Notes: generated from the letters alone by a model not told the origin. Shown: positions 1 through 64,000, numbered from the stretch's first letter. The stretch is DNA of 64,000 nt from Zygnema circumcarinatum SAG 698-1b (GCA_037447605.1 CM074809.1:3338689-3402688); one strand, 5' to 3'. Program-made: numbers and translations.

Positions 1-184
1 CATGGGCGAAGACCATCTATTGGAAGAGGTGGCCCGGGGGAGAGTGCAATGGCTGTTGCATTCACGGCGGAATCAATTCAAGGGAATTGATGTGCAAGCC
101 AAGAAGGCATGCCTAGTTAGTTGCTGCTGCTTTAGGTGCCATGTTAGAGAAGCTTGCAAGGAACTTACGTACCAAGAGGGGGAT
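1..184 (+). mobile_element. 3' end of the internal region of an LTR retroelement, ending in a polypurine tract (AAGAGGGGGAT, 174-184)
   Basis: PPT directly abuts the TGTTG LTR start at 185. Bases 8-52 are identical to 4814-4858. Confidence 0.8.
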
Positions 185-1813
185 TGTTGATGTATAGGTA
201 CATCAAGGTGTTGGTACTTAGTTCCTCGCATGGCTGTTGTCCAAGAGATCATGTGTTGATGTATGGGCAATGTCTTGCATGAATGGTCATGTTTGGTGTA
301 GGACCAAACATGGGGGGTGCCCAAAGTGCTAGGGCATGGCAATGGAAGGTCTAGGAAGGTTCAGTATCGTGATTTACTACTAGGCTGCATCAGTATCAGG
401 GGTGCGCCGGATGCCGCGCATTAATCGATCTCGAGCGCTGACCAGACGGGACGGGCGCTACGATCAGACGGACGACGCGAAATGTTCGACGCTGAGGTTC
501 GGCGCGCTTGATTCGCATCTGCTTACATGATTGGTCGCGCTGTGAGTGCGTGACGCGACGCACTTCCAAGCGGAACATGACTCATGATTAGGTATGTACT
601 TTCAGGTACCTGACATTGGTCGGTACGCAGGCCCGGGCCGCTGGGCGAGTCGTAAGTGACGGGCACGCACGCCGCGCATTCGAAAGGACAAGGCGCGACA
701 TCGTAATGTCGGGCGCTAGCGAATCGAGGAGGAGGGGCGCCGCGATCGCCAGTTGTCTCTGGCGTGGAGGACAAGGGCTTAATTCGTGGAAGGCTTCACG
801 GTCGCATTCGGGTGGCCTCGTGAGGGCCTAGGTCGGTGGCGACCGTGAGGGCTTACGGGGTCCCACACACATGTACCGAAGTTAGTGAGGAGTCGACGAC
901 GGCAGTGACGGTGGATCAAGATGAGGTCAATTGATCCGGACGGGCCGAGGAGCCGGATCCGTAGTCAAGGGAGGATCCGACCGGAGCACGCATTAAGATC
1001 GTGATAAGGCCCCTTTGCAAGGCCGCATGGGTGGCCGCGGACATGACGGGCCACGCGACAAAGGCCGCCATGGTATATGAGGGAGCAAGTTTGGCTTCCT
1101 ACTTACCACACCATACCACTCACCGAACGCTATGCCGCCTTCAACCTTCGCAAGCCAGAAGAGTAGGCAGAGGGCGAGGAATTGAGGAGTCCGGCCTTGT
1201 GTAGGGGGTCGTGAAAGAACTGTCTCTCATCATGGTTAGCTCTAGTGAAAGAGTTATAGATGTGTCCCTCTCGTGTTGAGGTAGAGGAGAAGTTCAAGCA
1301 AGCATGTTGTGCTTAGCTACCAAGTAGCTTGGGTGTAAGTCAGCTTCATCGCTGGATAGGTAGTGCTCAGAGAGTGAGGAGAACGGGCATAAGGTTATAT
1401 GTAGATTTCCTAAGAGAGCTTGCAGGTCACAGTCTATGAATGTTAAGGAGTTTTAGCCGCAGGGCTTTCTCCTTATACTTCTGTGTCATCCGGTCACATG
1501 TGAGTCCTGTGTTGGATTGGAGTGATGGCTTTATGGGAGGCTTACTCATTGTATGGGCGTGTAGTCGCATCACACGTGAGAGACTATTGAGGAGCTTGGA
1601 GTCAGAAGGAGCCGAGACCATGGAGGAGATGAAGAAGTGTTCTTGTAGGTGACGCGTTTTGTTATCCGCTGTGCGCACCTGGTGAGGGGAAGAGAAGGCA
1701 TATCGTGGCGGAAGCGGTATGTGGACTAAGTAGAAGTGGAAGAGGTTTTGGAGTTTCACTCAAGCATGTTTTATCCTTCCACTAGTCTCTCCTTCTGCCC
1801 CCTCACACCAACA
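185..1813 (+). mobile_element. LTR (~1.63 kb)
   Basis: Termini TGTTG...CAACA form a 5-bp inverted repeat. It is preceded by a PPT and followed by AA plus a primer-binding site. Confidence 0.88.
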
Positions 1814-4800
1814 AATGGTATCAGAGCTTATGGTTGAAGTCTTGGAGCATTTGGTGCTTAAGGTTCTGTCCTAGAGCTTATGGGTGAAATCCTAAAGAGT
1901 GCCAAGTGATAGTGAGGGTCCTGGAGCGTACTGAAGTGAGGGATGCAGTTCCTTGAGAGTATGGGTTCCAAAGGAGAGATCCTTGACTGTGAGAAAGAGT
2001 CAAGGAATAAGTTCTTGGGGAGCCTAGTGGTTGGCTCAAAGGTACTCAAGAGGATAGATATGGTCAAACCCTAGTCACGCTGATGGTTCAAGGCTTGTAG
2101 CAAGCAAGTTGTTGAAATAGTCACTGAGAAGCTACAGAAGGAGAGAATGTGCGCTTATTCTACCTTGACAGCCTCGGGATGGAAAGAGCGCAAAGAAGGC
2201 TAGATTAATCCACATTCAATCTTGGCTACTGCTTTGGAGAGACTTGGCCTGTGAGTCAAGGTCCAACGGCAAAGTGGAGGTGGTGGCATTGAGTTGCACA
2301 CTTTGAGACCCAAACCCTCGAGCTGGAGGTGGTAAATAAGGAGGGACTTACCAAGCCGGGTTGTGACCCACCTTTGGGACTACTGTATGCTCGGATATGT
2401 CGGCGAAGGTTTCCATCAAAGGATTCGGAGAGGGAGGACTTGACGGCACTCGAGAAGTGGAGAGGCCCGCCATTACACACGAGATTGCTGGGCAGCATGT
2501 GGAGGGGATGACCCTTCAAGCACACTCTTGGGATTAGAGACTAGCTTTGGAGTTAGAGACTAATGAACTAGAATCTTCACATAGGTTGTGGGAGAGGCTA
2601 GGAGAGGTGCTGGGTGGCAAGGAGTGCCACGGATGGAAAGAGTTCACTTCAAATGCGTTTGGGGTGAAGGAGGCCCAAGATCTAGGGTCTAAGAGAGAGA
2701 GCTGCCCAAGGAACCATTGCTTAAATCCTGACTAGTCTGGTGGACAGAGCTAGTGGAATTGATAGTCACTAAGATGTTAGTGATGGACCACTAAGGAGGA
2801 GTTTAGGGAATTCCCCAAGGAGTAGTTGAGGAGATCAATTCGGAGGTAGAAGGTCGCAACTTCCTATGAGGAGTCTACTTCACGGAGGAGTAGATGTAGC
2901 AAAGGAGTAGAATGGATAGAGTCAAAAGGAATTGACAACCATTCAAGGAGGGGCAAGGCTGAAGTCGGACAAGGAGGATTCCACTCCAAGTCGACATTTT
3001 GGAGCCGTGAGCTCGAGGAGATCACATTGCTAATGGACTTGCAGGGCTTATCTTGTGGAGGGATCTTTCGGATCCAAGGAGACGGCATGGTGGCTCAAGT
3101 GTGTCCAGACGTGGACGGAATCTTTGTTTGAAGAGTTTGCTGGGAGTGCACGCCTAGTTTACTCGGGAACAAGATAGTGACCTATTCGGGCTGCGGAGCC
3201 GAAAGGCTTCGATCTCAAGAAAGTCAAGTATAGCTGGTGGATCTCGGCGAGAAGGGCGCATGCACGTCGGTGGGAAGACAAGGTGAAGTACTTTTAGGCC
3301 ACAAAATTATGAATGAAATTTTCCTAAAAAGGTGAATTTATTTTGGAAGCAAGCAGGTGGAGTTAGGATGCAGGTTGTCGTGGAGTTACATCACATGCAG
3401 CATGTATAATCCTGGATGGGATAGAGCCGAGTAGCTTGTACTTCTTCTAAAAGAGTGTGCAGCAATGATCTGCTGCACTCCATAGCTTGTGTGGAGCTCG
3501 CATCAAGGAACTGACACCTAAGCTAGAAGAGCTTGAAGATGCTTGCAAGGACCAGGATCTTGAGAGGTGCCTAGGTTCGGAAGTCACAAGAGGAAGAGAC
3601 GCCGACATGGAGCTGGCGAGATCGCACTCATGAGGGGATGGCGCTCTTGAGCAAGGTACCGCAACCTTGCATACCTTGTGTGTGATAGAGTTTTGAGGGG
3701 GAGGTTTCGTTTCCCTCAAAGGAAGAAGATAGTAAGTCTCGGCGACTTGGTTGGAGGAGGATGCTACAAGGGTAGCCCAATTGGCCCAATCAAGCTTATC
3801 ATTAGCGGGGGAGCAGCTAGACGATGGACCGGTGATGCTGACTTCAGATGACTTCTCTCCGTAGATAGTATATAGCTTGAAGAAGGTGCTATGATAGAGA
3901 GAGCTCTAAGCAGTCTGGAAGAGTTGAAGTTTACCTAATCCCAGCGTTTGAGGAGTCAGCGAAAGGGACCGCGAGATCAAGAGGGCGTGCAAGGAGCTTT
4001 GAAGGCCGCTATGGCAACGAATCAAGTGGACGCAGCAGAGTGTGGAGAATGTCATCATGATGATGGTGCAGTACACTTCCCTTCGTGGTATTCCTTAGAA
4101 AGTCACTAAGCTAGAGTGAGGTGTTTTCAGATGCATATGAAAGGTGCAAGAATTACACTCTTTGGAGAAATTGACATGCAATGAAGAAAGTGTCAAGCAG
4201 GGTTTGTAGGACCCTGATAAGGGAAGAGGAACATCCGGTTTGCCAGCTCATTGATGGAGAACATGAGCAGAATTGAGACCCCAAAGGTGGAGTACAAGAG
4301 GAGGGTGCCAAGATGTCGAAGCTAGAGTTGTGCTTTGGAGGACCAGGCCTTGTACAGGTAGGCTGTTTAGCTTAAGAGGGGGTAGGCAAGGTGTTCAGAT
4401 TTGACCTTGGCAGATGGCGCCGAGGAGAGATTGTCCATGGGGGACATGTGAGTAGAGAGAATGTCCATGGGAGGACATGTGAGTTCATAGTGCGAGGTCC
4501 CAGGATCGTGTTGTGGAAGTTGTTAGAGAAGGCGGCAGGTCATTTGGATGGAGGCCTACAACAAGTGCTTAGAGTGCACCACAAGGAGGATTCATGGACA
4601 AGTATGAACGACCATGTTTATGGAGGGGGTGAGCTTGGCTATGGAGAAGCTCGCCTTCATGGATAGGAGTTGGGAGGAGAAGATGGGACTTCGTGCTTAC
4701 CTTGAGGATGACCTTTGAAGAGTTCGAGGTTGAAGGTTCCTACTTACATTGTTGACATTGGCAGCCACCACGCCAAAGGAGATTGTGATGTGCGAGGATT

Positions 4801-4858
4801 GCACATGCGAAGTGAAGACCATCTATTGGAAGAGGTGGCCCGGGGGAGAGTGCAATGG
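1814..4858 (+). mobile_element. Internal region of a non-autonomous or degenerate LTR retrotransposon, truncated by an assembly gap
   Basis: Follows the PBS, is purine-rich and CpG-poor, has no long ORF and no recognisable gag/pol motifs, and its end repeats window bases 8-52. Confidence 0.7.
1816..1827 (+). other. Primer-binding site complementary to the 3' end of initiator tRNA-Met
   Basis: TGGTATCAGAGC lies 2 nt after the LTR end; this is the canonical plant retrotransposon PBS. Confidence 0.9.
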
Positions 4859-4868
4859 NNNNNNNNNN

Positions 4869-5428
4869 TCGAGCATTGGGAGGCCGTGAAGAGGATATTC
4901 AGATATGTGAGAGGGACGCTCGATTATGGGATCAGGTATGAGAGGGGGCCAACCAGAATGATTGGTTATACAGACTCAGATTGGGGTGGCGATGTGGATA
5001 CATCGCGCTCGACTTCAAGTTTTATTTACCTGTATGGAGGTGGAGCGATTTTGTGGAGCTCCAAGTTGCAGGACTCGGTAGCGTTATCGAGTACAGAAGG
5101 AGAGTACATGGGTGCTTGTCATGCTGCAAAGGAGGGCGTATGGTTCCAGCAATTCTTTGATGAATGCAAGAGAGAACAACGCCCAACTACCTTGTTCACC
5201 GACAATCAATCGTCGATTGCCCTAGTGGGAAACCCGGTGTTTCACAAGCGGACCAAGCACATCAGAGTGCAGTACCATTATGTACGGGAGTTGGCCGAGG
5301 AGGGTTTGATCGATGTAAAGTTCGTAGGCACGAAGGAGCAAGCCGCCGATATGCTGACAAAAGGAGTTAGCGGAGAAACCCTGCTGGTGAATGGCAGGTT
5401 GGTTGGGCTAGGGCCCATGCAAAACTAA
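4869..5428 (+). mobile_element. Ty1/Copia pol C-terminus (RT end + RNase H)
   Basis: Motifs HWEAVKRIFRYVRGT, GYTDSDWGGD, VALSSTEGEY, TDNQSSI, FHKRTKHIRVQYHYVRE and ADMLTKG. The ORF-track N-terminus before the N gap belongs to a different element. Confidence 0.95.
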
Positions 5429-5446
5429 AGTCCCAAAGAGGGGGAT

Positions 5447-6129
5447 TGTTAGTGTATAGTAGTTAGTCACTAGACAAGTTGTTGTTGGGACATTAGTTTT
5501 GTGTGCGTGTGTTGTGTGTGGCCCTTGGCGGCGATGTGCGCCTANNNNNNNNNNATCCTACGGCGCAAGACGTGGATTGAACGAAAGGCTGAGTGGATCC
5601 GATGGAAGCGAAGAGCTGGATCCGTGTGAGTCTACGAGGATCCGACGGCGCAGGATTAGGATCGGGATAGGGCCCTTGCAGGCCGCTAGTCGATGTTGTG
5701 AAGCTTCATAGCATGTTGTCACGTGTGAAGTGACATTGTATTTAAGGATTGGCTTTTGTTGTGTAGGCCTATTCATTCAGGCTGTTGTAGTCTCTGTTAT
5801 GCTGTTTGCTCGTATTGCAACACTACACTTGCTCGTGCTGCGAGGTAGTGAGCTGTGAGATTGCTGAGCGGCCGATTTGAGAGGGGGTCTCTCAATGTAT
5901 GAGTGAATTCATTATTAAGGAGTTTTAGAGCCAGGAGCTTTCTCCTATCCTTTTCTCTCTGTTATTCCGCTGTGCATTATTCTGTGAGATTCACTCTGTG
6001 AGTAAAATGGTCTATGAGTGAATGTGAGAGAGATTTGGAATGTCATCATCGATTGGAACGCGAACTCTGATGGAGGGTGACCCGAACGGAGGAACGGACG
6101 GGAGCAGTGGAGGAGTCCCTGCACCAACA
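5447..6129 (+). mobile_element. 3' LTR of the Copia element (contains an N gap at about 5545-5554)
   Basis: PPT AAGAGGGGGAT at 5436-5446, start TGTTAG, end CACCAACA at 6129 as in the first LTR, and no PBS after it. Confidence 0.75.
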
Positions 6130-6179
6130 AAGGCAATCGCGGATGTAAGTACTAGGCCGTACAACACATGTATAGCGTT

Positions 6180-7325
6180 TCGCTACATTGATGATGGTCA
6201 TCTTCCATTCCATGTCGCTTTGCGTACTGCTCATGGTTTGGTCCCTTCTAGTGCCCAAGCCCGTGTTCCCCCTTTTGCTTCCCTAGCTGTTGAGTCTGTT
6301 TCGCGAATCCAGACCGTTGTGACAGAGGAGGTTGTTGCTGTTGAGTTCTCTACCCTTATTGCGGCTCTCCCTTCCGATGTTGCGCGTGCTCGATGGCGGT
6401 CTTGTGTCGGTCTTGGCGCAGGGGCATGGTTGGCTGCCACCCTGATTTCTTCTACACTTCGACTCTCTCCGAGCCAGTTTCAGCTCGCCACGCGTCTTTG
6501 TCTCGGGCTCCCCCACCCCCCTTTGCAAGGCTCCCCCCTTTGTGGTTGTGGTCGTTCGATTGATGTACAAGGCGTTCACCTTCTTTGTTGTGTGCACGAT
6601 GGCGAGCGCATTTTGGCTCATAATGTTGTTTGCGATGCGATTGCCGCAGTGGCCCAGGAGGCGGGAGGCGGGTTTTCTTGTGCATTGGGAACCGACCAAT
6701 GTCATTCCACCCCGACCGACTGCGCATGGCGAGCGTGGCGTGCGTCCCGACCTTGCTCTCGTAGATGGTGCTCGGCGTATTTTTGGGGATGTTGTATTGG
6801 CGGATACGACCCGTCGCACCCTATTATCCCGTTCTGCGCACCATGAGGGCGTGGCCGCCCGGGATGCGGCCCTCCGCAAGGAGCGCGCATATGCTCACCG
6901 CGATTCTGCCGACGAGTTTCTTCCGTTGGCTGTCGAGATTTTTGGCTGCCTCGATGCTCGGTTGGATGTCTTCCTCCGCCAGTGCGCCCACCGCTCCTTT
7001 GAGATGCATGGCCCCAGAAGCCCTCCTCCAGCGATCCTCGCAACTTTTTATCGACAGCGCATTTCTGTCGCTTTGCAGCGCTGCCTTGCTTCCACCATCC
7101 TTCGGCGTGCGGCAGTTGTTGGGACTCGTCCCGGTGGTCTCCCGCCCCTCCCTGCGCGTGTTGCGCCGCATATTGACGACCTTCGCGGCTGCTTCTAGTG
7201 CCGTGTTCCGTTTCGAGGCTTTCTCTTTGTCCTTATGTCCATTGTTACCGCTTCCTCTGGTTCCTAACGTCAATTTTATCCATGTACATTTGATGGCTTT
7301 GCCATCGTGAGTTCAATCAAACATC
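6180..7325 (+). mobile_element. 3' part of a non-LTR retrotransposon with a zinc-knuckle-like motif and restriction-like endonuclease (CRE/R2-superfamily-like), frameshifted
   Basis: Motifs GAWLAA, RLCLGLP, CGCG..D.QGVHLLCC..GERILAHN, RPDL..VD..GDV, KERAY and FLPLAVEIFG. A 7-bp duplication (GAGGCGG x2, 6658-6671) breaks the frame. The 3' UTR is shared with the copy at 39.9-40.3 kb. The 5' boundary is approximate. Confidence 0.8.
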
Positions 7326-7767
7326 TTTTCCCTAACATACATACCCACTTTCTTATGGCATGGCATGAAATGGCCCTTATTGGGCGAGTTGAGGGGATGT
7401 ACGATTCTACACGTGGCCGAACCACAGGTCGCCACATCGGACATTGCATGCTCGTGGCATCGTGGGATTTGTCCATGCGTTCCAAGATGGCTCTCACATG
7501 GTTCTAGCCCCAATAGAGTGCCCGGGAAGGACATGGCATCGTCTAGCGATGGAGGGCGCAATGGGGACATCATCACCATTCGTGACATTGGGCATTGGGC
7601 TTGTACTCTCCCTCGCCAGCCACCCCCCTCTCTCCCTTCACCCCTCCCCCTCCCCCAATCACTCCATTCCAATCGCACATTATGTTCACTCAATACCCAC
7701 CTTCACACATTCCCTAGTAACGTTTTTATTCAAGACACTGCTAATTGTAGTCACCACTTGAACTGCA

Positions 7768-9922
7768 TCAAAAGGCGAATCCGTCTCTCCCTCTGTCCTC
7801 GTCCTCCTCCTCATCACCGTCATCATCTGCTATGGGTACAAGCCTCTTCGTTTCCGAACCAACTGCAAACAATTTGAGCATGTCCTCCTCCATGACATGC
7901 GTCGCGCCGGCGATCACAAGCGAGTGAAGAGGGGCTCCAAAGTCGACCTCTTTCAAGTCCTCCATTGGCCCGCTCACAATGAGCTCCGAGTCCGTCCCAA
8001 GGCGAGCCACGCCGACGGATAGCGTTGCCGGAGCGTATGCTGGGCACGTCAACATAAGTCAACGCAGGTCAAGGTGGGTCAATGAGGGTCAATACAAGTC
8101 GACCAGGTAGACACTATACGAAGTGAACAGAAAGACAATAGTTAAGGAACCACTGTTTGAATCGACTTTTTTTATAAGGTAAGGCTCAAACATGAAGGGG
8201 AACTAAAGGGTTGAGAATCTCGGTTTGAGAAGACCCTAAAAACCCTACAAAACCCACCTCCTCCATTCCGCCTGTCCTCCACTTCCAGCAGTTGCTGAAT
8301 GGCCACATTCACACTCATGTATTTTGGAGGCTCATAAATCACCTTCCCCCTGCATGACCCCCCCCCTCCCCCCCGACTCTCTCTCATCCCCCATGATACA
8401 ATAATCGAATACAAAGCGAAAACACAATACAATATGAAACGATCTCAGATACTCATTTACAGCCATTGATAGGAATTGACAATTTGATTGGCACGAAGCT
8501 TCACTCACCGGGCCATGGCTTCAAGTGAAGGCTCCTTCACACGAATGTCTGGCACACCCACAGAGAAGCAGAGGCTTAATGAACGCTTTCTTTCTGCAAG
8601 GCTTCGAGAAGAAGAAGAAGAAGAAGAAGAAGAAGAAGGAGGCCACGTGTGCCGCAGCAACGGGCCAACCGAGGAAGCCCAAATGCTTCAGGCCAATGAG
8701 ATCCTGCCACATGTGAGCATCCATACAAATCCCATTACTTGGGAAAAGGCAACTGCAAAATACAACCCTCCTTCACTGCCTTAAAAGCAACATTGCTCCG
8801 CACTCACTAACAGAACTGCCTCCAAGATACTCCAAACAAGCGGGGGGGGATTGCTCTCCTCTCTCCCTCACTCCTCAATCGTCCTCCCTCTCGCTCTCCT
8901 TCATCTGTCAGGCAAAACGCCGCCTTTTACACTCACCGAGAAGGCAGAGAGTGTGAAGGCCCATCGAGCGGTTCATTTGTATTTTGTCGTAAAAGCTGTC
9001 CGGTCGCCAATTTTCGGTGAAAAAGGGAATTGAAATCGTTTCTCCAAAGCGGTAAAGCTGGAGGCCGCACGCCCCCACGGCATTCATAATCGATGCATTG
9101 TGGATAACCTTCACTGCCACTCCCATCTCCCTCGCTCTCAGCATCAGGTCGGTGTGTGTGGTGGCCCTGCCATGCAAGCATGCATAGGGTGAGCTTTTAG
9201 GGTTCAAAGAGCTTCTAGGGATGTTCTCAAGGTTTTGAATTTCGGCCGAAGCGTCTGCAATAATTGTCAAGATTTGAAAGGCTTGACGGATTTAGAACGG
9301 TGTTCAAGATTAAAGGTTTGAAGAGATTGCAGGAATTTGAAGTTTTGAGCCTTTGTCGGAATAATTTACGGTTAAGAGAAGGATGGACGGACTCACCCAA
9401 AAGGATCTCCCACAACGAGAAAAGAGACATCCGTCTCCAGCGCCTCCCCCAAAATCTTTTCCACTTTTTGTTCCACCATTTCCCGATCCGCCGTTACAAT
9501 TTCCCTTCCGTAGAGGGCCTCCTACAGTCCATTTATTGCAAAATCTTGATCTCAAAGTCAGATGTCCAGCAAGGTCTTGTCCAAGAAATATTTCAATGTG
9601 TGTGAGTGACTGTGCACCGACGTTGCTAAAAAGGTCCCAACTCACGATAAACAGATTGTTCAATAAAACAAGAGATTTTAACTCCAATCACACTTTTAAA
9701 AGGTCAAGTGCATCACAATGTGGAAAACATCGTACGTTCGTGAGTACTGAACTAAAGTCGAATAGGGCGGCACATGGGAATGCTTACAAGCTTTTCTTTA
9801 TCGACAAGCAATATGGATGTGTATGCTTCCAAATACACTTTGGATGAAGATTTCACAATTTCGAGCCCTCGAAGCGTTATATCTCGTTCGTCTCCCAATC
9901 CCAGTCCGATAAGAAACAGCAT
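7768..9922 (-). CDS. DPH5: Diphthine methyl ester synthase (about 6 exons)
   Basis: [21 protein letters not shown]; [19 protein letters not shown]; [28 protein letters not shown]; [14 protein letters not shown]; [10 protein letters not shown]; [15 protein letters not shown] introns. Confidence 0.96.
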
Positions 9923-10790
9923 CTTGCATACAGAACAGCCTCCGCCCAATCTCTTTCTACCTATCTCCCGGCCCCCCTCTCTCCCTCTCCCTCCCTCTCC
10001 CTCTCTCGATCTCTCTCTCCCTCTCTCTCTCCCTCTCTCTCTCACTCTCTCTCGCCCTCCTCTCTTTCTCTCCCCCCCTTCTCCTCTCTGTCTTTCACAA
10101 CCTCTGGCTTTCTCTCCCACACACATACGCAGTCATCGCTCAATGCGCGGCTCAGCGCTGTCTTTCTGCCCTAAACCATCCAACCGTAAAGCAGAGACCG
10201 ATTCCACCCAAACCAGCGAGGTGATCCGAACACCTGCCGCAGTTCTGCGGAACTCTTTTTGATCAACCCTAATTCTGGATTCAGGCTTCCTTTGTGTTTT
10301 TAGGTGGATCAGTCGTGACACATGCGGGTCGAACAGTTCTTTCTTTAAAGATTTTGAACAAATTTGGGCTTCTATGCGTGCCCATTCGTTCGTGCTCGTG
10401 GGCACACATAGAAACACAGGCTCCAAAACAGGGTCAAATTTGAGGGATTTGAGGGTAAAGGGTTTACAAGGGCACACAGAAGGGGCACTTCGGAAAGGGG
10501 CACTTTGGAAGAAAAATATTCGGAACTGAGCCCCAATTAAATTTTGTTTGACCGTAGACTATAACCTTGTTGTAATGGAGCGCATTCTTTATTGGGAGGG
10601 GTGATGATGGCAATCATCATTTGAGCGCTAATCATAGAACAGTTGAAAAACTTTACGCTGTTGACCGGAAAAAATGAACGGCCAGTTCTCTCACAAAACT
10701 CGGTCTACCATTACTGAATTGTCCCAATTGCAACTTTGCCATAAAAGGAAAAAGTTCCCAATCAAACCCTCAGCTTTCACGCCCCAACTC

Positions 10791-13700
10791 CTACCTTCTT
10801 GAGGCTAACAGCTTCAAGGCTAGAGCTTCCTGCTCTCTGAGAGAGAGAGAGGCTATGGGAACTTCCTTTCTACCACTCTTCAACCCCTCCGAACCACCAT
10901 CCTCATACGAACCGCCCTCATCATCATCGTCATCATCATCATCATCATGAATGGATGCTAACTGCGCCCCCATGGCATCCACCTGCTCCATATCTCCTGC
11001 CCGGACCTTCTCCTTCTTTTTCAGCTTCAGCCTCTTCTCCCTCAGCCGCTGCTTCTCAAGCAGCCGGTCATCACGATCGCGGTGCTTCATCTCCACTTGA
11101 AGCTTGCGATACCGTTCCGCCGCAGCCAAAGCTGCATGGAACCACAAGCACAAAGTGAATAACTCGGAAAACTTCATAAAAATAACAGAAATTTCTATAT
11201 TTTGTTTTCACCGTATTACAGGGGATTGTCACATTGTCATCCCCACTTTCAAAGTTTCACAAACCAATAGCACCAGCTTTCGTGGGACTGAAATTAGAAG
11301 TAACTCTCACCGATCGAAGGTTTCTGTGTGTTGTCCTGCTTGCCATCTCTCTCTCCCTCCCTCTCTGATGTCGCCAGAGCTGCGAAAGGAGGGAGTGCCC
11401 GCCCTTCATCGTCGAAGATAAGACGGTTGTTTCCAGCTTTCCCTGGGTCTATTTTTAGCTTCTTCTTCTTCTTCTTGGAAAGCGATAGACTGTCCCAACC
11501 ACAGACAAGAGTAACGAAGCTTTTTGTCAGAGTTCACACATACGGACTCTGTTCCCCGGCTTCAACAACAGAACCTGAATAGAATGATAAAAATAACTAA
11601 TGATGTAGAGAAAGGGCTCTCACCTCTTCACAAGTGGCAAAGCCTCATCACCCTCTCCATCCAGCTTATGATTCACGCGCTTCAGTCGAAGAAAGTCATC
11701 CTCAGAGTCCTCCTCCCCCCTCCCACTGGCCCCTCCCTCCCGCTCCCTCTCTCCCTCCTTCCCCTCATTCCCTTCCTCACCATTTGCTCTCAACTTTTCA
11801 TACGCACTGGAAAGCACATCCGCATTCTTCCTCGCAAACAATCGATCAATTTTGCTCTTCTTTTTCTTCTTCTCCTCTAGCGTTTTCCGCACTCCCAACT
11901 CCCCATGTTCGTCATCCTCTTCTCCATCATCCCCTTTTCTCTTCCTCTTACTCGTCTCCTTCTTCTCCACCTCCTTTTGCACTCTTTTAACGCCCCCATT
12001 CTCATCCCTGTGTAACGCCATCGTCCGCTTTGCGCCATCTGCTATCGCTATCTCTCTCCCCGTCCCCATCATCCCCGCCTCTCCCTCCTCTCTCTCCATC
12101 TCTTCTACTGCCTTGTCTACCCCCATCAACTCTCTCCACTTCTCCTTCGCCTCTCCAGCTTCTTCCTCAACCTCCTCTTCCCCTTCCGATGCTTCCTCCC
12201 CAACATCCATCTCCTCTGACATGTCCTCCTCTCCCTCCTCCTCACCCGTCTCATCCCCACTCTCGCTGCTCTCACTCTCTCCTCCCTTCTCCTCCCTCTC
12301 CATGTCATCCCCTTTTCCGTCTGCCAGGGCCTTAGCAGCTGCCTCTTCAGCCAGCTTCTTTTGCCCCTTCTTCAAAAACCGAATGCGAGGGGGGTTGGGA
12401 AGACCCAAAGAAGCCGCAAATTCCTCATGGGATAACTTTGTTACATCAAATATTTCCTTATTGCTCTGTTGAGTTTCCCCGCATGATCCCCAGCGTGGGC
12501 ATAGTCAGCAGAAGAAGAAAACGAGTAAAAAAGGGAGGCCCCATGTTCCTAAAAAGTGCCAAAAGGACATGGTATGTGTGGGAGGGGGGGGGTAGAGAGA
12601 GACTCCCACCTGCAGATGGATAGAGCGAAGGTACGTGACAAAGGCACGCTGCGCCATATGCTTCAGTTCCGGGTCTCGCGATAAAAGGCCGGCAAGAGCG
12701 GGAGCCATGTTTTGGAGCTTTGAAGGGTTTGCCTGAATCTCTCCAACAATGCAGAAACAATAAGAAAACAGTCTTCTAGAAATGCACTCAAAGGTTACAG
12801 TTAACAATTCGAAAGAGAGAGAGAGAAAAGGTGCTTGTGGAGTGCATTACACTGGACGAGCAATATAGCTGCATGCAATTTGGATGTAGGTGTAACCAGC
12901 AAAAACAAATATACACGATAGTTCTTCATCCGTAAACCAGCATCTTCGTATTCTTATGTTAAACAGTCGACTGACCTTTGTGAGCTTGAAGGGGATTTTT
13001 GCTGTTTCCAAAGCAGACAACATGGCCTCCTCTGATGGGTCCAGAAACAGAAGGGAACGTCCAGATGCATTGAATCTGGCAGTCCTCCCCACTCTGTGAA
13101 TGTATGAAGCCACGTCTTCAGGGCAATCTACCTGCATTCCTCACACAAATCGAGCTGTTAATACAGAACTGTGACTACTGTGACGAATCCACAAAACAAA
13201 GAGTAACAAATTTATAACGAACGATAAAAAAGATGAACGCATTCATGCACACGTATGCACACCTATGCACAGGGGAGAGAGAGAGAGAGCGCGCGCTCTC
13301 GCGAGAGAGAGAGAGAGTTGAGTTGAGTAGAGGGAGAAGGAAGACCCCTCACTTGCACTACCCAGTCCACAGTAGGGAAGTCGAGCCCCCTCGCTGCTAC
13401 ATCTGTTGCGAAGAGTACTGCTTGCTGTGCTTCGCAGAATTCGTAAAATACAGCCAATCGCTTCATCTGCTTCATCCGGCCGTGCAGACACTTCAAAGGC
13501 ACTCCCGGTCTCAGCCGCTTGAATGCTTCAAACATCAGCTTTGTCTGCATTCACACGAAGACCCGCTCCCACACACATTAGTGATTAAATTTTAAAAGAA
13601 TGAAAAATCCTCGGCCCCCAAAAAACTTCAATTTCAGACAAACAATGCTGTTTTTGGGTACTTCAGAGGGAGTATCTGCTTGGGTAAGAGTTCGAGGGAT

Positions 13701-15981
13701 GGTTACCTGCTTGCAGCTGGAGAGGAAAACGAGTGTTTTGGCCTGCAGATGCGTCTTCACAAAGCTCCATAGCGTGTCCACTTTCTGACTAAGAGGAACG
13801 AACATGACAGTCTGTTGTAACCTGCTCGGAGTGGCTGCCTTTGACTCTGCATGCACTGCGAGGTATTCGGGAGAGCGGAGACTCAGCCTGGCAAGGTCCT
13901 TCACTGACTTAGTCTGAGTGGCGGAGAAAAGGAGGGTCTGCCGGGTCTTCGGAAGGTTGGCAAGGATAGCATTCACTGCCTGAGAAAAACCTAAATCAAG
14001 AATTCTGTCGGCTTCGTCGAGAATAAGGATCTGCAAGTCAGTGGAGTCCGCTTGCTAGCAGTTAGGATATTGACAGTTTTCGTGGTTTAATGGAACAGAT
14101 TTAACGATGGAGGTGGAGAAGAAATGGAGGAAGAAAAGGGGCTTTCACCTGCAGTTGACTGCAGTCAAAATTCGGTGTCTCGTCCATATGTTGCAGGAGA
14201 CGTCCTGGAGTGCAAACGAGGATGTTGAGAGCGTAAACCCTCTCCTTCTCCATTTTCACATCCTTCTGGCCTCCAATAAGAAGGCCTCCACTTAGGCTGT
14301 GATGCTTTCCCACCTTCTTTAGTTCGTTGAAGATCTGAGTGGCGAGCTCTCGCGTTGGAGAGATGATGATGGCGCCCACTCCGTCCATGTTACTCCAACG
14401 GAGACGGTAAAGCTTCTCCAGCACCTGGAATGCTCCTCCTCTCACAAAATCATGGGTCCATCTCAAAAGAGGCACACATGTAGTTTCTCAATATGGAAGT
14501 CAGATGTTTTGAAACGTTTTCAAGGACGAAATTATGACAGTTTACAGTTTACTAGACGCGTAGAATTGTAAGATATAGAGAAGCCATCAAGAATGCGTGA
14601 AAGAGAGAATATAAAACGTAACTTGAAACAAACTCGGATTGAATAGTTTGGACCTCTCGTGATTGGGGGTCAGGCCTGCTTGATGAAGATGGTCAGGAAA
14701 GGTGAGGTGCACACGGAATTCAATACTTGTCTAACTATTCACTAGTGCATCTTACCGGTATCACAAACGCTAAAGTTTTTCCCGATCCCGTCTTTGCAGC
14801 TCCGAGCACATCCCGACCGCAGAGAGCGTGCGGGAGCGAGGCCCGTTGAATGGCAGTCATCGTCACAAATTTAGCGTCCTGCAGCGACAAATGCAATCGA
14901 CTTTCAAGAACACTAGAACCAATCCCTGGTGAGATACTTCATAATAATAATACTCCATAAGAACGAAAGCATTTTGCTGCCCCTGTTTGGATATTCAACG
15001 GAGGAGGGGAAATGAGTGAATGAGGCGGTAAAGTTGCCCCAAGCTCGACAAAATTTGCATACCGCTTCGAAAGGACTAAAAAAAAGAAAATTCCCCGGAT
15101 CTGTTTTATTTTCTGTTTGAAGAAAAAATTGAACACTTCACTAAACAAGACCGAACTTTACAACTTGTCTCCTTTCACTCCTGGTTCTCCTGGCCAGTCT
15201 CAAATCTTTCGGTGTCCACATTGCATTAAACGCCGTAAACCTCAATAATACAAAGATGAACAAACCATGTACATGGACATTCAACATACGTCATGTGGAC
15301 ATCCCGCGTGCCCAAACGTGTATATTTGTTCCATTGAGCATGGCCCTTCTTAGAAAAGGCAGAGATGACTGAAGACCAATGCAGAGAAGCAGTGTCAAGC
15401 ATGTGCCTTGTACAGGGAGAAGAAGATAGCGTTGAAATCCTTTTTTTTCTCAGGTTTCCTCAAATCGCAAGAACAGTACAGAAAGACTCGCTTTGTAGCA
15501 ATTCCGGATTAATGAATAATTTACAAGTTTATTGTCTTCCAATTACTCCTTTTGTGTAAGCTTCTTCACGTCAGTGAACGGGGAATTATGATACACAACT
15601 CTCCGCTTGATTGCCAAACTTAAGAAAATACACGAATTCACGAGAAATTCTATTTTTCACGCAGAAATTCCCTTCATTTACATTCAAAGGAGAGCAATCA
15701 CTTACCGCCAGCCCCCGTTGAGTTCTGCCTGAAAGCGGAAGGTGCGAAAAGCGCTTAGCGCCTGCATAGGGCTTCATCTCCTCGCCGACACCCTCCTGCT
15801 TGCTGCTGCCTTTCTTCTTCTCCACACTTTGAACCTCTGGAAGCTCCATTGCGAGAGGATTGCTTCCCGGAGGTGGTGCTCCAGCAGCTATGATAGCCTC
15901 CAGCTGCTCAATCTCTGCAGCTTCCTCCAGCCGGCCATGGCCGGGACGGCGCTTTGCCTGCCCTCTGGACGGACCCGCCAT
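10791..15981 (-). CDS. DDX10: DEAD-box RNA helicase DDX10/Dbp4 (multi-exon)
   Basis: [63 protein letters not shown], and an acidic/basic C-terminal tail. Confidence 0.95.
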
Positions 15982-16646
15982 GGCGGCGCTCCTGCCGCTC
16001 CTGAGAGGCGCCAGCGCTCCTCCCTCCCTCCCTCCCTCCCTCCTCCCCTCCCTCCTCCCCTCCCTCCTCTGTCTCTCCCTCCTCCCTCCTTCCCCCCTCC
16101 TCCCCTCCTCCCCTCTCCCCTCTCCCCTCTCCCCTCTCCCCTCTCCCCTCTCCCCTTCTCCCTTCCTCCCCTCCCTCTCTCCTGCAAAGAGGGAGAAATT
16201 AGGGTTTGCAGGCGCCTTGGGGCCCTCTCCTTGGTCGACCATCTTCCAATAAGGGCATGCCACGTGTACAACGTTGCACACGTGGCACATAGCATTGGAT
16301 GCGTCGCGCCGTGAAAAAGGAGACTTGCAGGAGTTTCACAGTGCCAGTTCCATGTGACAACTGTGAACGCTGAGGTGGATGGGATGCAAGATCAACAGTG
16401 GAATGCTCCACATTTTCAGTTCAACCTGGTTTGCGGCGAGTAGATCTCGTCCACTATTGGCAGACATATGGACGTGTGAATTCGATAGTCAGGCCCAAAA
16501 GAAGTGGATCTGACTGGGTGGATCTGTGGATCCGCCTTTCGTTTGCCCTAATCTGCAGAGCAGGCCAGCCCTAATTTGGAGCGGCCTTGGTTTGTACCGC
16601 TCCAGGTGCAGGGAGAGAGAGAGAGGTCTGGCGAGAGCAAGCAGCC

Positions 16647-16901
16647 ATGGCGGGCGGCAAGAAGGAGATGATCGCGACGCAGGAGGAGATGGAGGCGGCC
16701 AAGCTGCCGCTGGGAGCGAGAGATTACTGCGCGCATCTGCTGATCCCGCTGAACAAGTGCCGGCAAGAGACGTTTTATCTGCCATGGAAGTGCAATGATC
16801 TGCGGCATTCGTACGAGAAGTGTGAGTATGAGCTATTTTTGGAGCGTGTGAAGAAGATGGAAGTGCTCCGGGAGCAGAAGCGCGCGGCGGCCTCACAATG
16901 A
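16647..16901 (+). CDS. NDUFB7: NADH dehydrogenase 1 beta subcomplex subunit 7 (intronless CDS)
   Basis: MIATQEEM..AKLPLGARDYCAHLLIPLNKCR...LPWKC..RHSYEKCEYE, with the twin CX9C pattern. Confidence 0.95.
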   Translation: MAGGKKEMIATQEEMEAAKLPLGARDYCAHLLIPLNKCRQETFYLPWKCNDLRHSYEKCEYELFLERVKKMEVLREQKRAAASQ

Positions 16902-18609
16902 GGGAGATGGAGGACGGAGTTAGGGTAAACAACAGTGCTATTCCTACTTTGTTCTGTTCACTTCAAGTTGTTATTTCTAGAAATTTTATAGCAAATTTAT
17001 TTATTTTTGGTGGAAAAGGTTGATTGTTATGGAACGCATCAGCTCTCTGTGTGTCAGCGGTGGCAGACGGCGACGATGAAACCTGTTGACTTTTGTAATG
17101 CCGTAGTTCCTTCAGAAAAAACAAGAACATCAAAATGAATAGACTCAATGATAAGGGAATCCATCGTTACCGCTGCCTTCCTCGGAGCAATGCATCATGT
17201 CATGCAAACATCAGCGCCGTACTTTAAGTCTTACCCTAAATATCCTTTAAAAATAAGCTAGTGCCATGTTGAGAAGTTTTCTCTATAGAAGAGCTCCATT
17301 AAAGAGAAAAAAGGGATGTCACCTTTCTTCCGAGGAAACAACAACTTCAGTACATTCTCTCAAAAGTTCTGACTAAAAGCTACTCTCCCGCTCCTTGTGA
17401 AGACTGCAAGTCTTTTTCGCGTGTCAAATCTTGAACAGAGTTCGAGTGCAGTCGGTAATGAAGATTCAAAACTGTGCACTCGAGTTGATTGGAATCTCTG
17501 TTTTTATGTGTTGTGCAGGAGGTTTTGGGCAAGAAAAGGCGTTTGCTAATCTCTGGTGCCCGTCGATTGATCTGAATCATCCAAGCAGATGACGTAGATG
17601 AATATGTTTCTTTCTTCAAACCCACAGAACCTTTCTGGAGAGATGCTCGCGTAAGCGAGTAAAAGCATTTCTGAGTAGAATTATGCAGCTGTCAGTGTGC
17701 AGAACAGATTAGGGATATCTGCGTAAATCGAACCTGTGATAGGGTGAAGTTTTAACTGTACCTTTATGGAATGAATGTGCCGTCTTTACTGGTGGTCTGT
17801 CATAGAGCGCTGAAGTTTGGCTCAATGAAAGAAGCATGCAACCTTCTCCTGCTTGTTTCCCTTCTGGGCGCTTAAAAATAGCTCGCGGCGCAGCTAGTGT
17901 GCTCGTTTGATGTGCACACATGTGCTTCTGTTTTATTAGGCTTTGTTCTTAAGCGTATTGCTCCTCTATGACTCCTCTTCTGCTCAAGTTGATCTCAGTT
18001 TCTGTACCCGGTGCCAACTTCATACCAGTCAGTGGTGCTATTTGATTCACCTGAAGTCAAACACTGGAAAGTAAACAAGGTCTGTCAACAGGCGACAGTG
18101 AGGGCCTTGAAAACTTTCATCATGTGATCATTTGGTGGGAAGAATGTTGCCGGATGTAGCATGAAGGTGGGAGGGAGCCATCCACGCAATCCTGTCAGTA
18201 AACAAAGTGATGTTCTTCACAGCATACGGTCATTGCGTTCGCTCGAAGTTCCACGCATCTGCTTGACACAATCCAAGTGTTGTACTTGAAATCTTCAGGT
18301 CTCCAATGCCAAGCTTTAGGGACTTCTTTTTAATGGAAGGAAAGAAAATGAAGTTAACTACTGTTCAGTTTGCTACTAAAGATCTCTCCCTCTCCTCTAA
18401 TGCACACATCAAGACGGCCACTCGACGTGATAGTGGCCATTACTCGTTTCTCAAACTGCAGAACTGCCTCCCCATAACGACATGCGTACCGTGCCCTGAC
18501 TCACTGCCTTCCTTTGGTTCATAGGCGTCATTTCCGACCGGCCAACACTGGTCCTACCTATTGTCGTTGTCCCCTCACACTTGGCGACCTCCCCATGGTC
18601 AAACCAATA

Positions 18610-18766
18610 GGGGGTGTCAGACTTAAAAAATTTCAGTACGCGTGTTCGTAAGTTTGACATCAGAACGAGTACTCCAGTATAATCGCAATCCTCCTGCGGC
18701 GGAGTACTTTCGTAACCTTTTTTTTCGTAACGCTTTTCGTAAGATTTTGTTAAGTCTGACACCCCC
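18610..18766. mobile_element. MITE (157 bp) with 17-bp terminal inverted repeats
   Basis: GGGGGTGTCAGACTTAA ... TTAAGTCTGACACCCCC, flanked by TA. Alternatively 18-bp TIRs with an AAT duplication. Confidence 0.85.
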
Positions 18767-19682
18767 TAATGCCAACTAATTTTCCCTTCTTCCTTTTCTG
18801 CCCCGGGCCACAATGCACAAAGGCAGGCCCCAACAAATGCTATCCATCCATCCAGCCGTTAAAGTCCACCATTCGACTTTCCAAGGGAGTGCGCGCACCC
18901 ACGTCCACAGATCCGTACAGAACCGGTTCGAGATCCACTGCTGCCGTACGGAGGAGGTTCTCAAACGTCGCGAGAGAGAACCGCAGAGGCTCTATGCGAG
19001 ACCCGTTCCGCGACATAGAACGGCGCGTCGTTAAACTGTAACGGACGTTGCAAAAAGAATCTTGAAAAGATGAAAGTCGCCAAAGTCCTGAAGTTGCGGC
19101 AACTGGATAACGGCCGTCCAGGGGAACAGGGCAACCAAACACAGAATCCGTACCTTGCATCTGACGTCCCCACGCTCGTCCCGTCTAAACTTCGTACGGG
19201 GGAGACGATTTGCTATTCTGCAAGGTACTGTTTCTTTCCTGCCAGTGTCCGGCGGTTTCCTGGCGAAGGAAGTTGCAAGGGAAGGCCCGCCCGCTTCAAG
19301 AGGAGGAGAGCCTTTCTTTGGCAGCCATGGCGGCGTGAGGGGCAGCTTGGAGCCGGATTCGGCTCAGGAAGGAGGCGCATTGACGTCGAAGAGGGATTCT
19401 CTTGGTTTTCCTGGTGGTCTGTTCACTCTTTGAAGCGGGCCTTTGAGGGTGGCGCTCGCTCTCTCGGCCTCTCGCTCTAGTTTTCGGCCGGGAGACGATG
19501 CACGTCTGGTTTTCTGAGGAAATTGCATGCTTCTTTGAAACAGAGATAGGACTTTTTTTTCTGTAGGGCTTTGTGGGAGGAACAGGGGGAGGAGGATCGA
19601 AGAGGTGGCTGCTTTGGAGTGAGCAGACAGGGAAGTTGCAGAGGAGGAAGTGAGGAAAGGAAGGTTATAAGTGAATACAAGC

Positions 19683-22069
19683 ATGGCGCTGACTTCTCTA
19701 CCGAGATCTGATTCAGAAATTCGGCGCAGTCTTTCCAGTATACCAGAGGCGGAAAACGAGGATGAGTATGGCAATGTTCTGAGTCGTAGGTATCAACGTG
19801 GCGATAGAAAACACGTTCGTTTTTTCGAAGTAAACTCCAAAGGCGAGAGAGTGTACAGTTCACCAAGACAAACAAACGACAGATTTTCTGAACCAGAGGA
19901 GTGTAGCTTGACGCGCCAGTCTACCATAAGCCGAACTACAGCTTCCTATGATGAGCAAGAGGCGGAACAACATCTATATAATCAACATCACGGGATTTCT
20001 CTCTCAATTTCTCCTCCACCCAAGCCGCCAGGAGAGCAGAGATTTCCCGCCCGACAGCTAACATCCATCTTTCAGTCATCTCCGCAAAACTCAAGTCCCG
20101 AAACGACCCCTGCAAGAAACGTGCATGCCGAGGGAGGAATGAAATCTCCAGTGGCGCAGTCAGAGGGATGGTACACTCTGGAGTTCGGAACAGCAGGAAC
20201 GCAAACATTCCGCATGCTTTTCCTCGATGAACGGGGCAAAGAGGTGTCGCCTTGGCATGACATTCCCTTGTATTCTACAGATGGTTGCCTCAATTTTGTG
20301 TGCAAAACTCCAAGATTTTCGTGGGCAGAGTATGAACCAGCGCGAGCAGAGCCTTCTACTCCTCTCAAGCTGAAGACGAGACGTGGAGCTCCTTTGCACT
20401 ATGCTCAAAATGCACCATGGAATCTGGGTATGCTGCCACGAACTTGGGCGGATCCGGAATTAAAAAATGAGTGCTATGGAGGGCTTTCTTATAGAAGTGG
20501 GCCAATAGAAGTGGTGGAAGTTGGGTCGAAGATAGCTTGGACCGGAGACGTTTACTCTGTGAAGGCCCTTGCAGCATTTGCAATGGTTGATCCCTCAGCC
20601 CGCCTATCTTGGATAGTTATCGCTATTGATGCGAGAGATCCATTGGCTAAAGTTTTGGAAACAGCAGGTGATGTGGAGAAGAAGCTAGGCACAACATTGC
20701 GAGAAGTTCGAGAATGGTTGCGGACCTGCCGCTGCGTCCAAGAAGGTAGGACTTCTCTTCTTATTATAGATAAAGCTTTTCTTGCAACTATTTCTTTTTG
20801 AATGGTAGTCACAGGAAGCTGCATTCTGGATACCGTTTGTGCCGTCCAGAAGGAGGAGAACTCTGTGTTTTTGTGGAAAGTTTTTTCATACTAGCATTCG
20901 TCCTAAAATTATGCACCCAATTCTACCTCTTCTACGCAGGTGATCGTAAGAATGTCTTTGGATTGAACGAACGTGCTGTTGGACAACTCACAGTTGCAAG
21001 AATGGTTGCTGAGACACATGCCAGCTGGCAGCTCTTCATAGACAACAACTCGCCAAAGAAAGCATCCGACTTGCCACTCGTCAGGCCTGCAAATCCGGCC
21101 ACTTATGAAAGCTATTGGTCGATGTACCATTACCCTGACTTCCTGAGCCCCGTACAGATCGAGCTTTGTGATCCAAGCCAAGAGCTTCTCAGGTCGGTAA
21201 CGGACTGCTCGGTTGTTTCCTCCGAATCCAGTGAAGCTGAGGGGTTTTGGTCCTCTGAAAGCTCGGAAGAGCTTGTTATGAGCAGAGGCATGGCGACTCG
21301 TGAACAGCAATTACAAGCGCAGCATTTGCGGGCTCAGAATGCACAGGACATGCAGCGATTCTATGCTTCATCAAATCTGTTTCCCCCGCAGCACAACGAG
21401 CAGAATTTCCCTATGAGACTTCCGGAACCACCAAATTACAGGCAAGGTGTCATGCCGGAATTGCGGCAGCATTCATCTAGAGTCAACCATCTGACAGCAG
21501 TGCCCTCTAGTCTGCAAAATTCTCAACTTCAGTCACAGAATACAGCAGCCGGCCGCTCCACAGCTTTCTCATACGATAGATATGCTCACGATAACAGGGA
21601 ATTTGCTCAGTTTTACGAAGAGCCATCGCGGAGTCCTGTCGCTGCAGCACCTTCACCTACTGGAAGAACCCGCTCAGATGTGTATGTGGCGGCTTCTGCC
21701 TCAAAAATGCATCGAACGACTCCTGGTAGTCAGTCATGGGATGGTCAGGAAGGTCAATGGCAATCCCCTCGATTGGCTGCTCGGACGACTCAATGGAGCC
21801 CTAGATGCGGAAGGGAAGAGGCGGAGTTACCCCATAAAGGAGGGACTTTTCCTCCCTATGCACATAGAAGCTATGGAGATTCTCCGGGTCACGAGGGGTT
21901 GAAATCGCCTAGGGGCCACATATTGGAGGAGTTGCCACCCAGTTTTGACAAGATTGCCTTCCAATTGGATAAGACTGAGGAGATGCACGCTCGCTTTAAC
22001 TCTCGGCTTGCAGCAACAAAGGTTTTGTTGGAACGGTTGAGGCTGCATGCCGAGTCTGACGGGAGCTGA
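19683..22069 (+). CDS. Family I (plastid-type) inorganic pyrophosphatase-like protein, predicted inactive, with long disordered termini (intron 20746-20939)
   Basis: GKEVSPWHDIPL, WNLGMLPRTWADP, VKALAAFAMVD, VFGLNERA and ETHASW match the PPase fold. The DxDxxD motif is replaced by RSGPIE. Confidence 0.85.
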
Positions 22070-22817
22070 GTTTTCGGCTGCTGGAGATTATGTGGAAAGG
22101 CCAAAGACGAATTGACCGTTGAAGCTGGAGAAAGAGGGAGCTCTCTTTTACTGGTTCTTGTACTGTAAACTCGTTAAAACTGTGGAAGTTTTGAACTATG
22201 GGCTGGGAATGCCAGGAATCTCTCCTGTGCAGTTCATACGTCCTCTTTGCAGGTCCGTTCAAAGCATAGCTTAATATTGACTGGAGGTCGAGTAGCCTTT
22301 GGAATTAGTCCCCTGCAGGTATATTCATTGTCGACAGACTAGCTCCTTCTTTTGTTGTGATCACTTAATATGCTCCAGTCTGCTCCTTCCGGAACACTCC
22401 TTATTACTTGTATTTTAGGCAGATCACGCTTATTAGAGATATTCTTATTCGTTAATTTCTTATTCGTTGTTTTCTTATTCGTTGTTATAGACAGGGATAA
22501 TGCTTCGTGGCAGGCTGCGCTCCTCATCGCTTGAGGGGGGAAGCTGCCTTTGTACTCATTCATGTGGTTAGGTTCAGATAGGGCAAGGGATTAATCACAA
22601 CGGCTTCTTCATTTCACCTTTTCAGTTCACATCTGCCCTCTTGTAACACCTTGAGAATGGAAGCTTCATGCTTGGCAGTATGCTGTGTGTGACAGGGAGA
22701 AGAAAGGGGGGGAGGTATTTGCTTCAATTTTTTTCTTCATAGGGAGAGTATAATAAAACACATGGAACAGTGCAGACAGAAGGGGAGGGGAGACAGGCAG
22801 AGGGAGAGGGAGATTCT

Positions 22818-24589
22818 TCAGCCACGAATGCGCAAACAGAAGCCAGAACCCACATCAAGCAAAGAAATAACAGTCTTTTGTGAAAAACCCCTCACTTTCA
22901 GCCACATGTTAGATAATAAAGAAGCACAGAAGCCACTCCCATCACTTTGAATTATCTGATGGAAAAAAGTGAAGTACCACAAGAGGTCATCAAAGCAGTG
23001 GCACTTGTCTCTCCCTCCATGCTCAGCGACATGCCATTCCTGGCACAATATTCGAATTGCTTCTATGGTTGAGAGAGCGCTCTCAATGACCCCCTTTGTG
23101 TGGTACCGCCAATAGGACGTCTGAACCCCGTCGTCCAACCGGACGTGCTGAACCCCTTGAAGCTCGGGAAGGGATAAAATCCGAGCAGTTCCTTTCCACT
23201 GCAAACAACCAGCCCAAGTTTGATTCAAATTAGAAGTAGAATTCCTGGAGTCCTTAGGCTCTAGAGAACTAATGTAAGCATGTGAACCGTATGCATGGCC
23301 CCTCGACATTGTATTCGTAAACTTCAGTCGTTTGTAGTCTTGAAGCTAGAAATGGATGCCCTCGGTTGACCGCTTACCTTGGACTCCACCACAACCACTC
23401 GGCGAATTTTTTCAATATCGATAGATTGAACGGGAACGGATGACTGGGAGGGAAAGAGGAGGAGAGTGCTGGAGGGGTCAAAGGAAGGCAGGGCGTCCGT
23501 TAACGCATGGATTCGGACTGAATTTGGAGCAAGCAGGGCAGCATGGATGCCTGTGCTCATGCTGCGCCGCTCATTAGGATGCAAAATGATGTCCACTTCA
23601 AATGGAAGAGTCAACTGAGGAGTTTCATTCAAAGGAGTAAGAACCTGCAGCCAGGATAACACTTGGCAAGTTTCAGACGATTTTCCAGACTTACAGCGAA
23701 GAGTAGATGGTGGAGACCTGAGTACTCTGGCTGATCCCTACTTTAACTTCACACCTTCTTCTAACAGAAATAAAAAAAAGAGAATCTGCTAGAGCAAGTA
23801 TTAATCTTGCTCCGAGGGTTTTCGGGTAAACAACTATTAAAAAACCGAAACCGGGATTGGTCCTATCTTCCGAAGCGCTTTTGCATCAATTGATGCCATG
23901 CTTACAGAAAGGATTAAATGCACACTTGTTGCATGTCGCAGCAATCCTTTTTGCTAGTTGTCGTAAATGAGTAGATGCTACGGCAACCACTAAACAGGAG
24001 TATTTGTGACGCCTAGTAGGGGGGACTGAAAGTGAAACAAAGCTGAAACCTTGCTATTGATGAATAAAAAGAAAACGCAAAGAAAAAATCGAACAAAGTG
24101 TTTCACGAAACCACTGCGACTTGGCTGCATCGTGATTGAAAAGCATGCGCTAAGCAAGGGTTCCTTCCTATCAACTAGCTCCCTTACTCCCAGAAAAGAA
24201 AACCCTTTCGACCCTTCTAATTTTCCTTTCTATCAAAAAAGTAGACGATCTCCCTCGCACCCCTTCCCTCCCTTCCCCTTCACCTGCAGGCAGTCGTAAC
24301 AGAAGTAATGCCGCGACTTCGTGCACAATGGACAGCCAGTGCGGCCGGAGAGCGCTTCTAAGGAAGATTGAGAGGAGAGAATTAGGTCAGAGGGGAGAGA
24401 AGGGAGCGCCCAAGAGGGCGCCCTCCAGGCGATGCAGAGGCGGCCGTCCTCCGTCCTCGTGCGCGTGTTCTTGGGCGCGTGCTGCCCCGTGTAGCTCTCC
24501 GCGCTGAACAGGCTCTGCGCCTCCTCCATGGCGAACAGAGCCAGCGGGTCCCCTTCCAGGGAAAGCGAAGCTAACGCTAGCTCCGCCAT
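22818..24589 (-). CDS. DTW-domain protein, DTWD1-like tRNA aminocarboxypropyltransferase (at least 3 exons; 3' end uncertain)
   Basis: CPLCTKSRHYFCYDC, DIILHPNERRSMSTGIHA, LLLFPS, VVVESK/W, TSYWRY and LSTIEAI. Confidence 0.8.
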
Positions 24590-25499
24590 GGCTGCCTCCC
24601 TTAGGGTCTGAGCTCGGCTCTAAAGAAATTTTAGGGTTGCCTGTGGGGCTTCCATTTCTTCATCCTGGAGTCATTGCCCAATGGCGCTTTGTCACGTGTA
24701 AAAATATATGTTCGGTGCAGCGTTTCCCGTTGTGTGGAAGAAGGAACCGGAAACAGTTCAACCGCATAAGCTGGCATGGAACGGTGTTTACATGTCTCTA
24801 GAAACTAACAACTCTCCAAAGGTCGTCCAGTAAAACTGCGGAAAACTGTAACGATAACTTGTCGACGCTGTACAGCATGGATCGGTGCCCAATTAGGGGC
24901 AGCTTCCTGGAAATCTCTTGGAAGTTTTCCCTCAACTGCTCCCAGTCTCCAGAAGGCAAGCTTTGCACGGAGCTAGGACATGGCGACTCTCGGCTTGGTC
25001 TGCTCATGGGGGGCGGTTCTGGGAGAGCTTAGAGGGCAGTTTAAAGGCAGGCAGAGGTGCCACTTAGAGAGGCATCTCGAGGCTTATGCATGTCCGGTAG
25101 AGTTGATCAGAAAAAGTGACCTGAACACGAAGGAAGGTAAGGAGGGAGACCTCCTGTTCGGTGTCTCGCACTTGCAGCATTCAACTGAAATTTGAGAAGT
25201 TAAAGCGTATTTAGAAAAAAATCATTATGATGATTTTGGTGCAAAGGTCAGAGGGAAACTAGTTGCTCAATATTGAGAAGCGCTTGACCTGAACTTGCCA
25301 ACAAAAGGACGTTTCCTCTACGCTTTCTTTTGCAGGTACTTCTTGGTTCCCTTGCACCTGCTTATCTTCTTCTATCAGAAATTTGCGTTCCTTTCACACA
25401 TAAGTTCCTCTCTTTCTACCTTTTAGTGACTTTACTTCGTAATGTTGTTGCTCTCTCTCTTCTCCCTGTCCAGGCTTAAGAGCTCAGAAGGACACAGCC

Positions 25500-26310
25500 A
25501 TGGCCGCAGCTTCAAATAATTTCGCAGCACTTGCAGAAGGAATCCTTCCTCCTTCAGGCCGCGGCGCGGCTGCAGAAACTCCAATGCCTACTTCGTTTGC
25601 TCCGCCTGTAAAGTCATACGACATTCACGTGTATTTTCAGCACACCGATGCTCAGCAGACTGCATTCGCGAGAAGATTGCGAGAAGATGTCATGAAGGTG
25701 TGCGGCGTTCCTGCAGCGTTAAGTATTGCAGGAATGTGGTTGATAGTCAATCGACGAAAATGGAACTTACTTAGCCTTTATGTAGCGGAGCAGGTTGAGT
25801 CGCATGGCGGATAGCTCTTTTGGAGGATACTGTTTTGCATGGACAGGGTAGCTTTGGGTGCATGGAGAGTGAAAGGAAACGGCATTTGCGGAAGCTGTTG
25901 CCCGTAACTGTCCCTTGGCCAAGCACCGCTGTGATTTGCAGCGCTGGCTGAAGACGTAAATTCTGCAGGAGGAGGTCCTGCAACGTTGCACTCATCTAAC
26001 ATCGAGAGGCTGCTTGCGTTACTGTGTGCAGAACTTCCCGCATTTGCAGACCGGCCGGTTCCATGAGAAGCCTATCGGCCCGCATCCTGTGGGCATGTTT
26101 GAAACCGATTTGCAGACTCCTGCACAGTTTGCGGAGTTTGTCCCGTGGATTGGCATGAGGAGAGGCGCCCTCTCCGTGCTGCTGCATCCAAACACTGGTG
26201 ATCTTGTAGCAGATCATATGGATAACTCTGCCTGGTTTGGTCACAAACTGGATTTGAATGTCGAGTTCTTGAAATGGTTCGTGCAGATGCAGGAAAGTCA
26301 GAGTCGTTAG
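25500..26310 (+). CDS. DOPA 4,5-dioxygenase family protein (fungal/bacterial DodA type, not LigB type); intron 25698-26031
   Basis: SYDIHVYF, GRFHEKPIGPHPVGMFE, LSVLLHPNTGD..ADH...AWFGHKLDLN. Confidence 0.88.
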
Positions 26311-27059
26311 CGTTGACGACAGGGGTGGTTGTAAATAGAAGAAGCATGGCAGTGATGTACCAGAGCAGGTTTCTGAGTCCCTTCAAGGCCAATGAAGCAC
26401 CTTGGCATGTTTGTTGGAAGTGGCTCGCTCGCTTGAAAACATGCCAACATAAGAAAGCTTGTTCTCCGAACATATTTCTATAACATCACCACTCTGTACC
26501 TTCCTTTTGAGGCATTAAACCAAAAAGCATGCATGTAGGTTTGCCTACGCAGCCCGAAGCTGCTTGTCCTGCAGTGGTTTTGAAGCTCACGCCAATGCTC
26601 AAATCATGGTCGACCAAATACATAGAAATTTGCGGTGGTTTTTGCAGCTACTTTTAGCTTAACAAGCTTTGGGAAGACGTGTTTAGTCCATCCGCTGCTA
26701 GAGTGTCTGCTGATCAAGCGCACAGGGTGGGAAGTGCCCTCACAGAAAAGGGAAGGCTCTCTCCAGTCCACTGCAAAAACCTGCAGCCCTGGATGAGGGT
26801 CCTTCCACGGCCCTCGTTCTCCGCTCGGCAGCAACCGCCCTCCTAGTGCTTACCTCATATCCCCTTCGGTCCATGATTCAGCGTTGACTCGAACAATAGA
26901 CACTCCCTCATTGCAATGTTTTTGTGCCTTTCCCGGCCGGCGTTGGCGGCACGTTTTAGGCGATCTCGGAGCATTTCCTGCGCATGGCGCAAAGCAGAAG
27001 CCTCAAATGTGACGCAATGCTCTCAGCCAAATGAACTGTGAAATGCAAAGAGAGTTCGC

Positions 27060-28090
27060 AGGGACGCCACGTGAGCATGTGCGCGCACTGCCGCTGCCAC
27101 ACACAACCGCTCATGCCCATGCCCATGGACGTGCCCATTCCCGTCATAGGCCTACTCATGTTCATGTTTCATGCTCAATGAGTCACATGCGGTCGCTCCT
27201 CCGCGCCCGAATACGACAAGAGGGTGCGAGGAAAAATCTCATTGACAAAATACGCTCGGCCACGTGGCATTCCGCGCTGTTCCTATCCACGATGTCCGCC
27301 AACGAGGCGCCACGTGACCAGCCTGCCACGCTGGCGAAGAAGCCGCCCGCCCGCAAGTGCGGACGGACAGACGGTTCAAGCGCAAAAATTGAGCCGACCG
27401 TACGGTTGTTCGGTTGTCAACCACGTCTCCGCCTCCCCAGATTCTACCTCCAGAGGGCGCTTCCACCCGCCGACCAAAAGTTGAACCGCGCCCACACCAT
27501 CATATGGGCGCCATACGGCTGCCGCCCTTCGCTGTGCGGTTAGCGCCTCTCTGAGGTGGCGCTTGTGTGGTCCCTGGCCTACTCGGCCCTCCCTGCCAGG
27601 TGGCGCGCCCTCTGACTGGAACCACGGTCGAAGCTCGCGAGGTCGCAGGTGCGAATGCCCACTTGCAGTCAACGCGCCTTTTTGTCGTCTTGTACACTGG
27701 AGCCCAAAGACGCACATGCTCCGAGCCAGTGGCGCGCTGCCACGTGGTCGCGGCCGCCCGCTGGCTCGCGCCTTTGACTATGGACTTGCCCGTGCTTCCC
27801 GAAAGACTCTTGCCGCCCGCCGGGATCGCGCCATCCTGGCAAGCTCCGGCCGCTGACATGAGGACAAAACAGTTCGTACGTACACACTATTGGGAATCCA
27901 AAAGGCGGCGCAAGGGACGAAGCTTCGGAGAATTCCAGGATCGCGTCAACGGCGATTGGCGGCTGCCACTCACACGTGTCAGGATCTGAGCCCGTGGAGG
28001 CCGCGGACGGGAATTGTTTGTCGTTTTCGCCGACCGTGGTCCGGTGGGGCCGGTGGAGATGTCTCGGGGGCCCTGAGTAGGCGCCACGTG
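27060..28090. promoter_or_regulatory. GC-rich intergenic block with clustered G-box/ABRE-like CACGTG motifs
   Basis: Six CACGTG in about 1 kb, five of them as GCCACGTG. Could instead be transposon subterminal repeats. Confidence 0.4.
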
Positions 28091-28523
28091 TCGCCGGGCG
28101 GCAAGTGCAAGCGTAATTGGACAGCCTGGTAAAATTTTTGGCCCGGGTACGGGCAGCCTGGACGCAACGAATTTTGTTCAGGGCGAAGTAATTATCTGAG
28201 CGGCGGCAGTTTCATCGCTTCCTAAAAACTTTTCGGCTTCCCCGTTTTGCACGCAATGCCGCCCAAAACCTATTTCCATATTTGGTCTACACCTTTTTCA
28301 AGCAGTGGAAAAAAGTTTCTCATGCTTCTTGCGGCCTCGTACTTGCCAGTTAAACCGACGCAGGAAAATCCAAAACTGTGAATTTGGCGCCTACCAACAG
28401 GCCGAAATAGCTGGCGCACGGCCTCGTCAATCGGAAGTCTGCACACGAACAACGCGGCGCTATTATTGGCTGTTACGGGGACCGCGCCAGCTGGACCAAC
28501 CCGTGCCCCGATATGCTCGGACT

Positions 28524-28707
28524 GTACGAACGCCACGCTGTCGTTTCCGAATTATGGGAGCCATACCGTCCACTTCGCTTTTTCAGCCCAGTCCGTACTT
28601 TCTGCGTACGGTACCTGTACTATATGTACGGACTTTCCCCCTTGAGCTGTAGTTCAGATTCCGCTTAAGCGTACGGCAGAATCCCTGACCGTATAGGACG
28701 CGTACGG
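28524..28707. promoter_or_regulatory. Cluster of GTAC / CCGTAC motifs (SBP-box-type core)
   Basis: Eight GTAC in about 185 bp, 400 bp upstream of the ATG at 29107. Confidence 0.5.
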
Positions 28708-29106
28708 CAGAGGTAGGCGCACACCCACATCGCCAGCTTGCGCGAGAGAGGGCTGGAACCGTTTTCCTGTAAGGGAGAGAGAGAGAGAGAGTGAGCTTGC
28801 GGGGACGGAGTTGTGGCAGAGGCAGAGCGAGAGATTCAGCGGCGAGGATTGCTGAAGGAGGGCGTCAATACGCGCGTCAGAACATAATTTCTGGTTGTTA
28901 TTCTGACGGGAGGATCTGATTGAGACAGCAGCTGGGAGGGACACTTGCAGGGGATGCGGGAGAGGGAGCGGGAGAGGGAGAGGGAGAGGGAGAGGGAGAG
29001 AGGGAGAGGCTGTGGTCGTGAAAGGTGAAACCTGCTGCCTCTCTGCCTGCTCGCTCGTCCTTTTGGTTGTCTCCTTCTTCCCTTTCTTGCTGCGGCGGCA
29101 GCGGCC

Positions 29107-31058
29107 ATGGGCGTGAGCTTGAACTCTGACTCCGACTCCTGCAGCAATGGCTACCGCTTTGTTCTCCACGGAGAGTCTGACTCGTACATGAGCAGTCTAA
29201 GCGCTAGTTTCACTACCACAAGCTCCGACGAGCTCTCTCCCAGAGCTCGCATAGACGTAGCAACAGGAGCCCCTGTTTGGCAGAGGAGGCCTGTCAGTGC
29301 GTTCAAGCATCAGCATGTTTCTATTCAGCTGAAAGCTCCTCCAACAAGCAATCCAGGAACAGGGCTCAGTATTGTAGAATCAGGGCAGCCAGGCTCCGCT
29401 GATTTCGCTGTAAAGTTTTACGACAGTAAGGGGAGAGGAGTATCGCCTCTTCATCACATTCCTCTTTATGCGGGGAGAGACTTGTGGACTATGGTCTGTA
29501 CAACGCCCAAAGACAGCTGGATAGAGGTAGAGGTCGGAGAGAGTGTTGGAGGAGATGGAGGAGAAGGGGAGGGAGGGGCAGAGTGGGAAGAAGAGGGTGG
29601 GTTAGAGGAAGAGGAGGAGGTAGAAGCAGGACGGAGAGCAAGTAATGAGTTTCAGCAGAAGGGGTGTGGCGCCGGCCCTTTGAAACTTAGACTGAATAAC
29701 GGGACACCTTCCCACTACAGTGAGAATTCTCTATGGAATATCGGCATGCTGCCGCAGACGTGGGCCAATCCGGAGCTTCCAAATTTAGAATATGGCGGTC
29801 TACAATACGACGGGAGGCCGCTGGAAGCCATTGATTTAGGTTCAAAGCCAGGGAGAGTCGGAGAAGTATATGCTGTAAAGCCTTTGGCGGCATTCGCAGT
29901 GATCGATTGGGATAAAGAGAAGCTAAAGCAGCAGCTTTCGTGGAAAATCGTGTGCATTAGAGCTGATGATTTGAGTGCGGTGGCATTGGATGATGTCGGA
30001 GATGTAAATAGACGGATGCCGGGAGTACTGGAGGAGATAAGAGAGTGGCTTCGAATATGCCGATGTTTGCAACAAGGTGAGAGACCTGTCTCCGATGTGC
30101 TTTCAGAAAGGTTGCTGTAGAGAGGGATGTGGTACGGAAAAGCAATGGTAACTTTCCGCGGGAGTCCGCTTTGGAAAAAGCTACACGTTTTGGGCAAGTA
30201 TTGTTTAACCTGTTGTAAAGGGATGTACATCTGGTGTTGTGTTGTGGAATGAGCTAGACTTTGGTGCTATGTTAAAGTCGCTCCCAGTTCCTATTGATCG
30301 TGATGATCTTACAAATCGGTGTGATGCTGCCTCTTCCTTCTGCAGATGACCGCATGTGTGTTTTTGGCCTTAACGAAAGAGCAGCCAACCGGGAAGGAGC
30401 CCTCCGAGTGGTAATGGAAGCCCATGCCAGCTGGCAGCGTCTGGTTGAACAGAGACCCTCCCTTCTCGTGAAGTCGTCTCCTTTCTTCGGAGTTGAAGGC
30501 CGCAGGGGGGAGGTAGGGGGGAGCTCTCCTCTACCTCCATCCTCTCCCTCTAGCCAGAGCCTCTTGTGGCAGCGAATCAGTGGCCCCCATTTCAGGGAGA
30601 CTGGAGGGGTCATTATGCTGAGCGATCCGAAGAAGTTGCTGGCCAGAAGGCAGAGAAGGCCTTGGAGTGAGAGTGTGTGTGATTATGAGAGCTTAGACAC
30701 GGAATCGCAAGGGCAGGGAAGTGTCTCTACCAACGGGACTGTGAGCAGGAGATTGGGACTCAAAGCATTGCGATCATCCCCTCTCTTTGCACATCCTGCA
30801 TACATTGAACCGAGGATGGAAGAGTTGATGATCTCCTTTGAAGGGGATGACTTGGATGAACTGAGCTTGAGAACTTCCGGCCTCTGCTTTCCAGTGCCCG
30901 GCCGGAGGGTGCCCTTGAAGTTGGAGCCGGTCGACACACCGAGGAGAAAATGGCCGGGAGGTAGCCGTAAGGGGAGTAGGGAACTAGGATTAGCCTTAGG
31001 ATGCGGCTCCGCCACTATGTATGAGATGGGTCACGGGTTACAAGAGCTGCAGAGATGA
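29107..31058 (+). CDS. Second pyrophosphatase-like paralog, predicted inactive (intron 30077-30345)
   Basis: GRGVSPLHHIPL, WNIGMLPQTWANP, VKPLAAFAVID, SWKIV and VFGLNERA. The phase-1 intron is in the same position as in paralog 1. Confidence 0.85.
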
Positions 31059-32750
31059 TGTGTTGATACAGAATAACGTGGCAACTGTAGATCTCGACAC
31101 TTAGGCAATCGATCTGCCGGAGGGGAGGAAACCTTCAGGGGGGTTGAAGTCTGAGGGAGGACTAGATTTTTTTAGGTGGCGTAGGAGCTGAGCATTTGTA
31201 GAGGGTATCAGGTTTTCCCGTCACTCCATAAAGAGCAGGTTTCGGAACTTTTAACTGAACTGGGCCTTGCGGAAGAAGCTTCGATTCAGCCGGCCAATTG
31301 CCTTAGGCTTGGCAGGTTATGATAGAGAGTAGTGAAGCTGGAGTGTCTCTGACCTAAGTTGAGGGAGGCTAGGACTCGATCCGTGCTCCTCGTAGTACTT
31401 GAACATGCCCCAACTACTACGTGGAGAATAAAGCTTCAATAGAGTCGCCGTCTAAAGTGACGAGCAGCTCTAAGCAGGTTGTTGTAATGATACGAACGTG
31501 AAATGGACTGAAATAGCTCTTGATGAAACCCTTTATTCTCCTTGTCGTTGCCGTCATTTTCCCATCACAGTCATGGTCTTAGGAATGTATAACTGAGTTT
31601 GCAACTCATTCACTTGTGTTTCTGGTCATTTGGTTCTTTAAGTGAAAACTCGAGATGTAGCAGAAGGTGCCATCAAGTTTTTTAGTCTAAGGAACAGTTC
31701 GGAATAGTGGATCTTTCAGTCATTTTGGCAGACTTCTAGCAGACTTGCTTCTTGCAAACCCCAATATGGGAATTAAAAAATGCCAGCGTTTTCTTTCAAC
31801 GTTCCAGTCCTCTTGTCAAGTCCCAGACATCCTTGCTTGCTCGACTCATTCATTATTCATCCTCCAGCAAGAGTGCGTATTCAGAACGCTGAAATGTCAT
31901 GATTTACACGATCCTGCGCACCTCTGCATGGCGCTGCATGCATCGTCGATTTCCGTGTCTTTAATCCGCGCAGCCTGCCCTGGTGCTCTGTCAAGACCGC
32001 CCCCATCCTGCAACGCGCGGAGGCCGGGACTCTGCCTTGGCCGGTCAAAAAAAGTCTTTTTTACCTTGGCCGTTCATGCAGCCCCGCGACATGCATTGGC
32101 TGGCAGCTGCCACGTAGGCAGAACCTTTCGCCTCTAAATTTGTTTCAGCTGCGGGCAGGTCCAAGCTTCTCTCATCGCCTGAAAAACGAAGGTAAGGACT
32201 TCGCCTGACTGCCTGCCTGCCGCCGCCATCGCCTCGTGTGGCCGCCCGCCATGGCCATGGTTTGTCCCACGCTTCGCTTGTTCTTCGCCCCCTCCCTCCT
32301 TTGCCTCTTTGTACCTCTCTCTCTCTCTCTCGCTGCCTTCAGCTGCAATGCGCCTGCGTCCTCAGCTCCACATGGCCCTATTGAAATGGAAGGAGTGAAC
32401 ATTGCATGCACACAATGAGAATGGAGAACAAATGACACCAAAGGAAAGTGTCTGTTCAATGAGAGGTGCTTGTGCAATGTCCCAAGCTTGCTTGTATACA
32501 ATGCGACTAGGGCTACGCGACAAAACAAGTTAGCGGCAGCATAGATATAGCCTGAGCAAAGGGCAGCCAGATGTAAAGCACACAGCCGCAAAAGACAAAA
32601 TTTAATAAAAGCTAAACGGAAAAAAACGTATACGACAACATAAGGATGTCTTATTTGCACCAGGCTCGGCCCAAGCGCCTTCCCATTATCGGTCCCCCCC
32701 CGGACCCCGCCTCGGCCCTCTTCAGACGCCCACCCGCCATCTCGGCAATA

Positions 32751-32930
32751 CGACAACTAGCACGATACGACACGGTAAGATACGATACGATATAAGACGA
32801 TACATTACAAACAATACGATACAATATGATACAGTAAAAAATAGATACGATATAGAACGATACGATACAATAAAAAGCGATAAGATACAACACGATACAA
32901 TGTGATAAGCTACAACACGATACGATACGG
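32751..32930. repeat. Degenerate (ACGAT/GATAC)n minisatellite
   Basis: Repeated acgatacgatac/acaatacgatac units. A similar short tract in the opposite orientation lies at about 48430-48465. Confidence 0.8.
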
Positions 32931-33128
32931 TACTGCATGTGGCAGACTGCAGCAGCGGAGGCTCTGAAAAAACTCGGAAGTCGGAACCCTAAAATCAACA
33001 GGCCGTCAGGATGCGGTAACCCTAAACTGCACAGGAATGCTCCGCGTGAGAGCCTTGCTGACATCGGAGCGGCCATTGCAATCACTGCAGAAATAGCAGC
33101 TTGCTTGGAATATAATTTCCTGCGCCCA

Positions 33129-33245
<117 letters not shown>

Positions 33246-33259
33246 CCTCGAGCTCGGCC

Positions 33260-34029
33260 ATGCAGGAGGGCCTGTGGCTCGGAACATGGCTCCGCTTCCT
33301 CACAGGCAACCGCTTGGCGCCCTTCGTGCCGACTCCGCACCATGTGGTGCGCCGAATGCTTCAGTTTGCACGTGTCGGAAAGACAGACTATGTATTTGAC
33401 CTCGGCTGCGGCGATGGCAGACTGCTCGTAGCAGGTGAGCGTCGCAAGTGCTCATAGCATGCGCATGGCTGGACCTATGGGAGCGTTTGTGTATTCAAGC
33501 ACACAGGAGCGTTGAAGCAGTTTTTGGGATTCCGAAAGTAAACAATCGTAGCATTGCTGTTCCGGCTTTTTTTCTGACGCAGAGGAGCGAGGGGCGGCAC
33601 AGCTGCACAGCGGCATGGAGCCAAAGGCTTTGGGGTTGAACTGAATACGAAGCTGCTGAACGAAGCCAGAGCTGCAGTTGAACGGGAAGGCCTGACACGC
33701 TTCATCACATTAGCGCACCAGGTGGGCTTCTCATGCCTTCGAGTGTAAGGGATGTGCTGTCAGGTGCGTCCTTGGATTTTTTATCATAAGCTGGTCCATT
33801 CATGAGGATGGCTTTCCCCTCGCAGGATGCCCGCAACGTCGTACTCACAGAGGCCACGGTAGTCACACTCTATCTGAGCACAAGTGGGAATAGCGCGCTT
33901 CTCCCTCGCCTGCAAGAGCAACTCAGACCTGGTTCTCGGGTGGTGTCGTTTTGTTGGCCAATTGAAGCGCTGAAACCATCTGCAACAACCACAATCAACG
34001 GGATAACTATTTACTTGTACCATTTTTGA
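33260..34029 (+). CDS. Class I SAM-dependent methyltransferase, FAM173/aKMT-like (exons 33260-33434, 33603-33721, 33826-34029)
   Basis: [37 protein letters not shown] and LRPGSRVVS. The three exons join in frame via GT-AG introns. Confidence 0.85.
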
Positions 34030-35644
34030 ACATGATGATGATTTTTGACATGTAGTCGCTTGCACTACACAAATTAGTCAGCATTCAATTCAGTGTCTAT
34101 AGACTTGTGTTCCACACGTCACCTTTACAGCTGCTTAGCTGTCTGCAATTGATGGCTCAATTCAAAATGTAATGTAAGAGTCTGCCAATGCCCAGGCCCT
34201 TGTTCCCATGTTTGTATAATCCGGCTTTGTTGATCCTCTTGAAGGTCCTAGACGTTCTACATCTTGCAAAGCTCAAATTTGACGATGTTTGGATGTTTTG
34301 GCAGGTGGGCTTCATCATGTATGATATGAAAGTTGAGCATTTTTGGGTTCGTTCCAATTCAGTCATTGTTTTCCATGAAATGAACAATTCCAGCGCTGTT
34401 CCCAGGCTAGACAGAGAAATGGAATTGCAGATCATTCTCAAAATGTGAAAGGAATTTAAAGGAGCGGTGTTGCTATTAATGAGAACGGCTATTGGCTATA
34501 GACAAGAACTTCTGAGCAAAGACTGAAAAACGAAAATCGGCAAATAGAAAACAAAAAACCAGAACGGGCAAACCAGAAAGGGGAAACCTGAAAGGAAAGG
34601 GAACCAGCGATGACGAACAGAAACTATACAACTCCGCCAAACGCTTTCACTTGAAACATGGCATAATGTTCCACTTGACAGTTCTCGTCTACAGTTCTGC
34701 CTCGATCTGCCTTCACTTAACTAAAGAGTCCATGTTATCCTTTGCAGATATACACCAATTTCGGTACAGCAGTGTCAGTGTCAAGCTGTCAACTGGAACT
34801 TTAACTAGAAGGGAAACTGTGCCGAACATGTGACTGTCCGCAAGTGTACCCAAGACGTGCAGAGACAGCCTCCGCTGCAACTCAGTGAAGACAACAGATG
34901 GAGAAGAAGCCAAGGTACTTCTTTGACAAAATTAGAGAGTACTGACGAGGCCCTCCTTCGCATATAGAAATTGTCGAATAAAAGTGACGTTTCTTCACTG
35001 GCAGCTCTACAGGGGTGCTCTCTTTCTCTCTCTCACACACAGGGAGAGTCTGAGAGGGCGTCTCCTCAGTTACAATGTTACAAGCCTGCCATCCTCCTCC
35101 TCCTCCTGGAGACTGCAATCGGCCCTCCTCTTCCTGTTGTTCTTGAGGGCACTGCCAATGGCGGAACCTTAAAAGCCTCCTTCTCCCAAGCCAGCGTGTC
35201 GAAAATGCAGTTACATCACCTCCACAGCATAATCTAGGACTGCCGTGAAAGTCTAAGGGCCTGAATCGGAAAAACCGGCGTTCACTGCCCAAAGGAACAT
35301 CTGGCACCATTGAATGTATGCTTCACGGATCTCAGCTCATGGAATTGAAGCCTGAGCTTCGCGCTATACACTTCCACTGACTGATGCTCCGTTGTACACC
35401 CGATGTTGTCGGCAAAGTAAATTCTCGATTAGAATAAGTCACCATCATCTCTGCCAGCCCTAGGCTCCATGGTCACATTGGGCTCATTCAAGGGCCACAG
35501 AGTTTCCCAAAATGATTGAGAGAATGTGTGAAGTTGAGTGCATGCAATCGGTTGGTCCCCTCTCTCCCCCAATATTGACAGTCAGTTCTTCAGTTACGCC
35601 ACGTCACTTTACAAATGGAGAAGGCACTATATGAAGGCTCACTT

Positions 35645-35867
35645 CTAAGGTGCAGGATCTTTCAAGGACGCATTGACAAGGTCCGAAATTTTGGGATATA
35701 ACAGACGCTCGTCAAGCTGGCCCTGAGCCCAGAGCAGCATTTTAAGCAAGTTGGGAAGTTTGGGCTCTGTAAAACAGTGGAAAGAAGAACGAAAGTTTGA
35801 GATCGACATCATCTTTAATCATGTGCCACTTGAAGCATGTCAGACTCACATAAATGAAAGAAAGAAA

Positions 35868-35916
<49 letters not shown>

Positions 35917-38038
35917 GAAGGAAGGAAACAAGAAAGAAAGAAAGAACTCTTGTACCCTTGTACTCTTATACCCTTGTATGAGTCACACAGCTACCAAAAA
36001 GGATTTGTATGAACCTTGCCTTTATCGTGGCTTTGGCTTGTAAGGATGGCTGCATTTAGCTCCGAAGCAGTTTTCTGCCTCTGTGCGGGCTCCAACAAGG
36101 ACCCCACGGGGCTCCCCACTCCATCTTCAAAGGCAAGAAGGGCCACTGTTCGCTCCAACTCCTCCAAAAAGACATGCTGCAAAAGGAAATAGCACTACAT
36201 GTTATACAAGCTTTCTGAACGTGACTGCATGCTAGTGAATTACAGCATAAGAGCATGCACAACGGAATCAGAAAAAAAAAAATTGTCACTTTCAATTGAC
36301 TTATGGGCACGAGATGGGTCATGAATTAACACACGTTTTCTTCTCCTCTAGGAGCCAACTCTTCCTGCGCAAATTCCAAAGCCTCCTCCATCCTCCCATC
36401 GCGGATGAGCTCAATGAGGCGTTGTTGCTGAAGATGAAAGTAAAGCTGCGGATTGGTGTCCAAAATCTGCTCGGAATCAAGAAGCATATGTCACTTTTCC
36501 ATAAGAATGGTTGCAAGTGACGAGCGAAAAGACTTCAGCGACTGAGGAAACACACTCATTCTCCTGAAGAGCCACTCTGTATCCAGTGGGATGAATTTTG
36601 CGCAATCGAGACGTGCCTGATCTTCCTCTGACTTCGCTTGTTTGAGGTTCTATATGCTGTGCATTTGCAAATCTCACTGCTAAGAGCGTACCTCCGGATT
36701 CAAATCATTAACTTTGTCAATAGCATCTTCGACATTCCCGCATTGCACAGCTTTTCGAACTGCCATTCGTTCGGTTATAGTTCCTAAATCAATCTCCGCT
36801 GTCACCCAGCCACAAATCCCAGATTTGAACGACAACTGAAGGAGACCACCCTATCTATAGTCAATGACTGTTTTGTGGCCGACCAAAGTTCAGGATACTC
36901 GAGGTTCACTTTGTAATTACAACATGAGAAGTCACTTTCTTTCCGATTGCATTTACTGAAGCAAGCCAGTCTAAGACCGGTCACAAAAAGCTTTCGCTGA
37001 AAATAAAAAGCAACATACCCGAGTCAACTATTCAACAAAAAACAATTCACATTGATTTTCCTTGAACCGCTGTTCCAGATTACTTCCGTTCCAGGTGGTA
37101 CAGCAGCACTGCATACGCTCCATGAAGCATTTGCCTGATTCATGTGCGTTTGAATAGTTTGGTGCCATCTCTACATTCACGATACACTCTAAGAGACAGG
37201 AGAATGGAGAAGAGAGGGCGAACGAGAGGGAGAGAGGGCAACAGCCGCAATATAGCGTGAGAAGAAAAGAGGGAAGGGGAATTTAGAGAGAGAGAGTGAG
37301 AGAGAGAGGGAGAGAGAGAGAGAGAGAGAGGCCTAATCTACATGAAGTTGTTTTTGGGAGAGCCTTACGTGGTGTTCCGGACTCCATTTGGAATTTCTCA
37401 GCCGCGTCCACATAGCCCTCCGTCACTAAAAAGTTCATCACCAGCTTGTTCATATCCTCCTTGCGTATTCTCACATCTCTCAATCGCCGATCCCATTCTT
37501 CGCGCGATACCATCTTCCTCGTCGCTGCCTGAACAGAGAAAAAATACGATTCAAACGATAAATGGTTTGCTACAACACACACCAGACACAGAGTAGATAA
37601 TAATAGTCGAAATTCAGTGCCTGCATGATGATTAATCAGCCTAGTCATGTCAAGTTAGTCAACCAAAAAGTTCAGTGCGGAAGAGCCACTTCTAGTTCTC
37701 TGTTACTTCATCACAGGGGCAAATGAATCTGTACTGCCTTAATATTGTAAGAGTATGGTGATCACAAATTGCTTAGCGCATTGCTGTGCAGATGCCACCT
37801 ATCAGATATGCAGACTTAGTCCTGAAATCTACTTTCTACGGTTGATTAAGAAAACGAACTAGCGAACGACACCACGAAGGATAGCAGCTCTCTGCTGTCC
37901 AGAATAATGAACACGCCCTTCAGGGATGTTGAGAAGTAAGGAAGCATGTTCAGCGGCTGCTGTCAGTATAAGTTAGGAACAAGAGCAGCCGGAAATGGAA
38001 AGGAAACGCAGCGAGAAAAGCACCTCTCCTTTTCCCAT
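35645..38038 (-). CDS. GID8: CTLH/GID E3 ligase subunit GID8/TWA1 (LisH-CTLH-CRA)
   Basis: [80 protein letters not shown] and [14 protein letters not shown]. The 5-codon first exon (38024-38038) is inferred. Confidence 0.93.
35855..35945. repeat. (GAAA)n microsatellite in a GID8 intron
   Basis: Direct reading. Confidence 0.9.
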
Positions 38039-38084
38039 GTCCAAGCGGCGGCGTGCAGCTTCTCCTCCCCCGTTTCTCCCTCCC

Positions 38085-38275
38085 TCAATTTCTTTCTCTC
38101 TCCACCCTTTCCGTTCTCTCTCCCACCTCTCTCCCTCTCCCACCTCTCTCCCTCTCCCACCTCTCTCCCTCTCCCTATCTCCCCTCTCTCCCTCTCCCAC
38201 CTCTCTCCCTAGACCTATCTCCCCCCTTTCCCTCTCCCACCTCTCTCCCTCTCCCTATCTCCCCCCTCTCCCTGT
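38085..38275. repeat. CT-rich ~17-bp degenerate tandem repeat upstream of the GID8 start
   Basis: Repeated ctctccctctcccacct-like units. Confidence 0.8.
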
Positions 38276-38436
38276 AAGGCTGGGTTTCCATCAGCCCGTT
38301 TTCGTGACGAGCTTGTAAAGGTCCACGTAGGATGTGGTTTTGCAGATGAGACAACGAGTTCGCCGTTTTCCAACCAGCGATCGCCACGTGCACGATTGAA
38401 GCGTCTGCCGTGGCCCACCGCGGTTACCGTACGCGC

Positions 38437-38610
38437 GTCGCCGCCGACAGTTTTTAGGGTTTTGCAGGAGGCGACGGTCGCTACTACTACAGCCGTCGCC
38501 GCCGACAGTTTTTAGGGTTTTGCAGGAGGCGACGGTCGCTACTACTACAGCCGTCGCCGCCGACAGTTTTTAGGGTTTTGCAGGAGGCGACGGTCGCTAC
38601 TACTACAGCC
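38437..38610. repeat. Three perfect copies of a 58-bp unit, each containing a telo-box (TAGGGTTT)
   Basis: gtcgccgccgacagtttttagggttttgcaggaggcgacggtcgctactactacagcc x3. Confidence 0.93.
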
Positions 38611-38820
38611 GCCACCTCCCCTCCCTTCTTTTCCCTCCTTCTCTGCCTTTCGCAGCAACGCCATTAACGGCGTTTGCCTCGCAACTCAAGAGCATTAAAT
38701 ATTATTGTTGTGGTGGAAGTTTTGGAAAGGACATGTGACAACATATGGCTCTTTCTTATCCTCTCTTCTCCTTTGGTTGATTTTGCTCTTTGTTGTCAAC
38801 ATGTTATGTCGTCGTCTTTG

Positions 38821-38885
38821 CTGCTTGTTGCTTGCTTCTTGCTTCTTGCTTCTTGCTTCTTACTGCTTGCTTCTTGCTTCTTGCT
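38821..38885. repeat. (TTGCTTC)n heptamer repeat
   Basis: Direct reading. Confidence 0.85.
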
Positions 38886-39884
38886 ACTTGCGAATTACAT
38901 ACAACCCTATGGAAAAATTATTACATAAACAACTACAAACTACAAAGGCACACAAAGAGACAATAATGGCAAAGATAAAGCGAAAACAATTCATATTCGA
39001 AAAACAAAAACAAAGAGACAATGTTTTCTATGCGCACCTTTCCTTCTCTACCCTTTCCTCAGTCATTTCCCTCTGTTTTTCCCTCATTTTTTAGCCATTG
39101 GCTTTGGTGTCGCAAAGGTGCCACATACTTCAATTTCGTTTTTTTCCTTCTCAAGCAAGCATCATCGAATAGCCATCCAAGAGAATGGAAGCAAAAATCT
39201 GACAGTGAAAATTTGCCAATCATGTACTCAAATTAATTAAACAAGAAGAATAATAATTCCAAGCCTAATCAATTGCTTCTAAAGCGTAAGAGTTGTAACA
39301 AACGATAAGGACAAAATAGATGACTTAAAATTTTTCCAAGGTTGCCTTTTAATGGTAAAGCACACAGGTAGGTAGCAAGAGGTCCAAAGTTCAAACCTTG
39401 CTAGAGGCAGGGATTCGTTGTAGGATCGACGACACTACCATCGAGACTTTCACGGAATGCGATCTCCCTCCTCCCTCTAACAGAAAATCTCCAATTTTGA
39501 AGGAACATAGAAACGAAGAAAAGTTTCGAGAGGACAAGAGCCGTACAGCTCACATTGTACCATACGGTCAAACTTTAGAGTACTCGTTTCGAAGTCGCAT
39601 TACCGACCAGTTTTTCTCGGTACTACTTCCGAACTCAAAGTTTGCCACGTAACTCTGACGGGGTGGGGTTCCATGGAGCAGTTTGGCGTTGTGTGTGACG
39701 CTTTTACGAGTTCCATGAGGGTCGTTCTTGACGACGTGGCACCTACATGACACCAAGATGGTGCCAACGTGGCGCCAACATGGCTGCCACGTTGGCGCGC
39801 TGCACGAGTTTTCCACGAATATGTTGAATTTCAGGAAGGTTGAATATTTGCCTTTTTATATCTCGTATTATCTTATTAACCTTG

Positions 39885-40291
39885 CCTCGATGCTCGGTTG
39901 GGTGTCTGAAGTCTTCCTTCGCCAGTGCGCCCATCGCTCCTTTGAGATGCACGGCACCGGCAGCCCTCCCCCAGCAATCCTTGCAACTTTTTATCGACAG
40001 CGCATTTCTGTCGCTCTGCAGCGGTGCCTTGCTTCCACTATCCTTCGGCGGGCAACGGTTGTTGGGACCCGCCCCGGTGGCCTTCCGCCCCTTCCTACGC
40101 GTGCTGCGCCACACATCAGCGACCTTCGCGGCTGCTTCTAGTGCCGTGTTGTTGAGCCTAGAAGTAGCTTTCCGTTTTGAGGCTTTCTTTTTGTCCTTAT
40201 GTTCATTGTGACCGCGCGTCTTCTGGTTCCCTATGTCGGTTTTATCCATGTACATTTGATGGCCTTGCCATCGTGAGTTCAATCAAACATC
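39885..40291 (+). mobile_element. 5'-truncated second copy of the CRE-like non-LTR element with a 14-bp target-site duplication
   Basis: Clearly homologous to 6950-7325. TSD tct(t/c)attaaccttg at 39871-39884 and 40296-40309, with one mismatch. Confidence 0.88.
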
Positions 40292-40960
40292 ATTCTCTCA
40301 TTAACCTTGAATACAATTAGAACCTTGAATTACCTTGAATTCGTCAATGGTATTGTTGATCTTGAGGTCTTGGAAAATGCAATTACGACGGTATAGTGAT
40401 CTCCAATCGGGTTTCGCCACGTGGATATCCCAAGGATAAAGTGTCGACGCCACGTACGGGGCTTGTTGCCACGTTGGCTCGCAGCCATCGACCGCGGTGG
40501 CCGCCGGTCAAGGGCCGGTTTCAAGGGTTTAGGGTTTTAGGGTACCAGCATCCTCGATGGAGGGGGCAGCACAGAGAGCAGTTGTGCTTCTTCTTCCCTT
40601 TCTTGGTTTCCTTTTCAACTTCATGTGCTTGTTATCCCTCCAAATGAAGGTTGTGCCCTTCCATGTGGCAACATCTCCAACTGAAAGAAGTTTCGATCCA
40701 AGATAACAGCTGGGCAAATTCGGTGACACCAGCAATGGGGCAAGGAAGAGGGAGAGACTCGCTGCCCCTCCCCCACTCTTCGTAGCAAACTTTGACCTAA
40801 TCTCCACATCACTCCGCGAGCCTTCCCCCCCACGCCAACAATTGCACAACTCTTCCTCCGATTCCTGAACCTATGAACAGGCGACAATTTGCCGCGGCCT
40901 ATATTCTACATTTCGATAATGTTAACGATTTTTTCACAAGCGATTTGTAACCCTGAGCCT

Positions 40961-43900
40961 TCATAGCGAATAGCAGGAGCTTGGAACTCCGTAGTCTCTC
41001 CTGGAACGGAGAGATGAATCTCGGCCGTTCGTTCGCCTTGTCTCTATTCTCCACTCATTGTTGTAAAGCTTGAAATGCAAAATCTGCCAACCGAAACCAC
41101 TTGGGTAAGTCACTGTCGGATACAAACGAGTACTCCTATCTCCTTGACCGTAGATACAGATGCTCAATTGTAAACTATGCGAGCATGTACCGCATAATGT
41201 CATGTGATGCATGAAGATGCAATGTGATGCATGGATCCCATGCCATGTCCCACCTGCAAAAGGGTGTCTATGGCATCATCCCCGTGGAGCATGCTGGTCC
41301 CAAAGGACCATGCATCCCTCTGCTCATGAACCGCCTTCTGCCGATTCGCCTCCTCCTTCGCAACAGAGTGGAAGGTGAACCGCTGCCAAGTCTTCTGAAC
41401 TCTCTGCTGCATTCTGTCTCCTTTTGTTTCCGATACTGCCTGCAGTTGTCAGCCAACCACCAACAGGCAAATTGGACATTAATGAAGGTCGGCTATATCT
41501 CCTCATTTCTGCAACGTGATCAACTTGAACATGTCAACAAATAGTTTGCTGGCTCCTATAACAATGAAAGGAAATGGGAGGGCAAAACAGAGATGAGAGA
41601 GGAAATGGAGTGCCTCACTCACTCTCAAAATGTGAACAAGATTTGGGATGTCAACCTCCTTCACACGGATTGAAAAGCTGCTATAGTCAAGGAACTTCTG
41701 AAAAGGCAGATGAATCCCATCCTGCAAAAATAATTGAATTTTTTTGAAAGTCAGACAGGGAAGACTGAATCACGAAGAAAAGAAAAGGAGCGAAGCGCCG
41801 AAGAAAAACAAAAGAGGGTTTCGAAAGAGAACCATTCACTGCCTACCAGTAGGAGCAGGTACGATACTAGGTTTCTGTCTAGATAGTGAACAAAATGAGG
41901 CCTGTCAGCCAGCCTGCCTCCCTCTCACTCTCTCCACTCTCTCTCTCTCTCTCTCTCTCTCGCTCTCCCTCTCTCTCGCTCTCCCTCTCTCTCTTTATTC
42001 CTCTCCCCAAAAGATCCCCACCTGAATAATGACAGGAATGCAGCCATGCTTCATGGCCATCTCCATGTCTCGACTGAACCCATTTTCGGGCAGAACTCCA
42101 CAAAATTTCGCATTTGCCAACTGCTTAAAAGCCCCTCGAAAACCATCAACATACAGCTCGTTAGCAACGTCGAATCAATGCAGCGTTTCTTCACTTCCCC
42201 TCCCTCACTTGCTCTGTCGATGGGAGTTTGGTCTCACCTCATTACCCTGTTCTGAACTCAAAACATTGGTGACTACCACATCTTCCTCTGCCTTCACCCC
42301 TTGCAGCTCTCCTGCTAAATTCGGAACGGAGGCAAAGGCGTGTGCTAAAGCTTGGCGGATGCCCATACTGAAGCTGTAAGCTCCAAGAAGACCGAAAAGG
42401 CAAAGTCAATCGCGACGATCGTGTCAAATAAGACAACAATTGAACCTATATTTTTGTGATAAAAAATAAAACAATATCAAGCTCTTCTTGCTATGTTTTT
42501 GCAAACTTACACTGTTTTCTGCTGTTTGTTTGTTGTTTTCTTAGTTCTACTGCAATCTTTAAGGAAGTGAAGAGGGGTTTAACCGCCATTTTCCGCCATA
42601 GCTACTCAAAAAGGCATGAATGGAAGTGGCTAGAATTGGAACGCACCCATGTGCTTTAGGCCCACCAGCAAAGCTATACCCCAGCTTTCCTGCGAAGTAA
42701 AATAGGGTCGTCCGCTCTTTAAAGGGTCTGCAAGACAAAAAGAACTAATAATCAGCGATAAAGCATGACAACCTAACAAACACACCAACACATAGAAATC
42801 CTGTGGTCGGACGTCCTAACGTCGCGCTTAGCACCTACAAACCAAACCAAAACCAAACTAAACCATGGTCTAAAGCAATCACTGGTTCCTCTTTCTCAAC
42901 TCCCTTTTCATCCATCTCGTTCACCTCCCTCTTCACTCATGTCTCTCACCTTCCTCTTCACCCATGTCTCTCACCTCCCTCTTCACCCATGTCGCTCACC
43001 TCCCTCTTTATCCACGTCTCTCACCTCCCTCTTCACCCATGTCTCTCACCTCCCTCTTCACCCATGTCTCTCACCTCCCACTTCACCCATGTCTCTCACC
43101 TCCCTCTTCACCCACCTCTCTCACCTCCCTCTTCACCCACCTCTCTCACCTCCCTCTTCACTCACCTCTCTCACCTCCCTCTTCACCCACCTCTCTCACC
43201 TCCCTCTTCACTCACCTCTCTCACCCCCCTCTTCATCCATGTTTCTCACCTCCCTCTTCCCCCATGTCTCTCACCTCCCTCTTCACTCACCTCTCTCACC
43301 TCCCTCTTCACCCACCTCTCTCACCTCCCTCTTCATCCATCTCTCTCTCACCTCTTCCAATACATCTGCGCCATTTGGTCGGCGTCAGGAGGCATCCATA
43401 CAGGCATGACCACATCCTTCCAGGGGTCGAAGCAGTCATGCCCTCCATAGAACTCTTGGGGAAGTTCGTCCCACCGATCCTCCTTAACTGTTGTTGCAGA
43501 CGTGACGTGACGCTTCATGGTGTTGCCCCAGTGGGAGAGGATTGTGCTGTTCCATATACTCCTCGGAGAGAGGCAGCCGCCCTCATCCCCACCTAATGCC
43601 TTCACGCATAGAAATTCGAAAAGTACAGCTACTTGAATGAATAAGTGATTGGTGTATTGACAAGTGGGAAGACTATGAAGGCGAAGAATGTTCTTACTGC
43701 CAGGGTTTTCAGTCTCAATAATGCAAGTTTGTCTCCTGAAGGGAGTTGTGGCGATGGAAAAACGTTGAAAAGGTAAAATAGAACCGATCGAAAAAGGAAG
43801 AAGTGCTCTTTTGCACATACCCACAAGTGGTCTCGTCCATTGTATCGATCCCAAAAGGGGTGAGTTCCTTTGATAAACTCATATGCTCGCTGATACAGAT

Positions 43901-46900
43901 CTGCAACAAACCACGCTCGACTGCCGTCCATGTGCTTCTGCTCACATATTGACATCAGAATGAGCAAGCTCTTCAACCACTAATGCAAGGAAATAAGATA
44001 TGGAAAAGAATGGAAAGATGTGCCGATTTTGCATCAGGGCTATTTTCAGATTGCCTTACCGGAATGACGAGAGGTGGTGAATCGTCGGCTCTTTCCATGA
44101 GACATGTCCCGAACACTGGAACATAGAAGTAGTCAGCTTCGTGGGGATTTATAGTACGATGTGGACTGGAAAGCAGCCCCTCATAAAGGGCAACCTGCCG
44201 AATGCAATCAGTTTAATTAGTTTGATAAGAGGCTTTAGAAAGCAGCCAAAAATTGCATGGAGGGATGGAGCAACACAAGCGATTAAACCTCAAAAGGTAA
44301 GCAAGGAACAGCAGTTCCAAGGTTTCATCGAAACCTTTTTGTTCACTCTCAATGTCAACTCCCACAAGGTCCAAGAATGTGGTCCATCCTCAATGCTTTC
44401 TAAAGGAGAAAGTAAGGCAGACCCACCTCAAGGCCGTATCGCTGCCCTTGATGGAACACTGTACGGTTCTTCTCATCATAGAACCGTAAAGCGCAATGCT
44501 CTTTCCATTGCCGACCCTGCAAGAAAATTTTGAAAAAGAAATAAAATTTGTAGGAGAACGATAAGCATAGGAGTCATAGCATAGCAAATGACTAAAATGT
44601 CATAGACCCCGAAAAAAATTCTCAATAAAGGAAAAGTCAGCCATGAGTTAATGCAGATTGGCTCACCTGTAACAGCCCAATATTGAACTCAGAGGGCATT
44701 TCATAAATGTAGATAAGGGGCCTCTTGCGATTATTTCTCAGCACCACGTCTTCTGCTAACAGTCTCCTCCTGCCACCTGGTCTCTGCTGGTAAGCTTCAC
44801 CTCCTTTTTTCTCTTTAAAAAAGGTCAACCATGGTGGCATGGGGGCCGATGGCAGAGTCAAAGCGGAAGGAATGCTGCAATCGGCTCCATAGAAATCGCC
44901 AGAACACTGCCATGCATGCCAACAGATGTCAATCTCATGTGTCTTTTCTCTGAACAGAACTTCTCCAAAAAAAAGGAACCAATTTTACGTTTGTTTAGGG
45001 GGTTCCTTTAGCTTCTCAACTAGAATGAGGGAGGAACAACAACATAACAGAACAATAACAGAACAACAACAATAACAGGATGACAACAGAACAGAACAAA
45101 ATAACAGAACTGACCTGGCAAAACCCATCGACACAGATTCCGTTCCCTGAGCACTGGTTGACACAGAACGGCTCTGTTGGTATTTCGCAAAGCTTGCCTG
45201 TTCGTCCATCGTAACGGCATGCACATCGGCTGCTGAACCTATGGGTGTTTGAAAAAGGGTCTGCCTCTAAATCCATATTACACCAACCGAGTCGACGTTC
45301 GTCCTTAGAATACAGGAGGTCCTCGTCCACGTGGCTCCACAAGAAAGTTCCTGAGCTGCCACGTGGCAGCACATCATTGCATTAGTCGGAATCAACAAAC
45401 CGCAATACTGATCCAACAGCTCCCATGCAATATGAGCAATTTTGAGCATAATGGTGAGGTCCAGGTTGAAACACTCTTAACATAATGTCAAACTGCATCC
45501 TACATTGAGAGACTTTCGGCCACATACCTGTCAGTTGAAAGGCCGCATGGTGCAACTGCAGGTCGACGAGGAAAGGCTCCTCGTGATCCACAAAAGCATT
45601 GTCCTGATCTTTCATCACATTCTGCTGCACAAATAGTCGCAGAAAGACGAGCTTTGAGAGGAGCAGTGTGAAGGAAGGGCGGGACTTTGGCATCATTTGA
45701 AGCACCTTCTGCCTCCTCCAGACTGTGTTCAGCTTCTGCCACATCTGAAGGTCGCCTGCATCCGATGCTTTTCTCTTCGCTGCAATCCAGTCCTGCAATG
45801 CAACAGAACCACTTTGGCGATGAACCAGATCAGAACTACTTTCTGATGAAGAGGTAACTTTTTCGGATAGGACGTTCACAAAAGATTGAACAAGGAAATC
45901 TGAAAAGCTTTGAAGCTGTGCACAGACCCAAAGCTTATCCGCTGCCCATAGCATGATTCAGTGTTGGCGTTTCTTTTGAACAGATGATGTCCTAGGGCCC
46001 ATAGATGCTACTGCTTCTCATGAAAACTCTCGAACCCGAAACACAAAAACCCTATAATCACAGGGTCTCCAGGCTTTCCGGCAAATTGTGTGACTGTTTT
46101 AAGGCGTAACTCGCTCTCCCACTACACCTAGTGCTCATTCCGTGTACGGCTTAAAGATTACAACGTAAAAAACAAAACCAGCAAACTCTGCTATGGATTT
46201 AGGCTGTTTCCTTTCCCTGAAACCTACAAACACTAAAGGATGTTGGAAGCAGTCTCACCTGTGGCGCCAAACTGACAGCTGCAAGTTCCTTCTTTGGCAT
46301 TGCAGACACCCTTCCGAGAGCAGAAAGCAGGACACGTCTCTCCATAGAGCACCTGGCTTGTAAAAATCATTCATCTGCAGAGTTGCTTCAGTTGGAGTGA
46401 CAATGTACTGCATCACTCTCTTTGACTTCGAAGTGTGTGGAATTCTCCAAGAAAAAGGGGGGGGGGGGGGCACAAGGGGCGTGAGGGGGATACGAAGTAC
46501 AGTTTGCTCTTCTAGAAAGGTGACAAGATTTTTCCAAATTAACAAAGGCCTTATCATTAAGCTTACTCTTCATCAGGATATTCAAGTATGTAACACTTCC
46601 TTGCCAAGTTCAATTTCTCGGCCTCATTTTCCTCGTATGACTGCTGCCTTTGTTCCAGCTATATTGATATATTTGGACACAAATTCCTTAAATCTTCATC
46701 AAATAAGCGGCAACATACTTCAGTTGTCGCACCTGCATGCATGAATACGTCTTCGAAATCTCTACTGATTGCTTGATAAAAATACACTCTCATAAAAGTG
46801 ACTTCTTACCTCATCAACTAACACTGGAGCAGACGCACCCCCACACCTTTTCAGCCAATCTCCCACTTGACTCTTCCAAGCGGCTCCTCTCCACATTGTG

Positions 46901-47982
46901 CTTAACTTAGCTTTAGTGTCTGAGCCACTCTCTTCCGGCTTCTCCACCGGCTTCTGCGCCTCAGAATGCTCCTCCAACGGTTTTTGCATGCCCTCGCCAT
47001 CCCTGAAGCTTCCGGCTTTTCCTCCTTCCCCTCCTACACCAGCAGAGGGCTCCACTTCAAAGTCCTCCTTACTTTTTTTGTCTGCGCTATCGCCTCCCGC
47101 GCCCTCATTTTCAAAAGTTGCTCCATCCCCCAAACTATCAAAATTTCCATCGTTTGCTGCTCCACGACCTTCCTCAACCTTTCCCTTTTCCTCGTCTCGT
47201 TGTCGACCACGAGGCAAGGATTGACCTTTCGAACTCCCTTCCTCCATTACAGATTCTTCTTCATCGGACTCTTCTCCAGCTTCAGAAAATTTCCCTTTCT
47301 GCGTATCCCTGGCATTGTCACCTCCCCATTCATTCTCAGTCTCTGTCTCACTGGCACCTCCAGGCACTGCCTCCGTCTTGCCCTTACTAGAATCCTGGTC
47401 AGGTTGACCTCCCCTCGTCCCTAATCCCCACTCTTCTCTATCTTCAGGACTACCCCACTCTCCCTCAAAACTACCTCCTCTACTCCCGCCCTCGCTCCCA
47501 TTGTACCAACCCCTACTCCCCTCCTCTCCCGCTTCTGAACTCAACCCCGGAGGCCCACTCTCTTTCTCCTCCTGCGAGTTCGGAGCCGGCCTTGCAAATC
47601 CTGCATGTCTGGAGAGAAGCGACGGCGCTGCAACGACCGCCGTGAACAGCAAAGCTCCTGCAGCCAGCCATATCATGGTTTTCTGACCGTTCCCAGAAGC
47701 TCCATCCCTCGGAGAAGAGGGAGCACTTCTCGAAATGGAGAAGCTGCTGAAAGGGGGAGGCTTGGGCCGCGGAAAAGCAGGCGCCTTCGGCATCCAACGC
47801 GCAAGGTGAGGGCGAATCTGGGAGCGAAGAAGCGTCGAGGGGTCAGGGATAGGTAGACGACTGCTTAGACTGGGAGCGAGAAGATGCTCCCTCTCTAGCG
47901 GATCCATGGCGGCAGGGAGGCGAGGAGGGAGAGCGGGAGGGGCCGTTGGGAGGAGGGCGAGCCAAGTGCCAACCATTGGCAT
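40961..47982 (-). CDS. Exostosin/GT47 glycosyltransferase with EGF-like domains (type II membrane protein, many exons)
   Basis: TM segment IWLAAGALLFTAVV, CDERSGQCFCG, CACRYDGRTGKLCE..FCVNQCSGNGICVDGFCQ, KRPLIYIYEMP, PFWDRYNGRDH, HLPFQKFLDYSSFSIRV and C-terminal LHFKL..DYGVP. Confidence 0.9.
42921..43345. repeat. 25-bp minisatellite, about 17 copies, in an exostosin intron
   Basis: Consensus tcacctccctcttcacccatgtctc. Confidence 0.92.
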
Positions 47983-48131
47983 TGCGCTTGGGTGTCTAAG
48001 TTAGAACCAGTACATTGATTCGGCTCTTAGCTAATGATTCGCTAGAAATGTACTGCTTTTGGTATGTTTGTTGCCGTCATGTGGAAGATCAAATCACGCC
48101 CAGATACGGTACGGTGGGGGAAAAAGGGAAA

Positions 48132-48139
48132 GCGGGAAA
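48132..48139. promoter_or_regulatory. Candidate E2F site (GCGGGAAA) with a nearby CCAAT
   Basis: Exact reverse complement of TTTCCCGC in the divergent intergenic region between the exostosin and the unknown gene. Confidence 0.35.
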
Positions 48140-48736
48140 CTCACGGGACGGAATTCGCGGAGCCAATAGAATTGCTTCGTTTGTTCCTCAGAAATGGACC
48201 CGAACTACGGAACAAACTACAAAACAGAAACTGCAAACTGCAAACTGCGAACTGCGAACTGCAAACTACAAACTGCAAGCCTTGTGATTCGGTTTGACCG
48301 AAGACGGGATAGAATTACAATAATAAGGCATGGGTCAATCTCGCCGCGTAAGCATTTCGTGCCACGTGAAGAGTTTTCATTGGTTGACCTGGAAATATCG
48401 AAATACATTGTACCGTGTTTTTAAACGATATATTGTATCGTGTCGTATCGTGTCATATCGTTGTCTGGTGTCCCAATTTCCCTGAATGCAAGCGCTCCTT
48501 ATGTGAGGTCTTCCGCCTCGGCAGATATTTTTTTCTTTTTTCCTTTATCAAATTCTAGCCTGCTCTTAGCTCAGGATTTGCGAAAGAAAGGATCTGGGAG
48601 AGTAAGAGAAAGGAAAGGTGAGGATTTGGGCGTTTAGTATCCCGTTATTGAGCATGATTTGAGTCTCTTTTGATGGTATACTTCTCTGGGAATCGCAGAA
48701 TACAAAGGAAAGGCGCCCTGCAGGGTCCTGGAAGCC

Positions 48737-51710
48737 ATGGCTGCGGAGGGCGTTTCTCAGCAGCAGGGTGCTCCTGGTGCTCTTGTTCACTGCGGAACTG
48801 ATCATGGATTCAATGCGTTGGACGATGATGAGCTCGATGCATGGCTCGCTGATGATTCTGCGGATGACGATGGTGACACGCATGACATGAACTCACAGCA
48901 ATTAGCCTTTCCAAACCATGGCGTAGACAATCGCTCTCCGTTTGGAAGCGAAGGTAATGACAGAAAACCGAAAATTCAGGAGCTAAATGGGGCGACAGTG
49001 GCTGCTGCATCCGTTCCTCCGACTCGCAAGGTGAATGGCCTTGTTTGGCAGCAACCTCCCACCATTTTGAAACAGCCACCGAACACTGTTCATGCCCCTC
49101 GTGCTCATGTCAAACTCGAGGCGCCTGGTATACCTTCTGAGGATTCGAAGAATTTGGCAACAGCCGATGATTCCAAGAATGGTCTGAGTGAAGTAAGGAA
49201 CGGAGAGCAGCTGGTGAGCAAGGAACTGAGTAGCAAGCCCCTTGGTCCACAGCCAAAGCAGAATCCCGGAGAGCATTTCTTTCCGGCTGTTGAGGAGAAG
49301 TTTAAGCGATTGAACAAACCGAGGATAAGAGACCTGATCGAACATGGAGTGTTTCAAGAAGGTGATACTCGCATAACCGCCCCCAAGCTGGCCCCCAATT
49401 TGCTTGCTCTCCATTCTTAACGATGTCCGCTCCTCCCTCAGTTTCAGTTAAACAGCATTCCCGTAATGGAGCCGGAACGGGGAGCATGATTGGCCTTCCG
49501 CTTGCAGAAACAAATGAACTTGTTCTGTATCCCAGTTTCAGGAAATAAGAAAGAGTCTGTAGAATCACGTTATTTATAACATAGCTGAGCATACTGCCAT
49601 CCGGCATGCTTTTCACTGGAGGCATTTTTTTTTTAACGAGTGAACTGAACGAACAGTCATACCTTTTGAAGGTGGTTTCACTTCTCTTGTTGAAAGCTCA
49701 AGTTATTAAAGTGTTTGCTCAGTTCCAAACGCCAATAAATAAGACGAGGCATGCATGTCAATCTTCACCTTCACCCCTTCACTCTTGCCTCCCAACTGTA
49801 GCGCTCGTGACTATCATGTCTATTCATCCCCCCCCCCCCCCCCCCCCCCCCCCCNNNNNNNNNNCCCCCCCCCCCCCCCCCTCCCCCCATTCTATTCAGG
49901 TGACAGGTTGAATTATCGTTCTCGCATTGACGACCGGGACTTTCCGTGCAGCGTCACAGTTCAAGTGCTCGACTTTGACAAGCGCCTGATTGTCAATCTT
50001 GCCGAGTTACCGTTGCTGCTTGAAAAAGTTCCTTTTCTGATGAAGCAACAGGAGGCAGGTGTGAGGGGTATAGCATTCATACCTTTGCCGAATGCGAGAG
50101 CTCCTGTTCAGCTGCTAATGTCGGTCAGCTTCTTTAAGCTGCTCGCTCTTTGGTATCAGGAGGATTTCAGGGACGAATTTCGATTTAAGTCCGATCAACA
50201 TGCATACGATGATAAGGACTTGGTGGTTGTGAAGATGCGAGGTTTAGTGCTACCAGAGCCGATACCGTTAAAGGCTATCCGAGATCAGTTTGCCGAAGAT
50301 TCTGAGTGGGACTTTGACCAAGGCATGTGTGGTTGTCGACCTCCGCATTCTAAACCAGAATTGAGATCGAAGATGCAGCGGTCTGACAGTAATGGCACGA
50401 CGAGACCTCCACCTGGAGAGCTGCAAGCTTTAGGGAGAAGTCCTTCAGCTAAAAATAATCGCGGGACTACTCTTACTCGACCACTTATTGAAGATGATAA
50501 GTGTAGAATAGAAGGAGGGGCAGGGAGGCTTGCAGAAGCTTGCAGCTCTTCAGCTGCAATTGGATTGCCTATGATGCAGTTTCCATTATTGTGGACAAAA
50601 CCTTCGATTGCAGACATCGCTGAATTACGTAAAATTTCACAGGAGGGACAGGTACTGAGTGTGTTAGGAGATATGGAAAATGGGAGCAGTGAGCTAAGGA
50701 AGAGAATCAAGACAGAAGACTTTAGAGAATGGCTTCAAGCAAACCCGTTACAACCTGAAGCAGGTCGGTTGAGCATTCTGGAAAATCTCTCAAGCAGGTC
50801 TACTTTGAATGGCAACACGTTTGGCTCGTCTGCGGGAAACAATGCGTTGGATGAGGAAACTGTGATGAGCAGTGGAATGCGTGAGAAATCGAATGCTCTT
50901 ATTCAGTTAGGTAAAGCCATTGCTCCTTTATAATGCGAAACATCAACTGCTTATGCTTTAACAGTGATAGATTCCCGTAGAGCAATGCCATTACACTTGT
51001 CGTTTGTACCATGGAACTTGCAGAAACTATTCAGCAGCAGCAGCAGCACTATTGTTACTATGTACCGTGGGACAGATGAACCTATCTGATGTCGATAACT
51101 TGTATCCGATCTTTTGTGTGCAGAGAAACCGGCTTCGACTTTTTCCTTTAACCCGGACCAGTTTTTCCAGAAAGTAAGGTCCCCAGTATTCATTGAAAAG
51201 GTGCAACAAGCGATGAGTGCGAGCATAGACACGGATGGGTCTGTTCCTCGCGGGGAAACCAAACGGCGAGAAGTGGAGAGGGTGATGTCCATTGAGAATG
51301 TAAAGAACCTTCTCGCCTCTTGGGATGCCCGAAAGAGAACTCCTGCTGATTTGAATAGGATGGTGACTAGTCTCTGCACTCATGAAACCACGAGGAATGC
51401 CATGCAGCGACAGTTTCAAGCAGCAGCTAGAACACTCGCTAGGGTTGACAATTACGCTGAGGTGCGGACACACCTACTGAAGCTTGTCCTCATTGTAGGA
51501 GATGACAAGAAGTATGTGGGAATGTATGCGGCGGAGGCAGTGCTTAGTGCTTGCCAGAGAAGTGCAAACATAAAGACGGGGATGCAGAAGGATCAGGCAG
51601 CAAAGGAGGTGCTGAAGAATTTGAGGTCAAGATTTGGGCCCCGGCGCGAAAAAATGAATGCAAAGGCCGGCGATTTGCTGGTGCATACGATTTTGGGGAA
51701 AGTGAAGTGA
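48737..51710 (+). CDS. Uncharacterised ~745-aa protein with a RAMA/TDBD-like motif and a helical basic C-terminal domain (exons 48737-49361, 49900-50910, 51125-51710)
   Basis: Three long ORFs join in frame through phase-1 GT-AG introns. PRIRDLIEHGVFQEGDRLNYR spans the first junction. Confidence 0.7.
49827..49881. repeat. Poly(C) tract containing an N gap, in intron 1 of the unknown gene
   Basis: Direct reading; true length unknown. Confidence 0.9.
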
Positions 51711-53156
51711 TGCGAAGGGTTCTTATTTGGTGTCGAATTCAGTTTTGAAGGGCAGTGTGCTTTGAGGCTCAAAGCAGGCCCAGTCTGTGTACATACAAGC
51801 TGCTCAGGGGGAAAATCTTCTCAGCCTAGTGCGGAAGCAGCAGGTGCAGGAGAGTCCCCTCACAATAAAGATGGTGTCATTTTTTGGCAGATAGGCACCA
51901 AAGGAAACGTAGGAGAGAGTTCATATGCGACCAAGATAGTGAGGGAAGAGCGTACGGGTTAGGGATTAGTGTCAGGGGTTTAGGGTTAGGGTTAAGGGCC
52001 GGAAACTGTCACCCTCGTGTCTGGTAGGAACTTGTTGTTGGCTTTAGAGAGTTTCTGAACCCTAGTTTTTTTTTTTTTCTTCTTCTTCGTCTTTTTGTGG
52101 TTTTGTCATGGCATTTCGTGCCAGGAGTTGACCATTTTCCTCCCGTAGCTGCACACCGGGCACTCGAATGAAAGCGAAAATCTGTGAGACGTTTCTTGCG
52201 ATAGAAAGTTGTGCTGAGATTTCATAGGCGTTTAACTGGGGCAAGGCCTCCATAACTTTCTAGGAGGGGTTTGGGCGGAGAGTGGGCGAGAGTGTGTGTG
52301 CAAGTGAGCATAAAAAGGAACTCAGTTGATTTTTGTTGACTTTTTTCGCTGTTCTGAGCTCGTCCCCGTGGAAACAAAAGTTATTGATTTTGAATGTTGC
52401 GAGTGGTTCCTTCCGAAGTCGAAAGTTTTAATTTCTTGATAGACACGGTGTGTCCAATGTGACAGTGACCATGTTGGCTCGGCGATGGCTTAGTCACTGG
52501 TGACACGTGGTGCGGAAATTTTTTGTTTCCATTGGTTGAACCAATCCTAGTAACTAACTCATATGATGAGAATACTGTCTTCAAAAAAACTAAAGCCATG
52601 CAAAGAAGTCAGAGGTACTCTCGCAATGGTTACTTGGTCGGATAATTCGTAGCTTAGTTCGCAAGTCAGTGTGTTTTTTCTACAACATGCATTGCATTTG
52701 ACTATACATGACATGGCTGCTTCATTTCTCCCAGTTCACCCTCGCAAAAGCAGTTAGCGTTCAGGACAGCTTTAACCTGCTGTGTCCTCTGCTTTTTGCG
52801 AACATGCGGCCTTTTACTGCAAGTTGTGACCCTCCAAACCCTCTGAGAAAACAGAGGCCTGCTTTCTTCAGAGATCAGTATCCCTGCTCGAATCAGCTCG
52901 GGACCTCGAAATTGCACAGGATGTTTGGTTCTTAACAAAGCAGTGTTCTAGCTCCAGTGAAAGTCATCGAGTTGGGTTAAGGCAAATCAAGGCAAGCATG
53001 TCCACCTCTCCTCTCGCCTTTGGTACTAACACATGAAGCATCGACAGAAAAACGTCAACTTGCAATAAGCAAACACGCGAGGCAAAGTGATCGTGTACAA
53101 CATTAAATGATAACAACATTAAATATTGAATGTTACACTGTTATACCTGCGCATGC

Positions 53157-55990
53157 CTAGTTGAAGTCATCCCTTCTCTCCCCAGGCGATTGCCACGGTT
53201 TGAGGCCCCGAATCGCCCCTTTGCTGCAGATTTGATTTGCATATCGTAACAGTGGCTTTTCAGGCTGTGACATTAGACGGGTCAACATTTCTAGCAACTT
53301 CTCAGACTTGGAGATTTCGTGAAGAATGGTAATGGGATCTGTTATGGCGCGGCACGAAGTCAGAAGCCTCGGCCAAAGCGTGCATGGAGTTCCTCGATTC
53401 GCTTGCTGCATGAAGTCTTCAATTCGGATAGGCTCTTGCTGGCTGTATCAGATAAAGGACATATAAATCAGAGTTAAAAACACGCAGCCAATTCTGCACC
53501 CGCAAAATCTAGCCAGGAAGAGCTCACTTGCATCCCTTACTCCAGTCTTAGAACTTCTGGCCGACTCTTCGGAATGGTTGTTCCAAAAGCCTATCTCTTT
53601 GCGCGTTTCCGTATAGTACATGACACATATTCTTACAAGAATGCAAGTGTGGAGTGAAAAATCTACTAAAGGAACGTCTTGCAACCATTCCACTACATTC
53701 AAGAATGCAACTGCCTCCAGGTTTGTTTCTAGCTTAACTGGTCAAGCAGATTCAGAATTAGTAGGATTGGAAAGGAGCTTGGTGCTTGCATATAGGTGAA
53801 CAGGAGTCTCGTATTCGTGCAAACTTACTTGAGTTTCCTGCTGACTGCAACTTTGACATTATTTGGATTGAAAACTCCTGCAAAGGGGAGGAGTACGAAG
53901 CCAACAAAACAGGTTACAACCAATAGAGGATGCATATCCTAGGCTCATCAGAAGCGAAGATGTGAAAGTAAAGGTCATCTGGATATTGTGTTGGACTGGT
54001 TACAACGTTTGTCATCCAAACTGGAGGTTATCAAGTGTTTTCAACGCAATGAAATTCACCTTGAGCCTAAGCGAAACAACCACACGCCGTAACTAAGAGT
54101 TTATTCAGGGGCTGTGGTAAGCATAACAAGGAAAACATGACGAGCAGAGAAATCCCTCCCCTGCTTTTGCCCACTTCACCTTTACTTCTTGCTGATCTTC
54201 TTGCGCATCTGCCACAAAAGATTTTGCCTCGTTTTCCACTTCGTCACAAAGTTTCGAGCAATTTTGCAGTTCAAACTGTAATGCAAACAAGGAAGTATCG
54301 GACGTATGAATGGACTTCTTGTGCGTTGACTTAGTGACGTGAACACCAAGGACGAACGACGGGAAGAAAAAGAGAAGACATTTAAGAAGGATACGAACAT
54401 ACGCAGTGTGAGTAAAACGACGAGAACATTTCAGCTGCGGACAAGCGCTAGAGTTATGCCAAAGACAGTCGCTTTATGAATGGAAATCGCCATGTCGAGC
54501 ACATACACTCCGACTAGCATTCTGTTTCGACGCCAAGAGAAACCAGACATTTACCTTTAGTCTCTTCTTCAGTCTGGCAGTGGATGCATCCAACTCTGCG
54601 TGTGGAAGAAAAAAACCAGTCACTTAACAGAAAATGCAAACAGTCAGACGCAGCCCGGCGCATTCTGGCACAATCATCAAAACAGAACTTTGCCGAAGGT
54701 CGATTTCTGAACGTTCATCTGAGGGAATTGCGTAACTCTGAAGTGAGTTTCTTCCTTCAATGCACTCTGCTATCCTCTGGCTATCAGTTACGAACATATC
54801 ATTCCAGTTGCCGCGTTGCGTATTTCGTGCATAGAGAAGGCAGATGAAACGAAGGAAGACAAGTTCGATTGAACTGGAATTATAAATTTACAGAGAGTCA
54901 AGTCAGAAAAATTCCAACTGTTTTATGAATCCTGTTCACCTTTCAACGCTGCATGATTCAGGTGTTCAACTTCTTCCTGCAGTGCTTCCAAGCGAGTTTT
55001 CACCATCGATGCAACCTCACTGAGCTCGTCTTCTGCTTTTCTTGACGACTTAACGAGAGGGAAGCGCCTCGAATGCCTGCTTTTGACATCCTTCAGAGCA
55101 GGACTCACACACAAGTCAGAAATAACGTCGATATCAGAACGCCCTGTCACATCAGCATTCGAAGTAACACCCAACCTCCGCCTTTTTCCAACCATATTCT
55201 CTGACTTCTCCGTCCAAGACAGTGACAAAGGTTCTCAAAGATGCGGTGGTCAGCAATCTTATTGATCGACAGGCTGCAATGCTAAAAGATATCGACAAAG
55301 AGCAAATAATGCAGCGCAAATGCTCCGGCGATCGCTTGCAAGCAGATATCTGCAGTTCGCCCTCTTGGAAGTTTGAAGCTTTCAAACGAACGATTTGAAG
55401 CCGCGCGCGAGCTCCAAGCCGGAGGGGACTTTTCGTACAATCCATGCAGCGGGGAGTACGAAACCGTACAATCATATGTACGGCCACCCAATTGGCCTGC
55501 CATTAGAAACGAATCCATTGCTAAGATTATCCAATAGCATGTACCCACGTGTTCCATTTGTACACGTGGTAGAATCTCATTGGGTGAAATTATGCATTTG
55601 AAAAAAATTACGAATCCTAAAGTTGTGGAGATCAACTATGAAAATATCACCTCCGAGGCAAAAAAAAAGCTGATCTTCAGATCTACCGTACCTGGCAGTG
55701 GAACTCCGACTACTATCCTACTGCACCTCGGCTTTGATGCCGAACCTGTAATCTGAAGGAATGACTCCATCCGACGGCCACGAGCCTCCGCCGAACCACT
55801 TCCAAACCTGGCGGCTGGAATGGGCAGTCAGTTCCAGGCCCTCCAAGTCAGTGAAAAAGTTCAAGGCGTTCAAGCTAGTGGTGGATCCTCAAGGTGACGA
55901 TCGGAGCAGGTTAAAGAGTGGCAGATCAATGAGATCAACAAAAGGGCATGTACGGTTGAACTGGCGTTCAATGAAATTGCTAAGTTTTGA
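53157..55990 (-). CDS. Unidentified multi-exon gene with coiled-coil-like segments; boundaries uncertain
   Basis: Minus-strand GTAAG/GTGAG donors and (Y)nCAG acceptors flank coding-like pieces such as ELSEVASMVKTRLEALQEEVEHL and LETNLEAVAFLNVVEWLQDVPLVDFSLHTCIL. A full model could not be assembled. Confidence 0.45.
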
Positions 55991-56391
55991 AAGCTGCTTT
56001 TGCTGAAAAGCGAGTTTGGAAAAATTCATAGCAGCTGGCGGACTGTCATTTGGAGATAGGCAAAAAAGTTGCCAAAAGGAGGGCCTAATTCCGAACTGAC
56101 TGAACAGAACTTTTGTATTTCAACCTTGCCTTTGTTCCTTGTTATCTCTAAGCAGGCAGAGACAGAGGAGGAGTAAAATGAATAGCTGCTGCTTCAGGAC
56201 TCCGCCATTGGTGCACAAGTGCCCAAGGCTTGTAAGCCAACAGGTGTGCATGTTAGCGAGCCAAAGCCAAGCTCAATGAAACTATTAACGAAACAGATGC
56301 GCTTATCAAACTCCTCCACTTCATGTGAATAGAGAGAGCGTGCAGAAAAGGGAGGGAGGGAACAATAAGCAGCAGCAGCAACAGCAGCAGC

Positions 56392-59300
56392 ATGGTGAGC
56401 CAGTTCAAGTTGCCGCTACCGAGGGCGATTGGTAAAGGGAGAAAGTTGTTTTCAGGAGCGCTGCTGGCTGGCGGTGTCATTGCTCTCTTTCTTCTTCTTA
56501 ATCTGCTCTTTCCGCTGGAAAGCCTTCGGGGTAATACTATAACCGGGGATGATCTTCTCCTTACCAAGGGCGTATCTCCTGTTGAGCCCTTGAAACCGTT
56601 TCGATATTGTAGAAGAAACTACACGAATTTCTTGCCCTGTCAAGATTCAGCTATAGCAATAAACTTTCCTAAAGAAAGAAATCAATTTCGAGAGAGGCAT
56701 TGTCCCAAACAAAACAACCGCCTTCGCTGTTTGATCCCTTCTCCCATTGGCTACAAAAAGCCGGTGTCGTGGCCTACAAGTAAAGAGCAGGTGATTACTC
56801 CGTTGCCTGCAACCTTCAGATGCTTCTTCGCTTGCCTCAAATGTTTCGTCTACTTCTGCAACCAGCTCTTGGGTGACCGTCTTCTAGACATTGTCCAGTG
56901 GGCTTTCTCTAGAGCTACTTCCATAACTGGGAGCTTCTGATTGTAGCCTATAAAATAGACGAACAATGCTAGTGAAAGTCAAACGAGTCTTGTATCGTAG
57001 AGAGAGTAATGCACTTAGGACAATTCTTACAGCAAGTACAAAGTAAAAAATCCTTACAAGGCAGCTACCATGTCTGTGAATGAGTTGGGGAAACCAGCTC
57101 TTTTCTTTTTTGACAACCAGTTATTCCTTACAAACTTGCTTAGCAGCGAATAGTTTTATTGAACCCCTTGGTCATAGCTTGCTTATCATTGGCCTTTGTG
57201 CAGATATGTACAGGACAGTCAACTATACAATTTGTAGAGTTGTACGTGGACCTCCATACGATATAAAAATCTAGTAAAATTTTTAAACTGATGTATTGGT
57301 TGTGTGGCCATGGCAGATATGGAAAGTGAACATCCCACACACAGTCATTTTTGAGAACAATTTGACAAAAGGATGGATGAGCCAAAAGGATGACAAGTGG
57401 ACCTTTGAAGGTTTTGGAACCATGTTTCCGAGGGGCATAAAGAAGTACCTTGAACGCCTGGAGAAGTATATCCCTCTCAATAACGGCAAGATTCGGACAG
57501 CCTTAGACATTGGCTGTGGTGTAAGTGCTTTATTTTTTCTCCTGGGCTTCGTCGACATAATAGTTATTGAACTTTGCAATATAGATCCTGAAGAAGCTCA
57601 GCATACGTATAAAATTCAAAAAAATGCAAATTAATTTGTATGCACTTCCAGAAATGACAGCTGTCTCGCTTTTACATTTGGTTGCTCATTCAGCTTTTGC
57701 GGCATAATAGTGTGAGCCATTTAGAATCATTCCTACAATGCTGCCTGAATCATTTATTGTCATCTGCTTTCTGTGGCCCTCAACAAGCTCAGCTACAAAT
57801 CCTGAAGGGCAGTCAGTACTTACAACATTGTCATCTCAAAGTGAGCTTTGCTAGACAAGGGTTCTCGCGCACACTTGATTGTTGTGTACCCTGTGGCGTT
57901 TCAGGTCGGTACATTTGGAGCTGCTTTGTTCGACTACGATATTTTGACAATGTCGATTGCTCCGAAGGACCGAAATAGGGGGCAAATTGAGTTTGCTTCC
58001 GAGAGGGGCATTCCTGCCTTGGTCTCTCTCCTTGCTACTCAGAGGCTCCCATTTCCAAGTCGGGCCTTTGACCTAGTCCAGTGTGCACGGTGCAATGTCG
58101 ACTTTTTGGAAAATGGTAAGACAATGCTTTTATTAAAAAAATAAAATCGTATACATTGGTAGGACAGATCCACGTCCCTTTGAATCTGTTTACTAAATTC
58201 AAAAGCACAATGGGGCTGTTGCATATCAAGGAGAGTCTACATAAGCTTAAGGTTTTGTCCTGCTGTACCTTAGCGCTTTTTGTGGCTCTTGTCCTTTTCT
58301 GACTTTGTATGCAGTGGACCGTTGTCGTAAGTGTGGGTTTTCCCTGTTTGATGCTGCAAGTCCAATTGTGCCGCATGTCCTCAGAACTTATGCGTCATCT
58401 GAGCATTCAGACAGGCGATTTGTATTGAACCTGGAAGAGGAGTTTGCAACTAAGGCAGTGGGTTCTTTCAGCAATTATTTCAAAATCCTTTTTGATTATT
58501 CTTTGAGCTACGCTCTACTCGTGTGCTTTTTCAGGAGGAGTTTACCTGCTGGAAGTTGAGCGTTTACTTCGACCAAATGGCTACTTTGTGCTGGGGGGCC
58601 CGCCAGTGAATTGGGAGGGGCTTGAAGAGAGTTGGTCGGAATTAGCAGCGTTAGCCCAGAGAATGTGCTGGAACGTTGTTGCTATTGATGGCAATGTTGC
58701 AGTCTGGCAGAAGCCTAAAGACCATAAGTGCCTTCTCAGGCGGACGCGCAACCGAACACCTTCGTTCTGCACTGCCTACGCTGATCCTGACCATGCCTGG
58801 TGAGAGAGAGAACTCAATCACAATTCAAACTCCAATGTCTGGGTACGCTGAAGTCATTGGATTGTTGCCTTTGCTGAAGATATAGATAAGCCAACTGTAA
58901 GTGGCGTCTCGTTTCGATATTATTTTCTTGTACTGTATGTAAGTGGCGAGAAATCTGTACCTCGCCGATGTGTCCTGAATTTGCACAGATGGCTGAGCGG
59001 AATTATATCGTCTGGAACTTAAAACTTGAAGCTCTACACCCGAGAATATCTGCAACCTTCCATTCTCTCCATGCTTTTTGATATGGCTTTGCTTCTCACC
59101 ACACGCATTCGCTTGACAGTCCATTTCACACGGCAATGGTCCCGCAGGAAGAGAAGACTCCGCCCCTGCATCTCGCGGATGCCCAACCTGAAAGACATAA
59201 AGGCATGGCCTGTTCGCCTGCTTGCTCCGCCGATTCGATTTCCCGTGTTTCCAACTTTTGTCAAATCGGGTCGGGCCAATAAGAGCCTGGAGGCCGGAGA

Positions 59301-60973
59301 TCCAGTCTCAGCTGTCACGGAAGAAGGTGAGCAACAAGAAGGAGATGGCGAACGTAGTTCTCAGATTACGGAAATGGATGAAGAGGCAGAGGACGCGAGT
59401 GATACAGATACAGTTGTGGAGGAAGGGAGTGGTAAAACAGGCACGGTTACTATGAAGGAAGGTGGGAGTGGAGAAGGAAGTGCAGCAGATGAAGTTGACG
59501 CAAGTAAAGATGACGGGACAGTTGATGAACAAGTTGGCTCGCAAGCAGATGATCCAAATAGTGCTGAAAGGAAGGAAATAGAAGAGTCTGAAATGGAAGG
59601 TGCTAGGAGAGGGCTACTTTCGGCGCCTGAAGCAAGCGAAGCATTCACAACATTTGAAGTGTCTGAAACGAAATTGAAAAAAAGTGAGAAACTTTCATCA
59701 AAGAAAAAGGCATATTCGCGCAAGGCTGTCAAGATAAAGGCTCTCGGCCCAGTCACTGCGGCTGAAATCATAAGCTTTACTAAAGACACAAACCGTTGGC
59801 GTAAGCGGATAAAGCACTTGAGGAAAGTAGTCCTCACAAAGCTTGGAAGAGGAGTTTTCCGCAACATCCTTGACATGAACGCCGGCCTTGGAGGTTTTGC
59901 TGCAAATCTAGTGGGCTACCCTGTGTGGGTAATGAATGTGGTGCCCATAACGGAGCCGAATACACTGCCAGTGATTTATGACCGAGGCCTCCTTGGAGTC
60001 ATGCATGACTGGTAAGCTTATGACGCATTTCCCACCTTAAGCAACTTCGCAAGTGATTACTGCTATTATATAGTTTCACTCGAAGTCATAACTGGCAGGT
60101 TGCGGTACGTATGCATTCAGGCAGATAGTCGAGTAGGGCTTGGCATGAGAATTCACACTTTAGGTAATGTTGGATCTGTAGCTGGTATGGAAGACGAGTA
60201 TACGCTGGCCAAGTAGAGGGCTTGGTTTTTAGATCAGTGGGCAATATGGCATAAAATTTTCATGTTTCAAGACCTAATTTTCGCTCTGAATACTGTACGC
60301 AGGAGTTTGCCAGCTTGAAGCTTTTTCAGCTGAGTTGTATTTATCAGGGCTGTAGATCAGACTTTCTCACAACAGAGAAAGGCATGCTTTAGTCAGGATT
60401 TGTCTGTTTGAGCTCGAACAACAATAGCTGCCATTTGTTTAACCTAATTTAGAGTGTTGCTTGTCTCCTTGGACCTCTTGTCTCAGGTGTGAAGCTTTCT
60501 CAGCCTATCCCCGGACCTACGATGTTATTCATGCCACAAACTTTCAGCGATTTATCATTGCTCCTAAAAGGTATGGAAGTTCCTTATAACGCATCAAAAT
60601 TTGTTGCATATGTGGAGGGAAGGGGTGTGGGGGGAAGGGGAACAGAGCCCAAGCTATGCTCCATACTGAGCATATCCTGTAATGTCTGCTGTCTCTGGCA
60701 GCCTTTTCCCAATCCTTTGAAACTTTCTGAATCCTTTTTCCTATGTTGCCAATTGTTTTTAGGTGCAACATTCTTGATGTAGTGATTGAGATGGATCGCA
60801 TCCTTCGACCTGGTGGTAAAGTGATCATAAGGGACTCGGCTCGAAGTTTGGTCAAAGTGGTCAAAGTTGCCAAGGCAGTGAGGTGGCAAGTGGACGTAGT
60901 TCCTTCAGAGGATGGGCCGGAAGGGAAGGAGCTTCTGATTATTGCAAGCAAGCCCTTCTTGAAACAAACATGA
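56392..60973 (+). CDS. Golgi SAM-dependent methyltransferase, PMT/DUF248 family (multi-exon)
   Basis: N-terminal [99 protein letters not shown] and [10 protein letters not shown]. Confidence 0.95.
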
Positions 60974-62168
60974 AGGAAAGGAGGAGGCTCTCAATAAGGG
61001 AGCCGGATACTTTGACATTGGCTCAACTAATATAACTTCAACCATGGTCAAATTCGAGGCGGAAGTTTCTGTAGGTTATCTGATTTGTGGCAGCAAGATA
61101 TTGATGGGTTTACTTAGGAGGAGTGCGTGTCTTTGTGGACTGCCAATGGGCATTTGATGTCTCTGAAGTGCACAGCTGTTCTTCAGGCTACGGTAGGCTC
61201 TGGATTGTTCCTGTCTCACTTTTTCAGTAAGGATTAGGTTTTTTCGGTGGCTTTCTTGGTGATGTCTGGTTACTGTACTGTGGCTAGCGTTGAGCACAAG
61301 GGTTTGATTTAAAAACCCATTTTATGCAGAGTAAATTTGAGTGCGTCTGCCCACCCTTCAGATTTTATTCAGAATAAACGTTAAGAGAAAGAAAATTTGT
61401 GAACCCGGTTGGATCGATAATTCAAAATCAAATTACGTTGGCACGGGTGGCCATCCCTAGTGCCCACTTGGCATTTGGGTTCAACCACCCGCCATAGAAA
61501 GGCCCTGCCATGTTATGACATGTCATGGTGCCATGTCGTGGCATCGTACCCATGCCATGCCATGCCATGCCATGTCACGCCACATGCAGAGTCTGAGTGC
61601 ATCCTTCCATAAAACCCTTGGGCAGTGGGGGGTGCCAATCTTACAGAAACGCTATTAAAAAACTTGGCAACTTGCCATTGGCTAGGGTTGGCAACTTCCG
61701 CCAAACGATGGTTCAAACCGTTGCCAATGGCTGGCTGGGTTTGCCATTCAACTGTTCCAACCATTTGCAGTGGTAGTCAAGCACATACGCAAGCAATGGC
61801 TGGCAACACTGGAAACTCACTCGCAATTAGTCCGCCATTCAATGGTTCTAACCAGCTGCGATGGTTGCCAACCATTGGCCACTGGCCATTGGTTGGTTCC
61901 TGTTGTGGCGATCGGAGTCGCCCTTTCGACCTTATTTGGGTCTCGAACCAAGCACCTCCAACTGCTCGCTACGTGTGCAGCTTGTACACGTGGCGAGGTG
62001 TTACTGGAGGACACTTGCCACGTGTGCAGCGTGTACACGTGATAAAAGTGTTATTGAAGGATGCTCGGGTAAAGTTCGCAATATGGCCCTGTATGCCTTC
62101 AGAGGTCTCTCTCCAATGCAGCATCAATAGCAGCTTACAGGAGGTTTTAGGTTCTTTGAGCAGAGATT

Positions 62169-63969
62169 ATGGCTTCAAAGCAGCCTGTTCTTGACAGGCG
62201 GCGCATACAGCAGCGGTTCAAACTGAGAGGGATCATGCTGATGAAGGATGCCGTTGAGGCGGTGCTGGAGCTCATGCAGAGTCAGCAACTCACAGAAGAA
62301 GCCCTGGTCGAGCTCATCACGGGGGGCATTCAAAAGCAGCAGTGTAAGCGTTGGATTTTTCTGCCAGACAAGTGATCGGTACCACCACTGCAGGTCAATT
62401 TTTACAATAGTGGTAGTGTTTGCATTGTCTGTGAATATAGTAAATAGTAGCAATGCAAACACACTACTTAATTAGCTATACTGATAGATTCAACTTGAAG
62501 GTAGGTTGAAGCTACTTTTTTTTTTGTTTGTACTTCTGTTTTGAATCATAAAGCTTAGGCTTCACTTGGAGCTGGCCAATGTACGTTGTTAATCACGCTA
62601 CACAATGTCGAGAGGAAACAACAAAGCCACAAAGCAAAACAATTTTTTCCGTCATCTACAGAACTTTGTTCAATTTGTGAGTAAATGTAATAGATATTCT
62701 AGAATATAATCGCTTGAATGTCGTGACTTTGTTCCTTTTGCAGTGAAAAGTAGTATACTAAGTAAAGCTGATATAGAGGCGCTGATTGGGGCTCCATCAA
62801 ATGCTCCGACTGAGGAAACAAATGCGTTTAGCTTCATTGACGCATTTGATGTGCCAAAAAATCTGTATGATCCCCTCCAAAAGCGTTTCTTCAAGTGAGT
62901 TCACTTTCAATTTGTTAACCTATTTATTTTCTTACAAAGCATGATGTTATTCAAAAGGTTCATTATCAAATTCCGTCCTCTGCCGCATAACTTCATATGC
63001 AAACCACTTAAACCGTAAATGGGATATCATTCGCAGCACTTATTGAAATGGAGTTTGAAAGGGCGGGACAGACATATTTAGAAAAAAACGAGTTGCACTA
63101 CTGTGAATTAGTTCAAAGCGCTTCGGAGCATGAGTCTTGAAATGAATGAACGTTAATATATAAATTCAGGATGCCATCGCTTATTGTCAATAGATTTTGA
63201 TGCCAAGGAATTTCAAAAAAATGTTTGAAACCTCAAGCCAAGCATCTGCACTCCTTTCATTTTGCGAAGTGCTTTTCTTCAGCGCCTGCAATGCAAAACT
63301 GCCGATCCCGCCTTCATCTTGGTAGCCATACAGAAGGCATTCAAGTTAGTACGTCCGCCTAGAGGTCCTACGTTACTGTGCTTCATGCCAAGTCGGCTAT
63401 AGATTCCATTGGTAAAGTTGAATGAGCTTCTCCGTTCTGCTTTCAACTTCTTCCTCTGCCGCAGATGCAAAGACAAGCAGAGCATCTTCGCAGACGCGTC
63501 ATCAAAGGCCGCTCTTTATCGTGAGAGATTGATGCTCTTGCAACAGAGACTAATGCGAGATCAAGATTTTATGCGGCCGGCACTTGCATTGGAAGGGTCG
63601 CAAAGTCATCACCGGGAAGTGAGTAAAGAAATTGAAAAACACTACCCGACCCAAGCAGCAGACAATAACCACAATACAGGTGTTCACAGTCACAAGTGTA
63701 GGTATAGGTCTATAGATGCAGATATCGGCTTAGGTTACAATGCAAGGTATATGTTACTAGAGACGACCTTTATAGCTTCTTTTTGACAGCCGAGTTAGAG
63801 AGCGTTACTGATTTCTGGAGATGATTTACGTCTGCAGTTAATGTCATTGCAATCTCTCCAAGGTGGTCATGGCCCGAAATACGTTCTCGGAGCAATATCA
63901 CAACTGGAGGATGGGCGATTTTTCCTTGAAGATCTTAACTCTTCTATTCCTCTCGATCTCGAGAATGCA
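62169..63969 (+). CDS. POLE2: DNA polymerase epsilon subunit B, 5' part (continues beyond the window)
   Basis: RIQQRFKLRG, IDAFDVPK..YDP, SKAALYRERLMLLQQRLMRD..F and VLGAISQLEDGRFFLEDL....LDL. Confidence 0.93.
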
Positions 63970-63978
63970 ATATCCTTT
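63970..63978 (+). other. U12-type (AT-AC) 5' splice site
   Basis: ATATCCTTT begins exactly after the codon boundary of ...DLENA. Confidence 0.8.
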
Positions 63979-64000
63979 TCCACCACTTTCCTGGAAAACT

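Follow-up and report, generated by a model that had tools for sequence, protein, structure and literature searches.

Two pyrophosphatase (PPase)-like genes, copies A and B, lie close together in the genome of Zygnema circumcarinatum SAG 698-1b, in a window of 64,000 nucleotides (the whole stretch of DNA analyzed; GCA_037447605.1 CM074809.1:3338689-3402688). Our preferred reading, to which we give a probability of roughly 55%, is that A and B are old paralogues from a large, catalytically dead family with the family I PPase fold, and that they encode stable non-catalytic adaptors or scaffolds with disordered tails. Conjugating green algae are the sister lineage of land plants, and all named members of the family come from them. 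A whole family of predicted dead PPases is under selection there, and it carries very long tails. It offers a clean natural experiment on the PPase fold without catalysis, and a set of candidate lineage-specific scaffold proteins in zygnematophytes. In a genome paper, the GO term "pyrophosphatase activity" was reported as enriched among orthogroups specific to conjugating green algae (PMC11096116). If the present family feeds that signal, the annotation would mislead, because its proteins very probably lack PPase activity.

Gene structure of copies A and B

A and B are paralogous genes on the + strand, with a pairwise identity of 36% over 258 residues. Their features and the genes between them are as follows.

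19683-22069, + strand: copy A, open frame of 730 codons; exon 1 from the ATG at 19683 to 20745, exon 2 from 20940 to 22069 (TGA)
19683-20153, + strand: copy A N-terminal extension of 157 codons, with many S/P/Q and charged residues
20154-20745, + strand: copy A PPase-like domain, exon-1 part (PF00719, PDB, AF2, Foldseek)
20298-20312, + strand: copy A motif VCKTP
20493-20510, + strand: copy A motif RSGPIE, at the D-x-D-x-x-D site
20601-20618, + strand: copy A motif RLSWIV
20715-20735, + strand: copy A motif WLRTCRC
20746-20939, + strand: copy A intron, 194 nt, GT..AG, phase 1 (from the sequence and a contig joint in run X2)
20940-21046, + strand: start of copy A exon 2, C-terminal helices of the domain (…VFGLNERA…AETHASWQ…)
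21047-22069, + strand: low-complexity tail of copy A (by composition), 340 codons plus TGA
21953-22051, + strand: C-terminal motif of the copy A tail, common to family member P0030
22649-24567, - strand: DTW-domain gene between A and B (PF03942 fragments, E 5e-4 and 8e-5), a neighbor outside the family
25500-26310, + strand: DOPA 4,5-dioxygenase-family gene between A and B (PF08883), a neighbor
29107-31058, + strand: copy B, open frame of 560 codons; exon 1 from the ATG at 29107 to 30076, exon 2 from 30346 to 31058 (TGA)
29107-29343, + strand: copy B N-terminal extension, 79 codons; SDSDSCS and PVWQRRPV blocks common to orthologue P0013
29344-30076, + strand: copy B PPase-like domain, exon-1 part (PF00719, AF2, Foldseek)
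29494-29508, + strand: copy B motif VCTTP
29536-29676, + strand: copy B acidic loop insertion, 47 codons
29809-29826, + strand: copy B motif DGRPLE
30046-30066, + strand: copy B motif WLRICRC
30077-30345, + strand: copy B intron, 269 nt, GT..AG, phase 1 (from the sequence only)
30346-31058, + strand: copy B exon 2, domain helices at 30348-30452, then the tail
30747-30869, + strand: conserved block of the copy B tail (…LKALRSSPxFAHPAYIEPRxEELxISFE…), nearly identical in P0013

The two introns interrupt the identical codon position, and P0013, the orthologue transcript of copy B, is uninterrupted across the copy B intron site. The coordinates, the phase-1 intron and the Pfam matches agreed with the original prediction of a paralogous pair that shares an intron position and flanks the DTW and DOPA-dioxygenase genes. 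The DTW gene had spliced joints at 23198>23378 and 23642>24282 in runs X1 and X2. In the DOPA-dioxygenase gene, PF08883 matched 26014-26310 with an E value of 1.3e-25 and 25500-25814 with one of 1e-4.

By composition, the N-terminal extension of copy A has an S+P+Q fraction of 0.31 and a fraction of disorder-promoting residues of 0.71. Copy B exon 1 and P0013 align from residue 1 onward. In alignments, the start of copy A exon 2 (20940-21046) falls on the C-terminal helices of canonical enzymes and on the FGLNER…AHASWQ consensus of the family. No Pfam match was found beyond the PPase domain. In a BLASTP comparison with family tails, the copy A tail matched that of P0030 (E 1.2e-11), ending in a common block (…QLDxTxxMHARFNSRLAxTKxLLxRL…). 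A word search with the copy A tail (ORF residues 49-423) gave no match at an E value of ≤0.01 among candidates of 233-740 aa, a blank that is not to be read as absence.

The PPase fold

Both copies matched PF00719 well above its gathering cut-off of 23.5 bits, A with 46.1 bits (E 6e-12) and B with 51.7 bits (E 1.1e-13). Sequence matches in the PDB reached an E value of 2.6e-28 (4.9e-28 for the copy A domain) at 32-36% identity. We modeled the two domains with AF2 from exon 1, leaving the exon 1 and exon 2 proteins unjoined, so the models lack the exon-2 helices. The copy A model had a pLDDT of 95.9 and a pTM of 0.91, and Foldseek superimposed it on human PPA1 (6c45) with a TM score of 0.91 and an rmsd of 1.3 Å, and on yeast PPase (1wgi) with a TM score of 0.90. 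For copy B the pLDDT was 88.2 and the pTM 0.83, with low confidence confined to the acidic insertion, and TM scores to Toxoplasma and human PPases were 0.69-0.71. The nearest shape cluster in the ESM Atlas was a streptophyte "putative inorganic diphosphatase" (TM 0.94); a feature search of the same atlas returned generic PPase clusters only. The models thus indicate that the eukaryote-type family I PPase fold is kept in A and B; the original prediction had spoken more narrowly of a plastid-type scaffold.

Copies A and B share the fold of the yeast Ipp1, human PPA1 and plant plastid PPa6 type, and are clearly homologous to it (E ~1e-28). They differ in having replaced 9 to 11 of the 13 catalytic residues and lost the D-x-D-x-x-D signature; they also add long disordered N- and C-terminal extensions, and their family lies on the opposite side of a tree split with 98/93 support. 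The trypanosomatid vacuolar soluble PPase is an active enzyme, and its additional sequence forms a folded domain at the N terminus instead of a disordered tail. This acidocalcisomal/vacuolar protein (PDB 5cux, 5cuu, 5c5v) was the best PDB sequence match. Like A and B, it joins extra sequence to a PPase domain and has a G-x-P-x-x-Y turn before position 78; unlike them, it has the full catalytic set (D-N-D-P-I-D, Y-K).

Loss of catalytic residues

Soluble PPases are housekeeping enzymes, and few active sites are known to be as conserved as theirs. We scored 13 catalytic positions in yeast numbering (E48, K56, E58, R78, Y93, D115, D117, D120, D147, D152, K154, Y192 and K193). Copy A keeps two of them (E58 and D147) and copy B four (E58, D115, D147 and K154). 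Among the best 150 profile matches, the number of kept residues was bimodal, at 0-5 or at 10-13, the latter being canonical. At the D-x-D-x-x-D signature (D115/D117/D120), copy A reads R-S-G-P-I-E and copy B reads D-G-R-P-L-E.

These replacements had been predicted. The alignments bore out E48 to K/T, K56 to E, Y93 to L/I, the two remodeled signatures, D152 to S and Y192-K193 to C-R. R78 to H depended on the alignment: it appeared in the yeast HMMER alignment, but the T. cruzi and gap-free MAFFT alignments placed L (A) or S (B) at position 78, with the His one residue on. The substitutions common to A and B are not peculiar to the pair, since they are mostly the family's commonest residues; for the same reason they look inherited. 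Proteins of the A/B family have very probably lost PPi hydrolysis.

A family of PPase-fold proteins in conjugating green algae

A profile search found about 60 dead-domain representatives at 50% clustering. There were 68 full-length domains without the D-x-D-P-x-D pattern, and 61 sequences, including A and B, entered the family alignment. All eight named members come from Mesotaenium or Closterium, and the taxonomic range of the family rests on these eight. In the tree, 59 rows including A and B stood apart from canonical PPases with 98/93 support. On this unrooted tree, A grouped with P0001 (100/94) and B with P0013 (100/98), in different subclades. Because these subclades are well supported, A and B appear to be old paralogues. 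A recent tandem duplication is ruled out by the separate subclades and by the closer orthologue that each copy has elsewhere.

The family has a common layout, in which a phase-1 intron lies just past C-x-C…G and is followed by the FGLNER…AHASWQ helices. We found this layout in A, B, L001 and L002, with the intron at the same position, and the helices also in transcript-derived members. The family signature consists of V-C-x-T-P, a kept E58, D120 replaced by E, a small residue at 152 followed by W-K, and W-L-R-x-C-x-C. A and B both carry it, except for I at 154 in A; the predicted V-C-x-T-P and W-L-R-x-C-R-C motifs were accordingly found in both. In V-C-x-T-P, the C is present in 55/61 members and the T in 52/61. 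The other frequencies are 48/61 for E58, 43/61 for E120, 35/61 for S152, 58/61 for W153, 51/61 for K154, 38/60 for C192 and 36/61 for C194.

Structural columns (W188, S-P-W-H-D-I-P, G131, P-Q-T-W and W153) show the highest conservation. Conservation at the 13 former catalytic positions does not exceed that of average ones (mean entropy, 2.32 versus 2.23; p = 0.61). Family tails reach 1,878 residues and have only short blocks in common. This pattern of structural columns most conserved, catalytic columns average and tails sharing short blocks favors the scaffold reading over a conserved pocket. In this model, the PPase-like domain would no longer hydrolyze pyrophosphate and would serve as a stable module for binding or oligomerization. 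Short lineage-conserved motifs in the disordered N- and C-terminal extensions would make specific contacts, and the whole protein would act as an adaptor or scaffold, not as a sensor based on a single conserved new pocket. Against this, conservation of E58, E120, K154, C192 and S152 is moderate, and many members may therefore still bind something in the old pocket.

Taken together, the sequence comparisons identify a conserved dead-enzyme family, all of whose named members come from conjugating green algae. The original prediction of a conserved pseudoenzyme family, not decaying pseudogenes, thus held up, given the open frames, a pN far below pS, the copy A RNA and the ~60 representatives. The full texts and supplements searched neither describe a dead PPase family nor name the Mesotaenium gene identifiers of its members.

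The C-R-C motif and other possible functions

The original prediction had named a new C-R-C motif common to A and B, and had suggested that the family serves as a ligand sensor or as a redox or metal-binding scaffold. In a redox or metal sensor, the C-x-C at 192/194 together with His 78/79, E58 and E120 would form a controlling site in the remodeled pocket. In yeast PPase, Y192 and K193 contact phosphate, and the two cysteines stand in place of Y192 and of the residue after K193. Both cysteines occur in A, B, P0001, P0002 and 20 other representatives. Because these are spread across several subclades, the pair is probably ancestral. However, it is present in only 24/61 members, and the exact C-R-C in 3/61. 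The copy B orthologue P0013 reads C-H-N and so lacks the second cysteine, and P0005 lacks the first. No co-variation of the pair was seen with H79, E58, E120 or S152 (Fisher p = 0.39 to 0.73), which speaks against a Cys2-His site, and C192 ranks only 72nd of 197 columns in conservation. By these counts the motif is not a family hallmark, and the suggested sensor, redox or metal-binding roles are not supported as family properties; the average conservation of the former catalytic columns likewise speaks against a conserved new pocket. We consider a sensor unlikely as the general explanation. It is a shade less likely still that, in pair-keeping members such as A and B, a pocket of E58, His 78/79, E120, S152, K154 and C192-x-C194 works as a redox or metal switch.

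Equally unlikely, in our estimate, is a regulatory role, in which the dead domain would tune or relocate a canonical soluble PPase by pairing with it, by analogy with other plant pseudoenzymes. Eukaryotic family I PPases are dimers, and the fold is kept to within an rmsd of 1.3 Å, which would suit such pairing. Precedents are PDX1.2 (10.1101/717082) and beta-amylase9 (PMC12046210), plant pseudoenzymes reported to regulate active paralogues. They resemble A and B in being dead copies of metabolic enzymes kept under selection, but each is a single gene whose active partner is known, whereas the A/B family is large, divergent and tail-bearing, with no known partner. A simple regulator of one enzyme would not need so many divergent members, which number in the dozens and differ greatly in their tails.

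A residual or altered enzyme, either hydrolyzing PPi slowly or acting on another phosphoanhydride or phosphoester, is improbable. Copy B does keep E58, D115, D147 and K154, its D120E change is conservative, and single conservative variants of yeast PPase have been made and crystallized (PDB titles; 2ik6 is D120E). However, D117, K56, R78, Y93, D152, Y192 and K193 have been lost together, D-x-D-x-x-D is absent from all family members used, and family members differ freely at the former catalytic positions.

Selection and expression

That A and B are non-functional, decaying duplicates of a PPase gene, as the loss of most catalytic residues might suggest, is very improbable: the frames of 730 and 560 codons are open (375 stop-free codons would arise by chance with a probability of ~1e-8, by our own arithmetic for random sequence), canonical splice sites are kept, copy A RNA is spliced, pN is far below a saturated pS, and orthologues exist in other species. 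A processed or decaying pseudogene is contradicted by the same open frames, pN values and spliced copy A contigs.

Against their orthologues, pN was 0.254 for copy B exon 1, 0.316 for the copy B tail and 0.295 for copy A exon 1, with pS at ~0.80. The comparison of copy B exon 2 with P0013 covered 198 codons at 54% identity (pN 0.316, pS 0.797). We give pN and pS instead of dN/dS because a pS of 0.79-0.80 is above the Jukes-Cantor limit. These values point to purifying selection on both genes, including the copy B tail.

We examined RNA reads of the organism over 19200-25199, which covers copy A and the DTW gene. In run X2, copy A was covered from 19.3 to 22.16 kb, and depth was zero in the intergenic interval 22200-22599. 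RNA-like contigs were collinear through the copy A tail to 22160, and one carried a joint at 20743>20938 ("skips 194, GT..AG (cut +2)"), at the predicted copy A intron. The RNA-like contigs of this run also had spliced joints in the neighboring DTW gene. Copy A is transcribed and spliced. The copy B orthologue P0013 is represented by two spliced contigs of 2.6 kb.

Two paralogues keep the fold of family I pyrophosphatases

Copies A and B are paralogues with a remodelled family I pyrophosphatase (PPase) domain. Both lie on the plus strand. The original prediction had them flanking a DTW-domain gene and a DOPA-dioxygenase-family gene and sharing an intron position, and the sequence and Pfam bear out this layout.

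Gene models of the two copies and the genes between them
19683-22069, + strand, copy A (start 19683, the first ATG of an ORF opening at 19671; TGA 22067-22069; 730 codons)
19683-20745, + strand, copy A exon 1
20746-20939, + strand, copy A intron (194 nt, GT..AG, phase 1)
20940-22069, + strand, copy A exon 2
22649-24567, - strand, DTW-domain gene, between copies A and B
25500-26310, + strand, DOPA-dioxygenase-family gene (PF08883), between copies A and B
29107-31058, + strand, copy B (start 29107, TGA 31056-31058; 560 codons)
29107-30076, + strand, copy B exon 1
30077-30345, + strand, copy B intron (269 nt, GT..AG, phase 1)
30346-31058, + strand, copy B exon 2

Both introns split the same codon, after a W-L-R-x-C-R-C-x-Q segment and before D-R-x-x-V-F-G-L-N-E-R-A. 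In two runs, contig joints at 23198>23378 and 23642>24282 confirm both introns of the DTW gene. The dioxygenase gene (PF08883 "Dopa 4,5-dioxygenase" match, E 1.3e-25) has at least two exons. The stretch from it to copy B (26500-29100) is G+C-rich (0.54 to 0.56) and holds several ORFs of 100 to 170 codons on both strands, two of which gave no match in Pfam. A (GGGAGA)x7 microsatellite at 28958-29000, about 110 to 150 nt upstream of the copy B start codon, is a candidate GA-rich element of the promoter or 5' UTR.

Exon 1 matched PF00719 at 46.1 bits in copy A and 51.7 bits in copy B (Pfam cut-off, 23.5 bits). Both copies matched solved eukaryote-type family I PPases in the PDB (copy A, E 2.6e-28; copy B, E 4e-23); the trypanosome acidocalcisomal enzyme was closest, followed by those of yeast, human, and Toxoplasma. 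The copies are 36% identical to each other over 258 residues. We predicted structures for the exon-1 part of each domain, which ends before the exon-2 helices, from an alignment of 61 family sequences. The copy A model (pLDDT 95.9, pTM 0.91) matched human PPA1 in Foldseek with a TM score of 0.91 and an rmsd of 1.3 Å, and the yeast enzyme with 0.90. The copy B model (pLDDT 88.2, pTM 0.83) had low confidence only in a 47-residue acidic loop insertion, and its TM scores were 0.69 to 0.71 to the Toxoplasma and human enzymes. The nearest shape in the ESM Atlas was a streptophyte "putative inorganic diphosphatase" cluster.

The active site is remodelled in both copies

Yeast numbering follows from HMMER alignments of the copies with yeast and T. 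cruzi chains, and from a MAFFT alignment that includes canonical proteins. As had been claimed, most catalytic residues are absent: copy A retains 2/13 and copy B 4/13. The proposed R78H change held in part. The arginine is gone in every alignment, but His falls at position 78 in the HMMER-yeast alignment only; the T. cruzi and gap-free MAFFT alignments have Leu (A) or Ser (B) there, with His one residue later.

Residues at the 13 catalytic positions (yeast position, copy A, copy B)
E48, K, T
K56, E, E
E58, E (kept), E (kept)
R78, L or H, S or H
Y93, L, I
D115, R, D (kept)
D117, G, R
D120, E, E
D147, D (kept), D (kept)
D152, S, S
K154, I, K (kept)
Y192, C, C
K193, R, R

The copies belong to a family of probably dead pyrophosphatases

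Word searches for relatives returned only a handful. A profile search gave 2,778 matches at E ≤1e-3, 262 of them at ≤1e-30, and among the best 150 of the 2,778 the retention of catalytic residues was bimodal (0 to 5 or 10 to 13 of 13). Full-length domains without the D-x-D-P-x-D pattern numbered 68. Our family alignment contains 61 sequences, A and B included. It excludes five proteins with E48 and K56 intact (seven domains), set aside as another type of degenerate PPase, as well as the fragments P0088 and P0144; it includes P0063 and P0132, which a later tree placed on the canonical side. The eight named members come from Mesotaenium endlicherianum (six) and Closterium NIES-64 and NIES-54 (two, "unnamed protein product").

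In an unrooted IQ-TREE tree, a branch supported at 98/93 set 59 dead-domain rows (A and B included) apart from 14 canonical PPases, with P0063 and P0132 on the canonical side. Copy A paired with protein P0001 (100/94) and copy B with P0013 (100/98). Because copy B lies in an 11-row clade (99/98) that leaves out copy A, the two are, by this tree, old paralogues. Their separate supported clades rule out a recent local duplication. The substitutions common to A and B are mostly the commonest residues of the family and look inherited. Family frequencies in the pocket are 48/61 for E58, 39/61 for His at 78/79, 43/61 for D120E, 35/61 for S152, 58/61 for W153, 51/61 for K154, 38/60 for C192, and 36/61 for C194; in V-C-x-T-P they are 55/61 (C), 52/61 (T), and 57/61 (P).

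Gene calls on genomic contigs stop immediately past the G after C-x-C. On two of these contigs, L001 and L002, the following exon picks up just as it does in copies A and B. Therefore, the intron is a feature of the family. The L002 member, P0005, has the same intron position and lies beside patatin-like and Cpn60/TCP1 fragments on a 7.1-kb contig (Logan SRR9302961). Since this contig has only 38% G+C, the family may reach organisms with a base composition very different from that of the Zygnema genome (about 49% G+C).

The top profile match, P0017 (NCBI source, 18.7-kb contig), has 5,113 residues and 20 tandem degenerate PPase-like domains. Of the 13 catalytic residues each domain retains only 1 to 4, and the family's C-x-C is missing from all of them; the protein ranks first solely because the scores of its domains sum. 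P0019, P0021, P0052, and P0053 have two to four tandem, apparently intact PPase domains (10 to 13 of 13 residues) and may represent polyproteins or gene models that have been fused together.

Full-text and supplement literature searches turned up no account of dead family I PPases as a family. The Zygnema genome paper reports an enrichment of the GO term "pyrophosphatase activity" among Zygnematophyceae-specific orthogroups and does not describe the dead-PPase genes themselves (PMC11096116). The enrichment may partly reflect these genes.

The fold is conserved, and the cysteine motif is patchy

C-R-C had been noted as a new motif shared by the two copies, and it is not a feature of the family as a whole. 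The exact motif occurs in 3/61 members (A, B, and P0058), and P0013, the orthologue of copy B, has C-H-N at this site. Both cysteines (192 and 194) are present in 24/61 members over several subclades, with H, L, R, K, or other residues between them. The pair did not co-vary with H79, E58, E120, S152, K154, or D115 (Fisher p 0.39 to 0.73). Mean entropy was 2.32 in the 13 former catalytic columns versus 2.23 in all 197 columns (permutation p 0.61), and structural positions (W188, L189, S-P-W-H-D-I-P, G131, P-Q-T-W, W153) top the conservation ranking. Because the cysteines are patchy, the catalytic columns average, and the top columns structural, selection is, on this alignment, maintaining the fold plus a handful of pocket residues rather than one defined new site. 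The same data argue against the ligand, redox, or metal site that was predicted family-wide.

Conserved blocks in the tails suggest an adaptor or scaffold

The extensions contain many S, P, Q, and charged residues. Many transcript-derived members have long tails (several hundred residues, up to 1,878), and the FGLNER…AHASWQ helices after the C-x-C segment are common to such members. The final 33 residues of copy A, …QLDKTEEMHARFNSRLAATKVLLERLRLHA, recur in P0030. This block is older than the A/B split, because P0030 sits in the subclade of copy B. Another subclade (P0057, P0069, P0082, P0083, P0101) has a common C-terminal block, …ERWGGGEGGL(K/R)R…(L/I)RRS(L/I)SF…, that looks like a basophilic-kinase phosphorylation site. 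Short conserved blocks of this kind, set in sequence that otherwise drifts freely, would be consistent with linear motifs in tails that are disordered.

We suggest, with a probability of roughly 0.55, that the PPase fold has been kept as a stable module without catalysis. In this scenario, the module would present disordered, motif-bearing tails, and the protein would thereby act as an adaptor or scaffold. In the members that retain both cysteines, C-x-C could still work as a redox or metal switch, but we consider this unlikely, and the 24/61 count and missing co-variation speak against it as a family-wide site. That the proteins are partners and regulators of an active PPase is equally doubtful.

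A residual or altered hydrolase is less probable again. In PPases, Mg ions are held by acidic active-site residues and phosphates by K56, R78, Y192, and K193, and D117 contributes to activating the nucleophilic water. Because the Mg-, water-, and phosphate-handling residues were lost together, hydrolysis of PPi by either copy would be very unlikely.

Both copies are constrained, and RNA-like contigs cover copy A

The frames are open throughout (730 codons in A, 560 in B). Sequencing run X2 behaves as RNA; its contig joints fall at canonical splice sites of the neighbouring DTW gene, and it has no depth in intergenic 22200-22599. Copy A is covered in X2 from about 19.3 to 22.16 kb, and the joint 20743>20938 ("skips 194, GT..AG (cut +2)") is exactly its predicted intron.

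Divergence from orthologues (pN and pS are given singly; synonymous sites are saturated, so a ratio is not computable)
Copy B exon 1 versus P0013, 298 codons: pN 0.254, pS 0.800
Copy B exon 2 (mostly tail) versus P0013, 198 codons: pN 0.316, pS 0.797
Copy A exon 1 versus P0001, 206 codons: pN 0.295, pS 0.792

Because synonymous sites are saturated against the orthologues and non-synonymous sites are not, these comparisons show long-term constraint on both copies, including the tail of copy B. The complete product P0013 (553 residues) comes from two 2.6-kb contigs that continue across the intron site without a break, and has in common with copy B the N-terminal blocks and a tail block, …LKALRSSPxFAHPAYIEPRxEELxISFE…. 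Decay into pseudogenes, already rejected in the original prediction, is hardly credible given the open frames, the spliced, transcript-like joint of copy A, and pN far below saturated pS. Contig depth in X2 was 82 to 345 over the DTW gene versus 5 to 12 over copy A.
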